Source: Candidatus Poribacteria bacterium
GTDB lineage: Bacteria > Poribacteria > WGA-4E > GCA-2687025
Assembly (NCBI GenBank): GCA_963665845.2
Contig: OY762492.1
Location: 1,568,001-1,632,000 of the forward strand
Direction of reading: 5' to 3'
DNA length: 64,000 nucleotides
The notes under the pieces: generated by a model
Seen by the model: the letters and a program-made list of their open reading frames with translations, nothing else
Told to the model about the DNA's origin: nothing
Databases searched by the model: none
Made by a program: the position numbers and the translations under genes
Shown here: positions 1 to 64,000 of the stretch, piece by piece
How the letters are laid out: every line of letters starts with the position of its first letter
Position numbering within the stretch: the stretch's first letter is position 1

Positions 1-73
1 ACACGGCGGCGTTCACAAAAAACGAAAAGAAACCCAGCGCGACCGCAAACAACGCGATGAACATCGTCTGCAT
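1..73 (-). CDS. N-terminal fragment of a membrane/secreted protein (runs off window)
   Basis: ATG at 73-71 overlaps the stop of the upstream gene (TAATG); reads MQTMFIALFAVALGFFSFFVNAAV, hydrophobic. Confidence 0.55.
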   Translation of the reverse strand, partial: MQTMFIALFAVALGFFSFFVNAAV

Positions 74-495
74 TAGGGCGCCCCCTTCAGCCAGTACCCG
101 TAAATCAGCAGATTTTTAATGTCCCCCGACACCCCCGACACATGCGGCTTGGAGGCGCGGTTTGGGCTAGGTTTCATATTCAGAACGCGCACCGCGTCCC
201 CTTCCATGCCGATGTTCAGCGTGAACGGCTTATTGAACCGCCCGTTGAGCTCTTTCACCATCTCCCACTTGCTTTCCGGCGTCCGCACCCATACCTGAAA
301 TCTGCGCAGCGGTTCCCGCGGCACAATCTCCACCTTCCGTATATCCGCCGCTTGGGGCAGCGTCACGGTCGTACGCGGGTACGCCGCGCTTCCAGGCGAC
401 AGCCCCGACTCCATCGCGCCGTCAGGGTCCAGACGCGGAAGGCTTGCCGAGCAGCCCAAAAATGCCGCCAACGCCATAACGAAAACTGCTCTCAT
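73..495 (-). CDS. hypothetical lipoprotein
   Basis: 140 aa ORF with signal peptide and lipobox-like FLGC. Confidence 0.7.
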   Translation of the reverse strand: MRAVFVMALAAFLGCSASLPRLDPDGAMESGLSPGSAAYPRTTVTLPQAADIRKVEIVPREPLRRFQVWVRTPESKWEMVKELNGRFNKPFTLNIGMEGDAVRVLNMKPSPNRASKPHVSGVSGDIKNLLIYGYWLKGAP

Positions 496-511
496 TCTAC
501 AACCCCGCTGT

Positions 512-679
512 CTGACCTCCTGCGTAAAGTTGGGACATCTGAACGGACAAAGCCTTTATTCATGGGAAAAAAGCGTCGCCATCCAGACCGTCATTCCCGC
601 GTAAGCGGGAATCCAGAGGCGTCACAGACGACGTCCGCATCCATCCGCCGGCATGTCCCAACTAAAGACGTAAGATCAG
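512..679. mobile_element. MITE-like element (CTGACC...GATCAG ends) containing a dRS3-like palindrome
   Basis: Imperfect terminal inverted repeats around AAAGTTGGGACA/TGTCCCAACTAA; flanked by CGCTGT/CGCTGC; homologous inverted copy at 33645-33812. Confidence 0.65.
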
Positions 680-728
680 CGCTGCCTGCGCCGCCTTAGC
701 TTTTTAAAGAATAACACATTTGGCGGAG

Positions 729-757
729 TTGCGCAAAACTTGCCCATCCTCTATACT
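729..757 (+). promoter_or_regulatory. sigma70-type promoter
   Basis: TTGCGC-17 nt-TATACT upstream of dehydratase gene. Confidence 0.55.
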
Positions 758-820
758 GCGCCTGCGCCTTTAAGTTGGGACATCGCTGCCCGTAATATAT
801 AACGTATAAGGAGCGTTCGC

Positions 821-2023
821 ATGCCCCCCGTCACGATTCAAGATGTGCGCGTCATTGCGGCGCAGCCCGCCGGCTCCCGCCTTCTCATTGTCAAGGTACT
901 CACCTCGGAGGATGGCCTCTACGGCGTTGGATGCGCCACCTTCACGCAGCGGTTTCACGCTGTCATCGCGGCGGTCGAGAAACATCTCAAGCCGTTTCTG
1001 ATTGGGCGCGACGTCTCCCGCATCGAAGAGATTTGGCAGATGTCCATGGTACACGGCTATTGGCGAAACGGGCCGGTTTTGAGCAACGCGGTCTCCGGCG
1101 TTGACCAAGCGCTCTGGGACATCAAGGGCAAACGGGCAGGCATGCCGGTCTATGAACTCCTCGGCGGAAAATGCAGAGAAGCGGCTGCAGTGTATGTCCA
1201 TGCCGGCGGAAACTCCCCTGAAGCCGTCTCCGACAGCGTCCAGCGGTTCATGGAGGAGGGATATCGATACATCCGCTGTCAGATGGGCGGATACGGCGGC
1301 GGCGCGCCGCGCATTCCAAAACCGGAAGGCGCCCCCGACGGCGCCTATTACGACCGCCGAGAATACGCCCGCGGCGTCCTGCGCATGCTTGAGCGCGTCC
1401 GAAACGATGTCGGAGAGGAAGTGGAACTGCTCCATGACATCCATGAACGGCTGCACCCCATCGAAGCGGTTCAACTGGCAAAAGACGTCGAACGGTTCAA
1501 GCTGTTCTTTTTAGAAGACCCGCTCGCGCCGGAGGATCTGGACTGGTTCCGAAACATCCGCCAGCAGTGCGCAACGCCCATCGCCATGGGCGAACTGTTT
1601 AACAACCCGCGCGAATGGCAGCCGCTCATCGCCGACCGGCTCATCGATTTCATACGCATGCATGTGAGTCAAATGGGCGGGCTGACGCCGGCGCGGCATG
1701 TGGCGGCGTTTGCGAACATGTTCGGCGTCCGCACGGCGTGGCACGGTCCGGGGGACACCTCTCCCGTCGGACATGCCGCAAATCTGCATCTTGACCTGTG
1801 GGCGCCGAACTTCGGCATCCAAGAATGGTGCAGTTTCAACGATCTCGTGTACGAGGTTTTCCCGGGTACGCCCGAAGTTCGCAACGGGTATATGTATCCG
1901 AACAGCGCGCCAGGGCTCGGCATTGATGTCAACGAAGAGCTGGCGGCGAAATACCCATGCAAGGACGCCGTTGAGCAGTGGACGCAGACGCGCCTGCCGG
2001 ACGGAAGCCCCGCCCGCCCTTGA
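821..2023 (+). CDS. mandelate racemase/enolase superfamily acid-sugar dehydratase (RspA/ManD-like)
   Basis: YWRNGPV, SGVDQALWDIKGK, LLHDIHER, FFLEDP, GELF, HGPGDTSPVG motifs. Confidence 0.9.
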   Translation: MPPVTIQDVRVIAAQPAGSRLLIVKVLTSEDGLYGVGCATFTQRFHAVIAAVEKHLKPFLIGRDVSRIEEIWQMSMVHGYWRNGPVLSNAVSGVDQALWDIKGKRAGMPVYELLGGKCREAAAVYVHAGGNSPEAVSDSVQRFMEEGYRYIRCQMGGYGGGAPRIPKPEGAPDGAYYDRREYARGVLRMLERVRNDVGEEVELLHDIHERLHPIEAVQLAKDVERFKLFFLEDPLAPEDLDWFRNIRQQCATPIAMGELFNNPREWQPLIADRLIDFIRMHVSQMGGLTPARHVAAFANMFGVRTAWHGPGDTSPVGHAANLHLDLWAPNFGIQEWCSFNDLVYEVFPGTPEVRNGYMYPNSAPGLGIDVNEELAAKYPCKDAVEQWTQTRLPDGSPARP

Positions 2024-2052
2024 CGCTGTCATTCAAATCAAGGCTTCTCGCT

Positions 2053-2090
2053 GTCATTCCCGCCCCTGCGGTAAAACGCGCGGGAATCTA
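2053..2090. repeat. variant dRS3-like palindrome
   Basis: GTCATTCCCGC...GCGGGAATC with enlarged loop. Confidence 0.65.
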
Positions 2091-2174
2091 GAGTTTCCCA
2101 GACAGCCTTTGCGTTCCAAAACGGCTCTAAAATGAAAATTATCGTCTATAGAGACCGCCAAAAAACGATTTAAT

Positions 2175-2203
2175 TTGACAACCCCCGCGGCTGCAAGTAT
2201 GCT
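2175..2203 (+). promoter_or_regulatory. sigma70 promoter of ileS operon
   Basis: TTGACA-17 nt-TATGCT. Confidence 0.75.
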
Positions 2204-2232
2204 TTATGTAGGTCGTATCTGAGAGATGGACG

Positions 2233-2325
2233 ATGATGTTTGCAAACCGCGTCAAAACGCTTCGACTTATTGACTGCCCCATTTTGCGGGGCGAAATAGG
2301 CGGCGGGCGGGCAAACAACGGCTAA
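2233..2325 (+). promoter_or_regulatory. putative leader peptide / structured 5' leader of ileS
   Basis: MMFANRVKTLRLIDCPILRGEIGGGRANNG*; GGCGGCGGGCGGGC can pair with the 5' arm of the downstream terminator. Confidence 0.5.
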
Positions 2326-2354
2326 GTTCTCTCAGGAATTTCAAAGCATGGTTG

Positions 2355-2390
2355 AAGCCCATCGCCGCTCACAGCGGGATGGGCTTTTTT
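2355..2390 (+). terminator. intrinsic terminator/attenuator upstream of ileS
   Basis: AAGCCCATC(G)CCGCT-CAC-AGCGGGATGGGCTT followed by T run. Confidence 0.8.
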
Positions 2391-2415
2391 GTTAAATTAG
2401 GCAAGGAGAGCGCCC

Positions 2416-5400
2416 ATGGCTCCGCGCTTCAAAGAGATCGCCCCAGGCTTGAATCGTCCGCAGCGAGAAGAAGCGGTCATCCAATTCTGGCGCGGCAACC
2501 GCATTTTTCAAAAATCGGTCGACAACAGGCGCGCCGATAAACCGTTTGTCTTCCTAGAAGGACCGCCGACCGCAAACGGAAAACCAGGCGTCCATCATAT
2601 CCTCTCCCGCGCCATGAAAGACCTGGTCTGCCGATACAAAACCATGACGGGACACCTTGTCGAACGCAAAGGCGGATGGGACACGCACGGTCTGCCTGTC
2701 GAAATCGAAGTGGAGAAGGCTCTCGGACTGGACGGGAAAAAAGAAATTGAGCAGTACGGCGTCCGGGAGTTCGTTGAAAAATGCCGCGAAAGCGTCTTCG
2801 CCTATGAACAAGACTGGAAAAAAATCACCGAACGCATCGGCTTCTGGATCGACATGGAGAACCCGTACATCACCTGCCGCAACGAGTACATTGAATCGGT
2901 CTGGTGGATTCTCAAGCAGATGTGGACCGAGGGGCTGCTCTACGAAGGGCATAAGGTTGTGCCGTACTGCCCCCGCTGCGGAACGGCGCTCTCAAGCCAT
3001 GAGGTCGCCCAAGGCTACGGCGAAGCGGAAGACCTGTCCGTCTATGTGAAATTTCGCGCCGAAGAGGACCCGAACCATTTCTATCTTGTTTGGACGACCA
3101 CCCCGTGGACGCTGCCGTCCAACGCCGCCTTAGCGGTGAAGCCGGACGCCGACTACGCCCGCGTCCAATGCGGCGCCGAAACATGGACGCTCGCCGCCGA
3201 ACTCGCCCCGAAGGTTCTGGACGGCATGGACGCGCAGATTGTCAAAACCGAAAAGGGAAGCGAACTGATCGGACGGCGTTATGAGCCGTTGTTCCCGTTC
3301 GCCGGCGACTTTGAAAACGCTTATCAGGTGATCGGAGCCGAGTTTGTGACGATGGAGGACGGAACCGGCATCGTCCATATCGCCCCCGCCTTCGGACAGG
3401 ACGACTACGAGACGGGGCAGGCGCATGGGCTGCCGGTCATCCAGCTGGTGGACGAGGCGGGGCGGTTCATCAAAGAGGCGGAGCCGTGGGCGGGCGTTTT
3501 TGTGAAGGACGCCGACCCAGAGATCGCCGCCGACCTGAAAAAACGGGGACAGCTGCTCAAATCGGAGCGGTACACGCATGAGTACCCGTTCTGCTGGCGG
3601 TGCGATTCCCCCCTGCTGTACTACGCCCGCGCCTCATGGTTCATCAAAACGACCGCGTACAAAGACCGCATGGCGGAGCTGAACGACCAGGTGAACTGGC
3701 GCCCCGATCATATCCGCCGCGGACGGTTCGGCGAATGGCTTCGCAACAATGTGGACTGGGCGGTCTCGCGCGAACGTTACTGGGGAACGCCGCTCCCGAT
3801 CTGGAGATGCGGAGAATGCGGCGGCGCGGAATGCTTCGGCAGCGTGGACGAGCTGAAGGAGCGGGCGGCAAACTTCCCAGACGAGCTGGATCTGCACCGC
3901 CCGTATATCGACGAAATAGAGGTTGAATGCGCCGACTGCGGCGGCGGCATGCGGCGCATCCCAGAAGTGGCGGACGCATGGTTCGATTCAGGCAGCGCGC
4001 ATACCGCCCAGTGGCATGCCCCGTTTGAAAACGAACAGAAACAGCGCGCCAATTACCCCGCCGACTTCATCTCCGAAGCCATCGACCAGACCCGCGGCTG
4101 GTTCTACAACCTGCTTGCGACAGCGACGTTTCTCTACGATGAGACGCCGTTTCGCAACTGCCTCTGCCTTGAGCTGGTTCTGGGCGAAGACGGACAGAAG
4201 ATGAGCAAGAGCCGAGGCAACGCGGTCGACCCATGGACGGTTCTCAACAAGCATGGCGCGGACGCGGTGCGCTGGAACTTCTACACCGCCGCGCCGCCAT
4301 GGCAGCCGCGCATCTACAGCGAAGCGGGCGTCGCCGAATCGCTCAACAAGTATCTCGGAACGCTCCAAAACATGTGCGCCTTCTTTGCGATGTATGCGAA
4401 CGCGGAGAATGTGGACCCGACGAAGAACGCGCCGCCCGTTGAGCAGCGTCCAGCGATGGACAGATGGGCGGTCTCCCGCTTTCATTCGACGGCGCGGGAG
4501 GTTTTTAAAGAGATGGAAGATTATCAGATCACGCGCGCCGCGCGCGCTTTGGATCGTTTCGTGGACGATCTTAGCAACTGGTATGTGCGCCGCTCGCGCA
4601 GCCGTTTCTGGGGGTCGGCGGACGAGGCGGACGCGCTCGCGGCGTTTGCGACGCTGCATGAAACCTTAACGGGGGCGGCGCTGTTGACGGCTCCCTTCAC
4701 CCCGTTTGCGGCGGAAGAAATCCATCAAAACCTGGTACGCGCCGTCAACCCTGACGCGCCGGAAAGCGTCCATCTCTGCGCATTCCCCGCGGCTGACGAA
4801 CGACTCATCGATGCCGATCTGGAGAGCGCGATGGAAACGGCGAGGCGCGTCACGCTCATGGGCAGGGCGGCGCGCAGCGACAGCAAAATCCGCACCCGGC
4901 AACCGCTCTCCCGCATCATCCTCGGCGGATTCAGCGAAGCGGAAAGGGAGTCGATGAACGAACTGACATCCATCGCCCTGGAGGAGCTGAACGTCAAGGC
5001 GGTCGAATGGGGCGGCAATCTGAACGACTTTGCGGCGTATGAAGCGAAGCCGAATTTCAAAACGCTCGGACCGAAGCATGGCAAAGCGGTTCAGCTGATC
5101 GCGCGCGCCGTCCAAACCGCGGACGCGGCGCAGCTGAAACGGGACGCGGACAAACATGGACAGGCGCGCCTCCAAACCGAAGCGGGCGAGTTCGTCCTGG
5201 AGCCGGACGATTTCAGCGTCTCCATGCGCAGCCGAGAGGGTTACGCGGTCGTCTCAAACGGCGCCGCGTTTGCCGCGCTCGATTTGACGATGACGCCTGA
5301 ACTGATACTGGAAGGGCGGGCGCGCGAACTGGTCAACCGCATTCAAGCGATGCGCAAAGAGGAGGGCTTCCATGTAGCAGACCGAATCGCGCTCACCTTT

Positions 5401-5568
5401 GAGGGCGACGGCGACGCGAAACGCGCCTTTGAAAACCTGCAGGGCAACATCATGCGCGAAACGCTGGCTGTTCAGATTGACGACCAGCCGAAAGAAGGGG
5501 CGTATGTCAAAGAAGCGGAGATCGACGGCGACAAGGCGAAGCTCTCGGTGCGGAGGGTGGACGCATGA
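2416..5568 (+). CDS. ileS: isoleucine--tRNA ligase, type 2
   Basis: 1050 aa; GPPTANG, GWDTHGLP, WTTTPWT, GTGIVH, DQTRGWF, KMSKS; HIGH motif reads GVHH. Confidence 0.97.
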   Translation: MAPRFKEIAPGLNRPQREEAVIQFWRGNRIFQKSVDNRRADKPFVFLEGPPTANGKPGVHHILSRAMKDLVCRYKTMTGHLVERKGGWDTHGLPVEIEVEKALGLDGKKEIEQYGVREFVEKCRESVFAYEQDWKKITERIGFWIDMENPYITCRNEYIESVWWILKQMWTEGLLYEGHKVVPYCPRCGTALSSHEVAQGYGEAEDLSVYVKFRAEEDPNHFYLVWTTTPWTLPSNAALAVKPDADYARVQCGAETWTLAAELAPKVLDGMDAQIVKTEKGSELIGRRYEPLFPFAGDFENAYQVIGAEFVTMEDGTGIVHIAPAFGQDDYETGQAHGLPVIQLVDEAGRFIKEAEPWAGVFVKDADPEIAADLKKRGQLLKSERYTHEYPFCWRCDSPLLYYARASWFIKTTAYKDRMAELNDQVNWRPDHIRRGRFGEWLRNNVDWAVSRERYWGTPLPIWRCGECGGAECFGSVDELKERAANFPDELDLHRPYIDEIEVECADCGGGMRRIPEVADAWFDSGSAHTAQWHAPFENEQKQRANYPADFISEAIDQTRGWFYNLLATATFLYDETPFRNCLCLELVLGEDGQKMSKSRGNAVDPWTVLNKHGADAVRWNFYTAAPPWQPRIYSEAGVAESLNKYLGTLQNMCAFFAMYANAENVDPTKNAPPVEQRPAMDRWAVSRFHSTAREVFKEMEDYQITRAARALDRFVDDLSNWYVRRSRSRFWGSADEADALAAFATLHETLTGAALLTAPFTPFAAEEIHQNLVRAVNPDAPESVHLCAFPAADERLIDADLESAMETARRVTLMGRAARSDSKIRTRQPLSRIILGGFSEAERESMNELTSIALEELNVKAVEWGGNLNDFAAYEAKPNFKTLGPKHGKAVQLIARAVQTADAAQLKRDADKHGQARLQTEAGEFVLEPDDFSVSMRSREGYAVVSNGAAFAALDLTMTPELILEGRARELVNRIQAMRKEEGFHVADRIALTFEGDGDAKRAFENLQGNIMRETLAVQIDDQPKEGAYVKEAEIDGDKAKLSVRRVDA

Positions 5569-6104
5569 AAAAACGACCGGTTGAAGTGCGAATAGAGCCG
5601 ATAGAAATGAAGCATGCGCCGTTCATACAGCGGTATGCGGCGGAAGCCGACATCGCCGCCACAATGCACCACATACCGGATCCTCTTCCAGAAAACTGGG
5701 GGGAGGAGTTCGTTCGCGATGTGATGCGCCGTCGGGCAGAAGACTCCGCTTTTGTTTACGCCGTGTACAACAATGAAACATTTGTCGGCGCGTGCGGCAT
5801 TGGAGCGTCCGAAGAGCGCGCCTATCTGGCTTATTGGATCGGAAAGCCGTTTTGGGGTCAAGGCTACGGATCTGCGGCGGCGTTTGCCGTCTTGAGTCGC
5901 GTCTTTTCAGAACAGGGTTACCCGCTCGTCGCCGCAGGCAGCTATATCCACAACCCCGCCTCGATACGCATTCTCGAAAAATGCGGCTTTCAATATGAAA
6001 GAACCGAGGAGAGAGAACGAGGCGCAATTAACTGGTACCTTTTGAAACGGGACGATTTCAACCGCATCGTTCAAACAAGGGAGAAAAGCGGCGATGAAAC
6101 ATAA
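5565..6104 (+). CDS. GNAT acetyltransferase, RimJ/RimL family (copy 1 of 7)
   Basis: YWIGKPFWGQGYG and HNPASIRILEKCGF motifs; ATGA overlap with ileS. Confidence 0.92.
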   Translation: MKKRPVEVRIEPIEMKHAPFIQRYAAEADIAATMHHIPDPLPENWGEEFVRDVMRRRAEDSAFVYAVYNNETFVGACGIGASEERAYLAYWIGKPFWGQGYGSAAAFAVLSRVFSEQGYPLVAAGSYIHNPASIRILEKCGFQYERTEERERGAINWYLLKRDDFNRIVQTREKSGDET

Positions 6105-6624
6105 AACGCCCGATGTGCGAATCGAGCCGCTGGAAATGAAACATGCGCCGCTCTTGCAGCGGTATGCGTCCGACGCCGCCATCGCCGCCACAACGCTTGT
6201 GCCGCATCCATTGCCGGAAAACTGGGGAGAAAGATGGGCGCGCGGCGCGATGCGCTATCGGAATGAAGGCTCCTATTTTTGTTATGCCGTGTACAACGGG
6301 GAAACATTTGTCGGCTTGTGCGCCGTTGGGCAGTACCGAGGGAAGCCCGAAATTCATTACTGGATCGGGAAGCCGTTCTGGGGTCAAGGTTACGGAACCG
6401 CGGCGGCGTTTGCCGTCTTGAAGCGGGTCTTTTCAGAACAGGGTTATCCTGCCATCGCCGCCTCCAGCTACACCCACAACCCGGCGTCCATGCGCATTCT
6501 TGAAAAATGCGGATTCCAACCCAACGGAACCGAAGAGGAAGAGCGCGGAACATTGGCGCATTACATTTTGAAACGGGACGACTTCAACCGCATTGAGCAA
6601 GCGAGGGCGGAAGAAAATGGTTAA
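6094..6624 (+). CDS. GNAT acetyltransferase, RimJ/RimL family (copy 2 of 7)
   Basis: same motifs; overlaps copy 1. Confidence 0.92.
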   Translation: MKHKTPDVRIEPLEMKHAPLLQRYASDAAIAATTLVPHPLPENWGERWARGAMRYRNEGSYFCYAVYNGETFVGLCAVGQYRGKPEIHYWIGKPFWGQGYGTAAAFAVLKRVFSEQGYPAIAASSYTHNPASMRILEKCGFQPNGTEEEERGTLAHYILKRDDFNRIEQARAEENG

Positions 6625-7150
6625 AAAGAAAGCGGCGTCGGTGCAGATCGAACCGCTGGAGATGCGCCATGCGCCGTTCTTGCAGCGGTATGCGTCCGAC
6701 GCCGCCATCGCCGCCACGACACCCATCCCGCACCCTTTGCCGGAAAACTGGGGAGAGAACGCGGCGCGCCGCGCGATGTTTGCGCGGGATGAAGGCTCCT
6801 ATTTTTGTTATGCCGTGTACAACGGGGAAACATTTGTCGGTCTATGCTCCGTTGGGCTGCTTCAAGAGCGTCCCGAACTTTATTACTTTATCGGCAAGCC
6901 GTTCTGGGGGCGCGGATACGGATATGCGGCGGCGCTCGCTGTCTTGAAGCGCGTCTTTTCAGAACAGGGGTACCCGATCATCGTCGCGCGCTGCCTGACT
7001 CACAACCCAGCCTCGATGCGCATTCTTGAAAAATGCGGATTCCAACCCAATGGAACCGAAGAGGAAGAGCGCGGAACATTGGCGCATTACATTTTGAAAC
7101 GGGACGACTTCAACCGCATTGAGCAAGCGAGGGCGGGCAAAGATGGTTAA
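6617..7150 (+). CDS. GNAT acetyltransferase, RimJ/RimL family (copy 3 of 7)
   Basis: same motifs; start at MVKKK overlapping stop of copy 2. Confidence 0.92.
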   Translation: MVKKKAASVQIEPLEMRHAPFLQRYASDAAIAATTPIPHPLPENWGENAARRAMFARDEGSYFCYAVYNGETFVGLCSVGLLQERPELYYFIGKPFWGRGYGYAAALAVLKRVFSEQGYPIIVARCLTHNPASMRILEKCGFQPNGTEEEERGTLAHYILKRDDFNRIEQARAGKDG

Positions 7151-7676
7151 AAAGAAAGCGGCGCCGGTGCGGATCGAACCGCTAGAGATGCGCCATGCGC
7201 CGTTCTTGCAGCGGTATGCGTCCGACCCTGACATTGCCGCCATGACAACCGTCCCGCACCCGTACCCTGAAAACGGCGGAGAGGAGTTTGCGCGCATGGA
7301 GATGCGCAAACGCGCGGAAGGCGACCCGTTCACCTACGCCGTCTATGCCGGCGAAAACTTTGTCGGGACATGCGGCGTCGGGTTGGACAAATGCAACGAC
7401 CAAGGGCTGCCCGAACTGGGATACTGGATCGCCAAGCCGTTCTGGGGGCGCGGATACGGATACGCGGCGGCGCTCGCCGTGTTGACGCGCGTCTTTTCAG
7501 AACGCGGCTATCCGATCATCCTCGCGCGGTGCCATGAACACAATCCCGCCTCGATACGCATCCTTGAAAAATGCGGCTTTCAACCCGACGGATCCGAAAC
7601 GGACGAACGAGGCATATGGTTCTGTTATCTTTTGAAACAGAACGATTTCAACCGCATCGTTCCAACGAAGGAGTGA
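7143..7676 (+). CDS. GNAT acetyltransferase, RimJ/RimL family (copy 4 of 7)
   Basis: ELGYWIAKPFWGRGYG, HNPASIRILEKCGF. Confidence 0.92.
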   Translation: MVKKKAAPVRIEPLEMRHAPFLQRYASDPDIAAMTTVPHPYPENGGEEFARMEMRKRAEGDPFTYAVYAGENFVGTCGVGLDKCNDQGLPELGYWIAKPFWGRGYGYAAALAVLTRVFSERGYPIILARCHEHNPASIRILEKCGFQPDGSETDERGIWFCYLLKQNDFNRIVPTKE

Positions 7677-7680
7677 AGCG

Positions 7681-8214
7681 ATGAGTAAAAAGAAAACGCC
7701 CAACGTTCGAATAGAGCCGCTGGAAATGAAACATGCGCCGTTCATACAGCGGTATGCGTCCGACGCCGACGTCGCCGCCATGGCAAATCTTCCGCGCCCG
7801 TACCCCGAAAACGGGGGCGAGGAGTTTGTCCGATACGATCAGGATAGACGCGAAAAAGGCGTCTCGTTCACCTACGCCGCGATGGACGAAGCCTCTTTCG
7901 TCGGCGTCTGCGGAGTCGCGACGAACAAGCCCGGCAGAGAAGGTCAGCCGGAGATTGGCTACTGGATCGGCAAGCCGTTTTGGGGTCAAGGTTACGGAAC
8001 CGCGGCGGCGCGCGCTGTCTTGTCGCGCGTCTTTTCAGAACAGGATTGGCCGTTCGTCGCCGCGCGCAGCCTGACTCACAACCCGGCGTCGATACGCATT
8101 CTCGAAAAATGCGGCTTCCAGTATCAAAAAACGGAAGAAAACGCAGTCGGCGAATTCGCATGCTATCTCCTCAAAAAGGACGATTTTATGCAAAACTCTC
8201 AAAAGGCAGAGTAA
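7681..8214 (+). CDS. GNAT acetyltransferase, RimJ/RimL family (copy 5 of 7)
   Basis: EIGYWIGKPFWGQGYG; AAGGAG RBS. Confidence 0.92.
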   Translation: MSKKKTPNVRIEPLEMKHAPFIQRYASDADVAAMANLPRPYPENGGEEFVRYDQDRREKGVSFTYAAMDEASFVGVCGVATNKPGREGQPEIGYWIGKPFWGQGYGTAAARAVLSRVFSEQDWPFVAARSLTHNPASIRILEKCGFQYQKTEENAVGEFACYLLKKDDFMQNSQKAE

Positions 8215-8215
8215 A

Positions 8216-8749
8216 ATGAGCATAAAGAAAACGCCTGATGTGCAGTTGGAGCCGCTGGAAATGAAACATGCGCCGTTCATACAGCGGTATGCGTCCGACG
8301 CCGATGTCGCCGCCATGGCAAATCTTCCGCGCCCGTACCCCGAAAACGGCGGCGAAGAGTTTATCCGATACGATCAGGACAGACGGGAAAAAGGCGTCTC
8401 GTTCACCTACGCTGTGATGGACGGGGACTCTCTCGTCGGCGTCTGCGGAGTCGCGACGAACAAGCCCGGCAGAGAAGGTCAGCCGGAGATTGGCTACTGG
8501 ATCGGCAAGCCGTTTTGGGGTCAAGGTTACGGAACCGCGGCGGCGCGCGCTGTCTTGTCGCGCGTCTTTTCAGAACAGGATTGGCCGTTCGTCGCCGCGC
8601 GCAGCCTGACTCACAACCCGGCGTCGATGCGCATTCTCGAAAAATGCGGATTTCAACCAAACGGAACCGAACAGGATGAGCGCGGAACGCTGGCGCTCTA
8701 CATTTTGAAACAGGACGATTTCAACCCCGCCCCTCAAACGAAGGAGTGA
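8216..8749 (+). CDS. GNAT acetyltransferase, RimJ/RimL family (copy 6 of 7)
   Basis: core nearly identical to copy 5. Confidence 0.92.
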   Translation: MSIKKTPDVQLEPLEMKHAPFIQRYASDADVAAMANLPRPYPENGGEEFIRYDQDRREKGVSFTYAVMDGDSLVGVCGVATNKPGREGQPEIGYWIGKPFWGQGYGTAAARAVLSRVFSEQDWPFVAARSLTHNPASMRILEKCGFQPNGTEQDERGTLALYILKQDDFNPAPQTKE

Positions 8750-8753
8750 ATCC

Positions 8754-9308
8754 ATGACGAAAAAGAAAACGCCCCATGTTCAAATCGAGCCGCTGGAAAT
8801 GAAGCATGCCCCGTTCATACAGCGGTATGCGTCGGACGCCGCGGTCGCCGCGACGACAACGCTGCCGCACCCGTACCCCGAAAACGGGGGCGTCGAGTTT
8901 GTCAAGTACTGTCAGAGCCGTTGGGAAAAAGGCGTCTCGTTCACCTACGCCGTGATGGACGGGGACGATTTCGTCGGCGCCTGCGGAGTCGAGATCGACA
9001 AACGCGGCAGAGAAGGACAGCCGGAGATCGGGTACTGGATCGGCAAGCCGTTCTGGGGGCGCGGATACGGTTACGCGGCGGCGCGCGCTGTCCTGACGCG
9101 CGTCTTTTCAGAACAGGATTGGCAGTACGTCATCGCGCGCAGCCTGACTCACAACCCGGCATCGATACGCATTCTCGAAAAATGCGGCTTCCAGTCGACC
9201 GGAGAAGAAGAGGAGGACTCGCGGGGAACCACTGCCTTTTTCATTGTGAAAAAAGAGGATTACGAACGAATCGATCAAGCAGAGGAGAAAACCGATGGCG
9301 GAGAATAA
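8754..9308 (+). CDS. GNAT acetyltransferase, RimJ/RimL family (copy 7 of 7)
   Basis: EIGYWIGKPFWGRGYG; overlaps leuA start. Confidence 0.92.
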   Translation: MTKKKTPHVQIEPLEMKHAPFIQRYASDAAVAATTTLPHPYPENGGVEFVKYCQSRWEKGVSFTYAVMDGDDFVGACGVEIDKRGREGQPEIGYWIGKPFWGRGYGYAAARAVLTRVFSEQDWQYVIARSLTHNPASIRILEKCGFQSTGEEEEDSRGTTAFFIVKKEDYERIDQAEEKTDGGE

Positions 9309-10833
9309 AACCCCGGACCCCAACAAAACGCACATCTTCGACACGACGCTGCGCGACGGCGAGCAGGTTCCCGGCGCCAAGCTGAACCTCCATGAGAAGC
9401 TGGAGATCGCGCGCCGTCTGGAGCGGTTGAATGTGGATGTGATTGAGGCTGGTTTTCCGCGCTCTTCGCCGGGCGATTTTGAATCGGTCGCGCGCATCGC
9501 CGAAGAGATACGCGGTCCGGAAATCTGCGGGCTGGCGCGCGCCGTCCCTGAAGACATCGAAGTATGCGCCGAGGCGATCAAGGGCGCCGCGAAGCCGCGC
9601 CTGCATACCTTCATCGGAACCTCCGATGTGAATATCCAATCGCAGCTGCGCAAGACGCGCGATGAAGCGCTCAACATCGCGGTCGACGCGGTCTCTCTGG
9701 CGCGCTCCCTCTGCGAAACGGTCGAGTTCTCTCCGATGGACGCGACGCGGACCGAACCCGCCTATCTGCGCGACGTCGTGACGGCGACCATCGAAGCGGG
9801 CGCCAGCATTATCAACATACCCGACACGGTCGGATACGCCGTCCCGCGGCAGTTCGGCGAACTGATACGTTACCTGTTTGACAACGTCCCGAACATCGGC
9901 GAAGCGCGGTTGAGCGTCCACTGCCATGACGACCTCGGCATGGCGACCATCAACTCGCTCACGGCGGTTCAATGCGGCGCCCGGCAGATCGAATGCACCA
10001 TCAACGGCGTCGGAGAACGCGCCGGCAACGCCTCGCTCGAAGAATGCGTCATGGCGATACGGACGCGGCAGGACTACTTCGGCGAGATTTACACCGACAT
10101 CAACACGAAGGAGATCATGCCGATCAGCCGCGTTGTGCGCAGGTTGATGAACATGCCGGTGCCGCCGAACAAGCCGATTGTCGGCGACAACGCCTTCGCG
10201 CACAGCTCTGGGATTCATCAGGACGGGTATCTGAAAAATCCGGAGACGTTTGAGATCATGAACCCGGCGGATGTCGGCATCAGCGAAAGCAAGCTGATCT
10301 TGACAGCGCGCTCCGGACGCCGCGCGCTGCGCCACCGCCTCGAAGAGCTGGGGTATGAGCTGTCGAAGGAGCAGTTCGCCCGCGTCCATGAGCGTTTTGT
10401 GCGCGTCGCCGATCAGAAAAAAGAGGTGACCGACGCCGACCTGGAAGCGATCGTGAAGGATGAGACGCATTCGGCGCCGCCGACATTCCTCTTCAACTAC
10501 ATGCAGGCGTTGAGCGGAACGAACATTGTCCCGACGACAACGATCAGCGTCAAGCGGGGGGACGAGACGCTGGAAGCCTCCGAAACAGGCAACGGTCCGG
10601 TGGACGCGCTCTACAAAGCGATTGAGCGGGTCACGGGCATCAAGGTGAATCTGGAGAGCTATGCAATCAGCTCCGTCACGGGCGGAAAAGACGCGATGGG
10701 CGAAGTGACGGTGCGCGTTCGGCGAAACGGCGGCAGCTATGTCGGCGTCGGCGCCAGCCCCGATGTGTTGGAAGCGAGCGCGAAGGCGATGCTGGACGCC
10801 GTCAACAAAGCGGCGCATGACGAAGCGGGCTGA
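9295..10833 (+). CDS. leuA: 2-isopropylmalate synthase
   Basis: IFDTTLRDGEQ, HCHDDLG, GVGERAGNA, AFAHSSGIHQDG, C-terminal GNGPVDA regulatory domain. Confidence 0.95.
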   Translation: MAENKTPDPNKTHIFDTTLRDGEQVPGAKLNLHEKLEIARRLERLNVDVIEAGFPRSSPGDFESVARIAEEIRGPEICGLARAVPEDIEVCAEAIKGAAKPRLHTFIGTSDVNIQSQLRKTRDEALNIAVDAVSLARSLCETVEFSPMDATRTEPAYLRDVVTATIEAGASIINIPDTVGYAVPRQFGELIRYLFDNVPNIGEARLSVHCHDDLGMATINSLTAVQCGARQIECTINGVGERAGNASLEECVMAIRTRQDYFGEIYTDINTKEIMPISRVVRRLMNMPVPPNKPIVGDNAFAHSSGIHQDGYLKNPETFEIMNPADVGISESKLILTARSGRRALRHRLEELGYELSKEQFARVHERFVRVADQKKEVTDADLEAIVKDETHSAPPTFLFNYMQALSGTNIVPTTTISVKRGDETLEASETGNGPVDALYKAIERVTGIKVNLESYAISSVTGGKDAMGEVTVRVRRNGGSYVGVGASPDVLEASAKAMLDAVNKAAHDEAG

Positions 10834-11436
10834 ATGCGACCCGTCGCCGACATACAGAAAGAGATACGCGCCTGCAGCCTCTGCTTTCCAGAAGGCGGCA
10901 ACCGTCCGACCGCGGCAGGCTCCGCCTCCGCCCGCGTCATGATCATCGGACAGGCGCCCAGCCGCGCCGATGAACGCACAGGCAGGATGTTTAGCGGACC
11001 CGGCGGAAAACGGCTCCGCTCATGGCTTGAACGCGCCGGCATTGCGGAAGAGGAGATATACTTCTCCGCGCTGACGAGGTGCTACCCCGGCCCCAGCGCG
11101 TCCGGCAAAGGCGACCGCGTCCCAACGCGGCAGGAGATACGCAACTGCCGCCCGCATCTTCATGCGGAGCTGTCGGCGGTTCAGCCGCGCCTCGTTCTCT
11201 TATTGGGCGGAATGGCGGTGAAGGAGTTTTTAGGCGCCGGTCCGTTGACGCAGTTTGTCGGCAAGATTCTATCGGCGGAGTCGGCGCTGCCCTTTTCACA
11301 GCTGCTGCATGACCCGAAAAGCGCCGTTCTCGCGCCGCTGCCCCACTGCTCCGGCGCGAGTCTCTGGCTCAACAAACGAGAAAACGCGGCGCTGCTGGAT
11401 CAAGCGCTCCGCGCCGTCGCCGATGTCCCGCGCTGA
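10834..11436 (+). CDS. uracil-DNA glycosylase superfamily protein (family 4-like, Fe-S cysteines)
   Basis: CSLC, MIIGQAP, FSGPGG, RCYP, NCRPHL, LPHCSG. Confidence 0.85.
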   Translation: MRPVADIQKEIRACSLCFPEGGNRPTAAGSASARVMIIGQAPSRADERTGRMFSGPGGKRLRSWLERAGIAEEEIYFSALTRCYPGPSASGKGDRVPTRQEIRNCRPHLHAELSAVQPRLVLLLGGMAVKEFLGAGPLTQFVGKILSAESALPFSQLLHDPKSAVLAPLPHCSGASLWLNKRENAALLDQALRAVADVPR

Positions 11437-12784
11437 ACGGTACGCCGCCGCGGGCATCGTTTTGATTGGCGCCGCCCTTCGCTTCATTCATCTGGGCGAG
11501 TGGAGCTTCTGGGCGGACGAAATCTACACGCTGCGGGACGCGGCTCAGTTTCCAGAAACGCTTCGGATGAACCCGCTGCCGTATGCCGCCGTGTCGCTTT
11601 GCCTCAAGCTGTTTGGAACTTCTGAATGGTCGGCGCGGCTCGCCCCCGCGCTGATTGGCGCCGCGTCGGTTCCGTTGACCTTGGCGCTGGGGCGGCGCCT
11701 TCTCGGCGTTCGCGTCGGGCTGATCGCTTCGGCGCTGGTCGCCGTCTCGCCTTGGCATCTTTACTGGTCGCAAAACGCGCGCCATTACGCCTTCGCGTTT
11801 TTCTTCGCGCTGCTGGCGGCGTGGGCGTTTTACGCCGCATTTGAAAAGGGCGGAATATGGAGAACGCTTGCCGCCCTCGGCGCGCTGGTATGCCTCGCTC
11901 TGTCGCATACGCCGGCGTCGGTACTGTGGCTCGGTTTTGCGGGTTATGCGTTGATCCGCCGGCGGCTGCGCGCGCGATTTCCGTTTCCGCAGAAGGCTCC
12001 CCGTTTCTGCTTGTTGTATTTCGGACCCATCGCGCTGGCGGGGCTTGCGGCGCTGACGATACCATCCCTGCGCGGCGGCATCGTGTCAGGCTGGGGGCGC
12101 AATATGTGGGCGCGCGGCGCGCTCTATGTGCTGATCACCTTCGCGCATGGGTTGACCTTGCCGACCGCCGCGGCGCTCTTTTTCAGTCTGCGCGGCGGTT
12201 TTTCGTCGGCGCCGAGGTTGTTTTGCTGGTGTACGCTCGTGTTTCCGTTTTTGTTTTTTTTAATGGCGTCGTTCTTTCAGAATATCGCCGGCTACTACCT
12301 TTTCTTTTTGACGCCGTTTGCGCTGCTGTTGGCGGCGTACGCGGCGCGCCGTTCGCGGGTCGCTGTGGCGGCGCTGTTGGCGGCGGCGCTGTTTCAAACT
12401 GTTCTCTACTACGGAGCGGAAAACGGCGGACGACCCGACTGGAGAACCGCCCTGACGCAAACGGCGGAGCAGGCGGAGCCGAACAGCGCGATCTATTTTC
12501 ACGCCCCAGAACTGGGCGGCTACTATGCAAGCAAACCGAACATCCGCTGGGTAAAAATCGGTCTCAACCGCGTTCAAAATCCAGAGACGGCAGACTGGGC
12601 GGAACGCGCCTATGTCGTCTGGGACGCAAAATGGGCGTCCTCCGTAGACCCGACAGGCGCGTTTCATCGCTGGCTGGACGCAAACGGACGGCGCATCGCC
12701 CGCGTCCCAGGCTACGCCCGCGCCTCCGACCGAACGATAGAGGCGTTCTGTTTAAACAGAGCGCCGAAGGCGCGCGCGGAATGA
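11423..12784 (+). CDS. GT-C membrane glycosyltransferase (family 39/PMT/ArnT-like)
   Basis: SFWADE, FGTSEWSARL, SPWHLYWSQNARHY; multiple TM segments. Confidence 0.8.
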   Translation: MSRAERYAAAGIVLIGAALRFIHLGEWSFWADEIYTLRDAAQFPETLRMNPLPYAAVSLCLKLFGTSEWSARLAPALIGAASVPLTLALGRRLLGVRVGLIASALVAVSPWHLYWSQNARHYAFAFFFALLAAWAFYAAFEKGGIWRTLAALGALVCLALSHTPASVLWLGFAGYALIRRRLRARFPFPQKAPRFCLLYFGPIALAGLAALTIPSLRGGIVSGWGRNMWARGALYVLITFAHGLTLPTAAALFFSLRGGFSSAPRLFCWCTLVFPFLFFLMASFFQNIAGYYLFFLTPFALLLAAYAARRSRVAVAALLAAALFQTVLYYGAENGGRPDWRTALTQTAEQAEPNSAIYFHAPELGGYYASKPNIRWVKIGLNRVQNPETADWAERAYVVWDAKWASSVDPTGAFHRWLDANGRRIARVPGYARASDRTIEAFCLNRAPKARAE

Positions 12785-12857
12785 CAGCAAAAAGCGTAAC
12801 GCCGCGCCGCGCCCCTGCGTTTGTTAAAAATGCATGCATGTCGTCAAAGGGGGATGT

Positions 12858-13799
12858 ATGGGCAACTTAGAGCAGCTTCCGGAGGCGCTGGACGCTTTCC
12901 TCCGTTATCTGAAAGAGGCGCGCAACTACTCCGACCATTCCATACGCGCCTATCGAACCGACCTGAACGACTTTGCAAAATGCGCGATGGAGAACGGCAA
13001 ACCGCGCATTGAGCAGGTGAACAAGCTGCTCATACGGCGGTATATCGTCAACCTGCAGCGCGAAGGCAAAGCCGCCTCCACCGTTCAACGTCGCGTCTCG
13101 GCGATACGCTCGCTTTACGCCTGGCTCGTGCGAAACGACGCCGCGGCGTCCAACCCCGCCGAACATGTGCGGACGCCCGCCCCGCGCGCCAAGCTGCCCG
13201 AATTCTTAGACGCGGACGAAATCATCGCCCTCCTGAACGCCCCAGACAGCGATACCCCTGCCGGCCTGCGCGACCGCGCCATACTGGAAACGCTGTACTC
13301 AACAGGCATGCGCGTCGGCGAGCTGTGCGCGCTCAACATGGACAGCCTCAAACCGAATAGGACCGTCGCGGCGCGCGGGAAACGCAAAAAAGAACGGATC
13401 GCCCCGCTTGGAAAACCTGCCGTAAAAGCGATTCAAGCGTATCTCCGCCGGCGAAAGGAAATCTGTAAAACGATCAAGGAGCCGGAGGCGCTGTTCATCA
13501 GCCGAGTCGGTCGGCGCATGACCGACCGCGCCGTCCGATACCGCATCAGCGCCTGCCTCAAGAAAGCCGGCATCGATAAAAAGGTCGGACCGCACACGCT
13601 GCGCCACAGCGTCGCAACGCATATGTTGAACGCCGGGGCGGACCTGCGGGTCGTCCAAGAACTGCTGGGGCATTCCTCCCTTGCGACGACGCAGATATAC
13701 ACGCAGGTATCGACCGAGAGGCTGCGCGGCGCCTACATGGACGCCCACCCGCGAAGCCAAGCCCCGCAAAACGAAAACGGCGCTGTAGCCGACTCATGA
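12858..13799 (+). CDS. xerC: tyrosine recombinase XerC-like
   Basis: LRDRAILETLYSTGMRVGEL, GPHTLRHSVATHML, VQELLGHSSLATTQIYT. Confidence 0.85.
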   Translation: MGNLEQLPEALDAFLRYLKEARNYSDHSIRAYRTDLNDFAKCAMENGKPRIEQVNKLLIRRYIVNLQREGKAASTVQRRVSAIRSLYAWLVRNDAAASNPAEHVRTPAPRAKLPEFLDADEIIALLNAPDSDTPAGLRDRAILETLYSTGMRVGELCALNMDSLKPNRTVAARGKRKKERIAPLGKPAVKAIQAYLRRRKEICKTIKEPEALFISRVGRRMTDRAVRYRISACLKKAGIDKKVGPHTLRHSVATHMLNAGADLRVVQELLGHSSLATTQIYTQVSTERLRGAYMDAHPRSQAPQNENGAVADS

Positions 13800-15463
13800 A
13801 AAACAGGCTGAAACGATGGGTTCGACAGCCTGAAAACGCGCTCTTTGCAGGGCTGATTCTCCTGCATCTCATACCGATCTGGGCGTTCACCTATTTTCCG
13901 TCGCAGGACGGACCCGCCCATCTCAACAACGCCAACGTTCTGCGCGAATACAACCATCCCGACCGCTCCGTCTTCCGCGAATATTATGTCATCAACTCAA
14001 ACCCGGAGCCGAATTGGACGGGGCATCTGGCGCTGGCGGGGTTGATGTTTCTCGTCCCGCTGCTGACGGCGGAGAAGCTGCTTTTGAGCGTCTATGTTGT
14101 CCTGCTGCCGTTGTCGGCGCGGTATGCGGTCCGCGCGGTGAACCCTGAAAACGCGGGGCTGGCATCTCTCTCTTTTCCGTTCATCTTCAACTACCTGCTC
14201 CACATGGGCTTTTACAATTTTTCGTACAGCCTCCCGTTCTTCTTTTTTGCGGTCGGTTACTGGGCGAAGAAACAGGAGCGGTTCGGATGGCGCGAGGGGT
14301 TGATCATGGGGCTGTTGTGGCTCGCGCTGTACTTCTCTCACATCTTCACGGTCGTAACGGCATGCGCCGCGCTCGGATTGACGGTCTTGATCTTCACCGC
14401 GCTGGACATCATAAAACGGCTGCGCGGGAAGCCGCTTCATCGGGTCGGCGCGGACGGGTCGCCTGAAGAGACATCGTTCTGGCGGCTTTTCGTCTCGCGG
14501 GCGGTCGTTCCGCTGATTGCGTTCATTCCGACGCTGCTGTTTGCGTTGAATTTTCTCAACCAGAAAGGCACGAACCGAAGCGCTCGGCTTCCGTTCGAGT
14601 CGCAGTGGCGCCGCCTGCGCACTTTAGAGTCGCTTGTATCGTTCGACGCGCTGGAGGTTTGGCTTGCGATTTCGGTTGCCGCGCTGTTTGCGGCGCTGAC
14701 CGCCTTTTTGCTTTTGGTTAAAATCGTCCGCCGGGAATGGAACCGATGGGACGCGCTGCTGGTCGTGTCGGCGGCGTATGTGTACATCTATTTCATCGCG
14801 CCGGACGGCATGTCGGGCGGCGGATTCATCAGCCACCGCATGATCCTGTTTCCATACATCGCGCTGCTGCTGTGGGCGGCGGGGCAGCGCTGGCCGGTAT
14901 GGTCAAAGCGGGTTGCGCAGGGGGCCGCGGCGGCGCTCGCCATCGCGTTCGTCTGCCTGCATATGCGCAGCTACGCGCAGCTGAACGAGTATCTGGAAGA
15001 GTACATCTCGGCGGGCGACCATGTGGAGACGAACACAACGCTTTTGCCGCTCTGCTTTAGCCACCAAGGGCGCGACGACGAGGATCGGATCATGGCGCGG
15101 CGCATCGGACCTTTTCTGCATGCGTCCGGCATCATCGCGGCAAAAAGGCGGATTGTCGAGATGGACAATTACGAAGGCAACACCACCTATTTTCCCGTTC
15201 TGTTTAGACCCGAAAAAAATCCGTTCCGTCATATCGGCTCCATTGAAGCGCAGCCGCCGCAGGTCGACTTTCTTTCTTTTAATGAAAAAACGGGCGGAAC
15301 GGTCGACTATGTCTTGCTGTGGCAGCTTCGAGACCTGTATCATGAACACGCGCAGAACATCTTGCAGCAGCTGGACGAGGGCGGCTATGAACGCATCTTC
15401 GTCTCCGAGCCGAGAGGCGCCGCCCAACTTTACCGCCGACCCGGCATGAAAACAGGCGAATGA
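13796..15463 (+). CDS. polytopic membrane protein, probable GT-C fold
   Basis: PSQDGPAH after first TM, about 11 TM segments, soluble C-terminal domain. Confidence 0.7.
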   Translation: MKNRLKRWVRQPENALFAGLILLHLIPIWAFTYFPSQDGPAHLNNANVLREYNHPDRSVFREYYVINSNPEPNWTGHLALAGLMFLVPLLTAEKLLLSVYVVLLPLSARYAVRAVNPENAGLASLSFPFIFNYLLHMGFYNFSYSLPFFFFAVGYWAKKQERFGWREGLIMGLLWLALYFSHIFTVVTACAALGLTVLIFTALDIIKRLRGKPLHRVGADGSPEETSFWRLFVSRAVVPLIAFIPTLLFALNFLNQKGTNRSARLPFESQWRRLRTLESLVSFDALEVWLAISVAALFAALTAFLLLVKIVRREWNRWDALLVVSAAYVYIYFIAPDGMSGGGFISHRMILFPYIALLLWAAGQRWPVWSKRVAQGAAAALAIAFVCLHMRSYAQLNEYLEEYISAGDHVETNTTLLPLCFSHQGRDDEDRIMARRIGPFLHASGIIAAKRRIVEMDNYEGNTTYFPVLFRPEKNPFRHIGSIEAQPPQVDFLSFNEKTGGTVDYVLLWQLRDLYHEHAQNILQQLDEGGYERIFVSEPRGAAQLYRRPGMKTGE

Positions 15464-16155
15464 ACAAGCCGCCGACCGCCCCCATACCTGCAGGCTGGTT
15501 CTGGATGGGTTCCAACGACGGACCGGAGAACGAACGTCCAATGCGCCGCGTTTGGATCAATGCGTTTGAGATGGGCGTTTTCGCTGTCTCGAACCGAGAA
15601 TACGCGGTTTTTCTGGAGGCGTCGGGGCATGAGCCGCCCCCCTTTTTCCATAATCCGAAACTGAACGCGCCGAATCAGCCGGTCGTCGGACCGAGCTGGC
15701 ATGACGCGAACGCCTACATTAAGTGGCTGTCCGAGGCGGTCGGGGAGGCGTACCGGTTGCCGACCGAGGCGGAGCGGGAGAAAGCGGCGCGCGGCAAGCT
15801 GTATCAGCGGGCGTATCCATGGGGGGACGCGCTCCCGGCGAACGCTGAAGGCGGACGCCGAACCCCGCTCGAACCGGCGGACGCCTACGCGCCGAACGGG
15901 TACGGTTTATACGGCATGGCGAGCGGGGTTCATGAGTGGTGCGCGGACTGGTACGATCCTGGCTATTATGCGTCGGCGCCAGAACGCAACCCGCGCGGTC
16001 CGTCGGCAGGGGAGCGGAAAGCGGCGCGCGGCGGATCATGGCGGCACAGCGTCCGTTTCACGCGCTGCGCCGCGAGAAGCGCCCTCGCCCCTGATAAACA
16101 GTTCAGCGACTTCGGATTTCGGCTCGCGAGAGACGCTGACGACGAGGGTTCCTAG
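15460..16155 (+). CDS. formylglycine-generating enzyme (SUMF1/FGE-sulfatase) domain protein
   Basis: FWMGS, YRLPTEAE, PNGYGLYGM, EWCADW, RGGSW, GFR. Confidence 0.88.
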   Translation: MNKPPTAPIPAGWFWMGSNDGPENERPMRRVWINAFEMGVFAVSNREYAVFLEASGHEPPPFFHNPKLNAPNQPVVGPSWHDANAYIKWLSEAVGEAYRLPTEAEREKAARGKLYQRAYPWGDALPANAEGGRRTPLEPADAYAPNGYGLYGMASGVHEWCADWYDPGYYASAPERNPRGPSAGERKAARGGSWRHSVRFTRCAARSALAPDKQFSDFGFRLARDADDEGS

Positions 16156-16377
16156 ACTCCTCCTTGAGAAGGGGGCTGGGGGGTTTTAAAGGACGGGCGC
16201 GGCGGCTGCGATTCCTTAAGATTTCCGCTTACGCGGGAATGACGCGAAAAGGGCCCGGGAATGACGCGAAAAGGGCCCGGGAATGATCCCGTTTTCGAGG
16301 GGCAGGTTATGTGGGCGCGGGGTTTCTAGACTCCTCCTGTTTGTCCAACAAGTTTCAACTTTACGCATGACGCCAGC
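16152..16377. repeat. composite palindromic repeat cluster
   Basis: C/G-run palindrome + linker + dRS3-like palindrome + 22-bp half repeats + partial MITE end. Confidence 0.75.
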
Positions 16378-16379
16378 CT

Positions 16380-17207
16380 TCAACCCAGAACCGCGTCCAC
16401 CTCCGCCTCCCAGGTACCTTCCACCATGCGTCCGTATTCGTTCATGCCGCCGCTGGCTTGCGGTCCGCCGACGATGGGGCGCATTGCCGCGTTCGTTTCC
16501 CAGGACGGATGCTGCGTGAAGTCGGTATGCAGAAAGTGAAGCGCGACGCCCGCTCGGTCATGGTCGGTTCGGTTCTCTTTTGTGCAGTGGGCGGTGCCGT
16601 AGCAGAAGAAGGCGACGCCGCCCGCTTTCAGCTCAATGGCGCGTTCCCGCTCCTTTTCGTTCGGCGGATCGCATCGGATATGATGGTCGCTGAGCGGGTC
16701 GCGGTAATGCTCGTACTGCTCCTTGTAGCTGCCGGGGATGACATGGATCGTTCCGTTTTCGATGGTCGCGTCATGTATGGCGATCCACATGGCGGTTCCG
16801 CGCAGCGGGTCCGATATTTTGAAGTAGGCGTTGTCTTGGTGCCACTGGGTGCCGATGCCCTGCCGCGCCGGCTTCCAGAAGCTCTGGTCTAGATGCAGGC
16901 GGAAGCTGCCGCCGATGAGCGCGCCGACCGCTGCGGACACCTTCGGATGAAACGGCAAAGCTCTGTAAAGGGGGCTCTTGTCGTTGAGCGGTATGAGCTG
17001 GAGGTTTTGAAGGTCGCCGTCGTCTTTCCGCTTCGTTCCGTCCGCCTGAATGGCGACGTTGAGCGAAACCCCCGCCTGCCGCCTCGCTTCGTACATGCGT
17101 TCCAGTTCGGCGCGCAGCGCGTCGATTTCGCGCGGCGTGAAGAACGGGTCGATGGCGAGATACCCCTGCTCATTCCACTGCTTCAGCTGCGCTTCGGTCA
17201 ATTTCAT
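16380..17207 (-). CDS. phytanoyl-CoA dioxygenase (PhyH) family Fe/2OG oxygenase
   Basis: WHQDNAY, WIAIHDATIENG, IPGS, distal His; start at MKLTEAQ. Confidence 0.9.
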   Translation of the reverse strand: MKLTEAQLKQWNEQGYLAIDPFFTPREIDALRAELERMYEARRQAGVSLNVAIQADGTKRKDDGDLQNLQLIPLNDKSPLYRALPFHPKVSAAVGALIGGSFRLHLDQSFWKPARQGIGTQWHQDNAYFKISDPLRGTAMWIAIHDATIENGTIHVIPGSYKEQYEHYRDPLSDHHIRCDPPNEKERERAIELKAGGVAFFCYGTAHCTKENRTDHDRAGVALHFLHTDFTQHPSWETNAAMRPIVGGPQASGGMNEYGRMVEGTWEAEVDAVLG

Positions 17208-17353
17208 CGGAAAGCTCTCCTTGTTGTTGTTGGCGCGGGCGTATTGTAGCAGAAAGGCGGCGGCGTGTAAAATGCGCTGGAACGCCGCCCCCCGTAACAT
17301 ACATCATGCTTGCTGAAGAGGAGAGAGGCGGAAATGACATATTGAGCGGGAGG

Positions 17354-18820
17354 CTACTCTGCTTCCATGGGCAGTTCAGGCGGCTCCCCGTCAAGTATGT
17401 CTTCTAGGGCGCCGCGCATCGTTTCGTAGGTGTGGAACGGGTCTAGCATCTTCACCAGCTGCCCTGTTTCTAGGTAGATCGTGTCCCAGTCGACCGCGCT
17501 CATGATCGGGCGCTCCGAGAGCATGCGCATGATGAGCGCGCGTCCGTAGGCGCGGGTGTCGCGCGGGGGGTCGTACATCGCGTCCTCCACCTCGCGGTCG
17601 CTCACCAGCTCCCGCATCAAACCCTCCTCCACCAGATCGGCGTAAAGGCTCCGGTCAGGGTCAATCTTATGGTATTCCAGGTCAACGCTTTGAAGCCATG
17701 GGTCGTCCCAAGAGAGACGCTCCTCCTCCACAAATGTCTCCAGAAGCCACTTCTTCGCCGCCCAGTCGATCCGATCTTTCAGCAGTTCAGGGTCCTGCGA
17801 CAGCCCCTCCAGCGCGCTGCGCCATTCTCGAAGGATTGCATCCATCTCGACCGACTCCCCCAGAAGGTAACGCTCCGCTATATCCAGATAGGTTTCTTGA
17901 ATCTCCATCGCGCTGGTGTATCCGCCGTGCGCGAGCGCAATCGGCCAAGGTCCTTTCACCGCGCGCGATACAATGCGCAGCGACCGTATCGGATTCGCAA
18001 TCTCGATCTCCGGAAAAGGAACGCCCGCTTCAATCAGCTGCAGAACCGCCGCCGTCGATCCGATTTTCAGCATATGCGCGTATTCCGACATGTTCGTGTC
18101 GCCCAGCAGCAGATGCAGACGCCGAAAGCGGTTCGAATCTGCCAGCGGTTCGTCGCGCGTGTTGATGATGGCGCGGCTGAACTGAACCCACTGGTACTGC
18201 TCCGTTACGATATGGTCGCTGCGCTGCGAGATCTGATACGGCGAGTCGGGGTCGATGCGCGTCGCGCGCCGATGCCGCCGCGGCGAGTCGGCTTCCCACA
18301 TATCCTCTTCATGGTACCCGATGCGTCCGGCGCCGGCGTAAATCTGCCGTGTGATCAGAAACGGTATCAGCGCTGGAATGACGCGCTGATAAAAATCGAC
18401 ATCTCGGCTCATGAGGTAGTTTTCATGGTATCCGAAGGTGGCGCCGGTTACATGGTCGATGTTGTTGCGCACAAAGGATGCTTGATCCCGCAGACCCAGC
18501 CCGTCCAGCGCGTCCACAATCAGATTGTCCATCGCCCGCTCATACACGATCAGGTCGCGCACCGAGCGGCACTCCGGCGTGGCATACTCGATATGCCCCA
18601 TGTCGATATAGAGCCGTCCGCCGTTGAACATGAAGCCGCCGTTGCCGGGCGGTTCGCCCCAGTCGCGGTAATGCTCGTCCAGCATTCCGACATCCATTTC
18701 GCGGAACATGTAATCTTTCACGCGGAGCGCGAGGGCTTCAGGCGTGATCTCCATCGCCAGATCGTCGTCCTCAATGAGGCAGCCGTATTCGATCTCTGTG
18801 CCGAAGAGACGCGGGTTCAT
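17354..18820 (-). CDS. pafA: PafA-like Pup/UBact-protein ligase
   Basis: FGTEIEYG, NGGRLYIDMGHIEYATPEC, GYHENYL, SQRSDH, INTRDEPLAD, RRLHLLLGD, DLEYH. Confidence 0.88.
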   Translation of the reverse strand: MNPRLFGTEIEYGCLIEDDDLAMEITPEALALRVKDYMFREMDVGMLDEHYRDWGEPPGNGGFMFNGGRLYIDMGHIEYATPECRSVRDLIVYERAMDNLIVDALDGLGLRDQASFVRNNIDHVTGATFGYHENYLMSRDVDFYQRVIPALIPFLITRQIYAGAGRIGYHEEDMWEADSPRRHRRATRIDPDSPYQISQRSDHIVTEQYQWVQFSRAIINTRDEPLADSNRFRRLHLLLGDTNMSEYAHMLKIGSTAAVLQLIEAGVPFPEIEIANPIRSLRIVSRAVKGPWPIALAHGGYTSAMEIQETYLDIAERYLLGESVEMDAILREWRSALEGLSQDPELLKDRIDWAAKKWLLETFVEEERLSWDDPWLQSVDLEYHKIDPDRSLYADLVEEGLMRELVSDREVEDAMYDPPRDTRAYGRALIMRMLSERPIMSAVDWDTIYLETGQLVKMLDPFHTYETMRGALEDILDGEPPELPMEAE

Positions 18821-19632
18821 CTGTCTTTCCCGCTCTCTTTTGGACGCAGCTCGTCCGCCGCTTCGACAACGACGCGCAGCTCCTCTTTCGTCAGCCGGCG
18901 GTATTTCGCCTTGCCGCTCAAGGTATGGTCTAGGACGGCCGCTTCGGGCAGAAGCCGTTCCGCCGCTTTTTCGAGAGCCGCGCCGACCGCTTCATCCGAC
19001 GGCGGGGGCGGCTCCTCGTCGAGATCGTCGTCCGCCCCATGGAGAGCCGCGCTGAAAGAGGCTCCCCATGCGTAGACGGCGCAGCGCAGCGACTCTTCAA
19101 GAGACGGCGAGTCGGACAGACCCGTCTCCATCGCATGCAGGGCGGTTGTTTCCGCGTCATGCGTTCCGGCGGCGGCTCCGAACCGGTCATGCGCGCTGAA
19201 GTTGCCGTCAAAGCTGACCGTGAAAAACTGCGTCTGCTCCGCTTTCGGCGCCAGCTCCGCCATCAAGCATTTGGCGATGAACGGGGAGCGGTAGATTTCA
19301 TCGAACGCCTGTTTGATCTGGGGCGCGATGGTGAAATGGAGCAGCCGCTGGAGCGTTACATCGTCCGCCGACCGGGCAAACCCCTCCACATGCGCCAAGT
19401 TAACGGCGATCATGCGCAGCCGCTCCACATCGGCGGGATGCCCCAGTCCGCCCATCGCCAGCCGGTCGTACACCTCATAGATTTTCTGCTGCCCGCGCGG
19501 ACACATTGTGAAAAGCAAAGCGCCGTTGTTGTACGGCAAGCCGACGACGGGGCTGCCGCTGCGCAGCCGCTTTTCAACATACTGAACGCGGTTTTCTAGA
19601 GCCTGAATCCATCGGCGCGGTTCGTCATACAT
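18817..19632 (-). CDS. prcA: 20S proteasome alpha subunit
   Basis: GSPVVG, KIYEVYDRLAMGGLG; position between prcB and pafA. Confidence 0.9.
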   Translation of the reverse strand: MYDEPRRWIQALENRVQYVEKRLRSGSPVVGLPYNNGALLFTMCPRGQQKIYEVYDRLAMGGLGHPADVERLRMIAVNLAHVEGFARSADDVTLQRLLHFTIAPQIKQAFDEIYRSPFIAKCLMAELAPKAEQTQFFTVSFDGNFSAHDRFGAAAGTHDAETTALHAMETGLSDSPSLEESLRCAVYAWGASFSAALHGADDDLDEEPPPPSDEAVGAALEKAAERLLPEAAVLDHTLSGKAKYRRLTKEELRVVVEAADELRPKESGKDR

Positions 19633-20410
19633 TGGACGCCCCGATCTCTGTCAAGGTATCTTCCGAGAGCGTTTCGACGCCGTCTTCGGTCAAACATTTG
19701 ACGGTGGGCGTTCCGCCGCCGGTCGCGGAGTCGAAGTGCGCCGCGGCTTGAAGCATGCGCAGCGTCAGCTGTATTGCCGCCTGCCTGTCCAGGTCGGCGA
19801 TTCGCTGCCGCCATCGGTTTTCATAATACAAGGCGCCGCGTATCCATACCGACCCGGAGCCTGCCGCGGCGAAGTCGGTCATTTCAAACTGCGCGCCGAG
19901 CGCGTCGTAAAAGTAGAGCCGCGTTTCGCCGGCGAGGTCGTCGTACGCCGCAAAAATGGGCAGTACCCCGCCGATGCCCTGCAGCGCCATCCCCAGATTT
20001 TCTTTCATCAATTGCGACAGGGCGCGCAGTTTTCCTTCTAGGCTCATCTCTTGCAGCTGACTGCGCCTGTAGTATCTAAAGGAGTATTCTAGAACGCGCG
20101 CCATCTCATAGGCGGCGGCGGGGGAGCCTGAAATCGCCATCACCGAACGTTCGTCGATTTCAAGCACTTTGTCGGCGCGGTCGTACATAATGGCGGAGCC
20201 GGCGACGGCGCGCCGGTCGCCGGCGATGAGCGCGCCGCCGTTGTAACGCAGCGCCAGCACGGTGGTGCCTTCGGTATGTTGAAGCGCGTCGTCGGCGCCG
20301 GCGGCGTTGAGCGCGGGCATCGGCGAGATTCCCTGCGCGCGCAGTAGCGACAGAAAATCGCCGCGGAAGCCCGCGCCGTAGAGCGCCTGTCGGCTGGAGG
20401 TGTCGTCCAC
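19625..20410 (-). CDS. prcB: 20S proteasome beta subunit
   Basis: propeptide then G-TTVLALRY, AGDRRA, AAGSGS, DSATGG. Confidence 0.9.
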   Translation of the reverse strand: MDDTSSRQALYGAGFRGDFLSLLRAQGISPMPALNAAGADDALQHTEGTTVLALRYNGGALIAGDRRAVAGSAIMYDRADKVLEIDERSVMAISGSPAAAYEMARVLEYSFRYYRRSQLQEMSLEGKLRALSQLMKENLGMALQGIGGVLPIFAAYDDLAGETRLYFYDALGAQFEMTDFAAAGSGSVWIRGALYYENRWRQRIADLDRQAAIQLTLRMLQAAAHFDSATGGGTPTVKCLTEDGVETLSEDTLTEIGASNV

Positions 20411-20421
20411 TCTTGCGGCTC

Positions 20422-20616
20422 CTATTCGCCGGTCCGCTGTCGATACCGGCGCGCCTGGTCTTTGTCGACCTGGCGCATTCGGCGCAGCAGCCGTTTTCGG
20501 CTTGGTTCTTCTATGTCGGGGCGCGTCGGGCCGGCGTCGTCTCCGCCGCCTTCTTTGCGCCAGGGTTCTTTTGTTCGCTGGGGGCGTTCTTTGCGCGTCG
20601 CGTCTTCCATTTTCAT
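20422..20616 (-). CDS. ubact: UBact ubiquitin-like protein modifier
   Basis: 64 aa charged low-complexity protein ending LLRRMRQVD...YRQRTGE directly upstream of prcB. Confidence 0.88.
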   Translation of the reverse strand: MKMEDATRKERPQRTKEPWRKEGGGDDAGPTRPDIEEPSRKRLLRRMRQVDKDQARRYRQRTGE

Positions 20617-20647
20617 TGCGGTCCGCCTTTCTTTGTCGTTTGGAATG

Positions 20648-20676
20648 AGATTACCAAACATGGAGCCGTTTGTCAA
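20648..20676 (-). promoter_or_regulatory. sigma70 promoter of UBact operon
   Basis: TTGACA-17 nt-TAATCT with TG extension. Confidence 0.6.
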
Positions 20677-20748
20677 ACGCATCTTTGACCGGCAGTACGC
20701 TCATGCGGCGATCGCGGTTGGGAGTACCGCCCAGCCCTAGCGCAACCT

Positions 20749-21180
20749 TCACCCGCCGCTGGATCGGCTCGCCAGATAGCCGCGCAGGATGAGCGCCGCC
20801 GCCGCGCTGTCTAGGGCGCCTTTTTCCCGCTGCCGGCGACGCTTTTTCGGCGAGACGCCCTGAAACGCGCGCGACGCCTCCGCCGTCGTCAACCGCTCAT
20901 CCCAGGTCTCCACGCGGCAGGGGACCCGCTTCTCCAATGCCCGCGCAAACGCCAGAACCTTCCGCGCTTGCTGTCCGATCTCGTTCCGCAGCGTTTTCGG
21001 CAAGCCGACCACGACCGCTTCCGCCCCGCGCGCCTCCGCCAACGCGCAGACCGCCGACAAATCCGCCTCCAAACTGGTTCGCGCAATTGCGTCCAGCGGC
21101 AGCGCGGCGATCCCAAGCGGGTCTGAACAGGCGACCCCGATCCGCTTCTCTCCGACATCCAGCGCGAGCGTCACGCTCAT
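20749..21180 (-). CDS. ruvX: YqgF/RuvX pre-16S rRNA nuclease
   Basis: LALDVGEKRIGVA, VVGLP, WDERLTT, DSAAAALIL. Confidence 0.93.
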   Translation of the reverse strand: MSVTLALDVGEKRIGVACSDPLGIAALPLDAIARTSLEADLSAVCALAEARGAEAVVVGLPKTLRNEIGQQARKVLAFARALEKRVPCRVETWDERLTTAEASRAFQGVSPKKRRRQREKGALDSAAAALILRGYLASRSSGG

Positions 21181-21276
21181 TGCATTCTCCTTGCATTCTC
21201 CCTGCATTTTCCTATGATTGTTGAATTGCGCCGTCTAGCATATCGTTAAGGAAACGGCGCAACATGAAAGCGAGCG

Positions 21277-22314
21277 ATGATGATCGTTGAAACGCAAGCG
21301 TATGCGCGGGTCGGTCTCATGGGCAACCCGTCCGACATTTTTTTTGGAAAAACCATCGCGGCGGCGATCCAAAATTTTCAGGCGAATGTGCGCCTCTGGG
21401 AAAGCCCCGGCATTGAACTCCGCCGCCATCCGATACACGACTCCACCCAGTTTGAAAGCATCGCGCAGCTCGAAGAGCGGGCGCGCATCGAAGGCTACTA
21501 CGGGGGCATGCGCCTCGTCTTCGCCACATGCAAAAAGTTCCGCGAATTCTGCGACAAGCGCGGCGTCTCTCTTCATGCCCGTAACTTTACCATCGAATAC
21601 GACACAAACATTCCGCGCCAGGTCGGCCTCGGCGGCTCCAGCGCCATCATCACCGCCGTCATCCGCGCGCTCATGCAGTTTTACGAAATACGCGCCGGCG
21701 ACCATTTCCCCAAACCGGAACTCCCAAACCTAACCTTGAGCGTCGAAACGGAGGAGCTGGACATCACCGCGGGGCTGCAAGACCGCGTCGTTCAGGCATA
21801 CGGCGGAACCGTCTTTATGGACTTTGACGAAAAGCTGATGCTGGAGTACGGCTACGGCGACTATTCGCGCCTTGACGGACGGACGCTCCCGCCGTTGTTT
21901 TTGGCATACCGCAGCGCGAGCGGCGAATCGGGCAAGGTGCATAACAACGTGCGCTTTCGATACGAGGCGGGCGACCAGGAGGTGATCGACGCAATGAAGC
22001 GTTTTGCGCAGTTTGCGGTGGAGGCGCGCCATGCGCTCGCGGAGGGGGATATGGACGCCCTCGGCGCGCTGATGAACCAAAACTTCGACCTGCGGCGGAA
22101 GATTTTTGGCGACAAGGCGATGGACCCGCGCGACATTGAGATGGTCGAACTGGCGCGCGCGCTCGGCTGCCCCGCCAAGTTCAGCGGCTCCAGAGCGGCG
22201 GTCGTCGGCTTTTGCCAAGACGAACTGATCATGCGGCGGCTCGCGCGGGCGTATGAAGAAAAAGGGTTCTCCTTCGAACCGATACGGGTTGAAATGCGGA
22301 ATGCGGGCGAGTAA
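21277..22314 (+). CDS. GHMP kinase, glucuronokinase-like
   Basis: ARVGLMGNPSD, DTNIPRQVGLGGSSA, GLQDRVVQAYGG, SGKVH, NFDLRR. Confidence 0.85.
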   Translation: MMIVETQAYARVGLMGNPSDIFFGKTIAAAIQNFQANVRLWESPGIELRRHPIHDSTQFESIAQLEERARIEGYYGGMRLVFATCKKFREFCDKRGVSLHARNFTIEYDTNIPRQVGLGGSSAIITAVIRALMQFYEIRAGDHFPKPELPNLTLSVETEELDITAGLQDRVVQAYGGTVFMDFDEKLMLEYGYGDYSRLDGRTLPPLFLAYRSASGESGKVHNNVRFRYEAGDQEVIDAMKRFAQFAVEARHALAEGDMDALGALMNQNFDLRRKIFGDKAMDPRDIEMVELARALGCPAKFSGSRAAVVGFCQDELIMRRLARAYEEKGFSFEPIRVEMRNAGE

Positions 22315-23686
22315 GGCGCGGCTTGCCGTCTGGGGGTGCGCGTCGGCGGCGCTGTGCGTTCTGCTCGCGCGGTTGACACAGGCGCGCGGCGCCGAGCTGG
22401 TTCTCGCGCTTGGCGTCGGCGCATGCATACTTTTTTTTGCGGGAGCGGCGCCGGAGCTGTCGCTGTATGTTCTGCTGGCGGCGCTGCCGTACTCGTTTCG
22501 GTTCATCTTCGCGCGGCAGACGGAGCTGCAGGTCCCGTCGGAACCGATCGCCGCGGCGCTCCTCGGCGCGTATCTGTTCGACAGACTCGTTCTGCATGCG
22601 CAGGGGGGGAAGGCGGAGCCGCACCCGCTCCGATGGCCGCTCATCGCGTATGCGTTGACGCTGGCGCTGGCGGCGTCGCAGTCGGACCGGCTGCTGGTGT
22701 CGGCAAAGAACGCGGCGCGGTCGACCGCGTATATCGGTCTCGCGTTTTCGTTTTACGCGCTGCTGCGCCGCCCCGCCGTTTTTCGGGGAGCCGTTGCCGC
22801 CTTGACCGCAGGAGGCGCCGTTGCCGCGGGCGTCATGACCGTACTTCTCGCGTCCAGATTCGAGTCGCTGGCGTATTCGTCCGCTTATCGAGGCGCGCTC
22901 TTCACCGACTACACAGGCTACGGCGCCTATCTAACCATCTTTCTGCTGCCGTTGATTTCGTTCGCCCTGTTTGACGCGGACTCTGGAAGCCGCCGCCCTT
23001 GGAGGTGGGGGCTGCTGGGGCTGTTCAGCTTTTCGATGCTGTTTTGCTGGTCGAGGGGGGCGTGGACGTCGCTTTTGGCGGGCGTTCTTTTGTTGATGTT
23101 TCAAAAAAGCGGCATGTCAAATCGGCGCAAATGGCTCATCGCATGCGTCGGGTTGAGCCTCGCCGCTGCCGCCGCGCTGATTCCCGCCGCGCGAGAGGCG
23201 GTCCTCGGGCGCGTCTTGTCGATCTTCGACCCATCGTACGCTTCGAACCGCGCGCGCCTGCTTCGGTGGGGCTACGCGCTGGAGATGTTCTGGAGCCAGC
23301 CTGTTTTGGGCTACGGTCCAGGCTCCTTCGCTCAAAGTTATGTGAACGAAGCGTTTTTGGGTTACGCCGGGCAGTTCAACCTCGGCGCGCACAACATCTA
23401 TCTGCAGACGCTGGCGGAGACGGGGCTTGTTGGATTTGCGGCGCTGGCGTGGCTTGGCGCGTCGTTTTACCGGTACGCGTTTCGTTTGGCGAATCGACTG
23501 GAGGACGCTTACTGGCGGGCATGGGTACTCGGTTTGACCGCGGTACAGACTTCCTTCTGGGTTAGTTTCTTGGTCGGCGCGCCGTTGAGCCGGGACATTG
23601 TGAGCGTTCCGTTTTGGGGAATCTTTGGCGCTCTCCCCGCCATCGAAGCGCTGGCGAACGGCGCCGAAAGCCCGCCCTCTCCATAG
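22301..23686 (+). CDS. O-antigen ligase (Wzy_C) family membrane protein
   Basis: SRGAW, SNRAR, PVLGYGPGSF, AHNIYLQTLAETGLVG. Confidence 0.85.
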   Translation: MRASKARLAVWGCASAALCVLLARLTQARGAELVLALGVGACILFFAGAAPELSLYVLLAALPYSFRFIFARQTELQVPSEPIAAALLGAYLFDRLVLHAQGGKAEPHPLRWPLIAYALTLALAASQSDRLLVSAKNAARSTAYIGLAFSFYALLRRPAVFRGAVAALTAGGAVAAGVMTVLLASRFESLAYSSAYRGALFTDYTGYGAYLTIFLLPLISFALFDADSGSRRPWRWGLLGLFSFSMLFCWSRGAWTSLLAGVLLLMFQKSGMSNRRKWLIACVGLSLAAAAALIPAAREAVLGRVLSIFDPSYASNRARLLRWGYALEMFWSQPVLGYGPGSFAQSYVNEAFLGYAGQFNLGAHNIYLQTLAETGLVGFAALAWLGASFYRYAFRLANRLEDAYWRAWVLGLTAVQTSFWVSFLVGAPLSRDIVSVPFWGIFGALPAIEALANGAESPPSP

Positions 23687-23696
23687 AGACGGCCCC

Positions 23697-23980
23697 TCTA
23701 GATTCCCCTTGAAAAGGGGGGTTTAAAGCGCCGACGCGCCGACTGCGAAACCTTAAGATTCCCCCTTGAAAAGGGGGGCTAGGGGGGGTTTAAAGCGCCG
23801 ACGCGCCGACTGCGAAACCTTAAGATTCCCCCTTGAAAAGGGGGGCTAGGGGGGTTTAAAGCGCCGACGCGCCGACTGCGAAACCTTAAGATTCCCGCTT
23901 GCGCGGGAATGACGGAATGGCCGCGCGGGAATGACGGAATGGCCGCACGGGAATGACCCCCGTTTTCACGGGGGCAGGCT
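23697..23980. repeat. tandem ~67-bp REP+linker units followed by dRS3-like palindrome and half repeats
   Basis: three copies of TTTAAAGCGCCGACGCGCCGACTGCGAAACCTTAAGATTCCC alternating with CCCTTGAAAAGGGGGG. Confidence 0.85.
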
Positions 23981-24070
23981 ATGAGAAACGCGGAATGAGA
24001 GCAACTTGGAATGAGCCGCGGTCTCGGCTATCATATAGGCGTTCAGCGACGCGAACCGAAAGGGGTCTGA

Positions 24071-24679
24071 ATGTCTAAAAGCGCCGACGCCGACCATCCG
24101 ATCCATGCGCTCATTCGCCGGCGCTGGAGTCCGCGCTCCTTCTCCAGCCGAGAGATGACGCATGCGCAGCTGTTGAGCCTGCTGGAAGCGGCGCGGTGGG
24201 CGCCCTCCTCCTTCAACGCGCAGCCCTGGTCGTTCTTTGCGGCTCTGCGCGGGGATGAACCGCTCTTTTCGCGCCTGTTTGAATGCCTCATGCCCGGCAA
24301 CCAGCTCTGGGCAGGCAAGGCGGGCGCGCTGCTGCTCTCGGTCGCCGCAACCGTGAACGAAGAACGCGGCGCGAACCGGTATGCGTTCCATGACACAGGT
24401 CTCGCCTCCGCCAACCTGATTCTCCAAGCCGCATCAATGGACCTCTATGTCCATATGATGGGCGGATTCAACCGAGAAAAAGCGCGCGAGACGTTTCAAA
24501 TACCGGAAGGGCGCGAACCATGCGCCATGATCGCGGTCGGATACCTCGGCGAGGCGGACGCCCTGCCGGACGACCTGAAAGAGCGCGAGACGCAAACGCG
24601 CGAACGCATACCTGTAGATGAGTTTCTCTTCGGCGACAAATGGAGCGATCCGCCCAGCTTCTTAAAGAAGGGAAAATAA
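24071..24679 (+). CDS. nitroreductase family protein
   Basis: RRWSPRSF, EAARWAPSSFNAQPW, HMMGGF. Confidence 0.92.
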   Translation: MSKSADADHPIHALIRRRWSPRSFSSREMTHAQLLSLLEAARWAPSSFNAQPWSFFAALRGDEPLFSRLFECLMPGNQLWAGKAGALLLSVAATVNEERGANRYAFHDTGLASANLILQAASMDLYVHMMGGFNREKARETFQIPEGREPCAMIAVGYLGEADALPDDLKERETQTRERIPVDEFLFGDKWSDPPSFLKKGK

Positions 24680-25875
24680 TGCCCATGAAGCAGCGCGCCG
24701 TTTGGATTGCTGTCTGCGCCGCTTTTGCGTTGTCGGCGCCCGCGTGGAACGGGCATGCGCATGTGCGCGGCGAACATGGCATGGCGCCCGATCTCCCGCC
24801 CGGCATACCTGGTCTGGACCGCCCCTTCCCTAAAGACAATCAGAAATTCACCTTCGCTGTCATCGGCGATAAAACAGGCGGCGGGCTGGAAAACTGGCAT
24901 ATATTCGACCGCGCCATGCTGGAGGTGAACGAACTCCGTCCCGACTTTGCGATCATGGTCGGCGACCTCATCCAGGGCGGCACGGTCAGCGTCCCCCAAC
25001 TCGACAAAGAATGGAAAGAATTTTTAGAGCATGCCAGTCTCATTGAGGCGCCGTTCTTCTTTCTGCCCGGCAACCATGACATCAGCAACCAGATCATGTT
25101 CGACTACTGGGAAAAGAATGTCGGGCGCGCCTACTACTCCTTCAATTACAAGGGCTGCCATTTCATGGCGCTCAACACGGAGGAGGGTTGGCGTACCGGC
25201 GCGGTCATGTTCGGCGAGCCGCAGCTGAAATGGGCGGAGGAGAACATTGACAAAAACCGAAACGCGAAGCATATCTTTGTGTTCATGCACCGCCCCGCGT
25301 GGCGCCATTCAGGCGAAGCGCTGGCGCAGTGGGAGCGGATCGAAAAGCGGCTGAAGGGAACGCGCTACACCGTCTTTGTCGGACATTACCACCGCCTAAG
25401 CTATGAGCCGCGCCAAGAGCGCCCCTACTTTATTTTGGGTCCGACAGGCGCCGCCCTCCTGCCGAGCGAGGCGGAAGAATACGGCGCGATCCATCACTAC
25501 GCGCTGGTCACGGTGGACGGGAACGAGACGCGCGTCGCCGTCATCCGCCCGGGCAGCATTTTTCCGCATGACATCGCCACGCCAGAATTCCGCGCCTTGG
25601 CGGACAACGCGGTGCGCCTTGAACCGAGCAAGGAGATGAACGCGCTGAAGGTGTCGGTCAAAAACCCGTTTAAAAAAACGCTGCAGGCGCGCGTCTCCAT
25701 CGGCGCGGGAGAAGAAAAAGACGCCGAAGTCTCCTTCACGTTGGAACCGGACGAGAGCGGCGCCGGCGTCCTGCAATACCCGCGCCCGTCCAACCTGACG
25801 CTGTCCGTGCCGGTCACGGTGGAGGTTTTCTACGACGGGGATCTGCTCTACCAGCGCGTCGGCGAGATTCGATAG
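24679..25875 (+). CDS. secreted calcineurin-like metallophosphoesterase
   Basis: signal peptide; IGD, VGDLIQG, PGNHD, FMHRP, GHYH. Confidence 0.85.
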   Translation: MPMKQRAVWIAVCAAFALSAPAWNGHAHVRGEHGMAPDLPPGIPGLDRPFPKDNQKFTFAVIGDKTGGGLENWHIFDRAMLEVNELRPDFAIMVGDLIQGGTVSVPQLDKEWKEFLEHASLIEAPFFFLPGNHDISNQIMFDYWEKNVGRAYYSFNYKGCHFMALNTEEGWRTGAVMFGEPQLKWAEENIDKNRNAKHIFVFMHRPAWRHSGEALAQWERIEKRLKGTRYTVFVGHYHRLSYEPRQERPYFILGPTGAALLPSEAEEYGAIHHYALVTVDGNETRVAVIRPGSIFPHDIATPEFRALADNAVRLEPSKEMNALKVSVKNPFKKTLQARVSIGAGEEKDAEVSFTLEPDESGAGVLQYPRPSNLTLSVPVTVEVFYDGDLLYQRVGEIR

Positions 25876-25890
25876 GCTTAAAACGGAGCA

Positions 25891-28278
25891 ATGCGCATGG
25901 ATGTCGGTACGCTTCCCCTCCTGAAAGCGAGCGGCGACCAGCTGGAGGCGATCAGCCGAGAGGGGGGCTTGTCGCTCAACCTGAACGAAATGCGCGCTGT
26001 CCAGGCGCATTTTCAAAAAATCGGACGCGATCCGACCGATGTCGAGATCGAAACGATCGCGCAAACCTGGTCGGAGCATTGCGTTCATAAAACCTTTCGC
26101 GGACGAATCGACTATGAAGAAAACGGACGGCGCGAGCAGATCAACAGCCTGCTCAAAACCTACATCTTCGGCGCGACGGAGAAGATTGGGCGGGACGACT
26201 GCGTCTCCGTTTTTAAAGACAACGCGGGCGTCATCCGCCTAGACGATCAGTACGGCATCGCGTTCAAGGTGGAGACGCACAACCACCCTTCCGCTGTTGA
26301 ACCGTACGGCGGCGCGGGGACCGGCATCGGCGGCGTCATACGGGACATACTCGGCACAGGGCTGGGCGCCAAACCGATTCTGAACACCGATGTGTTCTGC
26401 TTCGGTCCGCATGACATGCCGATGGAGCGGCTGCCGAAAGGCGTTCTTCATCCGAAGCGCGTTTTCAAGGGCGTCGTCGCCGGCGTCCGCGACTACGGCA
26501 ACCGCATGGGCATTCCGACCGCGAACGGCGCGATCTTTTTTGACGAACGTTACACCGCGAATCCGATTGTGTACTGCGGCTGCGCCGGGTTGATACCGCT
26601 TGACCGCGTCGATAAAAATGTCCTGCCGGGCGATGTCATCATGGCGGTCGGCGGACGGACAGGGCGGGACGGCATCCACGGCGCCACCTTCTCCTCGGCG
26701 GAGCTGGACGAAACCTCCGAGTCGCTCGGCAGCGTCGTTCAGATTGGCAACCCGATTGTTGAAAAAAAGATGACAGACGCGCTCCTCCAAGCGCGCGACG
26801 AGGGGCTGTTTCGATGCATAACCGACTGCGGCGCGGGCGGTTTCTCGTCGGCTGTCGGCGAGATGGGCAGCGAGATCGGCGCGGAGGCGCATCTGGAACG
26901 CGCCCCGCTCAAATACGACGGACTCGCCCCGTGGGAAATCTGGCTCTCGGAGGCGCAGGAGCGCATGGTTCTCGCCGTTCCGCCTGAAAACGAGGCGCGG
27001 CTGAAGGCGCTGCTTGCGGCGGAGGATGTGGAAGCCGCCTCGCTTGGACATTTCACCGACACGGGCAGGCTGATTGTTAAGTACAAAGGAGAGACGGTCG
27101 GCGACCTGGACATGGAGTTTTTGCACAACGGACTGCCGGACATCGCCAAGCGCGCCGTCTGGAACGCCCCTGACCGGCGCGATCCCGTCTTTGACGAACC
27201 GAGCGACCTAACCGAGACGCTGACCGCGCTGCTCGCCATGCCGAACATCGCCAGCAAAGAGTGGGTCATTCGACAATACGACCATGAGGTGCAGGGCGGC
27301 GTTGTCGTCAAGCCGCTGCAGGGGGCGGCGCATGACGGGCCGGGAAACGCCTGCGTTATTCAGCCGATGCTGGACAGGCAGACAGGCGTCGTCTTTGCGA
27401 ACGGCATGAACCCGAAATACGGCGACATCGACCCGTACTGGATGGCGGCTCTCGCCGTGGATGAGGCGCTGCGGAATGTCGCGGCGACGGGCGGAAGCCG
27501 CCAACGAACGGCGCTGCTGGACAACTTCAGCTGGGGCAATCCTGACAAGCCTGATCGGCTCGGCGCGCTCGTCCGCGCGGCGAAAGGGTGTTATGACGCC
27601 GCCGTCGGCTTCGGGACGCCGTTCATCTCCGGGAAGGACAGCCTCTACAACGAATACCGTGACGGCGATACGGGCGAAAGCGCCGCCATCCCAGGAACGC
27701 TGCTCATCTCCGCCGTCTGTCCAATCGACGATGTGTCCAAGACGCTCACGATGGACGCGAAGGCGGCGGGGGATGTTGTGTATCTTGTCGGACAGACGCG
27801 CAAGGAGCTGGGCGGTTCCCATTATTACGCCCTTCGCGGCGAAATCGGCGCCTCCGTTCCGCACGTGCGTTTCGATGAGGCGCGCCGATCCATCGACGCC
27901 GTCTCGCAAGCCGCGGCGGAGGGTCGGCTCCGTTCGGCGCATGACTGCTCCGAAGGCGGCTTAGCGGCCGCGCTGGCGGAAACGGCGTTCGCAGGCGGCT
28001 TCGGCATGGACATACGCCTACCCAAAGAAGCGGCGAAAGATATGCGCTTTGACGAATTCCTGTTTTCAGAGTCGCCCAGCCGCTTTGTCGTTACATGTTC
28101 GCCGAGTCAAGAGGCGGATTTGGTCAAAACATGGAAGGCGCATGGCGCGGAAGCGCATCGGCTGGGCGTTACGGCGGAGCGCCCGCTTCTGGCCGTTCAA
28201 GACGCGGACGGGCAAACGCGCCTCTCCGCCGACATCTTCGCGCTAAAAGAAGCATGGCAAGGGACATTCAACTGGTGA
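25891..28278 (+). CDS. purL: phosphoribosylformylglycinamidine synthase subunit PurL
   Basis: WSEHC, KVETHNHPS, TGRDGIHGATFSS, DCGAGG, SEAQERM, GKDSLYN, HDCSEGG. Confidence 0.96.
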   Translation: MRMDVGTLPLLKASGDQLEAISREGGLSLNLNEMRAVQAHFQKIGRDPTDVEIETIAQTWSEHCVHKTFRGRIDYEENGRREQINSLLKTYIFGATEKIGRDDCVSVFKDNAGVIRLDDQYGIAFKVETHNHPSAVEPYGGAGTGIGGVIRDILGTGLGAKPILNTDVFCFGPHDMPMERLPKGVLHPKRVFKGVVAGVRDYGNRMGIPTANGAIFFDERYTANPIVYCGCAGLIPLDRVDKNVLPGDVIMAVGGRTGRDGIHGATFSSAELDETSESLGSVVQIGNPIVEKKMTDALLQARDEGLFRCITDCGAGGFSSAVGEMGSEIGAEAHLERAPLKYDGLAPWEIWLSEAQERMVLAVPPENEARLKALLAAEDVEAASLGHFTDTGRLIVKYKGETVGDLDMEFLHNGLPDIAKRAVWNAPDRRDPVFDEPSDLTETLTALLAMPNIASKEWVIRQYDHEVQGGVVVKPLQGAAHDGPGNACVIQPMLDRQTGVVFANGMNPKYGDIDPYWMAALAVDEALRNVAATGGSRQRTALLDNFSWGNPDKPDRLGALVRAAKGCYDAAVGFGTPFISGKDSLYNEYRDGDTGESAAIPGTLLISAVCPIDDVSKTLTMDAKAAGDVVYLVGQTRKELGGSHYYALRGEIGASVPHVRFDEARRSIDAVSQAAAEGRLRSAHDCSEGGLAAALAETAFAGGFGMDIRLPKEAAKDMRFDEFLFSESPSRFVVTCSPSQEADLVKTWKAHGAEAHRLGVTAERPLLAVQDADGQTRLSADIFALKEAWQGTFNW

Positions 28279-28286
28279 GGAGTTCC

Positions 28287-29051
28287 ATGCAGGTTAAAGC
28301 GGTCATTTTGAGAGCCGGCGGCATCAACTGCGACGTCGAAACGGAGCGCGCCTTCACAGCGGCGGGCGCCGACGCCGAGCGCGTCCATATCCGCCGCTTT
28401 TTAGACGGCGAACGGCGGCTGGACGAGTTTCATATCCTGGCGATACCGGGCGGCTTCAGCTACGGAGACGACATCGCCGCCGGCAAAGCGCTGGCAAACG
28501 AGCTGGTACATCGGATGCATGAGCCGCTGCGCCGTTTCGTCCAGGCGCGGAAACCTGTCCTGGGCGTCTGCAACGGGTTTCAGGTACTGGTACGCGCGGG
28601 GCTTTTGCCCGATGGAGATCTCGGAACGCAGACAGCAAGCCTGGCATGGAACGACTCCGGCAAGTTTGAATGCCGATGGACGCGCCTAAAGCCGGCGCCG
28701 AGCCGCTCCATCTTTACTAAGGGGATCGAAACGGAAATAGAGCTTCCGGTCGCCCATGCGGAAGGGAAATTTTTAACGGGCGGGGACGATCTCTTGGACG
28801 CGCTGGAAGCGAACGGGCAGGTGGCGCTGCGTTATGCGGGAGAGGGTTACCCCGCCATCCCGAACGGCTCGGCGCGCGCCATCGCCGCGGTGTGCGATCC
28901 GTCCGGCGTCGTCATGGGCATGATGCCGCACCCTGAACGGTTCATCAGCCGTTATCAACATCCCCGCTGGACGCGCGAGCCGCTGCCTGAAGAGGGAGCC
29001 GGGCTGGCGATCTTCCGCAACGCTGTCGAGTATGCGCAGGCGCTGATATAA
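28287..29051 (+). CDS. purQ: phosphoribosylformylglycinamidine synthase subunit PurQ
   Basis: PGGFSYGD, GVCNGFQ, VAHAEG, GMMPHPER. Confidence 0.96.
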   Translation: MQVKAVILRAGGINCDVETERAFTAAGADAERVHIRRFLDGERRLDEFHILAIPGGFSYGDDIAAGKALANELVHRMHEPLRRFVQARKPVLGVCNGFQVLVRAGLLPDGDLGTQTASLAWNDSGKFECRWTRLKPAPSRSIFTKGIETEIELPVAHAEGKFLTGGDDLLDALEANGQVALRYAGEGYPAIPNGSARAIAAVCDPSGVVMGMMPHPERFISRYQHPRWTREPLPEEGAGLAIFRNAVEYAQALI

Positions 29052-29060
29052 AGAAGAACG

Positions 29061-30527
29061 ATGCTCAGCAAACAGTTTGAACCGAACGCGCTTTATTTCG
29101 GCGATTGTCTTGAGGTCATGCAAGAATGGCCGGATGAATGCGTCGATCTGATATGCCTTGATCCGCCGTTCAACTCGAACGCCCAATACAACAACATTTT
29201 CAAAGGGCGCGGACTGTTCGGAAAATCGATCAACCCGCAAATCAAGGCGTATGAGGACATCTGGACATGGAACGATGAATCTGTAGAGCGGCTGAACCGC
29301 GTTAAAAATGCGCATGCAAATCCCGCAAGCGCTGTCATCAAAGGCTTTGAGGCGTTTATTCCGAAAAGCCGGACGCTCTCGTACACATCTTACATGGCGG
29401 AGCGTTTGTATCAGACGCATCGCATTTTAAAGCCGACGGGAACCCTTTATCTCCACTGCGACCCGACCGCCTCCCATTATCTGAAACTGATCATGGACGC
29501 GGTCTTTGGAAAGCGGAATTTTAGAAATGAAATCATCTGGCATTACTCCAATCTTTCGGCGACAAGAAGGCATTTTCCCAGAAAGCATGACACGATCTTT
29601 CGATATACGAAATCGAACGATTGGACGTTCAACCACGAAGAAATTCGAGTGCCGTATTCGGAGTCGTCTCATAACCGAGTCCAGTATAAAGGCTCCGGTT
29701 TTGCGGAAAAAAGCGATGGCAGCTGGTTGAATGAAAAGGGCAAAATACCGGACACGGTATGGGACATACCGCTGCTAAAAGGCAAGGAGCGTATCGGATA
29801 CCCGACGCAAAAGCCGATTGCCGTATATGACCGCATCGTGAAAGCGTCTTCGAAACCGGGCGATGTTGTGCTGGACCCGTTCTGCGGATGCGGAACGACC
29901 GTTGTCGCGGCGCTGCTGAACGGCCGCCATGCTGTCGGCATCGACATTTATGCGCCGGCGCTGAATTTAATAAACGAAAAGAGGATTGCCCCGATGGGCG
30001 CGCATCAGCTGCCTGTGAAAGGTACGCCGAACAATGTTACGGAAGCGCGCATGTTGCATCGACATGACCCGTATAAGTTCCAGGACTGGGCGATTGGATT
30101 GATACCTGGGCTGGCGCCGAACCCGAACAAGTCGCGCGACGGCGGCGTGGACGGAGCGGGCGTCATCGCCATGAAACCTGAAAACAGCGACTTGAGAGGC
30201 GTCGTTGTCCAGGTTACGGGTTCCCCCGGCTCTCAAATTCAAAAATATAAAGAGCTGCAGGCAACCATGCTGAACAACGACGCCGCCATGGGCATTTTCA
30301 AAACGCTAGAGGAGCAGCGCATGCGGCATCAGTGGAAATTGGATTGGGCGTCTAGACTGGATCAAGTCCATGTGGACGGCGAGTCGTACGACCCGATTCA
30401 GTGTTTTTCTATTGAAGAGTATTTTAACAAAGATCGGAAATGGGACGCCGTTCTGGATTTGCCGTTGCTGACCGATCCGTACACCGGCAAGAAACTGGAA
30501 CGAACGCTGTTCAATCAAACGCCTTAA
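29061..30527 (+). CDS. beta-class N6A/N4C DNA methyltransferase with C-terminal Mrr-like domain
   Basis: LDPPFNS, YPTQKP, LDPFCGCGTT; C-terminal DGGVDG...VVQVT. Confidence 0.88.
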   Translation: MLSKQFEPNALYFGDCLEVMQEWPDECVDLICLDPPFNSNAQYNNIFKGRGLFGKSINPQIKAYEDIWTWNDESVERLNRVKNAHANPASAVIKGFEAFIPKSRTLSYTSYMAERLYQTHRILKPTGTLYLHCDPTASHYLKLIMDAVFGKRNFRNEIIWHYSNLSATRRHFPRKHDTIFRYTKSNDWTFNHEEIRVPYSESSHNRVQYKGSGFAEKSDGSWLNEKGKIPDTVWDIPLLKGKERIGYPTQKPIAVYDRIVKASSKPGDVVLDPFCGCGTTVVAALLNGRHAVGIDIYAPALNLINEKRIAPMGAHQLPVKGTPNNVTEARMLHRHDPYKFQDWAIGLIPGLAPNPNKSRDGGVDGAGVIAMKPENSDLRGVVVQVTGSPGSQIQKYKELQATMLNNDAAMGIFKTLEEQRMRHQWKLDWASRLDQVHVDGESYDPIQCFSIEEYFNKDRKWDAVLDLPLLTDPYTGKKLERTLFNQTP

Positions 30528-30548
30528 AACAGACTGCGGAGCGAAGCG

Positions 30549-31685
30549 ATGCACATCAAGCGCGAGATACAGCCGATTCAACTTGAGCGCAGAGCCGACC
30601 GAAACAGGTTTATTGACGTTCCCTATCGTCTTCATGCGGACGAGCCGCACTGGAGAGCGCCGCTTCGTTTGAGCCAAGCGAGCATTCTGAACGCGGCGAA
30701 GAACCCGTTTTTTCAGCAGGCGCGCGTCGCCGCATGGCTCGCGCTGCAGGACGGGCAGCCGGCGGGAAGAATCGCCGCGATGGTGAATACGGCGCACAAC
30801 GATTTTCATGAGGACAAGGTCGGATTCTTCGGCTTTTTTGAATGCGTCAACGACCGCGAACTCGCCGAGGCGCTGTTCAATAAGGCGGCGGAATGGCTGC
30901 GTCAAAACGGAATGGAGACGATGCGCGGACCGGCGAACCCGTCCACAAACGGGGAATGCGGCATGCTCATCGACCCGTTCGACAAGCCGCCGATGCTCAT
31001 GACGCCGTATAACCCGCCGTATTATCCGCAGCTGATGGACGCGCTTGGTTTTGAAAAGGCGCAGGATCTCTACATGCTGCTCATTTCGCACGAGGGCGGC
31101 GGGATGGATGAGCGCATCTTCCGCATCGCCGACCGGCTAGAAAAGCGAATGAGCATGAAGATACGCCCCATCAACCTCAAAAATGTGCGTTCCGAACTGG
31201 CGGCTTTTAAGGAACTGTACCAGAGATCATGGGAGCGCAACTGGGGCTTCGTTCCGTTGAGCGGCGCGGAGCTGGACTACATCGCCGGGGATCTGAAGAC
31301 GGTCGTTCATCCATCCTCCTCGTTGTTTGCGGAAGCGGACGGGCGTCTGGTCGGGGCGAGCGTCTGCCTTTACGATATGAACGAGATACTGGCGGACAAC
31401 CGCAGCGGTCGGCTTTTTCCGCGCGGCTTGTGGCGCGTCCTGACCGCCAAGAAGCGCGTCAAAGGCCTCCGCATTTTTCTGCTGGGCGTCGCCCCTGAAT
31501 ACCGCAACCGCGGGCTGGACGCTGTCCTCTACGCCCAAATCTTTCGAAACGCGGGCGTTCAAGACGGAATGACGCATGGGGAGATGGGATGGATTTTGGA
31601 AAGCAACGAGAACATGGTACAGGCGGGGCTGAAAATGGGCGGCAAGATCTATAAGACCTACCGCATTTACGACCGCCCCCTCTAA
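30549..31685 (+). CDS. double-GNAT N-acetyltransferase (YghO-like)
   Basis: GRIAA, GFFGFFEC, YNPPYY, NWGFVP, GVAPEYRNRGL, WILESN. Confidence 0.85.
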   Translation: MHIKREIQPIQLERRADRNRFIDVPYRLHADEPHWRAPLRLSQASILNAAKNPFFQQARVAAWLALQDGQPAGRIAAMVNTAHNDFHEDKVGFFGFFECVNDRELAEALFNKAAEWLRQNGMETMRGPANPSTNGECGMLIDPFDKPPMLMTPYNPPYYPQLMDALGFEKAQDLYMLLISHEGGGMDERIFRIADRLEKRMSMKIRPINLKNVRSELAAFKELYQRSWERNWGFVPLSGAELDYIAGDLKTVVHPSSSLFAEADGRLVGASVCLYDMNEILADNRSGRLFPRGLWRVLTAKKRVKGLRIFLLGVAPEYRNRGLDAVLYAQIFRNAGVQDGMTHGEMGWILESNENMVQAGLKMGGKIYKTYRIYDRPL

Positions 31686-31720
31686 CCGCCTGTTTCCGCT
31701 CTGCCGCCCCGCCGCTCGTT

Positions 31721-31809
31721 GTCGTTCCTGCGCAAGCGGGAATCCAGAGTTCAAGCCCAAAACTGTCCGCGTTCGCGCGCCGACATGTCTCAACTAAGAC
31801 GTAAGTCAG
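31721..31809. repeat. dRS3-like palindrome plus partial MITE end
   Basis: GTCGTTCCTGCGCAAGCGGGAATC then ATGTCTCAACTAAGACGTAAGTCAG matching 652-679. Confidence 0.7.
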
Positions 31810-31810
31810 G

Positions 31811-33532
31811 CTAAGAGCCGCCCCCCTCATCCAGAAGCTGCGCATACACATAATAGGCGCCGAGCGACTCGCCTTCGTCGTCCGTGAGCCAGGTTTGCAG
31901 GTCGGTCGGTCCGGCGGGCAGATCGAACTCAAACGCGGCGCCTTTGTCGGTCGGCGCCACTTCGGCGCTCTGCTCCTGTTCGCCGACGCGGATGCGCGCC
32001 GACTGAATCGGCAGCGCCTTCCCGCCCGTGTACCATGTGATCTGCCCTGGGATGCCCTCCGCGGCGGCGCGGTCCTCCTCCATCGGCCAACGGCGCAGCT
32101 CAAACCTGTAACGCCCCGCCTTGGACGCCTCTATGCGCCAGTACCCGTTGCAGCGAACGCCGTTTCGGATCATGCCCTGATTCCACGCGCAGGCGCTGTT
32201 CTCGTTGTGCCAGTCATGCGTCGTCAGATCGGCAAGCGGCTCATTCTCCGTCCCGATGACGACGGCGGGGTCGTCGTCAAACCGCTCCGAGACGGTCTCC
32301 CACCACGCCTCATATTCGCCGCGCAGCCGCTCCGTCTCGTCGGGATGCTCATCGGCGATGTCGTTCCGCTGCTCAGGGTCTTTCTGAATGTCATACAGCT
32401 CCTTGCCGTTGATGAGACGCCATCTGTCAGTCATGACAGCGCTCTTGCGCCACTTGATGGGCGTCTCGACCCGCTGCGAGTCGGTCACCAGGACGCGGTC
32501 TTGCCAACCGCTTTCGTCGCCGTACAGCAGCGGCTTGATCGATGTCCCATGAAGATGATCGGGGATGTTCACGCCGCACAGGTCGGCGAGCGTCGGCAGC
32601 GCGTCAATGTTCGCCGTCAGCCTGTTGACGCTGCGCCCGCCGCTCAAGCCGCCGCCCGGCCAGCGCAGGAAGAACGGGACGCGGTGTCCGCCCTCGTATT
32701 CGGAACCTTTTTGCCCGCGCATGCCGGCGTTGAACCCGTCCACGACATATCCGCCCGGACCGAGGCGGACGCCCGCGGCGGTGCCGTTGTCGGTCATGAA
32801 GATGAGTATCGTGTCGTTTTCAAGTTCCATTCGGCGCAGTTCGCTCCGCAGCCGTCCGAAGTTTTCGTCGATATTTGTGATCATGCCGTAAAAGTTGGCG
32901 CGCGTTTGGGAGACATGTTCGCGGTAAGGTCGGCTGTACGAGTCGGGGACGCGGAAGGGTCCGTGCGGCGCGTTCGTGGCGAGGTAGCAAAGAAACGGGT
33001 TCTCCCTGTTTTTTTCGATGAACTGAAGCGCGAGATCGAACCAGACGTCTGTGCAGTAGCCGTCCGTTTTTTTCGGATCGCCGCGGTCGAAGTAGGTGTC
33101 GTCGAAGTAATCGTTTCCCCAGTAGTCGGGCGTTTGTCCGACGCCGCCGCCGCCATGGTAAACGGTCTCTTGGAAGCCTCGGTCGTGCGGTCGGAACGGG
33201 TAATTGTCGCCGAGGTGCCATTTGCCGAACATGCCGGTTCTGTAGCCGGCGGCTTGGAAACAGTCGGCGATGGTCGTTTCGTCGCTGCGCAGCAGGGAGC
33301 GTCCGGCGATGGTGTGCCAGACGCCGGCGCTGTTGCAGTAACGCCCCGTCATGAGGCCGGCGCGGGTCGGGGCGCAGGTCGGTCCGACATGGAAGTTGTC
33401 GAGTCGGACGCTGTCGCTGCGCATCTGGTCAAGGTTCGGCGTTTGGATAACGGGGTTGCCGTGGCAGGCGAGATCTCCGTAGCCTTGGTCGTCGGTGATG
33501 ACAAGTATAACGTTGGGCTGCTGTTGCGCCAT
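31811..33532 (-). CDS. arylsulfatase (Cys-type)
   Basis: TDDQGYGD, CAPTRAGLMTGR, GKWHLG, APHGP, TDNG. Confidence 0.95.
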   Translation of the reverse strand: MAQQQPNVILVITDDQGYGDLACHGNPVIQTPNLDQMRSDSVRLDNFHVGPTCAPTRAGLMTGRYCNSAGVWHTIAGRSLLRSDETTIADCFQAAGYRTGMFGKWHLGDNYPFRPHDRGFQETVYHGGGGVGQTPDYWGNDYFDDTYFDRGDPKKTDGYCTDVWFDLALQFIEKNRENPFLCYLATNAPHGPFRVPDSYSRPYREHVSQTRANFYGMITNIDENFGRLRSELRRMELENDTILIFMTDNGTAAGVRLGPGGYVVDGFNAGMRGQKGSEYEGGHRVPFFLRWPGGGLSGGRSVNRLTANIDALPTLADLCGVNIPDHLHGTSIKPLLYGDESGWQDRVLVTDSQRVETPIKWRKSAVMTDRWRLINGKELYDIQKDPEQRNDIADEHPDETERLRGEYEAWWETVSERFDDDPAVVIGTENEPLADLTTHDWHNENSACAWNQGMIRNGVRCNGYWRIEASKAGRYRFELRRWPMEEDRAAAEGIPGQITWYTGGKALPIQSARIRVGEQEQSAEVAPTDKGAAFEFDLPAGPTDLQTWLTDDEGESLGAYYVYAQLLDEGGGS

Positions 33533-33612
33533 CGCGTTCCCTTCTGGATTGAAGCGGCGGTCTATACGTTAGGATACCGCTTTTTTGGAACGGCGCAAGC
33601 GGCAGTCTTTTA

Positions 33613-33878
33613 AACCCCCCTAACCCCCCTTTCAAGGGGGGAATCTGACCTCATCCTTAGAGTTGGAACAATTCTGGTTGGGAACGCGGACGGTTTCGGG
33701 GTAGACTCTGGATTCCCGCTTGCGCGGGAATGACGGTTTGGTTGGCAGCGCCTTTTTCCCATGAATAAAGGCTTTGGTCGTCCAGATGTCCCAACTTTCA
33801 CCATGAGGTCAGGGGAATCGGATGCGCCGCGCCCGTCCCTTAAAACCCCCCTAACCCCCCTTTTCAAGGGGGGAATCG
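33613..33878. mobile_element. MITE-like element (33645-33812) inserted in a C/G-run REP, second REP downstream
   Basis: CTGACCTC...GAGGTCAG ends flanked by GGGAAT on both sides; homologous to 512-679 in reverse. Confidence 0.7.
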
Positions 33879-33917
33879 GATGCGGCGGCGCCAATCGCTC
33901 CGTTGAGCGTACAGCCC

Positions 33918-34739
33918 TTAGCCGCGGTGAACGGCGCGCAGATCGAACCGCGCGTCGATGTCGTTCGAGACGGCGTCCGCCCATTCCGCCTCCGCCTCGG
34001 AACGCAGGCTCATGAGCGCCGTGTCCACCAGCGGATTCGACAACGCATAGTTCAACAGGAACCTGTCTATGTCGATGTCCGCCGTCTCTTTTGGAAAGGC
34101 GCGCCGCATGAGGCGCGGAAAGGCGCCGCTGGTCGTGGAACGCATGAGCGCGACCCCCATGCCGTGCGCCTCCGCCATCGGTATAACGCCGTTGCCGCTG
34201 AAATGGTCATGCGTGGACTGGTACATCAGGTTGTAATTCGTCTGGATCATGTCGAACTCGCCCGACTGGATGAGCCGTTCGACGCCCGCCGAGGGTCCGT
34301 CCGCCGAGAAGCCGAAGAAGCGCGCCTTGCCCTGATCGCGCAGCGTATGGTACGCCTCGATGCATCCGCCGTTCAGGATCGTTTCCGCTTCGTCGCCGAG
34401 GAACCATCCGCCGTGGAATTGGAGTACATCGATGACGTCGGTTTGGAGTCGGCGCAGGCTCTCTTCTGCTTCGGCGATGATCGTTTCGGGTCGGCGCGTT
34501 TCGGTTTTGGTGGCAAGTATGACCTTCTCCCGCCGCCCTTTCAGCGCGCGTCCGATCAGCTCTTCGCTGTATCCGCCGGCGTAATTCGGCGCGGTGTCGA
34601 TGAAGTTGACGCCGAGATCGACCGCTTTGTGGATCGTTCGTACGAGGGCGTTTTCATCGTCTTGCCGGCGTATGCGCCCTCCGCCGTATCCGATTTCAGA
34701 GACCTGCAGCTGCGTACGTCCAAATGCGCGGCTTCGCAT
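33918..34739 (-). CDS. aldo/keto reductase
   Basis: GRTQLQVSEIGYG, GVNFIDTAPNY, ILATK, SLRRLQTDVID. Confidence 0.92.
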   Translation of the reverse strand: MRSRAFGRTQLQVSEIGYGGGRIRRQDDENALVRTIHKAVDLGVNFIDTAPNYAGGYSEELIGRALKGRREKVILATKTETRRPETIIAEAEESLRRLQTDVIDVLQFHGGWFLGDEAETILNGGCIEAYHTLRDQGKARFFGFSADGPSAGVERLIQSGEFDMIQTNYNLMYQSTHDHFSGNGVIPMAEAHGMGVALMRSTTSGAFPRLMRRAFPKETADIDIDRFLLNYALSNPLVDTALMSLRSEAEAEWADAVSNDIDARFDLRAVHRG

Positions 34740-34817
34740 CCTGTTTTCCCCTGGCTTGACCTGCCGACAGCATACCATTAACAGCACGGAAGATGAAGCG
34801 CCGCGCGCTCTATATCG

Positions 34818-36494
34818 TCATTGGTCATATTTAAATGACCAGCCCAACGCGCACGTTCCTTCAAAAGTCCTCGAATGCAGCCCTTTGGAGTCGACGCGGT
34901 ACGACCATGTTCGATTCGAATCTTTGGCGCGCGCCGTTCCAGATTCCCATGCCGTACGCTCGCAATGCATCTGCGGATACTTATTGGACAGGTTGACGGA
35001 GATGAGATAGCGCTCCTTCATGCCTCCGTTTTCGTCCGCATCGGACAGCGCCCCGCGGCGCGGTTCGGCTTTATTCGACGTCAGCGACGCCTGAACGAAG
35101 CCGCCGTTGCCGTCCGCGGCAAACAGATCGGGGACATGCGCCGCTTCCGCCTCAAGATAGATGAATGTCTTGAATTCAGGCAGTTCGGGCGTCTTATTCA
35201 GATACCGCAGCCGGCGGTCCCAACTGACGATGCGGTATGTGTCGAGACCCTTCGCCTTCACATACAGCGCCCATCGGTTTTCTTCTCCGTCCGGTTGAAT
35301 CGACCAGATCCCCTCCGCGTCATGTACATAAAGGAGCCGCGAATCATGCGACCATTGGAGGCGGGAGTGGGGCTGTATTTTCGGCTGCCCATTCGCGCTT
35401 CCGCCGACGCAGCGCGGTTTGCCGTCTTGGACGTCCGCCATGAACGCGCCGCCGCCGTTCAGAAAGGCGAACCGTTTTCCGTCGGGGCTGAAACGGGCGT
35501 TTCGACCCTCTCCGATAAGCTGCGGCTTCTGCTTTCCCTTTATGTTGACAAGCTCAATTCGCCGCGTTTTCCCGTCTCGTTCCAGGAGGGCGCGCGAGCC
35601 GCCGGCGGAGATATGAAACGCGCGAACATCGGCCGCCGGCGCTGTCAGACGCCACTCCGGCAAGCCGACAGCCCTGCCAATTTCAGCGCCCCAGACGCCG
35701 GCGCCGTCATGGACATAAAGCGTCTTGGAATCGGGCGACCATGCGGGCTGCGTCCCCGGGTGAATTTCAGGCTGCGCCGCCGTTATGAAGGCGGGAAGGC
35801 TGTCGGGCGGCTTCGGCGGGAGCCATTTGAGAGACTTGACCGAAACCCCGTTGAGACCTCTGTCTTCAATGCTGGCGTACCCGTATTGAGCCTTACCCAG
35901 CGAAATGGAGCGGTTCGATTCTGCGGTCAAGCGGTCTGTTGACGCGGCTCCCGTTTCTACATCCCGCTCAACATAGCGCAGAAAACGCCCGTCGTTAGAG
36001 AACTGCAGATCGCTTTTGACAGGCTTGAGATTTACCGCATACCGCGTAAAGCCGAGAAGCGGATGGGACGACCCTGGGTAGCTGCGGGAGCCGCGTTTTG
36101 GAAGGGCGCCCGATCTGTCGAACATATAGACGCTGTATGCGTCGTATGTCCCTGACACCTCTTTTGCGATAAAGGCGATGACGGACGGGTTGGGGCTTTG
36201 CACAACCTCTATGATCTCAAACGTGAGCGGGAACGCCAGGTTGCCGCCGCCTTTTGGGAATTCGAGAAACGCCCTTAGCCCCGCTTGGTATTCGGTTCCG
36301 TTTCTTCTTTCGAGAACAAAGGCAAGCATTCCACGGTCGGGCGACACCGCTATAGCGCGGGCGGCGGGACCTTGCATTTTTTGCGTTGTATCATGCGCCG
36401 GCTGCTGCGCGTTTGCCTCAAGCGCTGTACACGCCAACGCCAGCAGGATCGCGCCCGGCAAGAGCAGGCATTTCCAAATGAGGCGGTTGTTCAT
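34818..36494 (-). CDS. secreted TolB/PD40-like beta-propeller protein
   Basis: signal peptide; WSPDSK, FSPDGK, WSHDSR; paralogous to 47060 and 49892. Confidence 0.75.
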   Translation of the reverse strand: MNNRLIWKCLLLPGAILLALACTALEANAQQPAHDTTQKMQGPAARAIAVSPDRGMLAFVLERRNGTEYQAGLRAFLEFPKGGGNLAFPLTFEIIEVVQSPNPSVIAFIAKEVSGTYDAYSVYMFDRSGALPKRGSRSYPGSSHPLLGFTRYAVNLKPVKSDLQFSNDGRFLRYVERDVETGAASTDRLTAESNRSISLGKAQYGYASIEDRGLNGVSVKSLKWLPPKPPDSLPAFITAAQPEIHPGTQPAWSPDSKTLYVHDGAGVWGAEIGRAVGLPEWRLTAPAADVRAFHISAGGSRALLERDGKTRRIELVNIKGKQKPQLIGEGRNARFSPDGKRFAFLNGGGAFMADVQDGKPRCVGGSANGQPKIQPHSRLQWSHDSRLLYVHDAEGIWSIQPDGEENRWALYVKAKGLDTYRIVSWDRRLRYLNKTPELPEFKTFIYLEAEAAHVPDLFAADGNGGFVQASLTSNKAEPRRGALSDADENGGMKERYLISVNLSNKYPQMHCERTAWESGTARAKDSNRTWSYRVDSKGLHSRTFEGTCALGWSFKYDQ

Positions 36495-36591
36495 CGGCGT
36501 TTTCCTTTCGCGTTGACGGGCGGCGGCTTTGCAGCCCTGCGCTTCAGTTTAATCGCAATAGGCGGCGCTGTCAAATAGGGCGGCTGGGCGT

Positions 36592-36730
36592 CAGTACGCT
36601 CATGCGATAAACTTCATTTTGACCCTAAAGCGTCCGCCGCCTGTCGCTGTCATTCCCGCGTAAGCGGGAATCTTAAGGCATCGCAGCCGCCGCGCCTGCC
36701 TTTTAAACCCCCCTAACCCCCCTTTTCAAG
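36592..36730. repeat. composite repeat cluster
   Basis: AGTACGCTCATGCGATAAACTTCATTTTGACC + dRS3-like + linker + C-run REP; same order at 39061-39207. Confidence 0.8.
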
Positions 36731-37991
36731 GGGTACTACACGTTTGATTTGCCAGAGGCATATACCCCGCCATTGTTTTCAGCGTTGCATTTTTTACGTT
36801 TTTTCTTGTCGTAATTCGTTGCTTACGACTCATCTTGGGCGGGCGGCGTTCCGTTGCACGCAACACGGCCAGCCCATTTCATGCAATCTCCTACAACTGC
36901 CGATTTTATTTCTGCTCTCGCGCCTGTTTGGCGCATTCGGCACAATCTACCGCTGCAACCATACGGACGATACCTGTATGTATCCTGCCTCACAGGTTTT
37001 GGAACTGCAACCGCCTTATTTGACCAGATCCGCGTAAGGAAGGCGTTTACCGACCATGCGCGGAACAATCTTGGCAAGCGTTTCGATGCGGTTGTCGTTT
37101 CCAACATTGAACCGGTAGACGAATTCTTTGACGTATAGACCCAGGTGTTTAAACGACATGAAATGGTAAACGCCGCGGTACCCGCGTTTCAGGACGGCCC
37201 AGAACGACTCGATGCTGTTGGTGTGAACTTCGCCGCGAACATACTCGCCTTTCTGATGCGAGACAGCGGCATGCGCGTATTCCTCCATGCTCCTGTAGGT
37301 CGGGAGAGCGTCGGTATAAACGGTGGACCCAGGCGCCACATTCGCCCTTACAGCGCCAAGCGCCGTTTCTATCCTCATATTGTCCAGCAGAAACGCGCGG
37401 ATTTCGCCGTTCCTTTGACGCATGCCGATCACGGTCTGCTTGCCGCGGGTTCCGCTTCCGACGCCCAGCTTTTTTCTGCGATGTTTTTTTGTCTCTATGC
37501 CGCCGATGTAGGTCTCGTCTATCTCCACGGTTCCGCTCAGCATTTCGTCGTCGCTTACCATCGCGGCTCGGATGCGGCGGCCTAGGGACCATGCGGAGCC
37601 TGGTTCCTTATGCCCAGTATTTTTCCATCGTAACGCTCGATACGCCTTTTTTAAACGTCAGGAGCAAGTAGAGCGCCAGAAGCCATATATGCAGGGGAAT
37701 TTTGCTTTTCTCTATGACGGTTCCCGTGCGGACGCTGAAATACTTGCGGCATGTTCGGCATCTGAGCGGCATCGGTTTGGCGTTTTTCACTCGGGCGATG
37801 TTTTTGGAATCGCATCGGGGGCAGCAGATGTGGTTCGGCCATCGGCTTTCTTCAAAGAATCGGGCGGCGCTTTTTTCATCGGGATATTTTTCAAAAATCT
37901 CGTAGATACTGGTAGACCGCATTGGAATTTCCTTTCTCAATCTTCCTTTAGAGTAGCGCAATCCGCTTATATAGTCAAACGTGTAGTACCC
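36731..37991 (-). mobile_element. IS1595-family insertion sequence
   Basis: perfect 17-bp TIRs GGGTACTACACGTTTGA; 8-bp target duplication TTTTCAAG at 36723-36730 and 37992-37999. Confidence 0.93.
37016..37922 (-). pseudogene. IS1595 DDE transposase, frameshifted
   Basis: Zn ribbon CPRC/CRTC and HTH in one frame; VEIDETY, VYTD, HTNSIESFW in another; break near 37590-37625. Confidence 0.85.
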
Positions 37992-38097
37992 TTTTCAAGG
38001 GGGGAATCGGACGCGGCCCTCTTTCAAGGGAATCGGACGCGGCCCTCTTTCAAGGGGAATCGAACGCGGCGGCGCGAATATCCCTGAAATCCGGGCG

Positions 38098-38994
38098 TCA
38101 ATCGTTTTTGAAAGCATAAAAACGGACGGCTTTATACGTCCCGGCGATGAGCGTCGTTCCGTCCGGCGAAAAGGCGAGATCAAATGCCCCGCCCCTATCG
38201 CCGACCTTTTTGATCAGCTCGCCCGTATCGGCATTCCAGAGATGAATGCGCGAGTTGAGACCAGAGCTGGCAAGCGTCTTGCCGTCGGGGGATAGAACCA
38301 TCTCATGGGAGTCGTCAGGGCTTGGCAGCGTCTTCATGAGTTTCCCCGTTTCCGCATTCCACAGCTCAATCGGCTCTTCATGACGGAGAACGGCAAGCGT
38401 CTTGCTGTCGGGCGAAAAAGCCATCTTCAAGAACGTCTTTTCCATTTCTATCTTGGCGGTCAAATCGCCTGTTGCAATATCCCGCAGATGGACGCCGTCA
38501 TCGCTGCCGGTCGCGAGCGTCTTGCCGTCCGGCGAGAAGGCGAAGACGCTTCCCTTATGCGCGCGGATTCGCTTTCCTGTTTGGACATCCCACAGAAAAA
38601 CCTGATCGCCCGAGGCGGCGCCGGCGGCGAGGCGGCCGTCGGGCGAAAAACCGACATCGTAGAAATCGGCGTCGTAGTGCGGCAGCGTCCGGAGACGCGC
38701 TCCGGTTTCAACGCTCCAGATAAAAATCTCATCGAACGATCCGACGCTGAGAAGCGTCTTGCCGTCAGGGGAAAAAGAGACGTCGTAAATAGAATGGCCA
38801 TGCCCCTTCAACGTGCGAAGATGCGCGCGTTCGGCGGCGTCCCAAAGACGGATGGTACCGTCGTAGCTGGCGCTGATAATCTGCTTGCTGTCGGGAGAAT
38901 AGGCGACCGACGTAACGATATCGGTATGCTGTTCACACCCCGCAAGCAGCGTCAACGCAGCGAGAGCGGCGAGAACGGCGCGCGTCTGTTTCAT
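38098..38994 (-). CDS. WD40-repeat lipoprotein
   Basis: LLAGC lipobox; repeated FSPDGKTLA..S...I.LW[DN] blades. Confidence 0.9.
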   Translation of the reverse strand: MKQTRAVLAALAALTLLAGCEQHTDIVTSVAYSPDSKQIISASYDGTIRLWDAAERAHLRTLKGHGHSIYDVSFSPDGKTLLSVGSFDEIFIWSVETGARLRTLPHYDADFYDVGFSPDGRLAAGAASGDQVFLWDVQTGKRIRAHKGSVFAFSPDGKTLATGSDDGVHLRDIATGDLTAKIEMEKTFLKMAFSPDSKTLAVLRHEEPIELWNAETGKLMKTLPSPDDSHEMVLSPDGKTLASSGLNSRIHLWNADTGELIKKVGDRGGAFDLAFSPDGTTLIAGTYKAVRFYAFKND

Positions 38995-39060
38995 AGCGTT
39001 TCTCCCATGACCTGAAGATAGCGCCGCTGGGCGTCCAGCGCAACGGGGGCGTTGAGCGGG

Positions 39061-39207
39061 TAGTACGCTCAAGCGATGAACTTCATTTTGACCTTAAAGC
39101 GTTGACGACGCTTGTCGTCATTCCCGCGTAAGCGGGAATCTTAAGACATCGCAGCCGCCGCGCGCGGCCTTTAAACCCCCCTAGCCCCCCTTTTCAAGGG
39201 GGGAATC
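39061..39207. repeat. composite repeat cluster
   Basis: same architecture as 36592-36730 with intact CCCCCTTTTCAAGGGGG palindrome. Confidence 0.8.
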
Positions 39208-39230
39208 GGACCCGGCGCTGCAAATGGACG

Positions 39231-40085
39231 TTATCCGCGCTTCAGGTCTGCCCATAGGAGGCTGAGCGGCGGGGCGGCTTCCACGTTCAGCCTCTCATAC
39301 GGAACGCTCATGGAGGCGCCCGCCATCTTCCATGCGCCGTCCAGCCGCAGCAGCAGGAGCGACAAGCGGCGCAGGTCAACATCCTGAAACGCGACGGCGC
39401 GCTGTTCGTTCGGCGACAAAAACAGGCTGATGCGCTTCTCCGCCACCTCGTCCGGCAGGATCGTTTGCGCCGCCGCCAGCAACGCCAGCGGTCCCTCAAA
39501 CCGGTTGCCGTCCTCATCAATGAACTCATACAACGGAGCGAGCAGCGGTCGAAGATCGTCCAGATTGCCGTCTTCAATCGCGTCCGACGCCGCCGACACC
39601 AGCTCCGCCGGCGCCTCCAGCGCTTTCGATGCGGTTCGGCTGTCAAAACCGGCGGGCGGGTTCTTTGCCGTCTCGCCGTACAGATCCAGATCTGCGATGC
39701 GCCAGACATGCTCCGCGCTGTGGGTCAAACGCGCGATGAGCGTACCCTCGCGCGGGCCCCATGTCCATGAGAAGATCAGCCATGCCTCGTTAACGCCTGA
39801 CCAGACGCGCGGGGCGTGTCGCTCAAACGGAAAATTGGCGCGGTCGCGCAGCAGCATTTGAAGCGCGTTTTCCACTTCGGCGCGTCCGTCCGCCGTTTCG
39901 TTTTCGTTAAAAAAACGTATCCGCCCGTCCGCAAAGAGACGCATGAGCGCGGGAACATCCTTGCGCTGCAGCCCGTTTGAAAGTTCGGATGCCAGATCCG
40001 CGGCGCTCTCCGCCCGTTCAAATGTCCAGTCCCCCCATGCCGAGAGAGCCGTCCAAAAAAGCGCAGCGAAGACGGCAAAGCGCAT
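39231..40085 (-). CDS. secreted hypothetical protein, probably two NTF2/SnoaL-like domains
   Basis: signal peptide; two ~110 aa units ending VWRIA / AWKMA; C-terminal LWADLKRG. Confidence 0.65.
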   Translation of the reverse strand: MRFAVFAALFWTALSAWGDWTFERAESAADLASELSNGLQRKDVPALMRLFADGRIRFFNENETADGRAEVENALQMLLRDRANFPFERHAPRVWSGVNEAWLIFSWTWGPREGTLIARLTHSAEHVWRIADLDLYGETAKNPPAGFDSRTASKALEAPAELVSAASDAIEDGNLDDLRPLLAPLYEFIDEDGNRFEGPLALLAAAQTILPDEVAEKRISLFLSPNEQRAVAFQDVDLRRLSLLLLRLDGAWKMAGASMSVPYERLNVEAAPPLSLLWADLKRG

Positions 40086-40087
40086 CG

Positions 40088-41152
40088 TCAATCTCCGGGG
40101 TAGCGCCATTGCCGCAGCGAGTCGGTCGCGCACAGCGCCGCGTTTTGACCCATCGCAAAGGCGGCGGTGATCAGGTTGCGCTCCCCCGCGACCACATCGC
40201 CCGCCGCGTACAGCCCCGGCATCGGCTCGCCCGATTCGTCCAGAACCTGATTGTCCTCGTCCACCGCAAGCAAGCCGTCCTCGTCCGTTTGACAGCCCCA
40301 GCCTTCCAGAAAGGCGGTGTTCGGCTCAAGCCCTTCGTCCACAAAAAAGCCGTGGAAAAACAGCTGATCGCCGTCCTCCATCTCAACGCCAATCAGATTC
40401 GTTCCCTCGCCGATGTGCCGCCGTATCGGCCGCTCGTCGATCTGAACGCCGCGCCGCCGTATCTGCTCAAGGACGGGCGGGGACATTCCGTGCGGACGCC
40501 CGTTCGTCAGGATTGTCAGCTTGTCGGTGAAATCTTGCGCGCCGACCACCATCTCGTAGATGTAGTCGCCGACTCCGTAAAACGCCATCGGCTCGTTCAC
40601 ATGGAGATGTCCGTCGCATCGTATGCATACGTGCCATCCGCGTCGGTTGCCGGCGTAACGGAACACCGTTTTATACTTGTCAAAAATCCGTTCGGCGGAC
40701 GAATCGGTCTCTATTTCGGGCCACAGGTCTTCAAAGCCGCTGGCGACAATGACCCGCCGGGCGCGGAACGTTTCCCGCGCCGTTGAGCCGTCTTTTCCGA
40801 TGCGCGAGACGGAGCAGTCAAGCGCGAAGGCGTCGTCCGCCTCGCGGCGCAGTTTCAGCAGCACCGCGTTGCGTATGTCGATTCCGTAGAGCCGCCGTTC
40901 GGAGGCGATGACCGCCTCTTTGACGGGGCGCGCTTCCATCCATTCGCGCAGGGCGCGCTTGAACTTGGGACCGGTGATGCCGTCAAAGACCGGGACATCC
41001 TCAAACTCGACCGACTTTGACCAGTAGGCGCGCCCTTCCCGCCGGCTGATTTTGCCGGCGTCCAGAACAAGCGCATGGCGCATTTGATGCGCGACCGATA
41101 TGGCAGCCTGCGCGCCTGCAGGACCGGCGCCGACCACGGCGACATCGTACAT
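40088..41152 (-). CDS. thioredoxin reductase-like FAD/NAD(P) oxidoreductase
   Basis: VGAGPAG, IVASG, CIRCDG, GLYAAGD. Confidence 0.88.
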   Translation of the reverse strand: MYDVAVVGAGPAGAQAAISVAHQMRHALVLDAGKISRREGRAYWSKSVEFEDVPVFDGITGPKFKRALREWMEARPVKEAVIASERRLYGIDIRNAVLLKLRREADDAFALDCSVSRIGKDGSTARETFRARRVIVASGFEDLWPEIETDSSAERIFDKYKTVFRYAGNRRGWHVCIRCDGHLHVNEPMAFYGVGDYIYEMVVGAQDFTDKLTILTNGRPHGMSPPVLEQIRRRGVQIDERPIRRHIGEGTNLIGVEMEDGDQLFFHGFFVDEGLEPNTAFLEGWGCQTDEDGLLAVDEDNQVLDESGEPMPGLYAAGDVVAGERNLITAAFAMGQNAALCATDSLRQWRYPGD

Positions 41153-41177
41153 CGTGTCAAGAGAAGAGGGAGAAGCG

Positions 41178-42221
41178 CTAAGACTCAATATGCACCTCCA
41201 CCGTGTGATAACCTGTGGCGCCTTCGGGTCCGGCATGCTCCACCTTGTCGGTCTGCGTTTTGCCGTCGCGCGTCACGGCGCGGGCAAGAACGACCGCCTT
41301 CGACCGCTCGCTCTCCGCCTCCCATTCATACTCCCAGAGCGACCATGTCAGCGGCGAAGCGGACGACCAGATCGCCGCGTCGTTCCATGTGGCGCCGTTG
41401 TCGACGCTCACCTCCACCTTGTCGATGCCGCCCTGGTTGCCGCCGTCGAATGCGGAACCGCTGATCTTGTATTTCCCGGCGGGAAGCCGATCCAAGCGGC
41501 TCGGCAAGCCGACGCGCGTCGCCGTACGCACCGCGGCGACATCCGACCAGCCCTTCCTTTCATAATAGCCGAGACGCTCGGTATTGATCAGCTGAATGCT
41601 GACGATCCATTTCGGGCATTTCTGCCCGTACTTGCCGGGGTTCAGCAGGCGGACAGGGTAGCCATGGTCGCGCGGCAGCGGAACGCCGTTCATCTCATAC
41701 GCGAGCAGCATGTTTTTGTCTAAGGCGTTCTTGAGCGGAAACGAGGTGGTGTACCCGTCCGCGCAGGTGAAGAAGACCCGCTTCGCTTCGGGGCGCGGCT
41801 TCGCTTCTTTTAAAAGGTCGCGCAGCCGTACAGCGGTCCATTCGGCGTTTCCGATCTGATCCCCGCCGACCGGATCGCCGATGCATGAAAGCGTCCGATA
41901 CTCCTTCACCGGCTTCATCGCTTTCAGCTCGTTCAGATGGTAGCGGCGCGGCTTTTCAACCAGTCCAGCCAGCGCGACGAGCGCCTTCTCTTCCTTGATG
42001 ACAGGCGTTTTGTCGATGCTCTGTATGTAAAAGGTCTCGTTTGGGGTGATCCAGGTCTCTGGGCGCGCGCCGTCCTGTTTCAGCTGCTTCGGCTTCAGCG
42101 GCTCGGTCGATTCGGTCGGGTTTTCCGCCGATTCTTTGCCTTTGAGCGGATCAATCTGAAACAGCAAGCCGGCGGCGCTGACCGCCGAGACGCGCAAAAA
42201 TGAGCGGCGGTCCATGCTCAT
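41178..42221 (-). CDS. Tat-exported sulfite oxidase family molybdoenzyme
   Basis: DRRSFL Tat motif; TLSCIGD, NAEW, AYEMNG, HGYPVRL, PGKYG, KW. Confidence 0.9.
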   Translation of the reverse strand: MSMDRRSFLRVSAVSAAGLLFQIDPLKGKESAENPTESTEPLKPKQLKQDGARPETWITPNETFYIQSIDKTPVIKEEKALVALAGLVEKPRRYHLNELKAMKPVKEYRTLSCIGDPVGGDQIGNAEWTAVRLRDLLKEAKPRPEAKRVFFTCADGYTTSFPLKNALDKNMLLAYEMNGVPLPRDHGYPVRLLNPGKYGQKCPKWIVSIQLINTERLGYYERKGWSDVAAVRTATRVGLPSRLDRLPAGKYKISGSAFDGGNQGGIDKVEVSVDNGATWNDAAIWSSASPLTWSLWEYEWEAESERSKAVVLARAVTRDGKTQTDKVEHAGPEGATGYHTVEVHIES

Positions 42222-42237
42222 GGGCGGCTCCTTTCCT

Positions 42238-43455
42238 TTATGTTGCCTCTATGTCGCCGATAAGTAAAACGTCCAGTTCCGCGCCCGCGTTGACGCCCTC
42301 TTTGTCGACAACCGCGAGGCCGTCGGCGCCGATGAGCGAGCGGAGTATGCCCGACCCCTGCGCGCCTGTCAACTCGGCGCGGAGGCTGCCGTTCGTTTCG
42401 GTTAAAGCGACGCGCATGTAGTTGACGCGCCCGGAAGCGTCCGGGCGTACCGCTTGGGACATTGCCGCGCGAACCGTCCGCCGAAACAGGCGGCGCCGTC
42501 CGCCCATTTTGAGCAGCGCCGGACGCGCAAACAGCTCAAACACAACCATGGACGAAACAGGGTTGCCCGGCAGCGCAAAGACGGGCTTGCCGAGAACGCG
42601 CCCGAACGCCTGCGGTTTGCCAGGCTTCATGGCGACGCGCCAGAAATTCAAATCGCCTAGACGCAGCAGCGCCTCCTTGACGATGTCATGGTCGCCGACG
42701 CTGACGCCGCCGCTTGTGATGAGCAGATCGGCTTGTTCCATGCCGGCGCGTATCTTTTTTTCAACCTCTTCTGCGTCGTCGCCGGCGATGCCGAGGTCGA
42801 TGGGGGTTCCGCCCGCCTCTTCGATCTGCGCCCATAGCCCGTATCGGTTGCTGTCGCGTATTTTGCCGGGCTTTAGCGGTTCGCCGAGGTCCGTCAGTTC
42901 GTCGCCTGTTGAGAGAACGGCGGCGCGCGGTTTTCGATAAACTTCCGCATGCGCAATGTTGAGCGCGGCGAGCATGGCGCATTCGGCGGCGCCGATGCGC
43001 GCTCCCGTTTCAAGGACGCGGTCGCCGGCGCGGACGCTTTCGCCTTTGCGGCGTATGTGGCGCCCCCGCTCCGAGGTCTGCATGACGCGGACGTTTTCGC
43101 CGTCCGTTTCGGTCGCTTCGATCATGACGACCGCGTCGGCGCCCGGCGGCATCATCGCGCCGGTCATGATGCGGGCGGCGCATCCCCGTTGTATCTGGAG
43201 GGTCGGCGCTTTGCCCGCCGGTATGTTGTCGATGACGCGCAGCGAAACGGGGCTGTCGGGCGAGGCATGGACGATGTCCGCCGCGAGAACGGCGTATCCG
43301 TCCATGGCGGAGTTGTCGAAGGGGGGGTTGTCCTCTACGGCGTCGGCTCCGCGCGCGAGGACGCGCCCGCGCGCCTGTTGTACAGCGACGCGCTCGGACG
43401 GAAGCGGCGCAAATTCAGCGAGCGCGCGTTCCCGCGCCTCCGCGACAGACAGCAT
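42238..43455 (-). CDS. moeA: molybdopterin molybdenumtransferase
   Basis: PPFDNSAMDGYA, IMTGA, STGDEL, SGGVSVGDHD, MKPGKP, LPGNPVS. Confidence 0.95.
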   Translation of the reverse strand: MLSVAEARERALAEFAPLPSERVAVQQARGRVLARGADAVEDNPPFDNSAMDGYAVLAADIVHASPDSPVSLRVIDNIPAGKAPTLQIQRGCAARIMTGAMMPPGADAVVMIEATETDGENVRVMQTSERGRHIRRKGESVRAGDRVLETGARIGAAECAMLAALNIAHAEVYRKPRAAVLSTGDELTDLGEPLKPGKIRDSNRYGLWAQIEEAGGTPIDLGIAGDDAEEVEKKIRAGMEQADLLITSGGVSVGDHDIVKEALLRLGDLNFWRVAMKPGKPQAFGRVLGKPVFALPGNPVSSMVVFELFARPALLKMGGRRRLFRRTVRAAMSQAVRPDASGRVNYMRVALTETNGSLRAELTGAQGSGILRSLIGADGLAVVDKEGVNAGAELDVLLIGDIEAT

Positions 43456-43545
43456 ATCGGTTCCTTACGGCTTGACCTAAACACGCCCTTTAACAACATC
43501 ATAGCGGAGAACCGCCCTGAACGCAACCTTTCCGCCCCACTCGTC

Positions 43546-43813
43546 GTCATTCCCGCGCAAGCGGGAATCCAGAGTCCAACAGACAACGTCCGCGTTCACC
43601 CCAAGCGTCCATCCTACACGCCGTCATTCCCGCGCAAGCGGGAATCTTAGGCGCTGTTGTCGTCTGAACTAGGATTGCCAAGATTGAAAAGATTGCCAAG
43701 AAAATTCCGCGCTCCGCTCTCTTGGCAATCTTACTAATCCTTTAATCCTAGTTCAAAACTAAGCGCAACCCGCCCGCTCAAAACCCCCCTGCCCCCCTTT
43801 TCAAGGGGAATCG
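43546..43813. repeat. repeat cluster: two dRS3-like palindromes, an AT-rich long palindrome, a C/G-run REP
   Basis: GTCATTCCCGCGCAAGCGGGAATC at 43546 and 43623; TGAACTAGGATT...AATCCTAGTTCA; CCCCCTTTTCAAGGGG. Confidence 0.8.
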
Positions 43814-43824
43814 GACGCGGAGGG

Positions 43825-43891
43825 CGTACCAAATGGTACGTTTTGAGGCGGGGGCGTACCATATGGTACGTTGGATGTACCATATGGTACG
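43825..43891. promoter_or_regulatory. three tandem GTACCAWATGGTAC palindromes, possible operators
   Basis: copies at 43825-43840, 43855-43870, 43877-43890. Confidence 0.45.
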
Positions 43892-43969
43892 TTTTGGTCG
43901 CGCGGTTCCGTTTTGGTTTTCGGCGGCAGCCGGCGGCGGTAGGACGCTCCGCGCCTGTATTGAAGCGGG

Positions 43970-43998
43970 TTGACGCGCATTCGGCGGTCGGTTACAAT
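43970..43998 (+). promoter_or_regulatory. sigma70 promoter
   Basis: TTGACG-17 nt-TACAAT. Confidence 0.65.
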
Positions 43999-44104
43999 GC
44001 ATATTCCGCTGCCGGACGCATCTTGGCACGATTGTTGCTAATACAGCGTTGCGTCAGCGGACGCATTGGATACCGTATTGAGATTCTTCCAAAGGAGCTC
44101 GGAA

Positions 44105-45580
44105 GTGAAAAAAAGTAACACAAGCCTTGGATTCACGCTTTCCGTCATCTTTCACGGACTGCTGGCGGTCGCGTTGGTCCTGGTGATTCTGGTGGACGCC
44201 GGGATCATCGATAATCCGCTTGAGGGCGAAATCGTCCTTCAAAAGCAAACGAAACCGCCTGTCCGTCCGCCGGTCGTCAGAGTGCAGCCGCGGCCGATGG
44301 TTCTAACCGAAGAGCCGGTGATCTCGCAGCCGCAGCAGGCGCAGCGGTTCACAACGTCGGTGAACGTCAAAACATCAAACGTGCAGGACAGCTCGCCGCT
44401 CGTCCAGGCTCCCCGCAGGGTGCAGGTGAACGCCCCGGTGAACGCGCCGCAGGTGCGCCTTCAGAACCCGAACGTTGAGGTGCCGCAGGTGGTGACCGAC
44501 GCGAACCTTCCCGTCTCGGACAGCCCGAGCGCGCTCTCGGCGTCCGCTCCTGTAGCCGGTTCCGGCATCGGAGCCGGACCGAAAATCGGACGCGGAGTCG
44601 GCGGCGGAGTCGGCGTCGGGCGGCAGATGAAGGTCGCCGGCATCTCGCTCGTCGACCATATCGGCGGCGAAGTGGACGGACTCGGAAACATGGCGGGCGC
44701 CATCACCATCGGCGCCGCGGATGTGCTGCCCCTGCCGAAAGGCGAACCCGGCGGACGCATCGTCGGAAGAGGCAAGGACATCAAGGGCGTCTTCCGCCTC
44801 GTCCGCGTGAAACATTCGCTGTCGGACTGGTGGGCGGACACGCGCGCCTTGACCGCTCTCGCAAAATGGCTCAACGAAAAGACGCAGATCAAAACCGACC
44901 TGAACGTCGAAGGCGGAGCCGTCGCCCTGACCGACGCGAACCTGACAAAATCGCCGATGCTCTGGATGACAGGGCATGACCCCGCGCTTGTGCGCTCTCA
45001 TAACCTGATGCGGGCGGGCGAACGCAGGGACAACAAACTGACCGACCTGGAATCGGCGAACCTGCGCCGGTACCTATACGACAAGCAGGGAATGCTGGTC
45101 TTTGACGACTGCGGGGTGAACGCGCCCGCGCAGGCGATGATCAAAATCTTCCAAGCGCAGATGCGCCTTGTCATGCCGGAATACGGAATCGAACGCATTC
45201 CGAACGACCATGAGGTGTACCGCTCCTTCTACGAGCTGTCAGGACCGCCGACCGGCTTTGACATCTTCTGGTGGGGAACGAAGCCGCCGAAGCGAAACTA
45301 CCTCGAAGGCATCTCGGTCGGCGATAAACTGGTCGCGATGATGATCCGACGCGACTACATGTGCGCGATGGAGCCGGTGAGCCTGCCGACACGTTCCGTC
45401 CATTACTCGCCGGGCGTCTACCGCTGGGCGACGAACGTGGTCGTGTACTCGCTCACAACGGGCAACATCTCCGACTACAAAAACTACATTCCTGAAGACA
45501 CGTTGGCGCAGGAAGACGCGCCGACGACGGCTCCGCAGGCGACGCGCATCTCCGCGACGCCGCTTGAGCTGGAGGAATAA
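44105..45580 (+). CDS. membrane-anchored DUF4159-like protein
   Basis: TonB-like SVIFHG anchor, Pro/Val linker, then DWWAD, PMLWMTGH, LRRYL, FDDCG, DHEVY; GTG start after AAGGAG. Confidence 0.75.
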   Translation: MKKSNTSLGFTLSVIFHGLLAVALVLVILVDAGIIDNPLEGEIVLQKQTKPPVRPPVVRVQPRPMVLTEEPVISQPQQAQRFTTSVNVKTSNVQDSSPLVQAPRRVQVNAPVNAPQVRLQNPNVEVPQVVTDANLPVSDSPSALSASAPVAGSGIGAGPKIGRGVGGGVGVGRQMKVAGISLVDHIGGEVDGLGNMAGAITIGAADVLPLPKGEPGGRIVGRGKDIKGVFRLVRVKHSLSDWWADTRALTALAKWLNEKTQIKTDLNVEGGAVALTDANLTKSPMLWMTGHDPALVRSHNLMRAGERRDNKLTDLESANLRRYLYDKQGMLVFDDCGVNAPAQAMIKIFQAQMRLVMPEYGIERIPNDHEVYRSFYELSGPPTGFDIFWWGTKPPKRNYLEGISVGDKLVAMMIRRDYMCAMEPVSLPTRSVHYSPGVYRWATNVVVYSLTTGNISDYKNYIPEDTLAQEDAPTTAPQATRISATPLELEE

Positions 45581-45646
45581 ACCTATCCGCCCTGATTTCA
45601 TGCCTGCGGCGGTCCTCGCTGCGGGCATGAAATTTGGCTCCGCCTC

Positions 45647-46041
45647 CATGCGATGAACTTCATTTTGACCATAAAGCGTCGGCGCCGGACGTCATTCCCG
45701 CGCCCTCTTCTCGTCATTCCCGCGCCCTTTTCTCGTCATTCCCGCGCTCTCTTCTCGTCATTCCCGCGCAAGCGGGAATCCAGAGGCGAACCCGAAACCG
45801 TCTGCTGTCAGAACTAAGATTTGCATGATTGAAAAGATTGCCAGAAGAATAGCCGAAAACCGACCCATGAGGACATGCATTCCGCGCCCTTTTCTCGTCA
45901 TTCCCGCGCTCTCTTCTCGTCATTCCCGCGCTCTCTTCTCGTCATTCCCGCGCAAGCGGGAATCTTAGTCGCCGCAGGAGCCGTTCCGCTTTACACAACA
46001 GCCGTCCGTCCAGACCGTCATTCCCGCGCAAGCGGGAATCT
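45647..46041. repeat. repeat cluster with 22-bp tandem half-dRS3 units
   Basis: (GTCATTCCCGCGCYCTYTTCTC)n ending in full palindromes at 45757, 45941; another at 46017. Confidence 0.85.
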
Positions 46042-46106
46042 AGAGGCGCCACAGAAACTGTCCGATTGAGCTTAAAGTTGATGCGAAAGATGGATGGAAG
46101 AAGCGG

Positions 46107-46970
46107 ATGAAGAAACGAATTGCGTTGTGGGCGGCATTTGCCCTCATCATTCTCGCTCCGTTTATCTGGCTATTGATAAACAGAAGCGGGGATGTTGCTG
46201 TTGATCTTGGCGGAGCGAACAGCGGCGAAACGCTCCCTTCCCCGCGCGTCGCGCCGACAGAGAAGGCTGCGCCTGAAACGTTCCCCGCCCCGCCCATCAT
46301 GCCGACGGCGGAAGACGGTGGCGCGGCGGCAGGCGTCTATAACTTTGCCGGCTGGGAGGACGCGTACGACGAGTTTGCGCGGCGCGTCGGGCTTGAATTT
46401 GACAGACAGACAGCGGCGGGGGAGCTGCATGCGACGATTCGCGTCTATGAAATTGTGACCGATGAGATGATAAACGATGCGGCTTTTTCAAAGGCGATGT
46501 ACCCGTACATACCTTTTCCGAATCCTGCAGATTCGCCTGAGTCTGACCTGCGCATCCCGAATTATCTCTGGAATCCGATGTCCGTTTTACTGCGCTCCGG
46601 CAGAACGCTCCCCGACCGTTATTACCGCCGTACCACGCTGCCGAACGGCGAGATTTACAGGCGTCTGCCGCATCAGGAGCTGCGAATCACTTGGACGGAG
46701 CGGCGCGCGGCGACAGCGGAGTCGGAAGGGGGGCGTCAAAAGGTTCAGGAAGTGGAAGAGCTGATTGAGCGGCATTTAAAGCGGCTGGAGGCGGCGGAGA
46801 GCGAGGCGCAGCGGACAGAGGAAGAGGAGAACTTGAGAATTCTTCGATTTGTCCTCGGCAAATGGACAGAGACAAAGTATCTTGACCGTGAGAAAACGGT
46901 CGGCCCTGGCGAGTCGGTCCCTGATTACCAGAAGGAAATTATTGAGATCGACCTGGGCGTGATTGAGTAG
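46107..46970 (+). CDS. hypothetical membrane-anchored protein
   Basis: N-terminal TM, Pro-rich linker, coiled coil near C-terminus. Confidence 0.7.
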   Translation: MKKRIALWAAFALIILAPFIWLLINRSGDVAVDLGGANSGETLPSPRVAPTEKAAPETFPAPPIMPTAEDGGAAAGVYNFAGWEDAYDEFARRVGLEFDRQTAAGELHATIRVYEIVTDEMINDAAFSKAMYPYIPFPNPADSPESDLRIPNYLWNPMSVLLRSGRTLPDRYYRRTTLPNGEIYRRLPHQELRITWTERRAATAESEGGRQKVQEVEELIERHLKRLEAAESEAQRTEEEENLRILRFVLGKWTETKYLDREKTVGPGESVPDYQKEIIEIDLGVIE

Positions 46971-47059
46971 TTTGCCGGCGGCGCGTCGGGGCTTGTTTGG
47001 ATACGCGCGGTATGATCGGCTATACTCTCTTTAAAGCGGCAGACGGAGGGCGAAAGCGC

Positions 47060-48706
47060 ATGGACATAAAGCGGCGTCCGATTCTCTTGGGCATTGTGAT
47101 CGCAGTCTTGCTGATTGCGGCGGTGAACGGCGTCAAGAAAGCGATGGAGCCGGAAATCGTGCGCGGCGGCGTCTCGCGCGCGCATGTCGCGGCGCCCATC
47201 GTCAAGGGAGGGCAGCCTGGCGAACTCATGCTGGCAACCGTCTCTGAATACTGGCGCAACGATGAACGGCAGCAGACGTTGACCGTTTTCCGTATGGATT
47301 TTCCGTTTGTTATGGCTGTGTTCAGTCTGACGGAGGATTACATGGAAGCGGTCGAAGGGCCGGATCCGTCCGTCCTTGCCTACATCTCACGGGACAATCA
47401 AAACTGGTACCAAGCGTACGTTTTGGATTCGAAAAAAAGGGATGTAGAAGTAACGGATGTCGACACAGGGGAACAAAAGCGCGCCGCGTCTATCTTGCCG
47501 ATACGCGCATTTGAGACCGGCAAAATTAAAAAAGATCTGCGGTTTTCAGCGGACGGACAGTTTTTGTCCTACGCGGTAAAACACAAGGAAAACCCTTTCG
47601 TCTCCCGCCGCGAATATGCGGAAGTGAAGACCGGCAACTTTGGCGGAGTCGACACTTGGATGGAAACCCGCGGCATTGATGTCGAGAAGCTCGAATGGCT
47701 GCCGGCAAAGAAGCCCCAAAAGCTGCCCGACTTCATGACCGAGAAAACGCCGCGCATCCATGAAGAGACGGTTCCGGTCTGGTCTCCCGACGCGGAATAT
47801 CTGTACGTCCATGACGAAGAAGGCATTTGGAAGGTGAACATATACCCGGAGCGGCAGCATCTATGGGCGCTGTATTTGCCGATGAAGGATGTCCACGCGT
47901 TTCAGATGTCGGCGGACGGGCGCTATTTTCTCGTTGAGTTCGGAAGCGAAGAGGAGAAGAAGCGCAAGCCTGAAGCGTTTGATGCGCGCGGCGAGCCTGT
48001 TTGGCAATACGGCGTCAACCGAAAGATCGCGTTGATCGATCTGCAAAGCAAAGACAAGCGTCCGCAGCCTGTCGGCGAAGGGTGGGGCGCCGTATGGAGC
48101 AACCAGAGCGGTCAGTTTGCGTATTGGAGCTTGGACGGGCTGCATATCGGCCGTCCCGGCGGGAAGACGCGCAACATTGACGACGGAAAGGACCGGCGGC
48201 TTCGCATCAGCTACAACCCGATGCTTGCATGGTCGCCGGACGACTCCATGATCTACGCGCGCGGCGACGGCGGAGTCTGGCGGCTCAACGTGAAAACGCC
48301 GGGCGCGGCGTGGGAGAACCCATGCCCTTCGCTAAGAGCGGGATTCGTATGGGCGTTCAATCTTTCCCCTGACGGCCGCTATCTCTTGATCGAATCCGAC
48401 AAAGCCAACCGATTCGATGGAACAACCTTTACAACGGTTGCAAAAGTTGCGAGCTCTTGGGAGGAGGCGTTTAAGTCAGACTCTGCGCCTCTTGCGAATG
48501 ATGATATGCGTCTTCTTCAACCGGTCATTCTTGTGGATCTGGAGGGCGGAGAAGGCGCCGCAAAACATGTCGGCGACGGATGGGGCGCCGCATTCGATTC
48601 GACCGGTAAGCATTTCTTCTTCGCAAACTTTGACGGCAAGTACATGGGCAAAGTCGATAGCGGAGAAGCCCTTTATTTCAGCTCCACGTGGATTGACGGG
48701 TATTGA
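47060..48706 (+). CDS. TolB/PD40-like beta-propeller protein
   Basis: N-terminal TM; WSPD/FSADG repeats; paralogous to 49892 and 34818. Confidence 0.78.
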   Translation: MDIKRRPILLGIVIAVLLIAAVNGVKKAMEPEIVRGGVSRAHVAAPIVKGGQPGELMLATVSEYWRNDERQQTLTVFRMDFPFVMAVFSLTEDYMEAVEGPDPSVLAYISRDNQNWYQAYVLDSKKRDVEVTDVDTGEQKRAASILPIRAFETGKIKKDLRFSADGQFLSYAVKHKENPFVSRREYAEVKTGNFGGVDTWMETRGIDVEKLEWLPAKKPQKLPDFMTEKTPRIHEETVPVWSPDAEYLYVHDEEGIWKVNIYPERQHLWALYLPMKDVHAFQMSADGRYFLVEFGSEEEKKRKPEAFDARGEPVWQYGVNRKIALIDLQSKDKRPQPVGEGWGAVWSNQSGQFAYWSLDGLHIGRPGGKTRNIDDGKDRRLRISYNPMLAWSPDDSMIYARGDGGVWRLNVKTPGAAWENPCPSLRAGFVWAFNLSPDGRYLLIESDKANRFDGTTFTTVAKVASSWEEAFKSDSAPLANDDMRLLQPVILVDLEGGEGAAKHVGDGWGAAFDSTGKHFFFANFDGKYMGKVDSGEALYFSSTWIDGY

Positions 48707-48779
48707 AACGCCGGCAATTCGGCGGACGAAGCCGTACGTCGCCGGGATCAGGGGCGGCAATCCTCGAAAGGGAACTGAT

Positions 48780-49877
48780 ATGCTGAAGATTCGATTCGCC
48801 GCCTGTTTGACAGCCGCCTCGCTGTTGCTCTGCGCAAGTATGCCGTCGGCGCATGCCGTCCTGCCCCTGCCGAAGCCGAAAGAGGATGTGACGAAGCTGG
48901 ACAAGCCGACCATCGCCTATGCAACGCCTGAAGGGTTTGAGATTCGCCTCATGGATTGGGACGGAGGAAACGACCGACTCTGGATGGGCGACGGAAAGGC
49001 GAGGTTTTCAGGCAGCGCTTACTGGTCGCCGGACGGAAAGCGCGCCGCCGTGGTCGTGTTCGACGAAGAGGAATGGAACTACATCCCCTACCTGCTGGAT
49101 CTGAGGACCGGCGACGTCCAGAACCTACTGGAATGGCTTCCTAAAGGAGAAGAAGGATTTTTCACACACCCCTCCTGGTCGCCCGACGGGAAATGGGTTA
49201 CGATTATCAACACATGGTATAACCAGAACGCCGTCCCTAGAAAGAATCTTTACAAGGTGAATGTTCACACTAAGAAACATGTTCAACTGACCGATTTTCC
49301 GGAACGGCTGCCTGGATCAGGTTTCATGTCATGGTCGCCGGACGGTCAAAAAATCGCGTTCGACGCTTTGGAAGAGCCGTGGCTGAGGCTTGAAGCAAAC
49401 GTCAAATACGATATTTATGTCATGAACAGCGACGGGTCGAATATCGTCAATCTCACCGATCATCCAAGGGCGGATGCTTACCCGTCTTGGTCGCCGGACG
49501 GGCGAACGATCATGTTTGGAAGCTTGCGCGACGGTCCAGTCAACTTGGTTTTGTACATGATGAACTCAGACGGGTCCGGCGCGGAGCGTTTTATGGAGGA
49601 CGGGAGCTATATAGCCCATGTAAGATGGTCGCCCGATTCGAACTGGATCGTCTACTTCGGTGGGTCCGTTGATCCGAAGAATCCAAAGCCGCTTGGGGTT
49701 TACCTCGCGCATGTCGCGACGCGAAAGAAGAAGCTGATCAAGCGCGACGCAGCTTTTCCGACATGGGTTTTGGCGGGCAAGAGCCGTTTTCTCTCCATCG
49801 ATCTTTCGGGCAAGATGCATGAGCAGTGGGGAGACATCAAAGAGGCGGAGACGCAGAAAGAGAACGCCTCTGATTAG
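48780..49877 (+). CDS. secreted TolB-like PD40 beta-propeller
   Basis: signal peptide; five WSPD repeats, IYVMNSDG, LTDHP; C-terminal GKMHEQWGDIKE. Confidence 0.85.
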   Translation: MLKIRFAACLTAASLLLCASMPSAHAVLPLPKPKEDVTKLDKPTIAYATPEGFEIRLMDWDGGNDRLWMGDGKARFSGSAYWSPDGKRAAVVVFDEEEWNYIPYLLDLRTGDVQNLLEWLPKGEEGFFTHPSWSPDGKWVTIINTWYNQNAVPRKNLYKVNVHTKKHVQLTDFPERLPGSGFMSWSPDGQKIAFDALEEPWLRLEANVKYDIYVMNSDGSNIVNLTDHPRADAYPSWSPDGRTIMFGSLRDGPVNLVLYMMNSDGSGAERFMEDGSYIAHVRWSPDSNWIVYFGGSVDPKNPKPLGVYLAHVATRKKKLIKRDAAFPTWVLAGKSRFLSIDLSGKMHEQWGDIKEAETQKENASD

Positions 49878-49891
49878 GGAAGGAGCGGAGC

Positions 49892-51400
49892 ATGGAAAAA
49901 GCGAAGCAGGTTTTTCTTTCAATTCTGATGGCGGCGGTTGTCGTCGCTTTGACGACGCTGACCGTCAAAGCAATGCGCAATCTGCTGGGCGGGGTTGCGG
50001 CGATCGGCATTTCGCGCGCCATTGTCCCCTCGCCCAACAACGAATGGCTCGCCGTGCGAATGGAACACTGGAAGAAGGACGAGCGCGTCCGGACGCTGAG
50101 CGTCAAGAACCTGCACAACGGGATCTTCTACAGCTTGACGCCGGAATATCTGGAGATCGTCCAGGGTCCCGATCCGTCCGTCATCGCGTACATTTCAAGG
50201 GACAGCTCCAACAACTGGTACACTGTCGGCGTGTATGCGCCGGATAAGACGATTGTAGAAGAGGAGCCAATTCCGCACCCCTACCCGGTCGCTAGGTCGA
50301 ACACGGGTATTCTCAAGAAAGATTTGGCGTTTTCATCCGACGGCCAGCATCTAAGATTCGCCATCAGACTCAATTTTGAGTCTCTTGGCCGCATCAGCTA
50401 TGACTATAGAACGCTAGACGGCAGAGCCTACTTGACCGACGAACCGCTCAAAGGCGTTGAATGGCTTCCTCCTCAAAAGCCCGCTAAACTGCCTGATTTC
50501 ATGACGGAGAGGACGCCCCAGATCCATGAAGAGACGATTCCGGTATGGTCTCCCGACTCGGACGCGCTCTATGTCCATGACGAGGAGGGCATTTGGCGGG
50601 TCAATCTGCTGATGCCGCGCATGCAGGTATGGGAGCTTTTTTTGCCGATGCAGGGCGTTCGCGCATTTCGCCTTTCCGCCGACGGCCAGCATCTTTTAGC
50701 GAATCTCGACGGCGGAGACAGCGATCCGAGCGTTGTCTTGGTCGATCTGAAAAGCGAAGAGCGCGTCCCAAAGCGGCTCGGACAGGGGTGGGGAGCCGCG
50801 TTTAGCCCAGACGGGAAACGCTTTGCGTATGCGCATTCCGGCGGCTTGTATGTCGGAAGCGTTGAAAAAGGCGCCGCGCGGCGAATCGAAGCGTCTGAAC
50901 AGCGCAACTTCGGACGAAACGCCGCGCCGATATGGACCTCCGACGGCGCCGCTGTCTATATTCAATCCGACGAGGGCGTTTGGCGCGTTGACGCCGAGTC
51001 AGCCGAGAACGCAGAATGGAAACTGGCGCTGCCGATGGAGGAGATCGGCTTCTTTGATCTCTCCGCGGACGGCCGTTGGCTTCTTGCCGAAAGCGGGGAC
51101 GGCGTCAACATCGACCGTGTATTCAAGAATTCATTGCGGAAAGGTATACAGCACTATATTGATCGGCTTGGCAAGGAATCCCAAAAATACGAACGAAATC
51201 TCATACTGATCGATTTGCATGCCGCCGAGCCGGCGCCGAAGCATGTTGGATACGGTTGGATGCCTGTGATTGTCGGCGACAGGTACTTCTTTGGAACCTA
51301 CCTCGATATGTATATGGATTCGTTAACGGACGATTGGAACGTTCCGCGAATCCTATCTGGAGCTGGAGCCTCTTGGATGGAATACGGCTTTGATCCATAG
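49892..51400 (+). CDS. TolB/PD40-like beta-propeller protein
   Basis: shares GPDPSV.AYISRD and KLPDFMTE.TP.IHEET.PVWSPD with 47060. Confidence 0.78.
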   Translation: MEKAKQVFLSILMAAVVVALTTLTVKAMRNLLGGVAAIGISRAIVPSPNNEWLAVRMEHWKKDERVRTLSVKNLHNGIFYSLTPEYLEIVQGPDPSVIAYISRDSSNNWYTVGVYAPDKTIVEEEPIPHPYPVARSNTGILKKDLAFSSDGQHLRFAIRLNFESLGRISYDYRTLDGRAYLTDEPLKGVEWLPPQKPAKLPDFMTERTPQIHEETIPVWSPDSDALYVHDEEGIWRVNLLMPRMQVWELFLPMQGVRAFRLSADGQHLLANLDGGDSDPSVVLVDLKSEERVPKRLGQGWGAAFSPDGKRFAYAHSGGLYVGSVEKGAARRIEASEQRNFGRNAAPIWTSDGAAVYIQSDEGVWRVDAESAENAEWKLALPMEEIGFFDLSADGRWLLAESGDGVNIDRVFKNSLRKGIQHYIDRLGKESQKYERNLILIDLHAAEPAPKHVGYGWMPVIVGDRYFFGTYLDMYMDSLTDDWNVPRILSGAGASWMEYGFDP

Positions 51401-51466
51401 TTTCACCGGCGGCGCTGCTCAAACGCTTTGAAGGCGCGGGCAATGCGGAGCTGCGCATCATCCGCT

Positions 51467-54094
51467 TCAATCGCCGCTCTCCAGCGCCTGATGGAGAGCG
51501 TTGACCGCCGCTTCAAGCCGTTCGCGGTCCTGAACCTTCGCGCCTGTTTCGTCCGCCACATAAAAGACGCCGACGGAGCGGTACGCCGCGGTGGAGATCT
51601 TTGCGAGCGAGATGTCGAGATCGGCGTCGGAGAGCGTTTTTGCGATGGTGTATAAAAGCCCGACCCGTTTCGCCGACCTCACATCGATGATCGTATAATC
51701 GGCGGAGTCGTCGTTGTTGAAGCGCGCCTCCGGCGGAGTATGGGCGGTGCGGTGTTTTTGGGAACCTCTTTGGCGCAGGTCTTCAATATGCTCCTCGATG
51801 TCCAGCTCGCCTCGTTGCGCCTGTTCGAACGCTGCCGCGATCTGCTCTTTGAGTCCGACCGTTTCGCCGCCTGAAAAATGCAGCGTGTCGACGGCGGTTC
51901 CGTCCGATCGGGAGTTCAAGTCCGCCGACAGAACCTCCACCCCTGTCGCTGTCAGCGCCGCCGCCAGGTCGGCGAACATGCCGATGCGGTCTTTCGCCGC
52001 AAAGACGGCGGTTGAGTACGCTTCCGATTCAGAAAAGATACGGAGAGCGCAGGACGCGCCTGCGGCGAATTCATCCACCGCCAGCGTCTGCTCCGCAATC
52101 TCCCGTATCGAATAGAACGGCATGCGCCCGCCGCCCATCCGTCGAAAATGCTCATGGACGCGCTCTTTCCACTCCTCGCCGAGCCGCTCAACGGACGCAT
52201 CAGCCAGCGCATCCAGCTGCCCCGGCAACACCAGCGCTTCTCCGCGCAGGCAGCGTTCGGTCTGCGCGTACAGCTTATGCAGCAGCGCCGCCGACCAGTC
52301 GGTCCACAGCTCCGGGTCAACGGCGCGGATGTCGCCGTAGGTGAGCAGGTACAGCATTCGCGCCCGTTTCAAGGAGCCGATCTCTTCGGTGTACCTCTCA
52401 ATGACCGCCGGGTCGTCCAGGTTGCGCCTCTGCGCCGTGTTCGACTTCAGGTGATGCTTTTCAACAAGGAACATGACATCGCTGCGCTGGACGTCTCGAA
52501 GCGGGCGCAGGCGTTCCAGGGCGCGGTTTGCCAGCGGCATTCCGCGTTCCACATGCCCCATATCGCCGGGCGCGCCTTTGCCGATGTCATGCAGGAGCAT
52601 TCCGAGCCGCAGCGACACGCGGTCGTCGGGGTTCAGCGCGGAGAGAACAGGCAGCAGCTCGCCGTCTTTCTGCGCCGTCTCGACGACGCGGTCGTCTAGA
52701 TTCGAGACGGCGGCGAGGGTGTGTACATCGGTCGTGAATTTATGGTAATGGTCGTACCGGACTAGGGAGCGCAGCCCTTCAAACTCCGGCGCTATCGCCG
52801 TCAAGACGCCGAGGTTGTGCATGTCAAGCAGGGCGTCCCCGACGCCGTTTGGAAGCGCCAGCAGCTCTAGAAAACGGTTCTGCGTTCGCAGGCATGCGCC
52901 GAACTTGGGACCGACGCGGTGCAGCGTTTCCACAATCTGCTTGCGCGAGGCGACGCTGATGGGCGTGTCCAGCTCGGCGCGCTGGTAAAACATTTCCATG
53001 ACCAGCAGGGCGGCGTCGCCCGTTTTGAGCGCCTCCTCCAGCGCGCCTTGTTCAAACCGTATGCGTTCGCGCAGGACGATGAGACCCGACGATATCTGTT
53101 TGGCGTTGATCTTGTCCATTTTGCGGCTGACCCAGGTCGGCTGCCGCCGGCTTTGCAAAATCACCATCCGGGCGCATTCGTGTATCCATCGGGCATGAAG
53201 AAAATAGTCCTGCATGAGCCGCTCTTCGGCGAGCTTCCGCCTAGAGTCCTCGTATCCGAGGGCTTTGGCGACGCGCTCCTGAAACTGAAACGACAGCACA
53301 TCGCTGCGCCGTTTGGCAATGTAATGCAGCTCGTTCCGCACGCGCCACAGAAAATCGAGCGCCGAGGTGTAATCGTCCACCGCGCTTCTGGGCAGAATGC
53401 CGCTGTGCGCGAGCGCCGGTATCTCCCATAGACCGAAACGGACGCGGGAGATCCATTTGCTGATATGCGCCTCGCGCAAGCCGCCGACCCCCTCCTTGAT
53501 ATGCGGCTCTTGGACGTACAGCGTCCGGTCAGGGTTGCCTAAATCCTCTTCCCAGTCCTCAATCCTGTTCAGAATGTACCGGTTGGCGCCCCTGCGCATC
53601 GCGCGCGTTTTGATCTCCCGTTCAAACTGCTTATACAGCTCCTGATCGCCCATGATGTAGCGCGCTTCCAGCATCGCCGTCCGCGACTCGCCGTCCTCCG
53701 CCGCCGCCTGCCGGCACTCTGGAATCGTCCGCGCCACATTTCCGACATCGAATCCGACATCCCACAGATCGGTGACGATGCGCTTGGCGGTCGCCTCAAT
53801 GGCGGTTCTAGGGCAGTCGTATAAAATCAGCACGTCGATGTCGGAGTGCGGGTTCAGTTCCTCGCGCCCGTACCCGCCGAGAGCCACCATGGTCAGCGCC
53901 GTGTCTTTCGCAAGGATGTTGTCTTCGACGCATGAGCGCACAAGTTGACGGATGACCGTGTCGGCGAGGCGGGTATGCTCCTGCATGATCTCTCGACCGG
54001 AGACGTATCCTCCGCCGGACTGGTGCCGGTGCCGAGAGGCGATGCGTTCCCATTCCGATTCAATATATTTCTTGATGGTTTCTACGCGCGTCAT
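51467..54094 (-). CDS. glnD: PII uridylyltransferase/uridylyl-removing enzyme
   Basis: ALGGYGREELNPHSDID, EPHIKEGVGGLR, YHKFTTDVHT, LLHDIGKG, two ACT domains. Confidence 0.93.
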   Translation of the reverse strand: MTRVETIKKYIESEWERIASRHRHQSGGGYVSGREIMQEHTRLADTVIRQLVRSCVEDNILAKDTALTMVALGGYGREELNPHSDIDVLILYDCPRTAIEATAKRIVTDLWDVGFDVGNVARTIPECRQAAAEDGESRTAMLEARYIMGDQELYKQFEREIKTRAMRRGANRYILNRIEDWEEDLGNPDRTLYVQEPHIKEGVGGLREAHISKWISRVRFGLWEIPALAHSGILPRSAVDDYTSALDFLWRVRNELHYIAKRRSDVLSFQFQERVAKALGYEDSRRKLAEERLMQDYFLHARWIHECARMVILQSRRQPTWVSRKMDKINAKQISSGLIVLRERIRFEQGALEEALKTGDAALLVMEMFYQRAELDTPISVASRKQIVETLHRVGPKFGACLRTQNRFLELLALPNGVGDALLDMHNLGVLTAIAPEFEGLRSLVRYDHYHKFTTDVHTLAAVSNLDDRVVETAQKDGELLPVLSALNPDDRVSLRLGMLLHDIGKGAPGDMGHVERGMPLANRALERLRPLRDVQRSDVMFLVEKHHLKSNTAQRRNLDDPAVIERYTEEIGSLKRARMLYLLTYGDIRAVDPELWTDWSAALLHKLYAQTERCLRGEALVLPGQLDALADASVERLGEEWKERVHEHFRRMGGGRMPFYSIREIAEQTLAVDEFAAGASCALRIFSESEAYSTAVFAAKDRIGMFADLAAALTATGVEVLSADLNSRSDGTAVDTLHFSGGETVGLKEQIAAAFEQAQRGELDIEEHIEDLRQRGSQKHRTAHTPPEARFNNDDSADYTIIDVRSAKRVGLLYTIAKTLSDADLDISLAKISTAAYRSVGVFYVADETGAKVQDRERLEAAVNALHQALESGD

Positions 54095-55842
54095 GGGTCG
54101 GCTCCCAGTTCTCGTTCCGCTTTTCGGATTTTTTCGTCCAGCTCAAGCGCTTTCTTGTGGTCTCCCAGGGCGATGGCGACCCGCTTCATCAGCTTTGCCG
54201 CTTCGATCAGACGGTCTTGGTCTAACCGAAGGGACGCGAGAGCCAACAGCGTTTCAGGATGCTCCGGGTCGGTCGACAGGGCGCGTTGAAACGCCGCCTC
54301 CGCCTCCTCTATTTTGTTTAAGTACAGGTTGGCGGTTCCCTGCAGGTAGACCAGGTTCTTGTTTTCAGGCTCCGCCTTCAGCCCTTTTGAAACGCGGTCT
54401 TGGGCATGATCAATCAGGCGCGAGCGGCGCTCGGACAGTTTCTCCCGCTTTTCCGATTCCTCTTCAGGCAGCTGCTCAATTTCAAGCTGGGCGTTCTCCG
54501 CTTCTCTCAAGTATATTCTGGAGACCGCCTCGGCCGCCTCCGCCTTCGTCGGCAGATAGGCGCCTCGAAACAGAATCAGCGCCAGCAACAGCAGCGGAGC
54601 CGCCGCCGTCACCGCCTTCGACACCCAGAGCGTCTTCGCGTAAGACGCCGCGGACGGATCGTTTTCAGCCGCCCGAATCGCAAACTCGATACGTTCCGTA
54701 ATGGGCGGATGCGTCCGAAGAAAACGCGGCAGGCGCCAAAAGCGTCCGCCTGAAGAGAGGCTCGCGTTATGCAGCTTCGCCAAAGCGCGCGGGTACGCGG
54801 ACGGGTCGGACGCATTCACCGCGGCGAACTGATCCGCCTGCCGTTCAAACTGGCGCGACACGAAGCCGAGCAGCAGCGCAAAGTATGAAAAAAAGACCGC
54901 CGCGCCCGTTATCGTGATGCCGAGGCGCGTGTCCTTTAAAAAGTCCGGCATATACGGAGACATCCCCGCAAAGAACAGCAGCGCGACGGCGACGTAACAC
55001 AACGAAAAGAGCAGATACAACCGCAGATGCCCGCGCTGGATATGCCCGATCTCATGCGCGGCGACCGCCTCCGCCTCATCCGCGTCCAGCATGTTGAGCA
55101 GCCCTTCCGACATAAAGATTTCCTGCCGGCGCGGAAGCAGTCCAGCGGCGGCGGCGTTGCAAAAGCGCGGTCCCGCATGCCAGACCGTGACGCCTCGAAA
55201 AGAGAGGTTGTGCCGGTCGGCGACGGCGCGGATTCTCTCCGCCAACTCCCCCTCTTCCAGGGGAGAGGAGCGCCACATGCGGCGCAGCAGCGACGGCGCC
55301 AACGCATATGAGAAGCACAAAAACGCCAGCAAGACCGCGCCATAAAGCCATGGGCGTTCAAAGAATGCCGCTTTGATCTGAAACGGGGCAAACGCAAACA
55401 GATCGGTCAAAACAAGATAGCCCAGGATTGGAACGACCGGCAAGACCTGAAATTTGAGCCGTCTCGTCCATTCTTGAAAGCGGAACGGTCCGGCGGCCGC
55501 ATCGATGAGCAGCATGCCGAGAGCGAGCGGCAGGAACGCCGCCGTCAAGCGGACGGCCGGCAGCGGGAGCCATCCCATCGCCGCGTCGGTCAGCGCCGGG
55601 AGATGCCCTAAAAGCGTGTGGATCAGAAAAAAGATGTAGGCGAGCAGCTTGGCGCCCGCAGCGGTTTCGCGTACGTACTTAAAGGAGAACGCGCGCGCCG
55701 CTAGAGGCATCCCCGCCGGCGCCCACAAGCAGCACAGTATGCTGAACGCTTCCATTCGAATGTTCGCGGGAAGCGGCGCGACCCGCTCAACCGAAAGCAG
55801 CGCGATCAATCCAAAAATCAACGGCGCGCTCATAAAATACAT
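54091..55842 (-). CDS. M48 (HtpX/Ste24) membrane metalloprotease with C-terminal TPRs
   Basis: NAAAAG, AHEIGH, ERQADQFA, THPPITERI; TPR helices. Confidence 0.88.
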   Translation of the reverse strand: MYFMSAPLIFGLIALLSVERVAPLPANIRMEAFSILCCLWAPAGMPLAARAFSFKYVRETAAGAKLLAYIFFLIHTLLGHLPALTDAAMGWLPLPAVRLTAAFLPLALGMLLIDAAAGPFRFQEWTRRLKFQVLPVVPILGYLVLTDLFAFAPFQIKAAFFERPWLYGAVLLAFLCFSYALAPSLLRRMWRSSPLEEGELAERIRAVADRHNLSFRGVTVWHAGPRFCNAAAAGLLPRRQEIFMSEGLLNMLDADEAEAVAAHEIGHIQRGHLRLYLLFSLCYVAVALLFFAGMSPYMPDFLKDTRLGITITGAAVFFSYFALLLGFVSRQFERQADQFAAVNASDPSAYPRALAKLHNASLSSGGRFWRLPRFLRTHPPITERIEFAIRAAENDPSAASYAKTLWVSKAVTAAAPLLLLALILFRGAYLPTKAEAAEAVSRIYLREAENAQLEIEQLPEEESEKREKLSERRSRLIDHAQDRVSKGLKAEPENKNLVYLQGTANLYLNKIEEAEAAFQRALSTDPEHPETLLALASLRLDQDRLIEAAKLMKRVAIALGDHKKALELDEKIRKAERELGADP

Positions 55843-55961
55843 ACGCGCTCACCCAAGCCTGACATGCCGATACAAGTTTAGTATGGCATATTATAGGCGT
55901 ATGGGCAAGCGCTGCGCCGATGGGCGTTCCTTGTAAAACGCGGTTTGGGAAGGTCAAGACG

Positions 55962-57545
55962 ATGAAAACAATGCAACGCTCATCACGCCGCAGGGCGCGC
56001 CTCGCGCTGCTTGCCGGCGCTGTGTTGATCGCGGCGCTGGCAGTTGCTGCGGCGCTCTTCTTCCGCGCGGGCGATCCGGCGCCTGCAGAGAAGAACGGCG
56101 CGCATGAAGCTCCTGTCAGCGCGGAGAGCGGCGCCAAGATCGAACAAACAACCGCCGCCCCCGACCAGGAAGATCAGGAAGCTCCCGTCGGCGCGGAGAG
56201 CGGCGCCAAGATCGAACAAACAACCGCCGCCCCCGACACAACAGAGGAACCCGCCCAGGAGGATCCGACCGATCTGAATCCTCGCCTTGAGCGGATTCTG
56301 AGCGGAATATACGCCGCTCTAGGAAACGAAACAAATCCTGAGGGCCGCGAATGGCTTGAGCAGATCGGGTCCAATATGATTGCTGAAGGACTGGGCGACG
56401 ACGAAATAAGCCGCCGCCTCTCCACTAGGCTCCTTTCCATGAGAGGGATCTCCCCGAAGAAACAATACTCAGAAAAGAAGATCCGCATCCGCCAGTACTT
56501 GAGCGATCGCTACGGAACTCGTAACCTTCACGGCAAGACGACGCCGCGCGCTGTGATAGAGATCTTGGTGGAAGGGATGGACGACCTGACCGCCGCCAAG
56601 TATCTGTACGACGCAGGCAGGGGAGAAGTTTATCCAGAAGCGGCGGGCGAACGATGGATTCGAAGGGAAAGAGAGTACGCCGGCGAATACGCCGACCGCG
56701 CTCTAGCGAAGGACCCAACCTTGCGCGATGCGCTGCTGTTAAAAGCCTCTGCAAATATAGACGCGGTCGAATCGGCGCGGCTTCTGATTGAACACCATCC
56801 GGATGACGAAAGAGCGGTCGTCGCTGCTGCGGACGATCTGTTTCTCAATTATCCTGAGGAGACGGTTGCCGCAATCACACGCATTCTGCCGGAGGATGGT
56901 CTGCATCCCAATTCGAGTTTCCATACGCTTCTCGGCAACGCCTATGAGCGGCTGGACATGCTGTATGAAGCGGCTGATCAGTTTCAAAAAGCTTATGCTG
57001 CCGGCGATACTAAGTTCGGCCGCTGGCGATATGACTTGTTGGAGGAAGGAGGTCGCGGATTTCCGTCCATCTGGGAAGAGCGGGCGGCTGGCGTTGAGGC
57101 TTCTTTTCCTGCGCTGTATGAAGAAGGCGCTCAAAAGATCAAGTCCCCGAAGCAATCGCTAGATCCGCCGGACGCCCCGCGCGGCGTAGAACCATCCCCT
57201 CCGGAGGCTCCGCGCGGCGTGGAGCCTCCGCCCCCGCCGCCGAACACGGAGATGGACATGGCCGCGGCATACGCCGATTTTGCGAAGGCGTACCAGGATG
57301 TGTTTGAGATGGAGTACGGTCTCTCCGAGGCGACGCCCGAAGGCTACATGAACGCGCTGCTCGGCATGGCGCGCGCCTTCGCCAAAGCGGGCGACGCCCA
57401 GCATGCCCAGGACGCCTACAACGCCGTCCGCAAACGCCATTCGCGCGAGGAGGTTGAGCGGGTCTTCCGCCGCTTCGATGAGCAGGAGCGTCTGAAACGG
57501 CAGCCGCCGAGCGGCGGGGACGAGGACGACAGCGAGGACGATTGA
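55962..57545 (+). CDS. membrane-anchored TPR-like hypothetical protein with internal repeats
   Basis: N-terminal TM, 72-bp tandem duplication, LLGNAYERL TPR-like motif, Pro-rich repeats. Confidence 0.72.
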   Translation: MKTMQRSSRRRARLALLAGAVLIAALAVAAALFFRAGDPAPAEKNGAHEAPVSAESGAKIEQTTAAPDQEDQEAPVGAESGAKIEQTTAAPDTTEEPAQEDPTDLNPRLERILSGIYAALGNETNPEGREWLEQIGSNMIAEGLGDDEISRRLSTRLLSMRGISPKKQYSEKKIRIRQYLSDRYGTRNLHGKTTPRAVIEILVEGMDDLTAAKYLYDAGRGEVYPEAAGERWIRREREYAGEYADRALAKDPTLRDALLLKASANIDAVESARLLIEHHPDDERAVVAAADDLFLNYPEETVAAITRILPEDGLHPNSSFHTLLGNAYERLDMLYEAADQFQKAYAAGDTKFGRWRYDLLEEGGRGFPSIWEERAAGVEASFPALYEEGAQKIKSPKQSLDPPDAPRGVEPSPPEAPRGVEPPPPPPNTEMDMAAAYADFAKAYQDVFEMEYGLSEATPEGYMNALLGMARAFAKAGDAQHAQDAYNAVRKRHSREEVERVFRRFDEQERLKRQPPSGGDEDDSEDD

Positions 57546-57577
57546 CCCGTTTTTCGGCTGAATCGTCAAAAAAGGGG

Positions 57578-57606
57578 TTGCGTTCCGAAACGCGCTGTTG
57601 TATGCT
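57578..57606 (+). promoter_or_regulatory. sigma70 promoter
   Basis: TTGCGT-17 nt-TATGCT. Confidence 0.6.
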
Positions 57607-57646
57607 GTTCAACAGAAACGCAATGAAGCGGAAAGGAGACGCGCCT

Positions 57647-57769
57647 ATGATTGTGATTCCGCTCCGAGTCGGCGCCCACCAGCGCGGCGCCGTCCATACG
57701 CGCGATCCATGTCCGCCGTTCCGAATCAACGCGCCGCTTTGGGAATGCGCAAGCCTTCCCTGCTGCTAA
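57647..57769 (+). CDS. putative 40-aa small protein
   Basis: AAAGGAG 8 nt before ATG; MIVIPLRVGAHQRGAVHTRDPCPPFRINAPLWECASLPCC. Confidence 0.45.
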   Translation: MIVIPLRVGAHQRGAVHTRDPCPPFRINAPLWECASLPCC

Positions 57770-57912
57770 AACACAGCGCCCGATCAGAGATACGCTTCTG
57801 AGGGCGCGCGTCTAAGACAAACGGCAGCGCCAGCGGCGGCGGAACGCGGCGGCGCCTCGCAAATCGCCGGCTCGGAGCTGTTTGGCTGCGGAAAATCGCG
57901 CATCATTGTGAT

Positions 57913-57949
57913 CAAAGGAGCCGTCCGGCGCGACCGGGCGGCTCCTTTG
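57913..57949. terminator. probable bidirectional intrinsic terminator
   Basis: CAAAGGAGCCGTCCGG-CGCGA-CCGGGCGGCTCCTTTG between convergent units. Confidence 0.75.
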
Positions 57950-57962
57950 CGTTAAAGCGGCT

Positions 57963-58195
57963 GCGCGTTGATCCGCCAGTCATGCGGCTTGTAACGCATC
58001 TTCTAGACTCCCCCCCTTTGTAACGCATCTATTAGACTCCCCCCTTTGTAAGGGGGGCAGGGGGGGTTTCGACTCGCGCGTTGATCCGCCAGTCATGCGG
58101 CTTGTAACGCATCTTTTAGACTCCCCCCTTTGTAAGGGGGGGCAGGGGGGTTTCGGCTCGCGCGTTGATCCGCCAGTCATGCGGCTTGTAACGCA
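57963..58195. repeat. three 36-bp direct repeats interleaved with C/G-run REPs
   Basis: GCGCGTTGATCCGCCAGTCATGCGGCTTGTAACGCA at 57963, 58076, 58160. Confidence 0.9.
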
Positions 58196-58796
58196 GGCGA
58201 ATGTCAAACAGCCGCTCTCTCAAAAAGCGCTGGTCGGCGCCGTCCTCAAGGCGCGGAATGATGAACCGCACCATGTCCACGCGCGAGACAGCAAAGGCGC
58301 GGAACCGCCGCCGCATGAGCCGCGGAACGGTCAGAACCGCCGCCTCGGCGTCCAAATGCGTTTCGCGCTGTAAAAAGGCGCGCGCCGACGCTTCCAGCTG
58401 CGCGTCCAGCCCTTCAGACAAATAGACGCGCGCTGTCGGACCTGACCTGGACCCGTCCGACAGGGCGAAATAAAGGCGCGGCTCCTTCCGCCCCGTTTTT
58501 TTAACGCCGCGAAACAGCCGCCGCGCGCGCTTCCGGACGCCTTTCGGCGACAGATCCGCCCCCGTTTTCAACGCCCCAAGCAGCGCCGCCAAGTTGCGCA
58601 TGTTGATCCAGTCGGCGCGGTCATGGTCATCGTCATTGTCGGGGTCGGGCGGACGGCGCCGCGCCTCCTCCAGCGCCGATTCGATGGCGCGCCGCCCGCC
58701 CGCTTGACGTATCGACTCGTAGTCGACTCCGCTGTCGGCGATCCATCCCGCCTCAATAAAACGTCTTAGCGGTTCGATCAAGTAGGCGCGTTCCAT
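58116..58796 (-). CDS. hypothetical protein
   Basis: ORF from MERAYL directly downstream of hmuV; ends inside a REP. Confidence 0.6.
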   Translation of the reverse strand: MERAYLIEPLRRFIEAGWIADSGVDYESIRQAGGRRAIESALEEARRRPPDPDNDDDHDRADWINMRNLAALLGALKTGADLSPKGVRKRARRLFRGVKKTGRKEPRLYFALSDGSRSGPTARVYLSEGLDAQLEASARAFLQRETHLDAEAAVLTVPRLMRRRFRAFAVSRVDMVRFIIPRLEDGADQRFLRERLFDIRLRYKPHDWRINARAETPLPPLTKGGV

Positions 58797-58828
58797 GTGA
58801 ACAGGATACGGGCAAACGGCGCCGCGCG

Positions 58829-59659
58829 CTAGATTCCGATCCAGCAGCCGACGCAATCGGCGCCTGAACAGGAGGGGCGCGGCATCGCCGCCGTTAGCGA
58901 AACGCGCGGCATGACCCACGGGTAGCCGTTCGGATGCTGCAGCACTTCAAACGGTATGTCGTACACCTCTGTCAGCGACGCTTCGGTCAGCGCGTATTCG
59001 GGCGGGCCGACATCCACAACGCGGCCCTCTTTCATCACAACGAGCATGTCGGCGAACATGGCGGCAAGGTTCAGGTCATGGATCGCCGCGACGATCGTCT
59101 TCCCCTGCATGGCGAGCTTTTTGCAGAGGCTTAGGATGAGCGTTTGATGGCGCAGATCGAGATGGTTGGCAGGTTCGTCCAGCAGGAACAGCTCCGGCGT
59201 TTGCGCCAAGACGCGGGCGATGTCGACGCGGCTCGCTTCGCCGCCGGAAAGGGTTGTATAGAGCCGCTGCGCAAAAGGTTCCGCTTCCACCTGCCGCAGC
59301 GCGTCGTTGGCGGTTTCAATATCCGCCGCGGTCTCTTTGGCTCCGTTCAGATGGGGGGCGCGTCCAAAAAGCGCGATTTCAAGGCTGGTGAACGGAAAGC
59401 TGATGTCGCGCTTCTGCTGTAGATAGGCGCGGAGCCTTGCCAGCTCTTTGGGCGGATAGGCATGAACAGGTTTGCCGCCCAGCTGCGCTTCTCCTTCGGT
59501 CGGGGCGAGTTCGCCGGACATCAATCTTAGCAGCGTTGTTTTGCCGGCGCCGTTGGGACCGACCAAAGCCCAGAACGCGCCTGGGTTGATGTTGAGATTT
59601 ACGCCGCGCGCGAGCCAGTTCTTGCCGACGCGGTAGCCGATATTGTCAAGAGTTATCAT
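58829..59659 (-). CDS. hmuV: heme ABC transporter ATP-binding protein
   Basis: GPNGAGKT, LSGGE, LLDEP, HDLNLA. Confidence 0.9.
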   Translation of the reverse strand: MITLDNIGYRVGKNWLARGVNLNINPGAFWALVGPNGAGKTTLLRLMSGELAPTEGEAQLGGKPVHAYPPKELARLRAYLQQKRDISFPFTSLEIALFGRAPHLNGAKETAADIETANDALRQVEAEPFAQRLYTTLSGGEASRVDIARVLAQTPELFLLDEPANHLDLRHQTLILSLCKKLAMQGKTIVAAIHDLNLAAMFADMLVVMKEGRVVDVGPPEYALTEASLTEVYDIPFEVLQHPNGYPWVMPRVSLTAAMPRPSCSGADCVGCWIGI

Positions 59660-60665
59660 ACGGGGTTCCTGCGATGAGCGTTCGTTTGTAGCGAATCAAC
59701 AGCCATAGAAAGAAGGGGCCGCCGAAAAGGGAGGTTACAACCCCGACCGGCAATTCGGCGGGAAGTACAACCGTGCGCGAAGCAAGGTCGGCAAGCACAA
59801 GCAGCGAGGCGCCTCCAAGGGCGGAGCCGGGCAGAACATACCGGTGATCGGCTCCGCCGAGCAGCCGCAGCAGATGAGGAACCACGAGGCCGACGAACCC
59901 GATTCCGCCCGCTATCGAGACCGCCGCCCCGACCGACAGCGCCGCTCCCACCATGGCGCGCCGCTTCAAGGACTCCACGTGAACGCCGAGATGGTAGGCG
60001 TCCGATTCGCCGAGGGCGAAGGCGTTCAGTTGAGGCGCGAGCCGAAGCAGCATGAAAAGTCCGACCGCGGCAGCCGGCAGGGCGACCAGCGCCGCTGTCC
60101 ATGTGGCGCCGCCGAATCCGCCGAGCAGCCAGAACGTGAGGCTGCGCAGCTGTTCGTCGTCCGCGAGAAAGGTCATCAGTCCGATGCCGGCGCCGGCGAC
60201 GCTGTTGAGCGCGATGCCGGCGAGCAGCAAGGTCATGATGTGGGATTGCCCTTCCGTTTCAGCCGCTTTCCAAACGGCGGCGACAACCGCCATTCCGCAC
60301 ACGAAGGCGGCGGCGGGCGTCCCCCAAATTTCCAGAGCGCCGCTTCCAATGAGAACGATCCAGAGCGCCGCGCCAAACCCCGCCCCGGCGGTGACGCCGA
60401 TCAGTCCAGGATCGGCGAGCGGGTTGCGGAAGACGCCCTGCATCGCCGTTCCTGAAACCGCCAGCAAAGCGCCCACAACGGCGGCTAAAACGACGCGCGG
60501 GAAACGCACATAGACGAGAGCGGCGTACCCGTCCCCTTGATACAGCAGCGCCTGCAGCATTTTCCAGGGCGGAATCGGGTATCCGCCGACGCCTGCTGCC
60601 GTAATCAGAGACGCCGGCAGCAGACAGGCAAGCAGCGTCAGGATTTTGGCGCGTCGGCTGATGAT
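59646..60665 (-). CDS. hmuU: heme ABC transporter permease (FecCD family); start codon uncertain
   Basis: RFPRV, QGVFRNPLADPG, FWLLG, GFVGLVVPH, ELPVG; frame stays open with a TM helix upstream of first ATG at 60560. Confidence 0.88.
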   Translation of the reverse strand: MISRRAKILTLLACLLPASLITAAGVGGYPIPPWKMLQALLYQGDGYAALVYVRFPRVVLAAVVGALLAVSGTAMQGVFRNPLADPGLIGVTAGAGFGAALWIVLIGSGALEIWGTPAAAFVCGMAVVAAVWKAAETEGQSHIMTLLLAGIALNSVAGAGIGLMTFLADDEQLRSLTFWLLGGFGGATWTAALVALPAAAVGLFMLLRLAPQLNAFALGESDAYHLGVHVESLKRRAMVGAALSVGAAVSIAGGIGFVGLVVPHLLRLLGGADHRYVLPGSALGGASLLVLADLASRTVVLPAELPVGVVTSLFGGPFFLWLLIRYKRTLIAGTPYDNS

Positions 60666-61696
60666 TCTGTCTCTTTCTCTTTCAGGGTCTTCACCTTTCG
60701 GCGTTTGACGACCGTATGCCCTTTCGTTCCATGGACGGCGCGAAACAGGTCCAGCGCCGCTTCTCCCGACCGCGGACCGAAGCCGGTGAAATAGAGTCCG
60801 TCAATGGATACGACCCGCTTGTTTTTCCCGGCGGGCGTGTGCGCCAGAGCCGGCAATTTCAGCAGCCCCTCCACGCCGCCAATCGATTGGAGACCGGCGA
60901 TGAAGAGTAGATAAACGTCAGGGCGCGCGGCCAGAACCGCCTCGGCGGTCATCGGTTTGACGCCCTTGAGAGCCTCCGCGGCGTTCACGGCGCCGACCGC
61001 GCGTATCATCGCGTCCGCCGCTGTCTTTTTGCCCATCACAAAAGCGGTCTGCGGTCCGCGCAGGTACATAAACAGAACGCGCGGTTTCGGTTTCTCCTTC
61101 CGCGTCTCGATTTCCGCCTTCAACTTCTTGAGATCGCCGTCCATCTTCTTGACGAGTTCGGCGGCGGTCTTGTCCGCGCCGACCGCCTTGCCGATTTTCA
61201 ACAACCGCCGCTTCGCGTCTTTGAAGTTCAACGGCTCTTTCAGCAGCAGGACGGTAACGCCCGCCATGCGCAGCTGTTCAATCACCTGCGGCGGTTTCAC
61301 ATTCTCCTTTCCAACGGCGAGAGTCGGTTTCAACGAAAGAATGCCCTCCGCGTTCAGCTGATACTGATACCCGACGCTTGGAAGCGTCTTGAGTACATGT
61401 ACAGGGTAGGTGGAGGAGGAGTCGCAGCCGACGACCCGATCTCCCGCGCCCAGCGCGAAGAGGATCTCGGTGACGCTTCCGTTCAGGCTGACGATGCGCT
61501 CTGAGGAAGCGACCGTCACCTGTTTTTTGTCCGCGTCTTCGACGACAGGAGCCTTCGCCGCGGAGGGCATGGCTGCGGCCAAGAAGGCTGCAGCCAACGC
61601 CCAACTCCAGCGGAGCGTCCGCTTAGAAATTGAGGCTGCCGTCCGGCTGATGGACGTACTTAAAGGAGACATGTCCGCTGTCCGTTTTGTTTTCAT
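60638..61696 (-). CDS. hmuT: heme ABC transporter substrate-binding protein; start uncertain
   Basis: RIVSLNGSVTEI, DSSSTYP, VGY, AEGILSLKP, GFGPR. Confidence 0.88.
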   Translation of the reverse strand: MKTKRTADMSPLSTSISRTAASISKRTLRWSWALAAAFLAAAMPSAAKAPVVEDADKKQVTVASSERIVSLNGSVTEILFALGAGDRVVGCDSSSTYPVHVLKTLPSVGYQYQLNAEGILSLKPTLAVGKENVKPPQVIEQLRMAGVTVLLLKEPLNFKDAKRRLLKIGKAVGADKTAAELVKKMDGDLKKLKAEIETRKEKPKPRVLFMYLRGPQTAFVMGKKTAADAMIRAVGAVNAAEALKGVKPMTAEAVLAARPDVYLLFIAGLQSIGGVEGLLKLPALAHTPAGKNKRVVSIDGLYFTGFGPRSGEAALDLFRAVHGTKGHTVVKRRKVKTLKEKETESSADAPKS

Positions 61697-62234
61697 TGTC
61701 TTTGTAGTACCCGGTGAATTGGATTTTGGCGTAGGTCCCGTCCGCCGCTTTGACGACGAAGACGCGGTCTTCGATCGGCAAGATCCAGTGGGTCGGCGGA
61801 CCTGTATAGGTGTACCAGCCCTGCCCGCTGGAGGCGATGATGGCGAGGGCGTCGTCTGAATCGACCGCGTAGCCGCTGCCAGGCGCCGTTTTTACGGCGT
61901 CAAAGGCGGTTCCGTCCAGAAGAACGGCGGCTCCTTTGCCAGGTCCGCTGACCCCGCCGTTCAGTTTCACTTTCGTTTTCTGAAAGCCGAGGTCCCATTC
62001 GGTTGAGTTTTCCGCGTCCGCCGGCTCCACGGCGCCGTTGACGAGGGAGAAGTACGCCCATGCTTCCGCGTCAGTCGCGTTGATCGTCGCGGTCTTCACG
62101 GTCAGCGCCGCGGGCGGATCGGTCGGGCCGGGGTCCGGTTCCAGGGGCGTTTCCGTATCGTCTCCGCACCCTGCGACCAGCGCCGCGCTCAAAAGCAGCG
62201 CCGCCCATGTCGATCGGTATCGAGATTGCGTCAT
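61623..62234 (-). CDS. hmuY: HmuY-family heme-binding lipoprotein
   Basis: LVAGC lipobox; WAYFSL, WDLGF, NGGVSGPG, GWYTY, VFVVKAADGTYAKIQ. Confidence 0.85.
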   Translation of the reverse strand: MTQSRYRSTWAALLLSAALVAGCGDDTETPLEPDPGPTDPPAALTVKTATINATDAEAWAYFSLVNGAVEPADAENSTEWDLGFQKTKVKLNGGVSGPGKGAAVLLDGTAFDAVKTAPGSGYAVDSDDALAIIASSGQGWYTYTGPPTHWILPIEDRVFVVKAADGTYAKIQFTGYYKDNENKTDSGHVSFKYVHQPDGSLNF

Positions 62235-62260
62235 CGGTTTTCCTTTCGGAGTTTTGGAGT

Positions 62261-64000
62261 TTAATGCGTGTAGGACAGCCCTAACTGAAAGCGCCGTCCG
62301 TAGAACGTGTAGTACTGCGGAATTTCGAAATCGAAAAGGTTGTGGAATCCGGCGGAAACTTTGAACGCCTCCAAGAAGGTCTTGCTGGCGCGCAGGTTCC
62401 AGATCCAGTATCCAGGGGCGTACTCTTCCGGCTCAAGAACGCGGTCGCCGTCGTCGTAAAGCCCCCATTTGCCGGCGTACCTCCCAAACAGATGGACGCG
62501 CAGACCGCTCCCGCCGTGTCGATACGCCGCCGACAGATTTCCCGTATGCGCGGAGCGGTTCAAAAGCGGCATCTCGGTCAGCTTGTTTTCGGCGCGCAGG
62601 TAGGCGTACCCAACGCGGAACGAGAACCCCGCATATTCCGCCGTTTCGATTTCCGCCTCAACGCCCTCGGTGAACGCCTCGCTGATGTTCTGGTACTGGT
62701 ATTTGGAGCCGCCGCCCGCCGTTTTCCCGATTCGATCCGCCTCAATCAGATTTTGGAGGTCGTTGCGGTAGTAACGCAGCTCCAGATCGACTCGGCGCGG
62801 GACCGCGTATTCCACCGCTAGATTCCAGTTCCGAGACGATTCTGGAACCAGATCAACGTTCCCAAGTACTTGATACCCGGAGGATATGTTGGTGAAATCG
62901 AGATACAGATCCTTGAAGTCGGGCGCGCGGAAACCTCCGCCGCTTGAAGCGCGCAGGCGCATCCGGTCGGTCGCCTGAAACAGCGCGCTCAACTTCGGGC
63001 TAAAATGGGAACCGTAGACGGAATGGATGTCCATCCTCGCGCCTGCGGTCAGCGTAAATCGCGGCATGGGGCGGTATTCGGCTTGCGCGAAGAGCGCCTG
63101 CGTTGACGCATCCCGTTCGCCGCCGTCGATGCGCTGCGATTCTAGCTGCTCGTAGGCGGTCTCGGCGCCGGCGACAAGCGTTGCGCGGCGGTGTACAAGC
63201 GCGTTCAGCTGCAGATGGCCTTTCAGCAGGTCATGAATGTTCAGGTTGCGGTCGGCGAGATCGCCGCTGCCGCGTATCTGGATGATGGATTCATCGTCGT
63301 AACGGGTCGCATACAGCTTGGCGAACAGTTGCGCGGATGGATGAAGCTGCCGCTCCAGCGCCGCGCTTGCGTTGAAGCTGCGTATGGAGCCGAGTCGTTC
63401 AAACAGGACGCCGTCGTTTTCGCTAAGCCCGTCCTGCTCTTGGGCGAGGCTTTGCGCGAACAGCTCAAGCCGCGTTTTATCGTTCAGACGGCCCGCCGCC
63501 CTTCCGGAAAAGGTCAGATTCGCGTACCCGTCCAGGTCAGTGGAAGCGTTGGACGGAACCAGATCGATAGCGCTGCGTGAGTTTCGAGCGAACGAGAGGA
63601 GCGCGTTGAACCGCCCCTCGCTCCATTCGAGGCTGCCGCGGCTGTCGAGTCCTTGATGCGGTTCGAGCGACTGGGACAGCTGCGCCGCGAACGGCTTGCC
63701 GGCTTTGCGCGTGATGATGTTCACGACGCCGGCGAGCGCGTCGCTGCCGAACAGCGCGGAGGAGGCACCTTTCACGATTTCGATCCGCTCAATGTTTTCA
63801 ATCGGAATACGAGCGAGGTCGATCTTGCCGGCGATGCGTCCGACCATCGGCTCTCCATCGATGAGGATGAGAACATACTCGGAGCCGAGACCTTGCAGTT
63901 GGACGCCGTCCCCGTGTCCGTCGCGGTCAATGATGACGCCTGTATGGTTTTCCAACGCTTCGCCGACATTTTCGGCTCCCGCCGCTTCGATCTCATCGCG
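62261..64000 (-). CDS. TonB-dependent (heme) receptor, 5' end outside window
   Basis: LILIDG, IERIEIVKGASSALFG, GVVNIIT, GFRAP, GNVDLVPE, beta-strand C-terminus. Confidence 0.92.
   Translation of the reverse strand, partial: RDEIEAAGAENVGEALENHTGVIIDRDGHGDGVQLQGLGSEYVLILIDGEPMVGRIAGKIDLARIPIENIERIEIVKGASSALFGSDALAGVVNIITRKAGKPFAAQLSQSLEPHQGLDSRGSLEWSEGRFNALLSFARNSRSAIDLVPSNASTDLDGYANLTFSGRAAGRLNDKTRLELFAQSLAQEQDGLSENDGVLFERLGSIRSFNASAALERQLHPSAQLFAKLYATRYDDESIIQIRGSGDLADRNLNIHDLLKGHLQLNALVHRRATLVAGAETAYEQLESQRIDGGERDASTQALFAQAEYRPMPRFTLTAGARMDIHSVYGSHFSPKLSALFQATDRMRLRASSGGGFRAPDFKDLYLDFTNISSGYQVLGNVDLVPESSRNWNLAVEYAVPRRVDLELRYYRNDLQNLIEADRIGKTAGGGSKYQYQNISEAFTEGVEAEIETAEYAGFSFRVGYAYLRAENKLTEMPLLNRSAHTGNLSAAYRHGGSGLRVHLFGRYAGKWGLYDDGDRVLEPEEYAPGYWIWNLRASKTFLEAFKVSAGFHNLFDFEIPQYYTFYGRRFQLGLSYTH

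What the first reader, a model, noticed from the sequence alone, without database searches (positions are those of the whole stretch)
2175..10833. Candidate undescribed system: leader-controlled GVHH-IleRS2 + seven diversified RimL-like acetyltransferases + leuA
Seen: one promoter and terminator-bearing leader, then ileS, seven intact ~177 aa GNAT paralogues and leuA, all overlapping or within 4 nt of each other. The acetyl-CoA motifs (KPFWG[QR]GYG, HNPAS[IM]RILEKCGF) are essentially invariant, while variation concentrates in the N-terminal helices/loop and central strands (e.g. TMHHI/TTLV/TTPI/MTTV/MANL; YLAYW/EIHYW/ELYYF/EIGYW; AAGSY/VARCL/LARCH). Established: these regions shape the GNAT acceptor pocket; RimL/MccE-type GNATs inactivate aminoacyl-adenylate-mimic antibiotics (processed microcin C, albomycin) by N-acetylation; GXHH IleRS2 is mupirocin hyper-resistant. 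Inference: a diversifying repertoire of detoxifying acetylases co-expressed with a resistant synthetase, possibly induced by poor tRNA charging. Alternatives: acetylation of amino-acid analogues, aminoacyl-tRNA or ribosomal proteins.
Basis: partly seen in the sequence, partly recalled or inferred. Interest (0 to 1): 0.9.

Follow-up and report, generated by a model that had tools for sequence, protein, structure and literature searches.

The report
Diversifying acetyltransferase array beside tRNA synthetase
Seven fast-diverging acetyltransferase genes sit in a row between the isoleucine-tRNA synthetase and a leucine-biosynthesis gene of a Poribacteria bacterium, and likely form an expandable kit that inactivates amine-bearing poisons of protein synthesis.

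Summary
The anatomy is confirmed: leader, ileS, seven intact RimJ/RimL-type GNATs (55-84% identical), leuA. The organism is Ca. Poribacteria. The ileS-leuA operon, the GVHH motif and the leader (a predicted Ile/Leu ribosome-stalling attenuator) are older, class-wide traits. The GNATs were inserted in this genus only, and the other genome of the genus has three copies. They evolve 3-4 times faster than neighbours, are recombinant mosaics, and vary most at predicted acceptor-pocket positions; the positive-selection signal is modest (p 0.01-0.05). In another Poribacteria family a related but separately derived GNAT sits after lysS in 1-4 copies, and its extra copy shows similar pocket variation. 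The synthetase link is not seen outside Poribacteria, and this genome has about 114 tandem paralogue clusters. Best reading: a diversifying repertoire of detoxifying N-acetylases, induced when Ile/Leu-tRNA runs short. The substrate is inferred, not shown.

The parts
2175..2203 (+). sigma-70-like promoter (TTGACA-17-TATGCT)
   Evidence: same hexamers upstream of ileS in G001
2233..2325 (+). 30-codon leader peptide ORF with 3 Ile and 3 Leu codons between codons 10 and 22 (predicted attenuator control codons)
   Evidence: equivalent ORF ends 23-31 nt before the terminator in most relatives
2299..2312 (+). predicted antiterminator strand, pairs with the 5' arm of the terminator
   Evidence: forms in MFE folds when a ribosome sits at codons 12-18, largely lost at codon 22 and lost at the stop
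2355..2390 (+). intrinsic terminator hairpin with U-tract (attenuator)
   Evidence: matching hairpin in 29 of 29 ileS loci with upstream DNA
2416..5568 (+). ileS, type-2 isoleucyl-tRNA synthetase with GVHH and KMSKS motifs; only ileS of the genome
5565..6104 (+). GNAT g1 (class I, short beta3-beta4 loop)
6094..6624 (+). GNAT g2 (class I)
6617..7150 (+). GNAT g3 (class I; 85-nt tract identical to g2)
7143..7676 (+). GNAT g4 (class II)
7681..8214 (+). GNAT g5 (class III; AlphaFold model pLDDT 93.5)
8216..8749 (+). GNAT g6 (class III; 196-nt tract identical to g5)
8754..9308 (+). GNAT g7 (class III; overlaps leuA start)
9295..10833 (+). leuA, 2-isopropylmalate synthase; ancestral operon partner of ileS
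10834..11436 (+). uracil-DNA glycosylase family gene abutting leuA; likely continuation of the operon

Best explanation
A RimJ/RimL-type acetyltransferase gene was inserted between ileS and leuA in this genus and amplified into a recombining tandem array whose copies vary most at predicted substrate-pocket positions, and the copies likely use acetyl-CoA to N-acetylate and inactivate different amine-bearing inhibitors of aminoacyl-tRNA synthetases (antibiotic warheads or amino-acid analogues). Shown: genus-specific placement, copy-number variation, mosaic structure, elevated dN, conserved CoA-site motifs. Predicted: a ribosome stalled at the leader's Ile/Leu codons opens the antiterminator, so anything that drains Ile- or Leu-tRNA would raise ileS, the acetylases and leuA together. 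Inferred: acetyl-CoA as donor, the pocket assignment, and above all the substrate class. No substrate was tested.
For: Insertion: ileS and leuA are about 160-200 nt apart in 3 same-family genomes; G001 has 3 GNATs there; G000 has 7. Among 151 phylum genomes only G000 and G001 have this clade. Rate: dN of positional orthologues is 0.14-0.21, vs 0.053 for the lone paralogue elsewhere, 0.048 ileS and 0.023 leuA; dN/dS is 0.29-0.63, so the copies are under purifying selection overall. Mosaic: PHI-type test p=0.001. Selection: M8 vs M8a p=0.008 on one tree, 0.012 and 0.027 with partition trees. Pocket: mean omega at 20 pocket-facing positions is 2.25x the rest (p=2e-5), against 0.83x in a conserved lysS-linked orthologue set; entropy is 1.43 vs 0.67 bits in 18 further database proteins not used to choose the sites. 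MccE Y510 and S553 equivalents are invariant, and F466 and K545 equivalents vary. Parallel case: a related GNAT lies directly after lysS in 16 of 17 family-f8 loci and 0 of 13 other loci, in up to 4 copies. It is not the same clade (AU p=9e-8). Its extra copy has pocket/rest 2.32 and top selected sites aligning to positions 56 and 80, matching 56 and 81 here. Top fold matches include small-molecule and antibiotic acetylases (PA3944 Z 21.2, AAC(6')-Ib 20.4, bleomycin acetylase 20.2). GNATs acetylating the alpha-amine of synthetase-inhibitor warheads are a known defence (tiarin preprint 10.64898/2025.12.02.691738, sections 6 and 11 and passages; PMC3817062, passages).
Against: No activity data. 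The genome has about 114 tandem paralogue clusters, 12 with 5 or more copies, so amplification itself is unremarkable here. The ileS-leuA gap holds unrelated genes in other lineages (a protein I read as DAHP synthase in G009, a methyltransferase-like ORF in G003), so it may simply tolerate insertions. Outside Poribacteria the subfamily shows no synthetase link: 0 of 59 loci had an ileS or lysS hit, and 1 of 70 scanned neighbours was a synthetase, about chance level. The lysS promoter region shows no attenuator. M1a vs M2a is not significant (p=0.058), M7 vs M8 falls to p=0.051 with four partitions, and recombination inflates such tests. One mostly single-copy lysS-linked clade also shows some pocket variation (1.49x, p=0.03). 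Pocket positions come from strand alternation and a 14-16% identity alignment, not from coordinates, and were partly chosen after seeing the window's data. Fold matches are nearly tied across many GNAT functions.
Confidence: 0.45

Rival explanations
1. General detoxification that hitchhikes on a housekeeping operon: the copies acetylate varied environmental or host amines unrelated to tRNA synthetases, and the position after ileS only supplies expression.
For: Pocket diversification and antibiotic-acetylase folds fit equally well. The gap accepts unrelated genes. Neighbours outside Poribacteria are miscellaneous. A plasmid homologue lies in GNAT-MFS-GNAT transposon cargo.
Against: Two separately derived insertions directly after a synthetase gene, each amplified in tandem, are unlikely if placement were random, although this was noticed after the fact.
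Confidence: 0.22
2. Metabolic housekeeping: the enzymes acetylate off-pathway branched-chain amino acids (for example norvaline or norleucine, which LeuA promiscuity can yield; recalled) to keep them off IleRS and LeuRS.
For: Position between ileS and leuA under an Ile/Leu-sensing leader. The genome has a second LeuA-family enzyme.
Against: A fixed endogenous substrate would not need 25 distinct pocket signatures among 28 array-type proteins. Relatives with the same ileS-leuA operon lack the GNATs.
Confidence: 0.1
3. The enzymes acetylate proteins or charged tRNA (ribosomal-protein N-termini, IleRS/LeuA regulation, or ItaT-like Ile-tRNA acetylation).
For: RimJ and RimL share the fold (Z 18.8). 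Distant homologues often lie between rpmA and obgE.
Against: Conserved cellular targets predict conserved pockets, the opposite. No antitoxin ORF fits between the abutting genes.
Confidence: 0.1
4. Near-neutral accordion: unequal crossing-over in a duplication-prone genome multiplies one enzyme, and redundancy relaxes its pocket without new functions.
For: About 114 tandem clusters, identical conversion tracts, only borderline omega>1.
Against: All 7 window copies and all 3 G001 copies are intact, with dN/dS of 0.3-0.6. Three classes are retained across genomes. CoA-site and core positions stay conserved while pocket positions change.
Confidence: 0.13

Closest known systems
MccE / RimL aminoacyl-nucleotide N-acetyltransferases
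   Same: PF13302 fold (Z 18.2-18.8); Y510/Y98 and S553/S141 equivalents invariant; proposed alpha-amine detoxification
   Different: 14-16% identity and a separate branch; W453 replaced by D/H/R; no residue aligned to E572; tandem diversified array rather than one broad enzyme; no microcin genes nearby
TfxH and tiarin-cluster GNATs (bioRxiv 10.64898/2025.12.02.691738)
   Same: GNAT near a synthetase gene; acetylates the warhead of a synthetase inhibitor
   Different: Those are producer immunity genes in biosynthetic clusters, with a duplicate synthetase. Here there is one ileS, no cluster genes in the neighbourhood and no YcaO found in the 90%-complete genome. Sequence relationship to TfxH not tested.
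PA3944, AAC(6')-Ib, bleomycin acetyltransferase
   Same: Best structural matches (Z 20-21, rmsd 2.2, 156-165 aligned)
   Different: About 17% identity; substrates cannot be transferred from fold
GXHH-type IleRS2 (PMC10485003)
   Same: GVHH motif on a type-2 IleRS, expected to be highly mupirocin-resistant
   Different: Class-wide housekeeping enzyme, not an accessory resistance copy
Classical leader-peptide attenuators of synthetase genes (pheST; Streptomyces leuS/trpS, PMC1262725)
   Same: Leader ORF with cognate codons, antiterminator, terminator
   Different: Controls ileS(-leuA) in Poribacteria; no Rfam family matches; not found in one literature search

Membership tests
RimJ/RimL-type GNAT (PF13302) | Pfam score over cut-off and GNAT fold with CoA-binding motifs | tested here: met
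RimL/MccE aminoacyl-nucleotide acetylases | Y510 and general-acid S553 equivalents | tested here: met
   invariant in 7 of 7 (residue roles from PMC4964394 passages)
RimL/MccE aminoacyl-nucleotide acetylases | adenine-stacking residue 453 (Trp in the fetched MccE and RimL) | tested here: not met
   aligns to D/H/R; low-identity alignment
RimL/MccE aminoacyl-nucleotide acetylases | adenine-stacking F466 and general base E572 | tested here: inconclusive
   F in 5 of 7 (W, A in the others); E572 falls in a 6-residue gap, and a nearby invariant E152 may or may not substitute
RimL/MccE aminoacyl-nucleotide acetylases | orthology to RimL/MccE | tested here: not met
   14-16% identity; separate long branch (quick tree)
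RimL/MccE aminoacyl-nucleotide acetylases | acetylation of aminoacyl-adenylate mimics | not testable with these tools
   needs assay
GXHH IleRS2 | GXHH in place of HXGH on a type-2 IleRS | tested here: met
MupA/MupB accessory resistance IleRS | score over cut-off; second ileS copy | tested here: not met
   979 and 914 bits vs 1900; single ileS
Classical transcription attenuator | leader ORF with cognate codons, alternative antiterminator and terminator, conserved | tested here: met
   (computational)
Classical transcription attenuator | read-through depends on Ile/Leu-tRNA charging | not testable with these tools
   needs reporter or transcript data
T-box riboswitch | Rfam T-box match | tested here: not met
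   no Rfam hit at gathering score in the window
Producer self-immunity cassette (microcin C, tiarin) | adjacent biosynthetic cluster and duplicated target synthetase | tested here: not met
   (genome 90% complete)
GNAT toxin-antitoxin (AtaT/ItaT/TacT) | adjacent antitoxin gene | tested here: not met
   genes abut, no room for an antitoxin ORF
IleRS with fused GNAT (NF040702) | score over cut-off, single polypeptide | tested here: not met
   328 vs 1999 bits; no synthetase fusion among 40 longer hits, a weak negative

The most novel reading that the evidence does not exclude
Poribacteria have twice, independently, attached an expandable, recombining acetylase cassette to a housekeeping tRNA-synthetase gene (ileS here, lysS in another family). 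It is a victim-side immunity accordion against Trojan-horse synthetase inhibitors, and here the amino-acid attenuator doubles as the poisoning sensor.
Probability: 0.25. Interest if true: 0.75.

Novelty: new variant of a known kind. Interest (0 to 1): 0.5.

Why it matters
Acetylase defence against synthetase inhibitors is known from producers (MccE, TfxH) and from single broad enzymes (RimL). A diversifying array in a non-producer, wired to tRNA-charging status, would point to an ongoing chemical arms race over tRNA synthetases in the communities where Poribacteria live. The 25 natural pocket variants of one scaffold would also be a ready panel for finding the unknown inhibitors and for studying how GNAT specificity evolves. 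If the hitchhiking or neutral readings hold, it is one more tandem array in a duplication-rich genome.

Tried and rejected
Assembly artefact: rejected on junction contigs. T-box or Rfam RNA in the leader: none. GVHH as a sign of a dedicated resistance module: rejected, class-wide. Fusion of this GNAT to a synthetase: none among 40 longer hits (weak). General synthetase linkage of the subfamily: not found outside Poribacteria (72 of 169 and 70 of 83 neighbours scanned). The metagenome scan returned only distant relatives, 28-43% identical, 1-2 copies. An attenuator before lysS: none seen. Producer cluster: no YcaO found. Expression: no RNA holder listed, which is no evidence either way. The pairing probabilities printed used the wrong register and are ignored; only the folded structures are used. 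The protein atlas gave generic GNAT clusters. AtaT/ItaT-type structures were not among the listed fold matches, which does not exclude them. Two earlier-finding look-ups were empty. Literature searches found no description of this array or attenuator; the library is incomplete. The primary MccE and RimL papers were not held. The tiarin preprint's supplementary list of GNATs was not seen and bears on kinship to TfxH.
Full report
Observation. The window holds ileS (2416-5568), seven intact GNAT genes (5565-9308) and leuA (9295-10833), joined by overlaps of 4-14 nt or gaps of 1-4 nt. They and an eighth paralogue elsewhere make up 8 of the 9 PF13302 matches and 8 of the 12 PF00583 matches in the genome. 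Public contigs cross five junction regions at single-copy depth (one study, possibly the source), so the array is unlikely to be an assembly artefact. Sources label near-identical proteins as Ca. Poribacteria.

What is old. ileS is single-copy. GVHH occurs in 28 of 28 loci where the motif could be read; 2 of 30 gave no motif. Passages of PMC10485003 show that GXHH gives mupirocin hyper-resistance and arose in whole IleRS2 subclades. Of 10 relatives' regions, 7 have leuA downstream of ileS. Three same-family genomes have only about 160-200 nt between them, G001 has three GNATs, and G003 and G009 hold unrelated ORFs. The leader is a predicted classical attenuator: a matching terminator occurs in 29 of 29 loci with upstream DNA, usually preceded by an Ile-rich ORF. 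The 8 loci from the lineages where leuA follows ileS carry 3-5 Leu codons in that stretch, while family f8 leaders are mostly Ile runs (frame chosen by Ile count, kin not independent). In the window, the antiterminator forms when a ribosome sits at codons 12-18 and is lost by the stop codon. Rfam has no match. So the leader, the resistant motif and the leuA link all predate the GNATs.

What is new. Among 151 phylum genomes only G000 and G001 have this clade (E below 1e-80; next best 2e-36). The tree shows three classes shared by both genomes, expanded 3+1+3 in G000. Positional orthologues have dN 0.14-0.21, against 0.053 for the lone paralogue, 0.048 for ileS and 0.023 for leuA; dN/dS is 0.29-0.63. 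Identical tracts of 196 and 85 nt and a PHI-type test (p=0.001) show recombination. Site models on 10 genes give M8 vs M8a p=0.008, M7 vs M8 p=0.007 and M1a vs M2a p=0.058. With separate trees per segment, M8 vs M8a gives p=0.012 and 0.027, and M7 vs M8 gives 0.012 and 0.051. This is modest evidence, carried mainly by position 56 (g5 numbering).

Where the variation lies. The g5 model is confident (pLDDT 93.5). Its best matches are PA3944, AAC(6')-Ib and bleomycin acetylase (Z 20-21), with RimL 18.8 and MccE 18.2. Aligned to MccE, Y510 and S553 are invariant, F466 and K545 positions vary, W453 is not kept and E572 falls in a gap (the review PMC4964394, passages, writes T453, the fetched sequence has Trp). 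Twenty positions assigned to the acceptor side have mean omega 2.25x the rest (p=2e-5). The same set is more variable in 18 database proteins not used to choose it (1.43 vs 0.67 bits; related, so not fully independent). No coordinates were available, and the set was partly chosen after seeing the window's data.

A parallel case. In family f8, related GNATs follow lysS directly, before a lolC/macB-like gene: 16 of 17 f8 loci and 0 of 13 others. In G000 lysS abuts that gene. Of 21 Poribacteria loci from a GTDB scan, 20 carry lysS, with up to four GNAT copies. Monophyly of the ileS- and lysS-linked sets is rejected (AU p=9e-8; 46 of 68 rows, long branches and some near-duplicates left out). The extra lysS-linked copy shows M8 vs M8a p=0.007 with top sites at 56 and 80 and pocket/rest 2.32. 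The two other clades show no omega>1 and ratios of 0.83 and 1.49.

Against a special system. The genome has about 114 tandem paralogue clusters, 36 with at least 3 and 12 with at least 5 copies, from crude ORF calls. The large ones that I inspected are mostly WD40, secreted, periplasmic or unknown proteins, so a seven-copy array of a small cytoplasmic enzyme is still unusual among them. Outside Poribacteria, 0 of 59 loci had ileS or lysS and 1 of 70 scanned neighbours was a synthetase. Distant homologues often sit between rpmA and obgE. lysS shows no attenuator. RimL and MccE are described as broad toward the aminoacyl group (PMC3817062, passages), so adenylate mimics alone would not require seven pockets. 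Chemically varied warheads such as tiarins might (preprint 10.64898/2025.12.02.691738: abstract, passages, sections 6 and 11; supplements not seen). There is no sign that this organism is a producer.

Verdict. This is a real, genus-specific, recombining and pocket-diversifying acetylase array under an older Ile/Leu attenuator, with an independent analogue at lysS. The most likely role is detoxifying N-acetylation of synthetase-directed amines (0.45). Rivals are general detoxification by hitchhiking (0.22), near-neutral amplification (0.13), metabolite housekeeping (0.10) and protein or tRNA acetylation (0.10). It may work like MccE/TfxH but is not a member of the RimL/MccE group. I found no description in the library searches listed under Tried and rejected. 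Interest 0.5.

Noticed in passing
window 2233-2390 and L001-L030 upstream of ileS: Class-wide predicted leader-peptide attenuator of ileS in Poribacteria, absent from Rfam; Leu codons are added in lineages where leuA follows ileS.
   Followed up: yes
L145-L161, L188-L204, L238-L304 (family f8, after lysS): Separately derived GNAT inserted between lysS and a lolC/macB-like gene in 1-4 copies; the extra copy diversifies at similar positions.
   Followed up: yes
L291:2467-4588: Four-copy lysS array in which a duplicated unit includes the last 34 codons of lysS and one truncated GNAT: a trace of tandem amplification.
   Followed up: partly
G000 whole genome: About 114 tandem paralogue clusters, e.g. 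9 copies at C1:1881487-1902669 and 7 at C1:3890446-3912714; several arrays have no Pfam match (C1:367266, 707713, 1134672, 3820884).
   Followed up: partly
L061:7901-8416 (G000:C1:2797901) and L062:5879-6400: Eighth, slowly evolving paralogue of the array, after an outer-membrane beta-barrel gene and convergent with an acetyl-CoA synthetase-like gene; possible parent copy.
   Followed up: partly
L037:10275-11351; L035:12515-13279: Other genes occupy the ileS-leuA gap in relatives: an ORF read by eye as DAHP synthase, and a methyltransferase-like ORF.
   Followed up: no
window 2053-2092 and about 590-617: Short palindromic repeat with very high contig depth and many loose ends; looks like a dispersed REP-type element.
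   Followed up: no
window 13796-15463: 555-aa multi-pass membrane protein with no Pfam match, between a XerC-type recombinase and an FGE-sulfatase gene.
   Followed up: no
L308:2936-5477: Distant homologue in GNAT-MFS-GNAT cargo between a Tn3 transposase/resolvase and IS903 on a Klebsiella plasmid.
   Followed up: no
G000:C1:1273360-1273782: Second LeuA-family regulatory domain, possibly citramalate synthase.
   Followed up: no
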